DNA of 64,000 bases, taken from Laetmonice hystrix (Eukaryota). Location of the stretch: positions 23,188,001 to 23,252,000 of the forward strand of contig OZ249448.1 of the NCBI GenBank assembly GCA_965235115.1, in the 5' to 3' direction. Positions 1 through 64,000 of this stretch are shown here, one piece after another. Below the pieces are notes generated by a model that was given only the letters and a program-made list of their open reading frames with translations, did no database searches and was not told the origin of the DNA. The position numbers and the translations under genes were made by a program. How positions within the stretch are numbered: the first letter of the stretch is position 1; each line of letters opens with the position of its first letter.

Positions 1-215
1 CGACCGGTACCCTGAGTCGGCCAGACTGTAAATCAGCCACCTAGAATTGGAGTCTGTTGGTCAAATTCCCAGACTTTCCCGGACTTGTGCACATATTTAT
101 CAAATTTTCCTGGCCCAGGAGGCCCCAATATAAAAATTCCGGACTTTTCCCGGTTTCCCGGACCCGTGGGAACCATACTTCACAGAGGTCTACCATTAAT
201 ATACTCCACACTCAC

Positions 216-3200
216 CCCATTGGCAGCTGCCCCCTCCTCCTCTGTTGGCGTGGTGACCGTTTTCTCCGTTTCCTCAGCGATCCCCAGAAAAGATTCCAGT
301 GGCGTGCGTACAACTTTTTTCGTTTTTTCCTTGTCTTGTTCTGTCAGATGTTCCGTACGGGTTTTTGTTACTAGTTCCACATTAGTTGCACTGAAGACCT
401 GTTTGCAATAATTTCCATGATGTAAATATTCTACTCTTGGAAATATAGAAGATATTTACTAATTGTGTATCCTGTCCAATACATATGTATTAGAAGAGTG
501 AACCACTTGTTACTACCAGCAGACTGTACTCACCTTACATTCGTATGTGTTAACTGCTTCAGATTTATCACTGCGCCAACCCCAAATGCCAGATTTGTTC
601 CTGGATAACAAAGAAAATATAATCCTTCAAATTATAATTTCGATATGCCACTCTCCTCAAAAATATCACATGAAAATCAACACAGAAAGCAGTTCTTCCC
701 ATCAGCATAAAAAGATTCTGGAAAAAAAGTGCAGGAAACTTTGGAAATCACAATGTAGTACATTTATTTAAAGTGATTGTTGCACACATACACGATCGTC
801 TATTGCACTGTTGTAATAAACCAGCTCACCTAGTCTAAGAATATAGACAGCATAGTCCTCTCCCAAAGGTCCAATTCTAACTTTGACAGAAACAAGACCA
901 TACTATCTGCATGCATCCCTCCACCTTTACAATATTTGCTGCAACTAAAATATTTACTCTCAGAATAACACCTTAAACATAGACTTTATGGTATCCCACT
1001 CTCTAACCATCTCGGGCTGGATTTAGAGAATCAATCCGTCAAGTCAAAATTACCGGGAGGTTGGTCATTATGTTCTTGACGAATATAAAAGATTTATTCA
1101 GTGTTTCTAAGCAATAAGGTTAAATTCCCCTTATTCTCTTGAATGCAAGAGAATTTCAAATTCCAGGTATATTGTAAATATTAAATGCATTGTGTTCACA
1201 TCAATATGACCAGGAATAAAGCAAAACACGGAAAAGATAGTTTCAAAAAACATGCAGTGATTTCTAGGTAAGAAATGGTGCTCTCACTTGCTCCTTTAAG
1301 CATTAAAATTCAAAGAAGAAATACAAGATTTTTTAGTGCATACTATAGAAATATATGCACAGCTAGAGAAATGTGATGAAGAAATGTAAAAGTTTATTTT
1401 GTGACAGAAATAAGTGCCATGATATTATTGATCACTTCTATTAGAAACCCTCTGACCTTCAAAACCATATGAATTTGTTTGTTTTTCCATCCCTCATTAT
1501 TAAAATCAATCACTCTCATCCCAACAAATCGGACCTTATGGCCTGATCAGTATTAGTTGAGCTGCTGAAAACTTGGTGGCAACACAGGCAAACTTGTATT
1601 TACTTAAACATTTTTAGTAGCATGTCCTGTAATCCTAAACAAGTGACGGTGGTCTACTAAAAGATTTTGGACTGCAATACAAGAAATTTAGTTTTATTAT
1701 CTTATTGTATCTTTGGCAACCAGATGGAATACAATCTGCCATCCTCCCTCTTGTCACTAGATGACGCTGATTGCAGAATGTATCTAGAGCGAGGGAGAGT
1801 TTGTGGTTTTACACCACGTCGGTAACTAAGGCCATCTTCTGGGCCTCAAGTGTTCAGATATCAAAACTGAGTCCTAACTGAGTCAGTATGGCGAGTGTAA
1901 ACGTGAACACTATACACAGACCTCCAGAAATATTTCCTCCCAGGATGGTTGGGGTGATTGGGGGGAGTTACTGGTTGTGTGCACCTACTAACAACTCTAC
2001 GGGCTGGCAGCCCGAGTATTCTCAAGTAAACATACAGCTGGCACCAGATTGCTTTGACAGAGGTAAAATAGGGAGGTCCAAGCTCAAGCTCGCTGTTACT
2101 AAGTAAGAATGGTTTATGTCCACGAGATCGAGTTACCTGCGACACTACATTTTATACGCGATCCTCTGTCACACAATGTCACAAAAGAAAACATTCATGG
2201 TAAAGACCATGACCTCACTTAAACTGACTTGAGGGCTGTTGACAAGAAAGTTGTTGTTTAAGATTGTTTAAACAAAACTTAACTATAAAACATTGCTGTC
2301 AGTTACGGATTGAAACTTTCATCTTGAGCATCTCAAACCAACCTTTCAAAGGAGATCTTGTCCGTGTCGATGAAGGTGGTAACGATGGGGGAAGTAATCC
2401 GTGCTGCCACCTGATCCTCGGAGGGCAGCAGGATATCAACGTCAGGCGACTGGGGAAGTACGCTCATTGTTTCCGTATACACCTGTTGTAAGTCATGGTC
2501 GATCTCCATCACAATTGCCGAGTGAACTGAGAAAACACAGAGAGAAAAACACGACACAAGTTATCATACTCCTCATGGTCTTTACCCCATTCATCAAATT
2601 TTAAGTGGTGATAGATTCCCGTGTTCATTTTCCTAGTATCTAAATAAAGATAAATTTACATTTTTCCATCCTGAATGGCTGACCACCATGGATGTTCACA
2701 ATTAATCTTCACACATGCAACATTTTATTCATTTCTAAAAAAAGGAGGAAATTTACCAGATACAGTATATGATTTGGATGGAAATACCTATTCACTGTTC
2801 CTAACATTCGGAGCGGTAATATAATATCAGACAAATCTAAAATGGACAAAGGAGTTGTTTATAACTGTAAGCTTACCACTGCCCTTGAAGACATAACTGC
2901 GACTACCTCGCTGCCAATTCATGTTGTCGAAACCCAGTAACGTGGTGTCAATTCGAACATTGGGACCTGGAACCACGAGACTTACATTCAAACAAATCCT
3001 GTCAGGGTGTACCAACTGCATCCACAATCTACACTTTAAGTTAACTTGAGTTTAAGTCTACAACAGTTTGTAGTTTTAAAGTAACAATGACACTTTGTTG
3101 GTCTCTCGTTGCTGTCTTTGTCAGATCTACTTGAAAAAGTTTTTGTGAAGCTTAAAATTTTTGCGACCTTCATATTTCTTTAATTTGAAAATTTGCCTTT

Positions 3201-6200
3201 AAATTTCACAAATTTATTTCGAAGATGCACCTGAGGGCATATGAAACGTCATGCGTTTTTAGTTTTAATAAAGAATATTGGTATGTTATTAATGATTAGA
3301 AATGTTTGTTCAGAGAGCAGCAGTAGTTATAAATGCTCCACTTACCACTTTTCCATACCCTATAGGTGTCACTGGGGCACATTCTTGACACCAGGGGCAC
3401 TGGAAACAAAAGGAACCGTATAAAACTAGATTAAAGCCAATCTTTACAGAACTACTGGTGGACATTCATATCATCCAATCTCCTGCTTTAATCAAACTTA
3501 GAAGGAAAAAAAAGATATATATTCTAATATCCCTGTTGACAAAATCTTCTTAGAATTGTCCTGCTATGCCTTTCCCTTCAGTTTAAACTAGATACTATTA
3601 CTAGTCATCATTTTCAGTCAGCTATTTTTTTTCTATGATCTACATGAAAATCCTCGAGTTTTAGAGTCCATGCATTGCATCCTGCTAACTAACCCCAGCT
3701 TGTGAACTCCCATTTCATCTCGACATAGAAGTCTGGTGCTTCACGCAGTTTCTGCAGTAGTTCCGGCACACCCTCAGTTCGCCGTTGGTATCGCTGGTAG
3801 TCACGGTACTGGAGACAAAGTTGTACCATCTCAGGGTCTCCAGTACTTACAGCTTCTTGAGTCACTGTTAAAAAACAACAGTTAGACGTCAGTTACCTTT
3901 CCGTGATTCGGCCATGAATCTAGGACACAGGATCTCTAGATATTTATGGTACATACCAGCTTTTTCTTGAAAAATATATTTACAGAAAACTGCCTCTGCA
4001 TCACTGACAACAAGTGGTAGAATGAGGACTTACCACTCCAGTACTTGGCATTCTCACTGTTAGCGTTGGCACCATGACGGAGGAGTGTGCGGGTAGACTC
4101 AATGTGACCTAGGGTGACACTCAGGTGTAGTGGGGTCCTCCCTCGTGGGTCTCGTATCTCCAGGTCATGGACCTGATATCAGAGGACATTCAAGGTCATA
4201 TTAAATCCAATTTTTTCATTCCAAGTCAAGCTAAACCGAGGCTCTCAGGCAGAGAGAGGGTTTGTATTGTATGTACAGCCACTGATAATACAACTGAATA
4301 AAAATAAATAATAAAAACACATGTACACAAGGCATACCAAATCAATGCACGACACTGTTCTTCTTTGACATTGCCATGACAGGTAAAACCTGACAAGGTT
4401 CTCATTGTTCAGGTTTTCTTGACATTATTTGAGAGCTATTTATTGCTGATATCTCGAGTATGACTTACTGTCTGCTTGATCAATACATCAAACCTTACAT
4501 CATGTGAGAGTAACATAACATACGAGTAGCAATGGCACACACCTTCACCGTATAATATTACAGGTTTAATGTACTCCGAGCACTGAACATTACCAGGGGC
4601 AGAACTGTCAAACTACAACTTGCAGTGACAATGTTCAAGGTTTTGCTACAGCCACAATAGGGCAATGTCTGGGGGAAACTTTCTCTCTCTGAGTTATCCT
4701 CAGGGTTCTTAAGGGACTCCATGAACCCAGTACTTTTTTTTTAACATTCAACCCCACGATTTTAATGGTTTGAGTGCAGTCATGCCAAGCATTCCAATCT
4801 CTGCTAACTGATGGGGCCCTGGTGTTGAAGTTTGCAGGTCGCTGACAATGACATTCAATATGTACCGGGGTACACTGATACAGGGCTGTCACTGGCAGCC
4901 AATCAAACTGCTGGTAACAAAGGTCACTCAAGTTGTAAATTTTACAATTAGTTCAAGCATGCATTTCCTAGTAAAAATCCTCTTAGTGTTACTAATTCTT
5001 ATGGCTGAAAACTGATCAGTTTTTTAAAACTATTGGATCAAAACACTGGACTCATCCAATACTTAATGCACCTTTGTGTAAATTTTCTCCAACTTTAGGA
5101 GATTTCCTAAATTCCTCCTTCAATGTCCTTGGAAAATGTTTTCTAGAGCCTGTCAAATTCCGTGAGCATTGCCAGGAAATTTTGATGTTGTAAAAGCACT
5201 TTAGTTTTACGGTCTGCTGCAGATAGACACTTTTTAAAAACTACAAGTCAGTCTTGGCCAGAGGTATCGGCAATACAGTTGGCAAGAACTAGCGTGGCTG
5301 GACACGGAGACGTGGCTGTAATTTGTGTTTAATCCTTATTACGGCGACTAGATGGGAGGAGTGACCAGTGGTAGGCCTAAAAATACCTTTTCCGTTTCCG
5401 TTAGGAAATTCCGTTTCCGTTAGGAAATTCTGTGATTGATTGCAGAAGTTGACTGCCACTAGTTTTCCTAGTTCACATGAGGAGAGAGAGTCACTGAGAT
5501 TGCGGTTTGCTGCCAGGGTAAGACTGCACGTGTACACATAACTTATTCTGTATTACATGTAAGTATGTACAGTTTGCTAGGTAACACATACAGGGTAAAC
5601 ACCCTCAAAACTCTACCCCTTAAGTCTGGTACTGTAACCACTAACATAGCATTTTAAGGTTACAAGTAGAGTTTATAACCAGTCTTAGAAAAAGCTTCGA
5701 CATCTTCCTGAAAACGCAGCTTCTTAGAACCGAGTTCTTCAATTATAGAGTTTACCGTAATCAGGTGCATGTTGCTATCTCTGACACTGAAAGGGAGTGG
5801 TCGCTGCAGACCGAAATAACTTCACACATTACGTGCAGTATGGCCTTGTACAACTATCCTCCATGGAAGCTTTCTTTATCCTCGTACATGAGGATAAAAA
5901 TATACCTGGGTATGGATCTGAGAACATCCCGCCAGATTATCTCTCTTCATGTAGCTGATCAATTAATAATTAATGGATTGAGCTGTCTTTAGTTTAAATG
6001 ATGACTAGATGATTAAGAAACGAAATAGACTTTAACAAGTGATCAACCTCCTTGTACTGAGCATAGTTTGTGAGTAGGAACATCAGAGCATAATGTAATC
6101 CTATGGGATCGAACGTCGGAGCATAATGTTTACAATCCTATGGGATCGAACGTCGGAGCATAATGTTTACAATCCTATGGGATCGAACGTCGGAGCATAA

Positions 6201-9200
6201 TGTAATCCTATGGGATCGAACGTCGGAGCATAATGTTTACAATCCTATGGGATCGAACGTCGGAGCATAATGTTTACAATCCTATGGGATCGAACGTCGG
6301 AGCATAATGTAATCCTATGGGATCAAACGTCGGAGCATAATGTAATCCTATGGGATCAAACGTCGGAGCATAATGTAATCCTATGGGATCGAACGTCGGA
6401 GCATAATGTTTACAATCCTATGGGATCGAACGTCGGAGCATAATGTTTACAATCCTATGGGATCGAACGTCGGAGCATAATGTAATCCTATGGGATCAAA
6501 CGTCGGAGCATAATGTTTACAATCCTATGGGATCGAACGTCGGAGCATAATGTTTACAATCCTATGGGATCGAACGTCGGAGCATAATGTAGTCCTATGG
6601 GATCTAACCCATTGGGAATGTTTATAGTAGAATATTCACGTAAATGTACTTTCTTCTGAATTCCTAAACCTTTTCCAAGCTCACCTAAGTTGGAGCTTAT
6701 AAGATACAGCTATAGGCCAACCATTATAATGCACATTAATCAGGTTATGTAGCATTGGCCTAACCCATCCTCAAACTCAAACACACACAGGACTATGTCC
6801 TTTGGTTAATTAGCTATGCCGCTGACTTAACTGCACCTGATCACAGATTAGTGGGGATCAGCAGTATGATTTCACAGTTGCTGTTTTAGTGGCAGTCAAT
6901 TTCCCTGATCACGGAATCACAGAATTTTCTATCTGAAACGGAATTTCATGTGTGGAACCCCCCCCCCCCCCCCCAAAAAAAAAAAAAAAAAAAAAGCACA
7001 CGGAAATTTGCATTTTTAGGCCTTCCCAGTGCTTGTCATTTGAAATCTTTACGGGAGCCATCCATCACAAATGGTCAATCATAAAGCTCTGGGAATAAGT
7101 AAGGAAAAATAACACCACATAGAGGGGGGCTGCCTTGATTAATTTAAAGCTACTTTTTGTGCCCAAAACTATGGATTCACTCATTTTCAAGCCGGTACAC
7201 CTAGGGTCTAGTCCTAGATTGAACTACATGTCCATATAGGTGTATGTTAGCCGTTCAATGCTTGACGAGAATGATGACATATTAACCATCAGCACCTTCT
7301 GACCACATGGGGATACGGGCACGTGGCTGGCAGGACCTTTCACAGACTCAGGGCTTGCCAAATTTGATTGAAAGGTGGTTGCCCGGTGGGCTACCAGTGA
7401 TAACAACCAGGGGTGTATTTCACATCATGTCGTTAGCTTGTCGTATCGTTAACTCCAATGCATTTTCAATGGGGATTTTAACGCAGGACAGAATACCGAT
7501 AGATGAGAAATGCACCCCTGGTTGCCCAACAATGACTGGTGGTTGTTCAGCACTGTTAACAGGGCAGTGCACGAAAATTTAATTAATCAATTGGGTGACA
7601 TTTGGAGGGTACATTTTAAAAGCAAAACAGACAGTTATTTTTGTTTGTATACATGTGGAATTAATTTCTTCCCCAGTCAAACAGAAAGGCAAATCTCTCG
7701 AACAGTAAAGCCATTAAAGTCTCAAACAGTCAAGTCATTAAGTGTCTCAAACAGTTTCCAAGGTTGCACGAGTTGATGGAGGCTCAAAGTCTACAGCCAA
7801 CACTGCAGCTGGGCACACTGTTTGGTAACCATCCAGGTGCCTGTTGTCATTCAGGTATAGGCCTACATTTAGCTCCCAGTGACTGCTTCTTACAGCTATA
7901 CAGTTATGGTCTCAGTGCCAGTGACTGCTTCTTACAGACCAGTTGCCCACTGGGCTTTACCTAGACAAATGCCGGTAGCCCGCTTCTTTAAAGTGGTTGT
8001 CCCAGGCGTCCGGGCAGACGATTTGGCAAGCCCTGAGACCCCTGCAACTGTTGATTCGCAATTTTGCTCTCCATCAATATTATAACAATGGAATGCAAAC
8101 TGCGATGCAATACCACCTAATTTCGAGCCATTAATTTGAGGACCCATATTTTCTGGTTGTCAATTACTCAAATTCACAGAGCCAGAGTAATCTCACTCAT
8201 CTACATCGGGGCTGCTTTTAATCAATGGGTGAATTTACGGGAAGTTATTGGCTTTCGAGCAGCTTACAACACCGGTTTCGAAGGTGCTTCGGTGCTACCA
8301 CACAGCCAACATGGCCATGCACTGGCCCTGCTGCTCACGTGTTCCCGGTAGGCCAAACCATCATCTCCTACCTCCCCACGGAACACATTTCATCGGCCTT
8401 CGACCAGCTTAAGGCACTGACCCAAAGTACCATCATTCTTTTCATGGAATACATTTTCAACCAGTGCGGCAGCTGGTCAAACCTATGTATGACTGGTCTA
8501 TTTACGGCCGTGCACGGTGAGCACGCCGGGCAGCTCACATGGCTCGCCGGGCGGCAAGCCGCTAGGCGAGGCCCAGGGCAGAACAGATTACAACCGGTGA
8601 AACCCTCTTATGCTGGATTGCCAACAGCAAAAAATGTCAACCTTGGAGGCCCACTCGTCCCCCCTCCTGTCTACATAATGTGAATATGACAGACGGTACA
8701 GATATATTTTGTTGTATTATAGTTATGTCTGGGCTGCTTCTGCTGGGTGATCGCTGTTTGGCTGCGTCATCAATAACTGCGTAGAAAGTTCGGTTGTACT
8801 GCAGGTAACACGCAGGTATTGTCCCTATTTGACTTTGCAAATATTCGTACACGTCTTTGGTAACGCAGGAAGTAATATTAGAAAATCGCTAAAATTTTCT
8901 TACATTTCACACTATACTGACTTTAATATTCAATAAACATAGCGATATACTGAGAAGCATGCCGAAGGAGACATTCAAAGATCGTCAATTAGTGTGTCTA
9001 TTTCACCAGAACCGGCGAGTTTGCAGGAAGGAGATTGGGTTACGCAAATTGACATCTGCGCGAGCGATGGTCGAACAAAACGATCTTTCCCGCAATTTTC
9101 AGAGGCCTGATGTGCGATGATTGGTTAAACGAGGGCTGCCGTCTGCCACTAGCCACTAGCTAGTCTGCCACTAGCTATTGTGCTGTTGTTGTCTCAACTT

Positions 9201-10126
9201 GATTGACAGGTCACAATAGGTGGGAGCCAACTGATGCGGGTGGCTGGAGTGACAGGCTGGGAGAGAGCCATTTGGGACTGACAAAAAGTGGTGACAATGC
9301 TGGGTGGTCATAACAGAAGTGTCTGCTATTGTGGGGTTTTGACAAACATTAAATAGCTCGAGAAAAATTTCAAGAATGAGCCAAAATGGCCGTAATTAAG
9401 GGTTGACCGCTTTAATACTGAGGTGGCCGTTAGGCAGGTTGCCACTGTATTGTAATTTGTATGCCAAGGGGGATATATAGTGCATGTCATGTCTGGAACT
9501 GGGATGCATAGACCGCAAGATTTTTTGAAGCCTGATCGATTCCTTAAAACAATTTGTACAGTGCATGAAAATGTTGTATTTACTTATAGATCTTACGTTT
9601 ATAGCATAGGCTATGCAAGGCATAGCCACAGGGTTACATTTTGGAAGTTATATTTTTAGTAAAAATTGTGTAATAACCTCGTTGACATCGTGATCATGAA
9701 GAACAAAAAATATAGTATTACTAGATCTAGATCTAGATCTAGGCCTAGTTCTTTTAATCTTCCTCTTGACTTTCTCGTTCTGGGAAGCAACTGAACCAAA
9801 GGGTGTAGGCCTATCATCCTACACTCTTTGACTGAACTGTCATGATCAGACCAATAGATGACACATGCCCTGATTATACCATCAGGATGAGCTCATCCTG
9901 CCCAAAATACATGCTGACCCCTCCCCTCCCCCCCCCCCCCCCCCCCGGCCTCAAGCCTCACTGCACAGCAGCTGCAGCAGCAACGCCCGTTCGTTCAATC
10001 AGTGCGAAATGTCAACCCAAGCATCCTTACCTCCGCCCCTGACAGCGTCTTCTCCAGTTCTTCATGTTTGTTGTACCACACAAGCCAGTGTATGGGATAC
10101 GACTCCCGTATCGTCCTGGCGGACAT
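216..10126 (-). CDS. ANKRD13: Ankyrin repeat domain-containing protein 13 (ANKRD13A/B/D type), 5' part; gene continues beyond the left edge
   Basis: Exons in transcript order, all GT-AG and phase-compatible: 10126-10031 ([32 protein letters not shown]), 4172-4034 ([23 protein letters not shown]...), 3864-3694 ([14 protein letters not shown]...[15 protein letters not shown]), 3399-3346 ([18 protein letters not shown]), 2966-2877 ([29 protein letters not shown]), 2526-2343 (MEIDHD...[20 protein letters not shown]), 600-534 ([22 protein letters not shown]), 398-216 ([18 protein letters not shown]...). Total 328 codons. The motifs match ANKRD13 ankyrin repeats plus the conserved central domain; [12 protein letters not shown] is A/B/D-like rather than C-like. 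Confidence 0.95.
6086..6602. repeat. Minisatellite, 33/37-bp units, ~15 copies; each unit carries a B-box-like GTTCGATCCC on the minus strand
   Basis: Unit gcataatgt(ttac)aatcctatgggatcgaacgtcgga, in ANKRD13 intron 1. Confidence 0.95.
8190..8520 (+). mobile_element. Degenerate, frameshifted Mutator-like (MULE) transposase fragment
   Basis: Successive frames give IGAAFNQW...[26 protein letters not shown]...FMEY and DWSIYGRA. These resemble the MULE segments GCxFHW..AY, FLPxEHIxxAFxxLK and WSVFGRxxRTNN. Recognised by eye only. Confidence 0.45.
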
Positions 10127-11819
10127 TTGGTCACAGGTTGAAATTGTTGGGCAACTTAGAACAAGAGACGGGGACAGATTCACTCAGCGAGCGGGTCTTC
10201 CCTCAAAACCGACACACTGATATTCTACGATTGTCGTAAATTAGTTAATCAAATTCAACATTTTCAGTTCGATGAAATTTCAATACTACTTTAAAAGTGA
10301 AGGGTATAAATACTGACGAATTTTAAAAATATTTCCTTAGGTATTGTCGAGTGAAGATGAAGTTTGCAGCTTGCCGGAAAACGTAAAATAAGCTAGATCT
10401 ATGGTCTGTTTAGAAAGCATGAGAATGGTGCATATCTCTACGTTATGTCCAGGCATAGAACTCGATCCAGGCGATGCAGAGCACGGGGTCCGGCACCAAA
10501 ATAGACATCTCTTCCTAAAATAAGAATAATAGGAGACTAGTTTCATTATTTGCTACTGCTGAATAATGTAAGAAATTACAACCCCTGGCCTACTGTACAT
10601 GTTTCTAACATTATGAAGAAAGCAATTTTAGCCCCCCACTAAAAGAATGTGATTTTTAACAAAAGTATGGGGTTTCCTCAGGAAAAGGTTCAACACTTTT
10701 CATACTTGAGCAAGTTTAAATACTACACGTGGCTGTATAGACCTACCTCTCCACATCTTGGTTTTAGACCTAAGCCAAGGCTAAGCTAGGCCTACAAAAT
10801 TAATCGCCCCCCCCCTTTTTCCCCTTTTTCTGGCCCATATTTCATTGAAACTCTGCTGGCATCTAAAACCAATCAAGTAACATTGAATAGCATGAAATCG
10901 GTTCAAATAGCCACAATAACGCGAATGTCAGTAGCAAACATTCTATTTTTTGTTAATTTTTATCATTGGAAATTTTCACATTTTGTGAAAGTTTAGCCCC
11001 CCTTTAAAAAGGGGTTGGACCTATCTAAATAACTTTAAGATATTTGCTTAGTACCTACCTTTCATCATCAAACATTTTACTCTGGGCGAGGTTCCATGGG
11101 ATAAACCTCTGGTGGTGGGCATTACGTCATATGCCATTTTTAGCAGATTGTGATGGTTTGGTTGAGGTTTGGTTGAGATATCTGCAGGGTTTCCTGCAGG
11201 CCCTTTTTTTTGGGGGGGGGGGGGGTGCAGTCCCCCCATTATTCAGCTACTCCCACCAAAAAAATTCCCAGGGGGAAATATTTTGCATTACTCCCCCCCC
11301 CCCCCCCCAAACTCGGAGCATTCCCACCCAAAAGTCGAAAATCTCCAGGAAAGCCTGATCTTGAAAAATGACTGAGATAAACATAGTGTCTAACACGAAG
11401 ACGAAACCACACAATTTCAAAATCTCGCCATCCCCTCCGTAGGGGATGGGATAATCAGATGAAAAAAATCACCTCAGACGCTGTTGAAAGCAACCATACT
11501 GCTATGAGGTCATAAGTAGGATTAGCTCCACTTTTAAAATATATATAATATTCGATTGAGATTAAATCAATTCATCATCGCGAGTCATCTGAGTAAATAA
11601 AAATTTAAAGCATTTATGTTTATTATATTCTTTGGCTGCTGATGCTAAAAGAGTAAGTAAAAGAATAAGTTTTCGTTGATACGAAACTAATCATGCTGAA
11701 GCCAGCTCTGCACCCACCATATTTACATCTCTGAACCAAGGAAGGAGCTTAGCTTTGGAATACCCTGGTGAAAATAATATTTGTGCCATATTCTACATCG
11801 TCTTCCCCGACGGTACTCA
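10127..11819. promoter_or_regulatory. Divergent (probably bidirectional) promoter region, ANKRD13/GIT
   Basis: 1693 bp between oppositely oriented start codons; inferred from gene geometry only. Confidence 0.55.
11185..11357. mobile_element. MITE with CAGG...CCTG ends and internal G/C homopolymers; a second partial copy lies at ~41415-41530
   Basis: Termini cagggtttcctg / caggaaagcctg; flanks atctg / atctt (4/5 match). The internal sequence aaaaaattcccagggggaaatatt...gtcgaaaatctccaggaaagcctga recurs at 41434-41530. Confidence 0.7.
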
Positions 11820-31036
<19,217 letters not shown>

Positions 31037-31831
31037 CACCTGTAGAAGAACATGGAAGAAGACTAGTTGAGTTTTTTTTCATAAAATAAATTTTTATAAG
31101 TTCTGCTGATTTAAAGTTCTGCAAGACATGCCTGGAAACGGAAAGAGGCATGGAAACAGGATGTCGTGTCTTCACACCTTAAAGATGTGAAATACAGCTT
31201 TAAAGATACACAATATCATTGATCTCGTCAAAAAACTTTTTTTATTTTTTTATTTACAACAATATCTAACTATCCAATATAGATATTACAAACTGACAAT
31301 AGAGTTTGTTGGTGATACAAAAACCTAGCGTAATGTGTCTCAGTTTTCTCTCTAGGCCAAAAGAGGATTTTCGATAATTATTCACTCATAGAGAGTATGT
31401 AGCAATTATATGTAATAATGGTGTATAGGTAGCATGTACTGTCAGCATTTTTAGCTGAACTATAGATTTTATTTTCTACCTTTAATGGCATGCTCTCGTG
31501 TTGTGTTGGAGAGAAAAAAAGAAAGATTAGAACCAAGAATGAAAATACCGCTAAGTGTTGTATGGTAAAATCAACTGTATAGGTCATATAATCTTTGAAC
31601 CAATCATCATCCTCTTAATATAATTTTAAACAAGTGTTCATAGTAAATGATGTTGAACAATTTCATATATAAAACCATCCGGAAGAGGCGGTCATAGTTT
31701 TTCATTATCTAATTACCTATCTAATTACCTATCTAATTAGTGACATTTGTAAATAAGGGACGCAGTAGCAATTATTTAATTAAATGTGACGTGAGAAGAC
31801 TTAATTAGCACAGAGTGCCGGTGCCTCTGCA

Positions 31832-31845
31832 GTGCCCCCTAGTGG
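31832..31845 (-). promoter_or_regulatory. CTCF consensus motif
   Basis: Minus strand reads CCACTAGGGGGCAC, a 14/14 match to CCRSYAGRKGGCRS; it lies between the convergent GIT and MRPL44 3' ends. Confidence 0.4.
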
Positions 31846-32687
31846 TCAGTGTAGTGATCGCACGTTTCCCGAAGTCAAGATTTCTGTAGGAAGGTCTAGT
31901 AGTTAGCGGCAGTGAGAGAGAGAGAGAGAAATATGGACTCTAACACTGCTGATATGAAGAACAGACCGAAAAATGTGTGAGAATTGACGCTAAGTCTGTT
32001 CTTAGGCTGACTTTATTGTGTGCCGGTCATTTGCTCAGAATTTGCTAGACAAGAGGTGATATTTAGATGTAGTACTCTGGCCCAATGGTGCTGTTTTAGA
32101 TAATAGACATACAAGTAGTAGTTGTCAGTGTGTCTATAACGATGACCCTGTGTACGAATTATATATGGGAGCACACAGTCAATAAATGTGTGTTCCTTTT
32201 AGAGTTGATGTTTGTGCTTTCACCATCACGTTGAGTAGGGAATCTCCTGTAGTATTCTATATCATATTATGATAGTACTTACATGGCGAGGAGTAAAGTA
32301 GTGTCGTTGGTTGCGAACGCTTGGAATGAAGGTATTTATGGTCAACTGAAATCAAACGACAGTTCTCTTGTCCGTGTTACAGACTTAATGGGACCGATAC
32401 AATAAAAATCCAAACTGTTAAGTGAGTATCGGTAGCTTTTAAAGCTACATCCTGTTCTGATGTAACTGAGTTATATATTTATTACACTTACTGAGTATAT
32501 TGTAGGCCTAGAAAAAGATATACCCACAAACCTACATTCACTTCCCTATCTGTATCCAGTTACATAGACGTGTCATGATTACGATATAGACACTGATCTT
32601 CGAGTACAAGTATCATAGGTTAGTAACTTTTAACAAGTGCCTCACGTATAGAAAGACGCAGGTTCCTGCCTGCCACAGTGTGTCCCG

Positions 32688-33120
32688 ACTACTCGGTTGA
32701 TAAGGTGTGGGTGTCTGTGCCTACTCGGTTGATAAGGTGTGGGTGTCTGTGCCTACTCGGTTGATAAGGTGTGGGTGTCTGTGCCTACTCGGTTGATAAG
32801 GTGTGGGTGTCTGTGCCTACTCGGTTGATAAGGTGTGGGTGTCTGTGCCTACTCGGTTGATTAGCTGTAGGTATCCGTTGCCTACTTGGTTGATAAGGTG
32901 TGGGTGTCTTAGTTACTCGGTTGATAAGGTGTGGGTGTCTGTGCCTACTCGGTTGATAAGATGTGGGTGTCTGTGCCTACTCGGTTGGTAAGCTGTGGGT
33001 GTCTGTGCCTACTCGGTTGATTAGCTGTAGGTATCCGTTGCCTACTTGGTTGATAAGGTGTGGGTGTCATGCCTCCTCGGTTGGTAGGGCGTGGGTGTCT
33101 GTCGACTATAAGGTTGATAA
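32688..33120. repeat. Minisatellite, 32-bp unit, ~13 copies
   Basis: Unit ctactcggttgataaggtgtgggtgtctgtgc, with interspersed variant units. Confidence 0.95.
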
Positions 33121-35074
33121 GCTGCACTCCTTAAAGGTTTTCCTATGGGCTCGGTCCAGCCCCTTTCTCCATAACGGCGGGAAATAATGTACCGGTACAT
33201 ATTCTACTGCTATGTAATTTAATTTAATTTTTTTTAAAACCTCATCGCATTCAGTTAACTTTTGTGGACTGAACACTTGCACATTTAAAAGGCAGCCATG
33301 TTGTTCGTCTTCAAGTCTGCTTAACAAGCTACTGTACTTTGGTGGAACCTTTTTATACCAACTGATACATGGTGGCAATTAGAGAAAATCACAAATGTAA
33401 ACAGTGTAATAGAATTAATAGGTGCATTCTGAGTTCTAATGTCTGCTTTTTGACAGCTATCCATAGACATATATGTATACAGAAATGGGTCAGTGACCAG
33501 CCTTGATTTTTTTGGATTACAACAGGGTAAAATTAGTGATTTCATGATCCAACGTCTCCGTCATTCATTTGATGAACTTAGGTAATATATATCACAATCT
33601 AATGTAAACACCTTGATAATATAACAAAACATTAATCTCTTAGTGTATAATAAAGATATTAGATCAAAAATAGTGATATTGATTCATCTAAATATTGTAT
33701 TGTACTGAAAGGTCGAATTAACTGGAGGAGAAAATGCCAAGAGGTACAAGCGAGATACGACCATTTGCTAACCTCCTCACCAGATGTCGATTCCCAGGGC
33801 ATACGCTGACCTTTGACCTTTCCCACACCGATACGTCCCATTGGCTGCGACACCCAAACCAGCCTCGATGTTCTATAAACACGTACTGCTGTCTCAAATA
33901 ACATAAACCAAGCAAGGTGGTTCTCGCAATACACAACTTTACTAAGGTTACTCTTCTGTCCTGTTAATCTATAACTAGATTAAATTGTATATAATATAGA
34001 TGTATGTGCAGTGTTAGCAAGAGATGTTCGCATATTATACATTACCAACGGAATCTACAGCGAGTAGCGCTGAAAACAGTAGAGTATGCAGAGTACTTAA
34101 ACAAAAGTCCCAGGGTCAAAGGTCCCGACAGACATGATTAAATATGTACTTCCAGGCGTTGGTGCTAAATATTTTCTTCTACTTTTCCCCAGGGCAAGAA
34201 CTACAAACTAGTACGGGGGGGGGGGTCACCCCCACTTCCTAACATAAAATCTGAGTTGTAAGTTATCCGTTTTTACATGCCGACCATTTTTGTCTCTGCC
34301 CTACAGTGAGTTTCCAAGTTAACCGAGTTATTCAGTTTCTTCTGTCAGAAGCCCAGCGCACCTGTCGAGGTCAAATTTGTGTATTAATTTCCTCAACCGA
34401 CATAGCGTTCTAGGGTATAAACGAAACCAGTAAATTATTACTACGTGTTGCCATGGTTATGAGGCCGATTTGGTTCAGAGTTAAGGCTGTGACCTTTGGC
34501 CCAGGAGATGGCAGTCTTTCAGTGCTCGCGGTGTTTACTAGAACACATGGATAGTCTTTGATGTTGTGTTCAGGCTTGGAGTGAACCGTGTATGTATTGT
34601 GATTCGAGCAGCGTTCCTGTATCATACGTATTTTCATAGATTATATACTCCTTGTAAGTACTGTAAAGTAGTTTGAGACGGCTGGTTTGTACATTACCTC
34701 TACTATACATGGTTAGAAAATAAACTGTATGTAAGGAGAACAACTCGATCAACGTGTGGATGTTATTCTACTCATGCCCCAGATAAAACTCCCTCCCTCC
34801 CTATTCCTCCTCGAGACCAACATTGTAATTAAGTGTTGGAAAAAAAATCCCCCCTCCCACATCTTTAAGATACACGGTGGCAAACATCACACTACTAGTG
34901 TGGATTTCAAAATCCTTTTACAAATAACTCCGCGTTGGAACATAATAAAAATAAAATGCATATAATGTTTCTTATTTTAATTCAACACTGTACAAAGCGT
35001 TACATTTCATACAACTTTATGTACACACAGATAACCTCATGTTCAGTACGTCGTCGTGTTGAGCTATTTTCTAG

Positions 35075-38000
35075 TTATTGTAATTGAAAGAACGGGTAGT
35101 TGTTGCTCCTACTAATCACACTGGCAACGTCTATGTTGAGCCGGTGTCCCTCCTTGCCAAATTTAAACGGTTTGCAGTTGTCAGAGGTTTCAAACACTCG
35201 CCACAGTGCATCGAGTGCTGCCATTTCCTCAGCTATTGTAACTGTTTCTCCCGGGGCTGAAAAGCAACCAGCCTGGTAAGTGACAGTCTACAGTATACCA
35301 GAACTGAAATACTAGCCTACCCCAGCATTGCTCGAAATCAGATCAAGCAACAACTTTGTTTACACTGACTAATTTAAACTAATTAATAATTTCCAAAAAT
35401 ATCCACTCCGACAAACATACAACATGTATTCATGAACTCTGTGCTTTCCACATTTGATTTTTTTTTTGTTGACATTATTTGATCAGTTTTCATTTTGATT
35501 TCAAGAAGTCTGCTTTGATTTGATACATACCTTTGCCGAGAAGTTGCTGGTTAACATAGATACCCACCATGTACGCCGCCACCATTGTCTCGCTGCCAGT
35601 GTCCCATATTAACCTGAATACATCACAACCATTACATAATCAATGGTCACAGTTACTGCATTGTCCTAACCTGAATATAGCACAACCATTACATAATCAA
35701 TGGTCACAGTTACTGCATTGTCCTAACCTGAATACAGCACAACCATTACATAATCAATGGTCACAGTTACTGCATTGTCCTAACCTGAATATAGCACAAC
35801 CATTACATAATCAATGGTCGCAGTTACTGCATTGTCCTAAAGCTTATAATCTTCATCAGAAATTACCTTCTAACACTAGACTAGGAACTAGACACTTTCT
35901 TCTGATTCATATAAACATAACAGTTAAACTTTTGGACACCGAGTAGAACTAGAAGAGTGACCAACTGACCTAGACTCAGGTTCACTGTGACCAGCCTGAG
36001 TGAGAAGTTGCACTAACAGCCCCATGGGATTGTCAATTTTCCATATATCTGCCACTGTCTTTCCTACCAGCTGGGTCAACACAAAGTCCTGTACAAATAG
36101 CTGTGCACGTTCGACTCCCTGAAAACAAATCATACAAGGATGTTAGACTCATCAAACTACTCCTTCAAATATGTAACACTGAAACAAGACAGGCTGAGAA
36201 GATTTCAATTCACTTATATCTGTTGAATAATTTGTCAGGCCCTATTAAACATTCAGGATCATTCCTGGGCAGCCACGACTGCAGATGGGTAGAAACGGGT
36301 TGCTGACCTGATCCTCAACCAGGGCTCCAACGACAGCCTTGAAGGTTTTACTCAGCGTGCCTTCCTCTGGTGGGAAATCCTATGTTAAAAGAAAAAGTAA
36401 CAAGTTTTTCGAGTTTTTCATGAATAGAGATTATACTGACTTGCCCTGTGAGCCTAACTCTGATCACTTACCTCACAAAGAATAATATCAGAGAATCCCA
36501 AATTGCGAGCAATGTAAGCCAGCATGGAATCTGTCATCAGATGGTTATGTATGGCACTGAAACATGAACAAAAAGTTGAAGCTTCCAACTCACAGTGATC
36601 TGATGAGTAAAGCTGCGTGTCCACAGGTCCGGATGCGGACACGGATACGGATTTTTAAAAACACATTACAAATATAGGGACTGTGTCCACTCATGCGAGT
36701 CCGGACACGGCGACCGATCCGACACAGTCCCAAAATTTGTAATGTGTTTTTAAAAATCCGTATCCGTAACCGTGTCCGCATCTAGACCTGTGGACACGCA
36801 GCTTAAGGGTCCCTCATACCGTGGCCATGATGCCATGCTTAGCCTCTACAGAGTTATAGATAACACATCACAAAGAAAACCCCCAATATCAGGTATGGGT
36901 TAACCGCGCACCTACCTTACACCCTCGTCAGGAAGTTTCGGTAGACAGTGTCTCACATAAGCTTTGATATACTCTGATGATATATATTCCCCTGTAAAAT
37001 CAATATCAGTGTTCCTGTGAAAACGTGGCTGGAGGTTATCTACAGAAACCAGATACTGGCTAATTTACTTTAATAATATGTCCTTTTATAACCAATGACA
37101 AAACACATGTTGTCCATTGTCCAACTTAAGGGAAAAGACACATGTATACAGGGGTATCATAAAAAATGTACAATAATAAGAACAGGGCTTTCATTAATCT
37201 TTTTCCTACCTGGGTCACGACATCCATGATTTTCATTTGGAAGTGCCTTTAGGATACATTTTTTTTCTGGGGTCAAATTGAGTTTTCTAAATTCTTTTCT
37301 TGCATTTATTGTACCAATTGCCTATTGGTGGTGGATGTTGTAACTATACCTATCACTCTACATATAGTTTGCGACACTATTTCTATCCGAGTATATCATT
37401 GAATTTAGTGGTATTTTTGAGACTTCAAGGGAGTTTCTTCTTGCATCATTTCAATAGTTTACATGTGTAATAGACAGTGTACACAGGCTTAATAAAAGCC
37501 CTTAAGAGCATTGTCAATGACATGTTAAATGTTTATTCCAGGTAATGTGCAACCTTTTGCAGCTAATTCTTCGTTATCCTCCAGGGTCATGGATCCTTGG
37601 TCATCTCCAAGACCAAGCTCTGCTCTTCGAGACTCCTCAGCCTTAATATAAGATCTGAAAAAATTTGCAAAGTCCTCACAAATAAAAACTGTATCCATAA
37701 AAATTTACCTTGGCTGAGCCACTAAAAACTTTAAAAAGACTAAAAAGTTTAAGCTAACTTTAAATTTTAATGTAAAATATGGTCATGAGGTTTTAAACTA
37801 AATGTTTTTATCACTGAGAATGACATAAATTTAGATAAAGAAAGAGACAGGATACCATTTTGATGTTTGTTAAATAGGCAGATGGTCATCCTAATACTGA
37901 AGAGGCTACACTTACCTGTGAGTAAACGCGACACGTAGAGTGTCATCCTTGAAAGATTCCCCCAACCTTTTCCCAAAGGCATACATCTCTGCATTGTAGT

Positions 38001-38936
38001 TCCTGAATTTAACAATATCACATGGCTTCTAAGTAATGAATAATGTCACTCTCGGCCAACCCGAGGTCACCTGTCATCAAAATGTACTTGGACTCCTCCA
38101 ACATCTAGACAAAAACATGTAATTGGTTTTTTTTAAATGGTCATTTTTTGAAAGTTCTACTATGGCCTCTTCTCTTGCCATGAAAAATGATTGTGTGCTT
38201 AAATTTGATTTTTTATTTTATTTTTTAAATTCGATATTTTATTTCATGTTAGAACATGTTTATAACTTAAATAAGGGAAACCCCTGATTCTCAGGGTGTG
38301 GCAAATATCACAATCATTTACTATAGCTACCAGTTAATCCATTTTGATCTGTGTCTCTCAGGCTCTGGGCCCTGCTCCAGGCGTCTCCGGTAAAGATCCT
38401 GCATCACTGGGCGTTCCCATCGTTTCCGGCCACGAACACCTTCAATAAATTATGTGTCAAAAGTCACAAATCTCTACCTCTAACAAAATATGACATGTTG
38501 GTTATATTGTTATTGTCAAATATTGATCAATGAAAGACTTGGTTACCGTCTTTTCCGCCTGGCGGCAGCACTATCATCTCGGTCCCCTTGGGCCACATTA
38601 TTATGACTTTAGATAGGTCGACGAAATGCTAATCTATCGCTGGGTGCCGAAGTGCTATTTGTTATGAAATATTATGGTACGTTTAGGAGTTCTTCAACAT
38701 CTCATAGTCATATCACATCTCAGTGAGTCAGTCTCTCGTCATAGTTAGGTTAGGCCAGATTTACCGAGTGATGGGTGGCCGTATGTGTAGGTAATATATT
38801 TAATCAAAAGGAAGGTTACAACATACAAACCTACAACGTTCCATAACTTTGGAACTTGCAAGAAACTATGTCTCCTTGTTATGAAAGCACAGCCCAGGGA
38901 CACTGCAGAAAGCACGTTTCTTCCACAGGCTGCCAT
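35075..38936 (-). CDS. MRPL44: 39S mitochondrial ribosomal protein L44 (mL44), 349 aa, 10 coding exons
   Basis: complement join(38936-38831,38439-38331,38002-37916,37654-37554,36991-36916,36556-36472,36379-36308,36118-35970,35613-35531,35256-35075). All GT-AG and in frame. Peptides include RWERPVMQDLYRRR...GPEPERHRSKWINWNYNAEMYAFGKRLGESF, DFVLTQLVGK...WKIDNPMGLL...EPESRL and PGETVTIAEEMAALDAL, matching the RNase III-like/dsRBD architecture of mL44. The N-terminus is basic and presequence-like. Confidence 0.93.
35609..35838. repeat. Tandem repeat, 57-bp unit, 4 copies, overlapping the MRPL44 exon 9 acceptor
   Basis: aacctgaata...ttgtcct starts at 35611, 35668, 35725 and 35782. Confidence 0.95.
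36611..36803. mobile_element. PIF/Harbinger-like MITE (193 bp) in MRPL44 intron 5
   Basis: TIR agctgcgtgtccacaggtc / gacctgtggacacgcagct, long internal inverted arms, TAA target-site duplication on both sides. Confidence 0.85.
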
Positions 38937-39422
38937 GTTGAAGATGTGAGCCACCTTACAACAATTAAAAAAAGTATTTTTGAAATTAAATTTCCAAATC
39001 TGTATGCTTCTAAGTCTAGTAACAAGTTAAATTAAAGACAAAAAATATATTATGCAAAATCTAGCAAAAGTAACAACAACGAAATTTATCAACAAACGCT
39101 TCCTGATTTTTATTGATAGTATTGGCCGAGATGGTGGGACCTACCGCCAAAATCAAGTAAATTTACCACAACAAACCGAAATCTATCAAAGTTGAATTGA
39201 GTGTAGTCACTTTTGCTCTTTTAGATCACATTAATCACGATAAATTTCCAGCGTATTATACAAACTGATTTCTGTATCATGCTAGATTGACATCACAGTT
39301 GCTGCAAGCAGCAGATTTCAGGGATTTCGATAGGATTCTGGCACTTTCGGTAATTTCGCTAGATTTAGGTATAGAGTCCCACACTCAGCCGGGGTCCGGT
39401 ACGGGCAAGGTGAGAAGTCGTA
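38937..39422. promoter_or_regulatory. Compact divergent promoter region, MRPL44/MRPL57
   Basis: 486 bp between start codons. The MRPL44 start context CAAC-ATG-GCA contains a YY1-like AACATGGC core. Confidence 0.6.
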
Positions 39423-42083
39423 ATGCGGCTCACAACTTGCTTATTGTATTACATTCGAAGACGTCATATACCAGGAAAAATCGATATCGGGTAAGAGGTC
39501 AAATAACAGATAGATCTAGTGTCAAAACTAGAGTTTAAAACAAACTCTAGTTCAAGAAATCGGGATCGAAGTGCCGCATGGGCGATAATAAAAGCAGTGG
39601 CTGGTGGCGAATTTATATTATAGAATTTTTGCACAAGGCAGATGATTCCTGACGCTTGAATCAGTAGGACGTGAGTTGGAACCCCCATAGGGATTTATCT
39701 TTTTCTACCATTATTTTGCCTAGAATGAATTCGTTTATGGATTAGCCTATTAGGGTTATTTTCTTTCGGATTTCAGTTTAGAGTTTGAGGAATGTCTGCC
39801 CTGCGGCCAAGCCGAATTATAGTCGATTCGCCCCAGGCCGGTAGCCTGCGGGCCGGTGGATGTGGTGGGGCTGTGGAGGTTAGGAGCCCGGTAGGGGCAG
39901 CAGTTCCCACCCGGATTGCCCGCTCACTGTACGGTCTACGTGAACCCGCCTACGCAGTGCCGCCGGTATAGTTAGCTGCTCGCTCCCGGCCGGCCCAGTC
40001 TGGACTGGGGCGAACGTCTTTCCAAGTGGGGCGAATAGTCTTCTACCAGTACCATACAGTGGGGCGAATTGTCTTTCCGAGTGGGGCGAATCGACCAGGG
40101 CGAAATGCGAATGAGGCGAATCGACCATCTACCCAGTGAGGCCAAAGAGTATGGTGAGGCTAAACAGTACAGTGAGGCCAAACAGCGGTGGCCTAGTGGG
40201 CATGGGTGTCGACACCTTATGCTATGCGAATGGGTGCAGTAATCTTAGGGCCTGGGTTCGATTCCTGTAGAGGACTATACAACTTTTCTCTTTAGGGACA
40301 TTGTCAAAGTAATTGGGTTACCCCTGATGCCCGTACATTTCAAAAGAAAAATACAGTGAGGCCAAACAGTACAGTGCGGCGTCACTACATGGTACTGGCT
40401 GCCTTGTACCCAAGCAAACAGTACAGTGAGGCCAAACAATTACAATGAGGCCAAACAGTACAGTGAGGCATCACTACATGGTATTGGCTGCCCTTGTACT
40501 CGAGCAAACAGTACAGTGAGGCCATACAGTACAGTGAGGCATCACTACATGGTATTGGCTGCCCTTGTACCGAAGCAAACAGTACAGTGAGGCCAAACAG
40601 TACAGTGAGGCCAAACAGTACAGTGAGGCCAAACAGTACATTGAGGCCAAACAGTAAAGTGAGGCCAAACAGTACAGTGAGGCCAAACAGTACAGTGAGG
40701 CCAAACAGTACATTGAGGCCAAACAGTAAAGTGAGGCCAAACAGTACAGTGAGGCCAAACAGTACAGTGAGGCCAAACAGTACAGTGAGGCCAAACGGTA
40801 CAGTAAAGTTGGTATGCTTCAGGCCTATCTTGCGTCCCAGACTTAGACTTTTACTTCTTTAGTCTTTACTTTGTTCTGGTACCGTCCATAATTGTGCCAA
40901 TTAACAATAACATGAACTGACTTTAATTGAATAGGAAACATCGTATCCATCGCCCTGTAACCTGCTCGCGTAAGAAGGCGGCAATGACGGCAATGGTGCG
41001 AGAGCAACGTAATCTTGATATTCTGCAGAGACCATATTTGACACCAGTAAGGATGCTAGCTTTGATCTCTTATTTTGCAGCTTTACTCCCAAAACAGAAA
41101 GAAGTTAAAGGATACTATGTACAATAGGTTTCTCATCTGTTTTCTAAGCTTGGTAAGATGGTTTCTGATATGCATATCAGGCATTGGAAGATCATGCAAG
41201 TCTAAAAGCAAATACTAAGATCACTACCACTGATCGGAATTTTGGAATATTCCTCAGAGCTATGAGTGAAAAGTTACAAAGGTAATGGTTTTTATGTTAA
41301 GCAGGCCTCACGCGCGAATGGTTTTGAAGGCGGTTCAGCATGGTTCAAAACCTCAATGACATCGCCCAGACACCGTGAGGGTGTTCATCATTGACCGCTA
41401 TCCCGTTTTTGAAACTGCTACTCCCTCCTCAAAAAAATTCCCAGGGGGAAATATTGCATTACTCTTTCCCCCCCCCCTCCAAACTCGCAGCATTCCCCCC
41501 CAAATGTCGAAAATCTCCAGGAAAGCCTGAGGTGGCTAGTAGGTCACAACACGGTCCAGAGGGAGTTGTATTGCGACTCACGACGGTTGATAGCACGGTT
41601 GACAAATGTAAAGCGGTAATGTGCGGTGGTTACACGGTATAGGAAGGGGGCCACATGATGATGATGCGGAAAAGTGCGGTAATCTTGATCTTCATTGAGC
41701 GTGGACAACCGATCACCACCTTCTCCATACCGTGTTTTAACCTAGGAATTTGGGTCCCACTGCCGTCAATTTGGGCGGTTCAGCACAAATTCTGCTGAAC
41801 CACCTTCAAAACTGCCCGCATGACAAGGCCTGCTTTATGTGCCCTACCTGAGTGTGAATGCAGACCTGTATTGAATGCGTGTGTGTTTATACGGTGGTTT
41901 ATTGTGAGATTTCTCTGATTTTGTCCCTTTCAGGAGGAGGATTACCGGCATGAGTGGACCATGGGACTCCCCCGACAAAAATGGCAACAAACAAATACAG
42001 AAAGGATTGAAAAAAACTGGCTCTCCAACAGATTAGCAGCAGACCACTTAGATCTTCTCAATATCTGTAAGAAATGGGAGTAA
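39423..42083 (+). CDS. MRPL57: Mitochondrial ribosomal protein L57 / mL63 (MRP63), 109 aa, 3 coding exons
   Basis: join(39423-39490,40935-41046,41934-42083) gives MRLTTCLLYYIRRRHIPGKIDIGKHRIHRPVTCSRKKAAMTAMVREQRNLDILQRPYLTPEEDYRHEWTMGLPRQKWQQTNTERIEKNWLSNRLAADHLDLLNICKKWE*. It aligns by eye with human MRPL57 (MFLT...RIPGRQWIGKHR...PYMTREQE...DQLDHLNVTKKWS). Donors GG|GTAAGA and CCA|GTAAGG; AATAAA at 42187-42192. Confidence 0.88.
39810..40135. mobile_element. GC-rich non-autonomous element with subterminal inverted repeats and repeated ggggcgaa motifs
   Basis: gtcgattcgcc near the left end and ggcgaatcgac near the right end; several gtggggcgaa copies. Class not determined. Confidence 0.4.
40186..40351 (+). 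mobile_element. tRNA-derived SINE in MRPL57 intron 1
   Basis: A-box TGGCCTAGTGG (40189-40199), B-box GGTTCGATTCC (40255-40265), A-rich 3' end; flanked by tacagtgaggccaaacag on both sides. No cloverleaf could be built. Confidence 0.6.
40352..40805. repeat. Minisatellite, 18-bp unit (aaacagtacagtgaggcc), with larger inserts; also at 40136-40185
   Basis: Direct inspection; source of the MASLYCL/VRPNST periodic ORFs. Confidence 0.95.
41300..41834. mobile_element. PIF/Harbinger-like non-autonomous element (535 bp) with a nested MITE fragment, in MRPL57 intron 2
   Basis: Ends agcaggcct...ttttgaaggcggttcagca / tgctgaaccaccttcaaaa...aggcctgct; TTA on both flanks. Confidence 0.7.
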
Positions 42084-43347
42084 GCGTTCAGAGCCTTGAG
42101 CATAATTGTCTCTGAATATAAGGAGAATATTATACTTATTATCTAATCCAAACAACCATCAAGTCACGTGATTTGTTGCTTATTGAAATAAAACCACGGA
42201 CTTTATACGATGCCGTTATGTGATTATTAAATTGATGTCGATGTGTCGGAATGTTGTTTCACAAAATGTAAGTGACTACAAATACGTGTTTACTTTAATG
42301 AACAGTCTGACAGAAAAGAACGATACAGGAGGAAGGTGCCCTAACCCATGTTATTGCTCTCCTGTCTAAATGCAGAAATATTTCATGTAGTTAATTGGGC
42401 AATTGGCTTTTAAATGCCAACATTCTTACCAGTTTCCTTACAATGGCTACTCTTATCTGATCTTACGTCTACAGAGACCTAGTTGTACAATATGTAGTGT
42501 CAGTCAGTGAGGTCCTGCACTTTGCTTAGAATGCGAGTGGCTAATAAAAAACCAGAATAGAACTTCTATCGGCATGGACCCCTCTTTATATGTGAAAGGA
42601 TTCTCAACATTTCTGGACTTTGGCGTAAGGTGGACATTTCCCGCCAGATGGCACTTTCGCAATGTTGATGTGAAATGCCCACATTTAGGCTGACAATACT
42701 TATATTTTATAACTTAACACTGCATAGGCCTATTGGTTGGAGACAGCAGATCTTCCGTACTTCAGATTTGGAATTAACTTTTTCTAGACGAATAGACGGA
42801 AATATAAAGATATGGGGCAACATCTACGACCTCTCAAGGCACCATCTATCGTGGAGTTGCCACCTAGCGGCACATAGCTGACACACAACTGGCTGGGACT
42901 GACGGGAGGAAATTTTGTACCAAGGATACACACAGATATAATATAGAGTAATTACCTTAGTGGTAGAATCATGTAACAACAGACATTGAGAGAGAAATGT
43001 AGGGGATGGAGAAAGAAAGAAAGTGTCGGATTGTTGCTCTCCATATTGCCTGTCTAGTCTCTACGGCCATGATGGAACTGCCGACATCTAGGCTGACGAT
43101 ACTTGTATCGTAGAGCATACCAGTGCATATAGGCCTATTGATTGGTTGGTTGTTTTTATGACTACGCCAAGAACAGTTCGGTTGCTCACAGTGTCGAGGC
43201 TCACGGGATACTGAGGAAAAATGACGGAATACTAAATTATGGATGTCCATCGTCGTCTGTAAGTAATAACACAGAGCGAAACGGCGCGATGGATACTGGC
43301 AGATAGTCAGCCCAACGTTCTCCTGCTGCAACATATACTACTCACAA

Positions 43348-43465
43348 CAGGGGTGTAGGCAGAACTGAGATATGGGGGGGGGGGGAGGTCCAACTAAGAT
43401 GGCGGGGGGGGGGGGTCCCAACCGGGCAACCGGGCAACCCGGAAACCCCCCTGGCTACACCCTTG
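43348..43465. mobile_element. MITE with 5-bp target-site duplication
   Basis: Termini caggggtgtaggcag / ctggctacacccttg; flanks cacaa / cacaa. Confidence 0.75.
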
Positions 43466-43689
43466 CACAATAGGTCAAATTCCCGAGCCAATGCCTTTAA
43501 GTTGGTATCGGGACAAATATGCCAGGGCAGAGACTTCGAGGCCTTAAAAGACGTTTCCAGCATTATTTCCGGTATAGATTGCTTGTGAGATGTTTGGGAA
43601 ATGTACATTTATTTCATTAGCCTACATTTTACCTTGTATCTGTTAGGTGTTGGCTGAGTGAAAGCAATGGGGTATGCGCACAAGTGAAA

Positions 43690-43785
43690 GGAGGTTGGAC
43701 AAGCTTGTAGCTGTAGATCATCATCATCGGCATCATCGCCATCATTGTCATCATTGTCATCATTGTCATCATTGTCATCATCATC
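43690..43785. repeat. CAT-rich microsatellite / 9-bp repeat (catcattgt)
   Basis: Direct inspection. Confidence 0.9.
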
Positions 43786-44036
43786 TGAACGTGAAAGGAC
43801 ACACCAGAAACACCGGAAGACAACTGGGGGGGGGGGGCGGAGGGCGGGACGTAATCATTACGGTTAGTAACGTTTGATAGGGAAAAGGCGGTGGATACTC
43901 TGCCGAAAAAAATGGGTTTAGGGTTCAAATTAATCTAATAAAACTTAGTCCAAAAGTTGAGCTTTTAACGTTTATTTAACAGTGTCACGACATCCATCGC
44001 TAAGAGCTGGAGCAGGAAGTAGTGGTCGAAACTATA

Positions 44037-44197
44037 CAGTAGTGTAGGAAGGAAAAAAATATTGGGGGGGGGGGGGGCAGAAGTGACGCACAATGACTTA
44101 TGCCTATGCTTTTGCATTGAGCCATGCGGTCATTTTATAAATATTGGGGGGGGGGGGGGGCAGCAGCCCCCTCTGCCCCCAGCTTCCTACGCCCCTG
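44037..44197. mobile_element. MITE with 5-bp target-site duplication
   Basis: Termini cagtagtgtaggaag / cttcctacgcccctg; flanks ctata / ctata. Confidence 0.75.
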
Positions 44198-44295
44198 CTA
44201 TATATCACCTTCGTGGGAAGTGTAGGCCTATATCATCGGTGTATCACCTTTGATTTGGACCCGTAAACTTTGCAGTCCTCCAGCAATACTGTATG

Positions 44296-44937
44296 GGCCA
44301 CAACCACGGGGCTGACGATCCAAGCCAGAGCCACAACCACTGGGCTGACGATCCAGGCCAGAGCTGGGCCACAACCACTGGGCTGACGATCCAGGCCAGA
44401 GCTGGGCCGCAACCACTGGGCTGACGATCCAGGCCAGAGCTGGGCCACAACCACAAGGCTGACAATCCAAGCCAGAGCCACAACCACTGGGCTGACGATC
44501 CAAGCCAGAGCCACAACCACTGGGCTGACGATCCAAGCCAGAGCCACAACCACTGGGCTGACGATCCAAGCCAGAGCCACAACCACTGGGCTGACGATCC
44601 AAACCAGAGGTGGGCCACAACCACAGGGCTGACGATCCAAGCCAGAGCTGGGACACAACCACTGGGCTGACGATCCAAACCAGAGCCACAACCACAGGGC
44701 TGACGATCCAAGCCAGAGCCACAACCACTGGGCTGACGATCCAAGCCAGAGCTTGGCCACAACCACTGGGCTGACGATCCAAGCCAGAGCCACAACCACT
44801 GGGCTGACGATCCAAGCCAGAGCCACAACCACTGGGCTGACGATCCAAGCCAGAGCCACAACCACAGGGCTGGCGATCCAGGCCAGAGCCACAACCACAG
44901 GGCTGACGATCCAAGCCAGAGCCACAACCACTGGGCC
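44296..44937. repeat. Minisatellite, 33/39-bp units, ~18 copies
   Basis: Unit gccagag(ctggg)ccacaaccactgggctgacgatccaa; source of three spurious ~230-257 aa ORFs. Confidence 0.96.
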
Positions 44938-47900
44938 AGTATTATTTGCGGTGGTATCGGGTGGTCAGAAGGATGGCTCCAGCATTTCCAGTCAACAAAA
45001 GGAACAAACATATTCATTCAACACCGGATATTAGGTCTGAGACAGGGAATATCCTGGCTGGGATATCTTCTGACCCTGTGAAAGGTCATCCTGTCACAAA
45101 CAGCGGAAAGTCTGACTAAGCTCCTCCCCGTATCAGGGCAACTGCCACCCAGACAACCGCCCCGCCCCTTGACAACTGCCCCTCCCCCCCCCCCCGGCCC
45201 GGAAAACTCCCACTTAGGACTATTACCAATAGGATAACTGCCACACAGGCAAGTTCCCCCAGTACAATTGCCCCTTTGGGAGTTCTGCCCCCATGCAAAC
45301 GGCCCCCGCGGACCACTGCCGACTCATATACTCGCAAGGTCCTTGCTCAGAGAAAATACATTGTAAACATTGAAAAGACATTGTAGACGAAGGGAAGAGG
45401 TACTCCACACCACCTACCTCAAAGGTCACACTTTTACACGTATTTTTTACGCCGTGGTTATTTTGCCGACATACCGTCAAAATAAGTGAGGGGGAGTGGG
45501 CGCAGGTCTCAGCTCATCTTCAGGAACCTATCATCGCCAACACTCGCCTAGATTTAGGCCGACGCCAAGATCCGTCGGCCCAATGCGAACCTATCATCGC
45601 CCACACTCGCCTAGATTTAGGCCGACGCCAAGATCCAAGAAGATACTAAGCTCCTTGTTAATGTTGCCCCCGGAAAATTTAATCAAGTCTGTAGCCTTAC
45701 GTAACTAAAACGTTGATCATTATTTGTCCCTTTAGACCTGGATCTAAACTGACAACTGTTGTCAGTTTAAACCAGTTGTCAGCTCAGACCTGGACACGTC
45801 CCCTAAAACTGATGTCGAAGCCCACCCCTAACCCCATTTGTTTGCTAGGGTTAGCTGGCCATGTTAACAGATAACACGTCTGTGTGAGTACTAATTCACC
45901 CGCGTCATACATAGTTATAACAAACTTTCCAACTTCAATCCGCCGCATTATTCAGGATGTAATTTATCGTCTCCATATACAAATGCCAATTTGAGATAAG
46001 ATTTTATGGAGCCTATTGCGCAAATGTTTGTTCATCAATCATTCATATTGAGTTGATGATAAGTCCTCTATATCAATCATTATAATCTATATTCACTCTG
46101 ACACCCAAAATGTTATAAATCTTTATAATGCACCTGCATTTGCTGGGATCCACTACCCATTATGTATTGAACTTTCAGTATAAACACAAATAGGCTACTT
46201 CGCTCTATATTACAGTTATGTTTAACTTTTAAGGAGGCGTTGGTTTATGATCTTAACTCGATAGTAATAGCCTCAACTAATACTAAAGATGTTATAACGA
46301 GCTCGTTACGCAGCCGTAAGCGTAGATTCAACATTGCAGTAACCCAAACAAAGACTGTTATAGTATCATGTACTAAATTTTCATTCATTGTGTTTCCAAT
46401 GCTTTGATTATAAATGAAATATTATTATGTAAAATAAATTGTACTCACAGATGATTTCGGCGATATACATTGTCAGAGGTCATACCGTTTGAGGAGTAGA
46501 CTTACTGTATTTGGAGTAACCTTCAGCAGGGGGGGATTGACCTTTATTACGACAGGAACATTCCCCATCGTGCACATACCATGTTGTCTGACATGCTGCA
46601 GAGTCGCTCATCGGAGCAATTAAAGTAAATTACCCCAGTTTACTTCCGCTTTGAATTGCGTTGGAAAATACTCGATCGAATATCTTGACGGAGCAGGCTG
46701 ATACGAACCTAGTTATCGTGATGCTTAATTAATGAAGTACCAGTGGGACACAAGTTTCAATCTAGAGCTATCGATTTCAATGCCTTTTGTTGGAGTCTTT
46801 TGACCTGAAATATTGCTTCTATTATATGTTCTGCCTATTTGTATTTTGTATGGTTTGTGCTTTCAAGGTTTGTTTCTTGATACTCATTATCTCGGGTGCA
46901 CTTTTATAATTGGATACGTCAATGGCAGCCGTGGATATGAAATTGGAATAGGATCAGAACTAAAAAAACCACAAAGCTTAAAACCAGGCGATAATTTAAA
47001 GTTAATTAGGTTAAGATCTGACTATAAAATGACGAGTTGAATTGTTCTTCAGTAGGTGAATTAGTCCCTTGTGATCCATTAAATCCAAATCACAAATTCA
47101 TTTCTAATGTCTCGAAATGGTCCAAGATAGTCCGGCGTGTTAGAAAAATCATTCCGATATAATCGACTTGTCTGCATCCTGTGACACATCTAGCCAATTG
47201 TGAGGCGTACAGTAAGAGTGAGACTGATACTGAACGCGGAGGGCGAACGTTTGGTAAATTGTAATCTATACACGCCAGAACCAAGAGGTATAGGGCATCG
47301 GGGTTCCTGCCTGCACCCCACCCCTCCACCTCAACTCATGGGTCTCTTTAGGTACGGAATACTTCAATCAAAAACATCCCTCGAGCATTTCAACATGCCG
47401 ACTATATGTCATGTCTCAAGTAAATTGAGATACGAAGTTGTAAACTGGTTCATGGCCTCAAGACAGGCACCTTCATAAGTCATCCCCATGTAGCGTATAT
47501 GAAAAATATTCTTCCTATGAAAAAAGGATAAATATTGGTTGCAAATACGAAACGGAACCGAAGGGCACTGCAAGGTGTACTTGTCGACAACTGAATTGTT
47601 AATTGAAAACGTGATTGCAGTTGAAAGTAACACGACGAATGTCATGTCTCATATTATATCAGTATTTCTATATTAAACTGCGCGTCAGGATGCTGAGATA
47701 CTGATCATAGTTACAGAATAAAAACACTTTACATACAAGAGGCATCTAGATGTGAGTTATTACATGAACATCGTGACGTTGGCGTTAGTGGATACCGGAT
47801 GTAGGGCCGACAACCTTTCACCTGACAATCCCCGGCACAATGTGAAGCGTTTGTAGCTGACGGGCTATACACGTACAGACCCGTGATTTTTCATTCCTAT

Positions 47901-48360
47901 TTTTGGATGACAATTGGAATGAACACAATCTGTAGTACTTACTTGATATCCTTTCGAGACTCTCAAAGTGGCTTCCTCTAAACTAAAGAAAAAATCAAGG
48001 AAATATCTCTGGTGGATCTGCTTGCGATTCGGAGTGGATGACGAGCAAATTCCATAATGGGGTTTAATAATATACACATTCTTTCTGCCAGTGCCATTCG
48101 GGGGGGGGGGGCATAATGGTGGTCGGTATGGAATGCGTGTTCCATATGGGCTGACACAGGAACATGTATTATAAATTACGTGATCGACATGGCCAAGCGC
48201 GGATGGGCCCTATGAAAGCACAGGAACATGTGTTATAAATTAGGCCATCGAGGGGCCTGAAAGTCTTTATAGCATTGTTAGTTTTGGTTTGTTATTGTTT
48301 GTTTCCCATAAATTAGAAATACCCCAAGCACATATAATAAACATTTAACGGGATTCGGCT

Positions 48361-48480
48361 CCTTCGCGGCGGGAAAGTATATGGAACTCTATGCCTGGCG
48401 CAGGAATACGGCACTCCACCTTCGGTGTTGTGCCGTATCCATGCGCCAGGCATCTCGGTCCATACTTTCGCGCCTGAAGG
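48361..48480. other. Long imperfect hairpin (~120 nt)
   Basis: Arms aaagtatatggaactctatgcctggcgcaggaatacggcac / gtgccgtatccatgcgccaggcatctcggtccatacttt, extended by ccttc / gaagg; loop ~15 nt. Confidence 0.8.
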
Positions 48481-51400
48481 ACACTCATCCCGGCCGTCAC
48501 GTGTTTGTAGTATTTGAGCGCGGAATTACAAGGCGGTCTCAAGGAACGATTTCAGATTATGCAAACCCTTGCATGTCAAATTCCAAATCCATATGGTGTC
48601 TGTGGATTCCTAATTTCCGCCGACACCTGAACTGAATGAAGAGCCATCTGTGAAGAGGCTATGATGAGGGATTCTACCATGCTGAAGTCATTTCTCGCTG
48701 TACGTGAGAAACTGCGAGAGATCTGAGAGACCAACCTCCCTGCAACTGTTACTCATTAAACCATATCTCAGCTTCATAACGAGCACGTCTAGGCTCAGAT
48801 AGACCTATACCGACCCCCCCCCCCCCCTCCTCGAATATATAGCGAAGTTCGCCTGACGTTGGACTGAATGATAAACAGATTCAAGCTGTGCCTGTTACAG
48901 GGAAATATATTCGAGGAAACGGCCGGGCGTTGTACACCGGGAATGGGAACGGGTACAAGCTGGGGAGTATAGGTTATTTCAAGGTATTGAGACGACGGCA
49001 CCTTTATCTGAAACATAACAATTCTTGAAAAATGTGTTAGATAAATCATTGGTAGGCCTACTCTAATCTGAAAACTGAAAAGGCGTTGGGAGGGGAGTGT
49101 GTGTGTGTTTGTTTAACTATGGGTTCAGATTCAATGTCAGTGCAATGTCACGGCAACAGTATCTGTTACTGACACATCGTGAATGGCAAGGCGGGTGTCT
49201 CCGAGGCCAACACCAGGTAAGAAAAAACCTGTAATGCCCGGCCTATGTATGGCACCAGTGAGCACAACAGTGCTGAGAACAATAGAGATTATAACAATAG
49301 CCTTGCCCTGGCACTGTCACCCTAATTTACATATAAATGCCTCTCAACGTGGTCCAATCGGGACACAATCTATTTCCTTGTAATTTTCATAATTTCTGTT
49401 TATTTTCCCTAAAATATATTTTATAGATACAAAATATGTGTTAGAAAAACGCTGTATTGTTTACGTAAGACCTTTGGTATTTCACGACTTTGATTTTCAA
49501 AGTAACCTTATTATACATTAAGAGAACGTACAGATGTGTATTGCTGAAGCAATGTAGGGAACTGCGAGGTACCGGTCTCAACGTTCAGTCGTAGTCTGGA
49601 AACAGACGCTGTTGAAAACCTGAGAGTACGAAGAGTGGATGGTTTCGGATGTTGTGTCCACTTGGAGAGGTGAGGGTGTAACTCGACGATAAGTGTGGCA
49701 TGACTCTTCTAAAGGGATGTAGAAATACACCATGTTCCCCGTCAGTGGGCTTAATGGGTTATCGTGTGTTCTCCAGACGCCAGATATTCGAACGCCAGGA
49801 ATTAGACCATCTACAACTCAGTTCAGTTTCCATTAAAAAAAACTCTCAATTTTTAATGGCTTTCAACTCGCCATTTGTTCTGGCCCGACCCGCGACAGAA
49901 CCTATATACCGGGGATATTCTCGTCAATATACCTCAGTGTAGATTCTGGGATCTTCCTGAATCTATCCCGGTAAAATGTAAAAGGGGGGGGGGGCATACA
50001 CTTGGAGCTTAAAATGGCATGTTTTTCTCTTCTTACCGGAAGGCATCGGGACTTAGCTGTCTCCCGCTGCAACAGCTGAATCGATAAAGGATTAATAGTG
50101 CTATCGATCATTAATTTACAGGTGCAGGTATGATCCAGAGAGACCACAGATATGGGGATATGTCTCATTACATTCACAAGTCTGGTGGTCTCAACTGTGA
50201 TTATATATGGCGTCCTATTGCGTGTATTACAAACAGTACAAAAATTATACACTGAAAAAGAAAGGACATTTCTTTTTTAAAGAAGCTAAGTTTCATTAAA
50301 GACATCAATATATTATTTCAGGGATGTCTTGCAATAGTGTATCCGCTAAAATATATAAAAAGTTTAAATTGGTGGCGAGGAAATTGAAGATCTACGGAGC
50401 CAGGAAATTTTTGCTACCGTCGTAGTTAATTTGAAGCTATTATACTGATTAAATGTCAAAGGGCGTGCAAAAGGTTACATTATTATATAGGCTACCTATA
50501 TTTTCTCTCGTATTACCATGGGAAATGAGGTTCCTGCCTCTTGACAAACAGGGGCCCTGGCCACCCAGCATCTATGACCCAGGTGTAGAGGTGGGCTGTA
50601 TAGGAGAAGCATGTTTACTAGAGCAAGCAGGAAATGGAAGCCTACTCAATGAGAACTGCACGTTTCTACGCTATGGGCGATCGATCGACGTAATGCAATC
50701 ACAAATGTTGACATTGGACGAATAAATAGAGAGGGAGAGACTCTTATAATCTGCAGATAAGTGATTTATCGTGTAAGAAAGCTCATCAGGTGTTGCTGTT
50801 TACCCAGTCTCACGATTTAGTGTAGTTAGCTATGTTTATTTGAGGGTTCAGACCGATACACAGCCCCTAATATTATCACTGTCCTAGGGCCATTATTCAA
50901 TAGTTGTCCACCTAATCGCAGCCTGGCTAAAACGGATTCCGGGAGATCCCATGATGGTCACATGGATAAACTAATAATCACAGGTACTAACCGATCCGAA
51001 AGATCCCATTATGGCCACAACGATCGTCTCTGATCGATACCGATCAAATACAACAATCCCGTATTACCGACTGCCCACGCTAACATCATCCGGTGGTAAC
51101 AAATTAAGTTTGACCCAAGTAATGTTTACTTTGATCTGTGTTGGGGTATAACTGAATCAACTCGACCCGTGTCCGTAATCGAACAGTTAGGCCATGAACG
51201 TCATCGTGTAGATACCGCAGGGACGTGGAGAGAACCTTGATGGAGGACTGAAACTGACAGGGATAGGGAAGTTAACAGTCGGCGGACAGATCAAATCATC
51301 TCTGTCCGTGATAGTGTTCGGTCCCTCGTGAATGAAATCATCCTAGCTAGGAGCTCGCGGAGTCTGGTCCAAGAACGATTAGAGTGTGAAACCGCTCCTA

Positions 51401-51729
51401 ATGAGGCGCGTTAACGGATAATCTCCGATAGCTGATTCCATCAATGGGCCTCGGATAGGCTAGAAACAAACTACAATTTGTTATCCAAAATTAGCACGGG
51501 CATGGCGCCGCCTCAAGGTTCATGTAACTTTCATTTCCAGCAGTGTACATTGATATAACATTTGTGGATCACACTAGCTCTCGTGCCTTATGCCCTAAAT
51601 AATCCCTCGGCTGAGCCTCGAGCCTATTAGGGCATGAGTCAGGTCAACTATCCACTAACTAGACGTTTTCATCCCCTCATGGCGGTAGATCTATGGTATA
51701 GGCCTAACAATGAACAAGTATATTACTGC

Positions 51730-51889
51730 CAGGGCCGTGCCGGGGGGGGTGTCTGTCACCCCCCCCCCCCCCCCCGGTGCCAAAGATTCTTTTCTTTTTA
51801 GGCTTTTTAGGTCCTAACTAACACTTGGATCCGTCAACTGTAGATCTAACCCCCCCCCCCCTCCCCACCAATCTCTGGGCACGGCCCTG
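51730..51889. mobile_element. MITE with 12-bp TIR
   Basis: cagggccgtgcc / ggcacggccctg; flanks actgc / gctgc (4/5 match). Confidence 0.75.
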
Positions 51890-52689
51890 GCTGCTATAGG
51901 CCTATAGAAGAATCTGGAGGCGAATGTCGCTGCTAATATCAATGTTATCACGACAGATGCACTCTGAAACATGATCTATTTAGCAAATGATTTCTCATTG
52001 CTGTAGGCCCTATCATATTTACGTTGGGTCGAGCTCCGAGCCCATGACATCAAGGCAGTTATTACGACCAAAATGGCGCCATCTCTGTGACTTGTTACAC
52101 TGGTAATACAGGGCTGTTTGTTCTAGAGCTGCGAGTCTCCGAACAAATGACATGAAATGGGCCAGTTTCCGAGGCCCATTAGGAACCACGACATCCCCAG
52201 GGTGGGCATCTCTGAGGTTAGGGACCATGCCAGCAGGTGGATTGGACGTAAAGTCACAGTGAGCGTGCCGTCGGTTTGACGCATTGAACAGCGCCTCTAG
52301 CGGCCATCCTGCGTAGATTCTCCACCCGGCGACCAACAGCAGTGACACAGGACATGATACTCAAGAATACATGTAGGCCCTACGAGTCTTCTCCTAATCC
52401 CGGTAGTCCATAGTAATCCGGGATTATTATACTTAGATTTTTTTCCAGGCCTGACACATTCGGAAATGTTTATATGTTTCTCTCCTCGTTACTCTTCGTC
52501 CTCCTATCCAGAGTATGACAGTGATGATCGTTTTCTATCACGGTTACGGTGTTCGTGTAACCTAGATAGGCGTTTGTGTCCAGACCCTTTTTCGACATTT
52601 TGTAGTCCCGGCGCCATATTTTGTGACATGAAGGTGGCCTTATATTATAGGGCCTAGTTCCTGACACGGCGTAAACCCCGACTATGTGT

Positions 52690-52898
52690 CTTTAGATCTC
52701 CGTCTCCGTCTCTCTGTCTCTCTCTGTCTCTATGTATCTCTCTCGCTCTCGCTCTCTCTCTCGCTCTCTCTGTCTCTCTCTATGTCTCTGTCTCTCTCCC
52801 TATCTCTCCCCTCTCTCTCTCTCTCGCTCTCTCTCTCTCGCTCTCTCTCGGTCTCTGTCTCTCTCTATGTCTGTCTCTCTCCCTCTCTCTATCTCCCT

Positions 52899-52946
<48 letters not shown>
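52690..52946. repeat. (CT)n compound microsatellite
   Basis: Direct inspection. Confidence 0.97.
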
Positions 52947-52950
<4 letters not shown>

Positions 52951-55228
52951 GCACTATATAATATACTAGCTTTTTTCTGCCGCCATCCCTGACGACATTT
53001 AAGCACGTATCTCACTCATCTAGTCGACTCAAGATCGGTGACGGAGGGGGGGGGGGGGCGTTTAAAATGTACTCCGCTCAACTCATCCTGGTAGGTTTCT
53101 GCTGGCTCCTGTGGCTTCTCACTTGCCTCGAGTGGACCTCCAGTAGGCCTCCTGCTACGGCCTGATCTATACCTGGTCTGGTAATCTGACTGGGCGGGCC
53201 GAGGAGGGGAGGAATCGTGGGGGGGGGGGGTCCTCTCGGTGCAATTCCTTGGTGACCTCCTGCTCGGGTCACCAGTAATGACATTGAAAGGGTCGGGAAA
53301 CGTTAATCACCTGTTGGAGTACACCATTACACGAACATTGAATTGTAAAATTTCTGTGTCGAGTGTAAGGGTGACTCTGGTATTTTCAATGTCAGGGCTA
53401 TAGATTTGAGAAACCCGAGGAAGGCTGCGACGGTGGATGGCTTCGCGGTTTATGTCTGAAGCATATTCTGAATAGGTAGGCCCTATATAATTATTTCTAG
53501 ATACTGACGAAACCTTTGTACACGGTTGCACTAGTGTAGCAGTGTACCCTTGGCCTGCTGCTGTCAGCCACTTAGAGCCGGAGAAGCCGTATCCAAGGTT
53601 ACCCCATGCCGGAACCCAAAACGTATCATTTCCAGTGGACATGACGACATCGCACCCGGAATCTCCAACCTCCAACAGATTGTCTTCAACATGCAGCCTC
53701 CATGTACCATAGGCGGTGGAAGTGGGAGGGGGGCAGGGGCACTGCCCCTAATAATTGTATTGGGGCCCCTAAAAATTCTATGGCTTTTGTAGATTTTTTT
53801 ATGGGATATTATTAATTATACCTAGATCTGTTTTTTTTTATCTAGAAGATACAACCATGCTCTCTATCTCAAGCAAAATGCCCCCCCCCCCCAATATCTG
53901 TTCCGTCGCTCCTGTGTACATACGCGCTGACTTTGGGAGTGGCAAACTAAGAGAGAAGTCGCATCGGGCACGTTCCATAGAGTGGGTCTAGGAGATAATG
54001 CCCAGTGAATCTCCTTGCCCAGGTCTGGACGGGTACCTGGAGCACGCGGGCCGTGTGGCCGTGCACGGACCCGCCCTGGAGGAGACGGTTCAGTCAGTGC
54101 GCTCAATGCGGCGTTCATCCACCTTCTCCAGCAGCCCCAGTTGCCTCCAGTAAACGCCAGGCACACACGTCTAGTCGGCCTCCAGCTCAAGCCCGCAACA
54201 ATGTGAAACAAGGCACACAACAATGTGGTTCGCGTGCAAGAAAATCCCCAACGCTCACGGCACCACTGATGTTAGGGATTAAAGTTGCATGGAAGGTAAG
54301 ATACTCGTATACAATCAAACCATCTGCCACCAACGTGTGCTTATAGAGTCCAGCGGCAATCATCAATACACGGCTACGTGGAGTCAGATATTGAAGTAAG
54401 TGGCGTGATTCCAAGTTTGTATACACACCCGTGGTTTCAAGAGAGCATCGGTCTGCATGACGTGATGAAAGTGGCTTCGCCTCGGACCCAGTGAACCGCA
54501 GCTGTTTGGTTTCCCCCGCCAAGAACGTAGCGGATGGATTGCACGGCGGTGAAGGTCGCGTAGGGTATAACCCCCGTGGTGAGGGGTATGTGTGGCTACC
54601 CTTCTATTCTTATACATGTTGGCGGCATGATACCAGTCAGAGACGAACGCTGAATAATGACAGGTCATGACAGACCACAACGATATAGTCAACACAGTTC
54701 TTCTTCAACGCTCATTTAAACATTTCCAACGTCAGCGTATTTTGATAAACTTTGCTATGTAATACTATCTCGATTTCTGTCTCGATTTATTAATCTTTCT
54801 GTCAGATGGCGAGCTTCTCCTGCCTCATCCATTAGTTGTCTGTGACATTTCAGCTCCACGGTCTGTCATTCCTGGAGCTCAATAGGATTACTGGAGTAAC
54901 CATCGTGCACGTGGTCGTATTGAATATAAATGATATCCTGGACACGGTGCACCTGCAGGAGATGTTACTGGAGGATTACATCAACAGTAAACGTCCGCTG
55001 TACTCCTTTGTTTTCTCCTCACTGGAGTTGAGACGCGTCGCATATCGCGGATCCGTAGTAATTGATCTCATTTGAAGGATGGATGAGTGAAACCAGGCTC
55101 TTGACTTGGCGTGGGCGTGTATGATTACATGCTGGATCTCAGCCTTAACAATCTACAGGCGTCAGAGGATGTACTGCTGGCGCCTCCTAAGCGTCACCCG
55201 ATGGAGTGTGACAAGTCGCATCTTTGAC

Positions 55229-56218
55229 TAGAACCGGACAAGTTGTGTTACAAGAACGTTCTGTTGTTGGTTGACTAGACACGGACAAGTTGTGTTACAA
55301 GAACGTTCTGTTGTTGGTTGACTAGACACGGACAAGTTGTGTTACAAGAACGTTCTGTTGTTGGTTGACTAGACACGGACAAGTTGTGTTACAAGAACGT
55401 TCTGTTGTTGGTTGACTAGACACAGACAAGTTGTGTTACAAGAACGTTCTGGTGTTGGTTGACTAGACACGGACAAGTTGTGTTTCTATCAGAACGTTCT
55501 GGTGTTGGTTGACTAGACACGGACAAGTTGTGTTACAAGGACGTTCTGGTGTTGGTTGACTAGACACGGACAAGTTGTGTTACAAGAACGTTCTGGTGTT
55601 GGTTGACTAGACACGGACAAGTTGTGTTACAAGAACGTTCTGTTGTTGGTTGACCAGACACGGACAAGTTGTGTTACAAGAACGTTCTGTTGTTGGTTGA
55701 CTAGACACGGACAAGTTGTGTTACAAGAACGTTCTGGTGTTGGTTGACTAGACACGGACAAGTTGTGTTACAAGAACGTTCTGGTGTTGGTTGACTAGAC
55801 ACGGACAAGTTGTGTTACAAGAACGTTCTGTTGTTAGTTGACTAGACACAGACAAGTTGTGTTTCTATCAGAACGTTCTGTTGTTGATTGACCAGACACG
55901 GACAAGTTGTGTTTCTATCAGAACGTTCTGGTGTTGGTTGACTAGACACGGACAAGTTGTGTTACAAGAACGTTCTGGTGTTGGTTGACTAGACACGGAC
56001 AAGTTGTGTTACAAGAACGTTCTGGTGTTGGTTGACTAGACACGGACAAGTTGTGTTACAAGAACGTTCTGGTGTTGGTTGACTAGACACGGACAAGTTG
56101 TGTTACAAGAACGTTCTGTTGTTAGTTGACTAGACACAGACAAGTTGTGTTTCTATCAGAACGTTCTGTTGTTGGTTGACCAGACACGGACAAGTTGTGT
56201 TTCTATCAAAACGTTCTG
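55229..56218. repeat. Minisatellite, 47(50)-bp unit, ~21 copies, immediately upstream of the GPCR CDS
   Basis: Unit gactagacacggacaagttgtgttacaagaacgttctgttgttggtt. Confidence 0.97.
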
Positions 56219-56275
56219 GTTGAGATTTTGGCAGTGTCAAGTAGAGTAACAAAACGCTCGTTATAACCTCAGACA

Positions 56276-57406
56276 ATGTTTTGTCCACATGACCTCCAGT
56301 CGGATCACCACGGCTTAAACATCACAGACCTCCTCAACATTTCGTTTCCACACGTGAACGAAACAAACGAGCAGCTAATCCACGATGTTGTGAGGTTTTA
56401 TTCGTATAACGTAGCGCTTCCGATCATATTTCTGTTCGGGGTGGCAGGGAATTGTATGAACATCGTCATATTTACACGAGGACGATTTCGTCACGCGTTG
56501 GACGAAATCGAAAAGTCCGCGGCTACTGGATTAGTATCACTAGCAGTCTCTGATTTATCATTTTGTGCCGTTGGACTTCCGGCGCCGTTTTTCGCACTAC
56601 CACATCGCCAGGACCACGAAAGGACCATTGATGTGATCGCCCTCTACTATGAAACCTACAAAGCGCCAACGATGAACATATTTATGTTTTCAAGTACGTG
56701 GTTGGTCGTGGCCGTGGCTCTCGAACGATACTTTGCGGTGTGTTTCCCCTTCCATGCTCGTTGGCTGATTAGGATCAATCGCACCATTGGTATTGATATT
56801 GGTATCTACGTGGTCGCTGTGCTTTTCAATATTCCAGGGTTTCTCAAGTATACCATTGAAACCTTAGACTGTCATGACGGTAGTCGGATCCACTTTCTGA
56901 AACCCAGGTTGTTACAGGATGGTTACAGAATAGCCTGGGCTGTGTTGGGGACGTTCTTACCGCTAGTTATACTGATTGTATGTAACGTTCGACTAGCAGT
57001 GGAGATCTACAGGAGTAAGGCCAGGTCGTTGTCCGGAGGAGCAGATCCACCACGGTACAGCTCGTCTAAGATTACATTTATCTTGGTATCCATCATTATG
57101 CTTTATCTCGTCCTCGTATCTCCCTCCATGCTCCTGTCATTCCTCCGGCTCATCCCGGCCGCCCCGAGCAGCAGCCCTGGAGGAGATCACCGCCCGGAGT
57201 CACACGCTGCTCTCTACCGTTACCAGACAGCCACCGTGCTCGCTAACGTGGCTCAAGGGTTTAACTTCGCCGTCAACTTCCTGCTCTACTGTGCCATGAG
57301 TCGACCGTTTCGAGACCACCTCACGGGACAGGTCTGCAAGCGAACCAACTCCCGGACCTCCACCGACACAAATCACCGCTACCAGCTCGTCGAAGTCCAT
57401 ATCTGA
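56276..57406 (+). CDS. Class A (rhodopsin-like) peptide GPCR, FMRFamide-receptor-like group; intronless CDS, 376 aa
   Basis: Seven hydrophobic segments with family motifs: GVAGNCMNIVIF (TM1 GN), LAVSDL (TM2), ALERYFAVCFP (TM3 ERY), FNIP (TM4), FLPLVILIVCN (TM5), VSP (TM6), NFAVNFLLYC (TM7). N-terminal N-glycosylation sequons NIT/NIS/NET. A putative acceptor (cctcag) ends at 56272, 3 nt before the ATG. Confidence 0.93.
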   Translation: MFCPHDLQSDHHGLNITDLLNISFPHVNETNEQLIHDVVRFYSYNVALPIIFLFGVAGNCMNIVIFTRGRFRHALDEIEKSAATGLVSLAVSDLSFCAVGLPAPFFALPHRQDHERTIDVIALYYETYKAPTMNIFMFSSTWLVVAVALERYFAVCFPFHARWLIRINRTIGIDIGIYVVAVLFNIPGFLKYTIETLDCHDGSRIHFLKPRLLQDGYRIAWAVLGTFLPLVILIVCNVRLAVEIYRSKARSLSGGADPPRYSSSKITFILVSIIMLYLVLVSPSMLLSFLRLIPAAPSSSPGGDHRPESHAALYRYQTATVLANVAQGFNFAVNFLLYCAMSRPFRDHLTGQVCKRTNSRTSTDTNHRYQLVEVHI

Positions 57407-58142
57407 GCAGGAGCGTCGGAAGCTATCTTAAAGTGCACGAGAAAGGGTCAAGAGAAAGAGCAAATTCAATAGTTGGCATTTGTATTATTGACTTTATCAT
57501 GAAAGGTTTGACCTTTTCTTTTGTTCGGTGGTGTGTGTCTCCGTACATCCAACAATATCCAGCCACCTGCAGGGAAGCTTCGAACACTAGAAACCGGGTT
57601 CTGTTTCTGAAACACAACATCGCCAGGTTAATTGCCTGACTTGAGCAGGGACTTGGCAGGTGCTTCATAAGAAGTCACTACGGATATCGTGTGAAGGAAT
57701 TTGTGTGCAGTAGGAAACCTACTTCATGTTTTAAAAATGAGGAATAAAATGCTTTAATGAGACAATCACTGTCTATCGCGGTTATTAGGTGATGAGACCG
57801 TCCACACAAACACGAGATCTTGCCAGGACATTGTTAGCAGTTCGGAACCATGGGAAAGCTGTGTATTTGTGTGTAAACCTTATTGCGTTATCTCCGGGTT
57901 AATTTATGTACGATGACAACAATACATCAAATTGACATAAACCTGAACGTAATAGAAGAGATCAACAGGACGTCCGACGTGAGATATTCATATATTTCAT
58001 AAAAGTAAAGTCTTTTGCTCAAATATATAATTATTATGATTGAAAAAGCCTCAAAAAAATTCAAGCCGTTGATCCGTACACGGACATTGTACATCCATCC
58101 ATTCACAAAGATTGTTCCCCGCAAAGTCAACTTGGAAAGCGC

Positions 58143-58330
58143 TATCTAGGTATTGTCTTATGTTGACTCTGATGTTGATATCTAGGTATTGTCTTATGTT
58201 ATCTCTGATGTTGATATCTAGGTATTGTCTTATGTTATCTCTGATGTTGATATCGAGGTATTGTCTTATGTTATCTCTGATGTTGATATCGAGGTATTGT
58301 CTTATGTTATCTCTGATGTTGATATCGAGG
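58143..58330. repeat. Tandem repeat, 36-bp unit, ~5 copies
   Basis: Unit tatctaggtattgtcttatgttatctctgatgttga. Confidence 0.95.
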
Positions 58331-58941
58331 TGGATGAGATTGACAGACACGCCGGAACCGGATGTCCTTCCCATTGACGACAACGATTATTTTACACGTA
58401 CCACAGTACGGATAGAGTTGTACACTCAGAACCTTTGGTAACCTGGCCCTGAGGCTAGTAAGTGGCCTATGGAGTAGCCATAGAGTACATTATGCTATGG
58501 TAGAGACTATGCTTTCACTGTACTTCTGTCTAATACAGACGCAGAAACAGAACCAAAGTGTTTTGCTTTCAGTAAGAAATTGTTGACATAACCTCAGCAC
58601 CTTTTGCCGAATACGGGAATGCATACGTCATCCTATAATATTCAGCCTTGGGTGGAAGTAAATTATCAGCGTGCTTACATGTGTGTGTAAATCCGACCAG
58701 GGTGAAGTGTACAGGGAAACGTTATTCTGAGATGTTGAGCATTGCTCCGAAGTACAAAGAGATTTCTAAAGTACATGTATATGAAAGGACTCGGTGGATA
58801 TTAAGGGGTTCACTCGTCTGGTACCAATAAATGCGGCTGTATGTGTACAGGATGTGGCACCGTCAGGGAAAGAACAAGGCAATATTTCCACGAGATAAAA
58901 ATCTGTTGCAACCATCAACCTGGAATTGTGATTTATTTCTG

Positions 58942-59330
58942 AGCACTGTATGTGGGAATTTATTTACTGTATGTGGGTATTTATCTACTCTATGTGGGTA
59001 TTTATCTACTGTATGTGGGTATTTATCTACTCTATGTGGGTATTTATCTACTGTATGTGGGTATTTATCTACTGTATATGGGTATTTATCTACTGTATGT
59101 AGGTATTTATCTACTGCATGTAGGTATTTATCCACTGTATGTAGGTATCTATCTACTGTATGTGGGTATTTATCCACTGTATGTGGGTATTTATCCACTG
59201 TATGTGGGTATTTATCTACTGTATGTAGGCATTTACCTACTGTATGTGGGTATTTCTCCACTGTACGTGGGTATTTATCTACTGTATGTGGTAATTTTAT
59301 CTACTGTATGCAGGTATTTATCTATAATGA
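58942..59330. repeat. Minisatellite, 21-bp unit, ~18 copies
   Basis: Unit tatttatctactgtatgtggg. Confidence 0.95.
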
Positions 59331-59496
59331 AGTATATCCCATATTTTAAATGGCGCATAATTATTAGGTTGAGAATGTAAATTTTATCGTCTAAGACCAA
59401 AACTTTGATTGTGTCTGTGTATGCATGTATACATGGATATTTAAATGATTACTTGTCAAAATAATTCCTTAATTCAAGGTGAAAGCCCGTTTTAAA

Positions 59497-59540
59497 TGAA
59501 TGAATGAATGAATGAATGAATGAATGAATGAATGAATGAA
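59497..59540. repeat. (TGAA)n microsatellite
   Basis: Direct inspection. Confidence 0.95.
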
Positions 59541-59577
59541 CGTAATAGAGAAATTCCCAGGTAAAAGGCCTATGTTA

Positions 59578-59760
59578 AGCCGGGTGTGTCGTTTTCGTTA
59601 TCCGTTTCCGTTATCCGTTTCCGATTCGATCGTTTATGCCTATTTCCTGGGCGCGTTCCCATGTGCACTATCGGACTACGAAACGTACACATGGAAACGC
59701 TCGAGGCATAAACGATCGGAAACGGATAACGGAAACGTACGCAGTTATGGAAACCCGGCT
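59578..59760. mobile_element. PIF/Harbinger-like MITE (183 bp)
   Basis: Termini agccgggt / acccggct, internal inverted arms (ccgtttccgttatccgtttccga..tcgtttatgcct / aggcataaacgatcggaaacggataacggaaacg), TTA on both flanks. Confidence 0.85.
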
Positions 59761-60334
59761 TTATGTCCAAACCATAGGGACCAACCCATTGAGATAATCT
59801 GTCGTCACATTAACTGCATGTGCCGCCCATAGGCCTATATTATATACTGAACTAAATAGCAGCATATTATAGCCATAGACAATCTATCTCTATAAGCCTC
59901 CTGGGTGGGAGCCAAGTGACTTTGGCATTATAAGTAGATGTCTGACTCGTGCAATAATCTTTTACAATCGACGTGTTCCCACGTCACTTTGGCTTGCTCT
60001 CAAACACTGAATTTTCATATAAACTTTCAAACCAATTTATCGTCTTCTTGAATAACACTTGCGCATCAAAGTGTTAACGTATGCCAATGTGAAATGAACG
60101 CCTTCAGTGTAGAGAGACCATACTCACCGAGACAGTGTATATTAAACATAGACCAAGGAACATGTCTTTGATAATGAAGCCATTGAATGCTCTATCTGTC
60201 CCTTTGATACGGTCAGAGAAAGGCCTCTCGGTTTCTTCATTAGTTTCATTGTCCGTTACTTTCGGTCACTCATACTGTTTGTAAGTATAGAACAAAGGGA
60301 TGGAAGGATACGCTGATCATTTGGTTCCAGTAGT

Positions 60335-60515
60335 CTCTGGTTTATGGCGTGCCAATCGTCCATTAACTGATTGCATGTTCAACAGTCGCCGGTGACGTGT
60401 TGCAAGGAGTCTCTGGATTATGGCGTGCCGATCGTCCATTGGTTGTCCAAGCTGTCGCCGGTGACGTCTTGTTTATGGCGTGCCAATCGTCCATTAACTG
60501 ATTGCATGTTCAACA
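60335..60515. repeat. Local tandem duplication
   Basis: tttatggcgtgccaatcgtccattaactgattgcatgttcaacagtcgccggtgacgtgttgc is repeated, with an intervening partial copy. Confidence 0.85.
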
Positions 60516-62328
60516 GTCGCCGGTGACGTGTTGCCAGTCGCCTGGTTTATGGTGTGCCGGTCTGCCTGATTTTTGGTTTCCAGGGCCACAGTTCGAGATA
60601 TAGACTAAGTAGTCCCGGCCACAGAAAGAAGCCACACTCAGTGACACGCGACATGTTAAAATGTACCCTTCATCTGGCTACCATAACGTAGAGCTCTATA
60701 AACATAAAGAACATGTTAACACACATACACACACGTTCATTGATTGGCACGAACACAGCTCCTCCTTTTGTCTCCTATCCCAGGTGGACCCCTCTCGACC
60801 TCCTGGATCAACTCCTGCTAATTGACATAATACACAGAAAGAAAGAGAGACAGAAAGATAGAGAGACAGAGAAGGACAGAGGGAGAGCGATAGAGGCTCT
60901 AGGTCATTATAAATGATGGAAATATAATTCCATAAGAAAATATCTGCTAAATATCCCCTTCCTGCTTTCCCTGCTCGCCGTATCGTTCTGTTTTCGTCCG
61001 TTGGGGGCGCCCCTATCGCCTCCTCCCGCGGTTGTTCAATGTGAGCTGCAGGCGACTCTCATCCAATAGCATTGTGGTGAACGAGCGACATCCTACCGAC
61101 ATCCCTGTAATTAACGATCTATTAACGCTCCTTACACCACCTCCAGCCTCACATATTAACTTCGATCGGCATCTCAACGCCAGAAATAAGCGGCCACTAA
61201 TGATAATCATCGGCAGCTTCTCTCGTTATTCTCAGCGTATGCCCGCTATGTCAACCTATATCGTGTCGTCAACGATGTTTAACGTCAATCGACTCAATAA
61301 TGTTGGCTTTGAAACAGTCTATTCAGATTAGTGCTACACTTAACTTAATTATACGAAACATTTATACAACAAAGGAGCCTCTAGGGCATGGAAGGGTCAT
61401 GTACAAACATGGGCAGGTTTGATTTGGTATCACATCGACCCGGTCGTGACTGAAGTAGGGCAAAAAAATATTTAAAGACGGAAAGACTGATAGAAAAATA
61501 TCCATGTGTAAATCTATCGACATCAGGGAATGAGAAAAAAATGCAATGGTCCAAAGACAAGAGAATATGTAAACAATAAGAGGGGGAGTTGCAGAGTAGG
61601 AGGCAGAGACTCGTATGCAGATATTAGTCGCGGAGAAAAATATTTTGGTTTAATTTCTCACACAGGAAGTGGTCTTTGTTATACCACCGCACAATGAACA
61701 CGCATGCGTATTGAGCTTGGTGATATTGATGTAACCATAGATAATATGTACTGTACGACGTTTGTGGACGTTATGGCCACCGTCTCAGAAACCCCTGAGG
61801 GTACCGAGAGGAGTTTATTGAATTGAACGTCAAAGTAAACGAGTGTGGGACGGTGTATACCTCGGACCACTTCACAATACAACGACAGTACGCTGTGGTA
61901 GCAGGACTCGTCCGTCAGCGCCCCCTGCCGACGGGTTTAGGTACTTTCATATGGAAATTTTCTCGCCATTATTGGAAAACACCATCTCCCGAGAGGATCC
62001 GATCCTTTCAACTGGAGGTGATACTGCATGGAGTCCGATCTGTGCCAATCCGCCCAGCCACTCCATAAACATTTCAGGTGTCCTTCGAGTACACCTTGTC
62101 CCATAGAGGACCCTTGCAGACGTGCTTTCTTGTCGATAGATGTGTGATATCCAGCTCATTGGTGAAGCAATGGTTATATTTCACATGACAAAAAGTTTTG
62201 GAGCGAGAAAGGCCTTTGGGAGGGGCGGAGGAGCGGCGTACAATAGTATTCCTGATGGGCCTTGGTCCAACCCTTTTATATGACCCAACAAACCCCTATC
62301 ACACATATCAAAATTGTACATATTTGAC

Positions 62329-62367
62329 CTTCTTCTTCTTCTTCTTCTTCTTCTTCTTCTTCTTCTT
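62329..62367. repeat. (TTC)n microsatellite
   Basis: Direct inspection. Confidence 0.95.
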
Positions 62368-63434
62368 TCCCGTGGGGATCCAGGAGACAATTTTGCCCTG
62401 TTGCCTCAGTCGCCGACATGGCGTAAAATCTCCAACTTTCCTCTTTCCGCCAGTGTGAAAGAAATCTAACCCCCTCACTCTCCTTCCGCTAGTGACAGTT
62501 TTGAAGACTGTGGCGTCTATTGTGTGTTGGAATCGGGACAGAAATATTTCATGTTTTATGATTTGCCGTGACAGGAATCAGGATCCATTGATAGCCTGGT
62601 CACCAAGGCTGGCTGTTCTATGTGTCGTCGATGTTAGTGCACGGATTGCATGAGAACCCTGCTAGGGACCCTGGCGTAGAACCCAAGCCTGGACAGGATA
62701 CATAATCTATGACAAGGTTGACTGTGGGCTGTCGTCTACAACAAATCCCGCTCATCTCTCTGTAACGGCTACGACAAAGTCAACGTTTGGGTCCCATAGT
62801 GTACAATAACCGTTGCATAAGGCGCCAGAGAGCGATGGGTACAACACATAAAAGGAAGGAAATGTTGTAGATCAATATTTATCTTCTTACCCCATGCAGA
62901 CAGGCCAGCAATATACATGTGTCCAGGAAGCGGAGCATTTTCCCGACAGATTTTTCTAAATGAATTAACTACGGATTGCCTAGCACACAGAGGTAATAAA
63001 AGGCGTTTCTTACTGGTCCGCCTTGACAAAGGCTGGATCCAGAGGTTCAAGTTGCTGCAGTCAGTTCGCAGTGAATCGTCGATTGTTTAACCGTATACCC
63101 CCGCCCACATAAAGGACCACAACTGTCATATATGACGAGCGACTAGTTTTGGAGGTCATAAGAGTAATTTCATTCACTTGTCACACAGGATGGAAACATT
63201 AGTCAATGGCTCCTATCGCTATGGAAAAAATGAGACATCTGGGACTGTAGGGGAGGGATCATTAACGGTGGAGTAGGGGATAATCACCTAGAACGATTAA
63301 CTGAAGTATCTAATTAAATATAAAAGGACATGGAGAAAAGGGAAACAAGATAAGAAATGACTATAGAAGTTTGGCCACCTGATTCCTGAGGGACCACCTA
63401 ACATCGTTTGATTTAACTCATCAAGGTACAGCTG

Positions 63435-64000
63435 CCTTACATCGTTTAGTTTACCTCATCAGTCTCCCAAGGTACAGCTGCCTTACATCGTTTAGTTTAC
63501 CTCATCAGTCTGCCAGTTACAACCGCCTTACATCGTTTAGTTTACCTCATCAGTCTGCCAGTTACAACCGCCTTACATCGTTTAGTTTACCTCATCAGTC
63601 TGCCACGTTGGAACAACCGCCTTGCATCGTTTAGTTTACCTCATCAGTCTCCCAGTTACAACCGCCTTACATCGTTTAGTTTACCTCATCAGTCTCCCAG
63701 TTACAACCGCCTTACATTGTTTAGTTTACCTCATCAGTCCCCTCAGTCACAACCGCCTTACATCGTTTAGTTTACCTCATCAGTCTCCCAGTTACAACCG
63801 CCTTACATCGTTTAGTTTACCTCATCAGTCTCCCAGTTACAACCGCCTTACATATTTTAGTTTACCTCATCAGTCTCCCAGTTACAACCGCCTTACATCG
63901 TTTAGTTTACCTCATCAGTCCCCTCAGTTACAACCGACTTACATCGTTTAGTTTACCTCATCAGTCCGCTCAGTTACAACCGCCTTACATCGTTTAGTTT
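63435..64000. repeat. Minisatellite, 45-46-bp unit, running off the right edge
   Basis: Unit cttacatcgtttagtttacctcatcagtctcccagttacaaccgc. Confidence 0.97.

What the first reader, a model, noticed from the sequence alone, without database searches (positions are those of the whole stretch)
35075..42083. Two mitoribosomal large-subunit genes (MRPL44 and MRPL57/mL63) head-to-head across a 486-bp spacer
Seen in sequence: the MRPL44 ATG at 38936 (-) and the MRPL57 ATG at 39423 (+) are 486 bp apart. MRPL57 is split into 68+112+150-nt exons that the ORF track does not join. Established: both proteins belong to the same mitoribosomal large subunit; in human they are unlinked (MRPL44 on chr2, MRPL57 on chr13). 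Inference: one bidirectional promoter could couple production of two subunits of one complex, an operon-like arrangement in an animal genome that may be lineage-specific and easily missed by annotation.
Basis: partly seen in the sequence, partly recalled or inferred. Interest (0 to 1): 0.7.

Follow-up and report, generated by a model that had tools for sequence, protein, structure and literature searches.

The report
Ancient head-to-head mitoribosomal gene pair
Two genes for proteins of the same mitochondrial ribosome subunit (mL44 and mL63) sit back to back 486 bases apart here, and the same pairing turns up in molluscs, a brachiopod, a ribbon worm, an annelid and a priapulid, so it is an old, retained arrangement and not a quirk of this genome.

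Summary
A 10-exon mL44/MRPL44 gene (minus strand, 38936..35075, 349 aa) and a 3-exon mL63/MRPL57 gene (plus strand, 39423..42083, 109 aa) lie head to head, with exactly 486 bp between their ATGs. All splice sites are GT-AG. Both genes are single-locus in the 627-Mb assembly.

Pfam, PDB and local HMM tests confirm both identities. No RNA run exists for this organism, so the junctions rest on homology. Exon sizes of 68 and 112 nt recur in other phyla.

The same divergent pair occurs in these species:
- Haliotis: 195 bp between ATGs
- Potamilus: 227 bp
- Lingula: 224 bp
- Lineus: 211 bp
- Priapulus: 368 bp
- Capitella: loosened, at most 8 kb

The outer neighbours differ by Pfam content wherever they could be compared. 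I found no mL63 within 10 kb upstream of mL44 in Candidula, Adineta, Acanthaster, Branchiostoma or Glandiceps.

The pair therefore dates at least to the protostome ancestor. It most likely persists because of a shared bidirectional promoter region, which is inferred and not shown. It is a new member of a known kind, like HSPD1-HSPE1. I found no paper describing it.

The parts
38831..38936 (-). mL44 exon 1 (ATG at 38936; basic N-terminus, presumed mitochondrial presequence)
   Evidence: GT donor. There is no acidic residue before position 44. This is the only exon that has no HMM hit of its own.
38331..38439 (-). mL44 exon 2
   Evidence: splice sites. HMM positions 35-71, 29.7 bits.
37916..38002 (-). 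mL44 exon 3
   Evidence: PF22935 positions 1-29, 37.4 bits.
37554..37654 (-). mL44 exon 4
   Evidence: PF22935 positions 31-65, 13.8 bits; 24.9 bits.
36916..36991 (-). mL44 exon 5
   Evidence: PF22935 positions 68-90, 19.7 bits.
36472..36556 (-). mL44 exon 6
   Evidence: PF22935 positions 92-119, 31.6 bits.
36308..36379 (-). mL44 exon 7
   Evidence: PF22935 positions 120-139, 17.8 bits.
35970..36118 (-). mL44 exon 8
   Evidence: matches human mL44 residues 207-255 (3j7y_c), E 1.5e-10.
35531..35613 (-). mL44 exon 9
   Evidence: HMM positions 260-290, 35.8 bits.
35075..35256 (-). mL44 exon 10, with the stop codon at 35077-35075
   Evidence: HMM positions 289-332, 43.6 bits.
38937..39422 (.). 486-bp spacer between the two ATGs; it must hold both 5' UTRs and the presumed bidirectional promoter region
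   Evidence: The equivalent spacers in five other phyla or classes are 195-368 bp.
39423..39490 (+). mL63 exon 1 (68 nt)
   Evidence: 61% identical to Capitella exon 1; 18.2 bits against the leave-one-out HMM. The 68-nt size recurs in Haliotis, Lingula and Capitella.
40935..41046 (+). mL63 exon 2 (112 nt)
   Evidence: PF14978 positions 8-43, 29.2 bits, above the 27-bit cut-off. The same 112-nt exon occurs in five other species.
41934..42083 (+). mL63 exon 3 (150 nt including the stop)
   Evidence: PF14978 positions 45-92, 21.5 bits; the five best PDB matches are all the C-terminus of mL63.

Best explanation
These are the single-copy nuclear genes for two proteins of the mitochondrial ribosome's large subunit. 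mL44 (MRPL44) is a 10-exon gene on the minus strand. mL63 (MRPL57/MRP63) is a 3-exon gene on the plus strand. They are transcribed away from each other, with 486 bp between the start codons. This is one instance of an old, conserved divergent gene pair that dates at least to the last common ancestor of protostomes. The most likely reason it persists is that the short AT-rich spacer acts as one bidirectional promoter region. Both core promoters and their shared upstream elements would overlap there, so any break between the genes would damage at least one essential gene, and the two subunits would be made in step. Shown here: the gene identities, the exon structures, single-copy status, the spacing, and conservation of orientation and tight spacing across lineages whose flanking genes differ. 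Inferred: the transcription start sites, promoter sharing and co-expression.
For: Identity of mL44:
- Exons 3-7 tile Pfam PF22935 positions 1-139 in order.
- Exon 8 matches human mL44 residues 207-255, E 1.5e-10.
- The spliced protein scores 443 bits (E 9.5e-134) against an HMM of 12 mL44 orthologues. Nine of its ten exons also hit individually in collinear order.
- BLASTP against the chiton orthologue gives E 1.5e-127.

Identity of mL63:
- Exons 2 and 3 hit PF14978 positions 8-43 and 45-92.
- An HMM built only from six other species' mL63 scores the spliced protein at 95.8 bits, E 2.8e-28, and hits nothing else in the 64 kb.

Copy number: each family gives a single locus in the 627-Mb assembly.

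Conserved pair: MRP-63 on the minus strand and mL44 on the plus strand are called head to head in Potamilus, Haliotis, Priapulus, Lingula and Lineus. ATG-to-ATG spacers are 227, 195, 368, 224 and 211 bp. In Capitella the pair is divergent and at most 8 kb apart.

Only the pair is kept: the outer neighbours differ wherever they could be compared by Pfam family, for example GIT and a GPCR here, astacin, UDPGT, CLAMP and an MFS transporter, an ankyrin-repeat gene, and SET with glycosyltransferase 61. Haliotis's neighbours and one of Lingula's have no Pfam family on record.

Intron positions and exon sizes of mL63 (68 and 112 nt) are conserved.

Contigs from DNA runs bridge the spacer.
Against: There is no expression data for this organism, so start sites, promoter sharing and co-expression are untested. 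The six tight spacers share no statistically supported motif. Only AT-rich k-mers recur. The best GC-containing candidate, CGAAA[CG]T, occurs in 5 of 6 spacers, with a family-wise p of about 0.1. No mL63 was detected within 10 kb upstream of mL44 in a stylommatophoran snail, a bdelloid rotifer, a starfish, amphioxus and an acorn worm. By established knowledge the two genes are also unlinked in human. Coupling is therefore dispensable. A very short spacer is also a small target for breakpoints, so some persistence would be expected without selection.
Confidence: 0.72

Rival explanations
1. The adjacency is retained neutrally. The two genes have independent promoters that happen to lie close together. 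The pair survives only because a 200-500 bp spacer offers very few viable breakpoints, not because co-regulation is selected.
For: No conserved spacer motif reaches significance. The pair has been lost repeatedly without obvious harm, in Candidula, Adineta and three deuterostomes. In Branchiostoma mL44 is instead head to head with ETFDH at 261 bp, and in Candidula with a DEP-domain gene at 518 bp.
Against: The pair is kept in seven lineages, including this window, that span both protostome super-clades. Their outer neighbours differ wherever they could be compared. The partners belong to the same complex, as in the co-regulated pairs HSPD1-HSPE1 and HADHA-HADHB (PMC3514665).
Confidence: 0.22
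2. One reading: a recent, lineage-specific juxtaposition of two otherwise unlinked genes.
For: By established knowledge the two genes are unlinked in human. The 486-bp spacer here is the longest of the tight pairs.
Against: The same divergent pair is present in Haliotis, Potamilus, Lingula, Lineus, Capitella and Priapulus.
Confidence: 0.02
3. The small three-exon ORF is a chance ORF, or a family other than mL63.
For: Each exon alone gives only weak PDB matches (E 0.7-1), and exon 1 alone gives none.
Against: Exon 2 alone passes the Pfam cut-off. The leave-one-out HMM gives 95.8 bits end to end. Intron positions are conserved. It is the only PF14978 locus in the genome.
Confidence: 0.01

Closest known systems
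HSPD1-HSPE1 (mitochondrial chaperonin 60/10), a conserved bidirectional pair and the type example of a co-regulated conserved ancient microsyntenic pair (Irimia et al. 2012, PMC3514665)
   Same: Two nuclear genes for subunits of one mitochondrial complex, in 5'-5' orientation with a spacer under 1 kb. The arrangement is kept across distant animal phyla and lost in some lineages.
   Different: For HSPD1-HSPE1, promoter sharing and co-expression have been shown experimentally, and the pair is kept in human. The mL63-mL44 pair is absent from human and from the three invertebrate deuterostomes sampled, so human-anchored surveys cannot see it. Its promoter is untested.
HADHA-HADHB (mitochondrial trifunctional protein alpha and beta), a head-to-head pair
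   Same: A divergent pair encoding two subunits of one mitochondrial complex, listed among the strongly co-expressed conserved pairs (PMC3514665).
   Different: It is present in human and encodes an enzyme complex rather than ribosomal proteins.
Bacterial ribosomal-protein operons
   Same: Genes for parts of one ribosome are kept next to each other.
   Different: An operon is one polycistronic transcript. These two genes diverge, so they cannot share a transcript. Any coupling would be at the promoter.

Membership tests
mL44 (MRPL44) | RNase III-like 'RM44 endonuclease' domain (Pfam PF22935) | tested here: met
   Exons 3-7 tile profile positions 1-139 in order (37.4, 13.8, 19.7, 31.6 and 17.8 bits). 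The genome scan finds only this locus.
mL44 (MRPL44) | C-terminal dsRBD-like domain (Pfam PF22892) | tested here: inconclusive
   Exons 8-10 give no Pfam hit on their own. They do align to orthologues that carry PF22892, up to HMM position 332, and exon 8 matches human mL44 residues 207-255. The spliced protein was not given to Pfam, because it has no reference.
mL44 (MRPL44) | Full-length orthology to proteins solved in the mitoribosome | tested here: met
   Exon 8's best PDB matches are mL44 chains (3j7y_c, 4v1a_h). The spliced protein scores 443 bits against an HMM of 12 mL44 orthologues.
mL63 (MRPL57/MRP63) | MRP-63 domain (Pfam PF14978) over the whole short protein | tested here: met
   Exon 2 covers positions 8-43 at 29.2 bits, above the 27-bit cut-off. 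Exon 3 covers positions 45-92 at 21.5 bits. The leave-one-out HMM gives 95.8 bits.
mL63 (MRPL57/MRP63) | Conserved C-terminal HLN..KKWE-type end, as in the solved mL63 chains | tested here: met
   the five best PDB matches are mL63 C-termini (human residues 83-101). One search shows the alignment.
Co-regulated conserved microsyntenic pair (bidirectional-promoter type; criteria of PMC3514665) | 5'-5' orientation, conserved across lineages | tested here: met
   The pair is divergent in the window and in six other species.
Co-regulated conserved microsyntenic pair (bidirectional-promoter type; criteria of PMC3514665) | Intergenic distance below 1 kb | tested here: met
   195-486 bp between ATGs in six of seven lineages. 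Capitella is the exception, at up to 8 kb.
Co-regulated conserved microsyntenic pair (bidirectional-promoter type; criteria of PMC3514665) | Correlated expression of the two genes | not testable with these tools
   No RNA run holds the sequence.
Co-regulated conserved microsyntenic pair (bidirectional-promoter type; criteria of PMC3514665) | Conserved intergenic sequence | tested here: inconclusive
   Only AT-rich k-mers are shared. CGAAA[CG]T occurs in 5 of 6 spacers, with a family-wise p of about 0.1.
Operon | Genes on one strand sharing one transcript | tested here: not met
   The genes are on opposite strands and diverge.

The most novel reading that the evidence does not exclude
The pairing is as old as mL63 itself. 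mL63 is reported as a metazoan gain and mL44 as an older, opisthokont gain (PMC6367999). The short, poorly conserved mL63 gene could have arisen from the divergent upstream transcript of the mL44 promoter in an early animal. It would then have been recruited into the same ribosomal subunit and stayed there in protostomes, with secondary separation in deuterostomes. My data show only that the pair predates the protostome ancestor. No cnidarian, sponge, placozoan or xenacoelomorph locus could be examined.
Probability: 0.1. Interest if true: 0.8.

Novelty: new member of a known kind. Interest (0 to 1): 0.45.

Why it matters
It adds a clean case to the short list of divergent gene pairs that encode two parts of one mitochondrial machine and have stayed together for more than half a billion years. 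Human-anchored synteny surveys cannot find this one, because vertebrates lack it. It gives a compact natural element of 195-486 bp in which to ask how nuclear genes for mitoribosomal proteins are co-ordinated in invertebrates. It also provides a rare genomic character (pair kept or lost) that can be scored across animal phyla. Finally, it opens a testable question about where the animal-specific protein mL63 came from.

Tried and rejected
- RNA support: the look-up of sequencing runs found only three runs, all of one sample and none on record as RNA. Junctions and start sites are therefore unsupported by reads. I used read laying only to check that the DNA is contiguous.
- Exon 1 of mL63 against PDB gave no hit.
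- My first Pfam call used wrong frames for some mL44 exons and one call failed on stop codons. One search corrected this.
- Whole spliced proteins were not sent to Pfam, structure or complex tools. I used exon-wise searches and local HMMs instead.
- Shared spacer motifs were not significant, either as exact k-mers or as degenerate 7-mers.
- The metagenome scan for more loci gave 15 loci, mostly short. L020 is the only one with a clear stretch upstream of mL44 exon 1 (about 3 kb), and it shows no mL63 exon. Its organism is unknown.
- I considered that vertebrates split the pair by reciprocal loss after whole-genome duplication, because MRPL44 lies in the COL4A3|4 block, whose sister block is on human chr13 (PMC12141075). 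This is not supported. Amphioxus, an acorn worm and a starfish already lack the tight pair.
- Placing the window's species failed. Its mL44 is unresolved among lophotrochozoan lineages, with at most 52-56% identity to any of them.
- The literature search found no paper on this pair. The supplement of PMC8851819 has no entry for either gene, and no supplement of PMC3514665 is held.
Full report
**1. Observation**

The window holds an ATG at 38936 on the minus strand and an ATG at 39423 on the plus strand. The stretch between them, 38937-39422, is 486 bp.

The plus-strand gene joins 39423-39490 (68 nt), 40935-41046 (112 nt) and 41934-42083 (150 nt). Its donors are GTAAG and GTAAG, its acceptors are AATAG and TTCAG, and the product is an uninterrupted 109-aa ORF.

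I rebuilt the minus-strand gene from the sequence. It has ten exons between 38936 and 35075, every intron is GT..AG, and it gives a 349-aa ORF that ends at the stop codon 35077-35075.

The spacer is AT-rich, at 31-46% GC in 200-bp windows, and is not a CpG island. It contains no tRNA and no Rfam family.

Logan contigs of DNA runs X2 and X3 come from one sample of one study, which may be the source of the assembly. They bridge 38759-39617 and 38759-39642 with a few SNPs and small indels. The adjacency is therefore real DNA and not a scaffold join.

**2. Gene identities**

*mL44*
- Exons 3, 4, 5, 6 and 7 match Pfam PF22935 (RM44 endonuclease domain) at profile positions 1-29, 31-65, 68-90, 92-119 and 120-139, in order and without overlap.
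- Exon 8 matches human mL44 residues 207-255 (3j7y chain c) at E 1.5e-10.
- The spliced protein aligns end to end with named mL44 orthologues, for example E 1.5e-127 and 52% identity to a chiton.
- It scores 443 bits against an HMM of 12 orthologues. Nine of the ten exons also score individually in collinear order. The exception is exon 1, the presumed presequence.

*mL63*
- Exon 2 alone passes the Pfam cut-off for PF14978 (29.2 bits, positions 8-43). Exon 3 continues at positions 45-92 with 21.5 bits.
- The best PDB matches of exons 2 and 3 are mL63 chains. Each match is weak on its own, but they are collinear.
- An HMM built only from the mL63 genes of six other species scores the spliced window protein at 95.8 bits (E 2.8e-28). 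It hits each exon separately and nothing else in the 64 kb.

Each family has a single locus in the 627-Mb, 35-contig assembly.

**3. Junction support without RNA**

No RNA run holds this stretch, so I tested the junctions by comparison with other species. In Haliotis, Potamilus, Lingula, Lineus, Priapulus and Capitella the mL63 gene has the same three-exon plan, with introns at the same codon positions.
- Exon 1 is 68 nt in the window, Haliotis, Lingula and Capitella.
- Exon 2 is 112 nt in the window, Potamilus, Haliotis, Lingula, Lineus and Capitella.
- Window exon 1 is 61% identical to Capitella exon 1.

This is strong indirect support. It does not replace reads.

**4. Synteny survey**

Using mL44 exon 8 I collected orthologues. 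An alignment of twelve of them gave more. I then fetched their genomic loci.

| Species | Group | Gene upstream of mL44 | ATG-to-ATG spacer |
|---|---|---|---|
| This window | unresolved lophotrochozoan | mL63, divergent | 486 bp |
| Potamilus streckersoni | bivalve | mL63, divergent | 227 bp |
| Haliotis rubra | gastropod | mL63, divergent | 195 bp |
| Priapulus caudatus | priapulid (Ecdysozoa) | mL63, divergent | 368 bp |
| Lingula anatina | brachiopod | mL63, divergent | 224 bp |
| Lineus longissimus | nemertean | mL63, divergent | 211 bp |
| Capitella teleta | annelid | mL63, divergent | at most about 8 kb |
| Candidula unifasciata | gastropod | DEP-domain gene, head to head | 518 bp |
| Adineta steineri | rotifer | a cullin gene, same strand | not a divergent pair |
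| Acanthaster planci | starfish | UDPGT gene, about 3.9 kb away | about 3.9 kb |
| Branchiostoma floridae | amphioxus | ETFDH, head to head | 261 bp |
| Glandiceps talaboti | acorn worm | PANTS-like gene, same strand | not a divergent pair |

I confirmed that the called gene ends are the start codons, so the spacers in the table are ATG to ATG.

In Capitella both public models are wrong at the 5' end. The true mL63 ATG is at L005:4408, and the true mL44 exon 2 is at L005:12577-12687. The genes are divergent and at most about 8 kb apart.

For the last five species in the table, neither tblastn nor the mL63 HMM finds any mL63 exon within 10 kb upstream of mL44.

The outer neighbours of the conserved pairs differ wherever they could be compared by Pfam content. 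Here they are GIT and a GPCR. Elsewhere they include astacin, UDPGT, CLAMP with an MFS transporter, an ankyrin-repeat gene, and SET with glycosyltransferase 61. Haliotis's neighbours and one of Lingula's have no Pfam family on record. What is conserved is the pair, not the wider neighbourhood.

**5. Age**

The pair occurs in Priapulida (Ecdysozoa) and in several lophotrochozoan phyla, so it predates the protostome ancestor. My data do not decide whether it is older, with a loss in deuterostomes, or arose on the protostome stem.

By established knowledge human MRPL44 is on 2q36 and MRPL57 on 13q12. PMC12141075 places MRPL44 beside COL4A3 in vertebrates.

**6. Mechanism**

Spacers of 195-486 bp must contain two 5' UTRs and two core promoters. 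That is the accepted signature of a bidirectional promoter (PMC3514665). The partners are parts of one complex, as in HSPD1-HSPE1 and HADHA-HADHB.

I therefore read the spacer as a shared promoter region that keeps the two genes co-expressed and resists rearrangement. This is inference.

The spacers share no significant motif. The best candidate is CGAAA[CG]T, which occurs in 5 of 6 spacers, mostly within about 120 nt of the mL63 ATG. The neutral 'small target' model stays a live rival, at about 0.2.

**7. Comparison with what is known, and novelty**

The class is known: co-regulated conserved ancient microsyntenic pairs. This particular pair did not turn up in the paper library or in the supplement I could search. 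It would escape human-anchored surveys. Public annotations of several genomes already show the two genes side by side, without comment.

It is a new member of a known kind and of moderate interest.

Noticed in passing
window 35610-35840 (mL44 intron 8 / start of exon 9): A 57-bp minisatellite (4.1 copies, 97% alike) includes the 3' splice site and the first 4 nt of exon 9. Three upstream decoy copies of 'tattcag|gtta' therefore precede the real acceptor. Read from the sequence, using a decoy would add 57 nt and run into an in-frame TGA.
   Followed up: partly
window 38536-38757 (mL44 intron 1): A very high-copy repeat. Summed contig depth is about 30,000-70,000, against about 50 on either side, and many loose ends begin and end here. 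It is probably a SINE-like element.
   Followed up: no
window 39800-40100 and 40134-40804 (mL63 intron 1): A GC-rich block (61-66% GC) is followed by an 18-bp minisatellite (12.7 copies at 40576-40804) nested in 71- and 89-bp higher-order repeats. tRNA-like stretches near 39600 and 40190 are not called as tRNAs.
   Followed up: partly
window about 20900-31040 (+) and 56276-57406 (+): ORF fragments of a GIT-type ArfGAP gene end about 4 kb from the 3' end of mL44, tail to tail. A single-exon 376-aa seven-helix-receptor-like ORF lies 14 kb beyond mL63.
   Followed up: no
L007:9739-10001 (Branchiostoma floridae): In amphioxus mL44 is head to head with ETFDH, another mitochondrial protein gene, 261 bp apart. 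A DHHC palmitoyltransferase gene lies just downstream. The mL44 promoter seems to be bidirectional there with a different mitochondrial partner.
   Followed up: no
L005:2966-4408 and L005:10001-12687 (Capitella teleta): Both public gene models look wrong at the 5' end. The 210-aa MRP-63 model lacks the true first exon (4408-4341). The mL44 model P0054 starts with unrelated sequence and reads the true exon 2 (12577-12687) in another frame.
   Followed up: yes
L009 (Haliotis rubra), protein P0068: The RefSeq product 'uncharacterized protein LOC124260815' (536 aa) is the abalone mL44, over-long and unnamed. It is 60% identical to window mL44 residues 34-136.
   Followed up: partly
L009:9845-9856 and L012:9812-9823 (spacers of Haliotis and Lingula): The two spacers share an exact 12-mer, TAGTTTCGCATT, at nearly the same distance (40 and 36 nt) from the mL63 ATG. 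By my rough estimate (not a tool result) a 12-mer match in one such pair has a chance of about 0.005. That is not significant once all 15 pairs are counted.
   Followed up: partly
L012:5176-6777 (Lingula) and L006:1-6087 (Acanthaster): A UDP-glucuronosyltransferase gene lies next to the locus in both Lingula (beyond mL63) and Acanthaster (upstream of mL44, where no mL63 is found), in different orientations. This may be coincidence in a large family.
   Followed up: no
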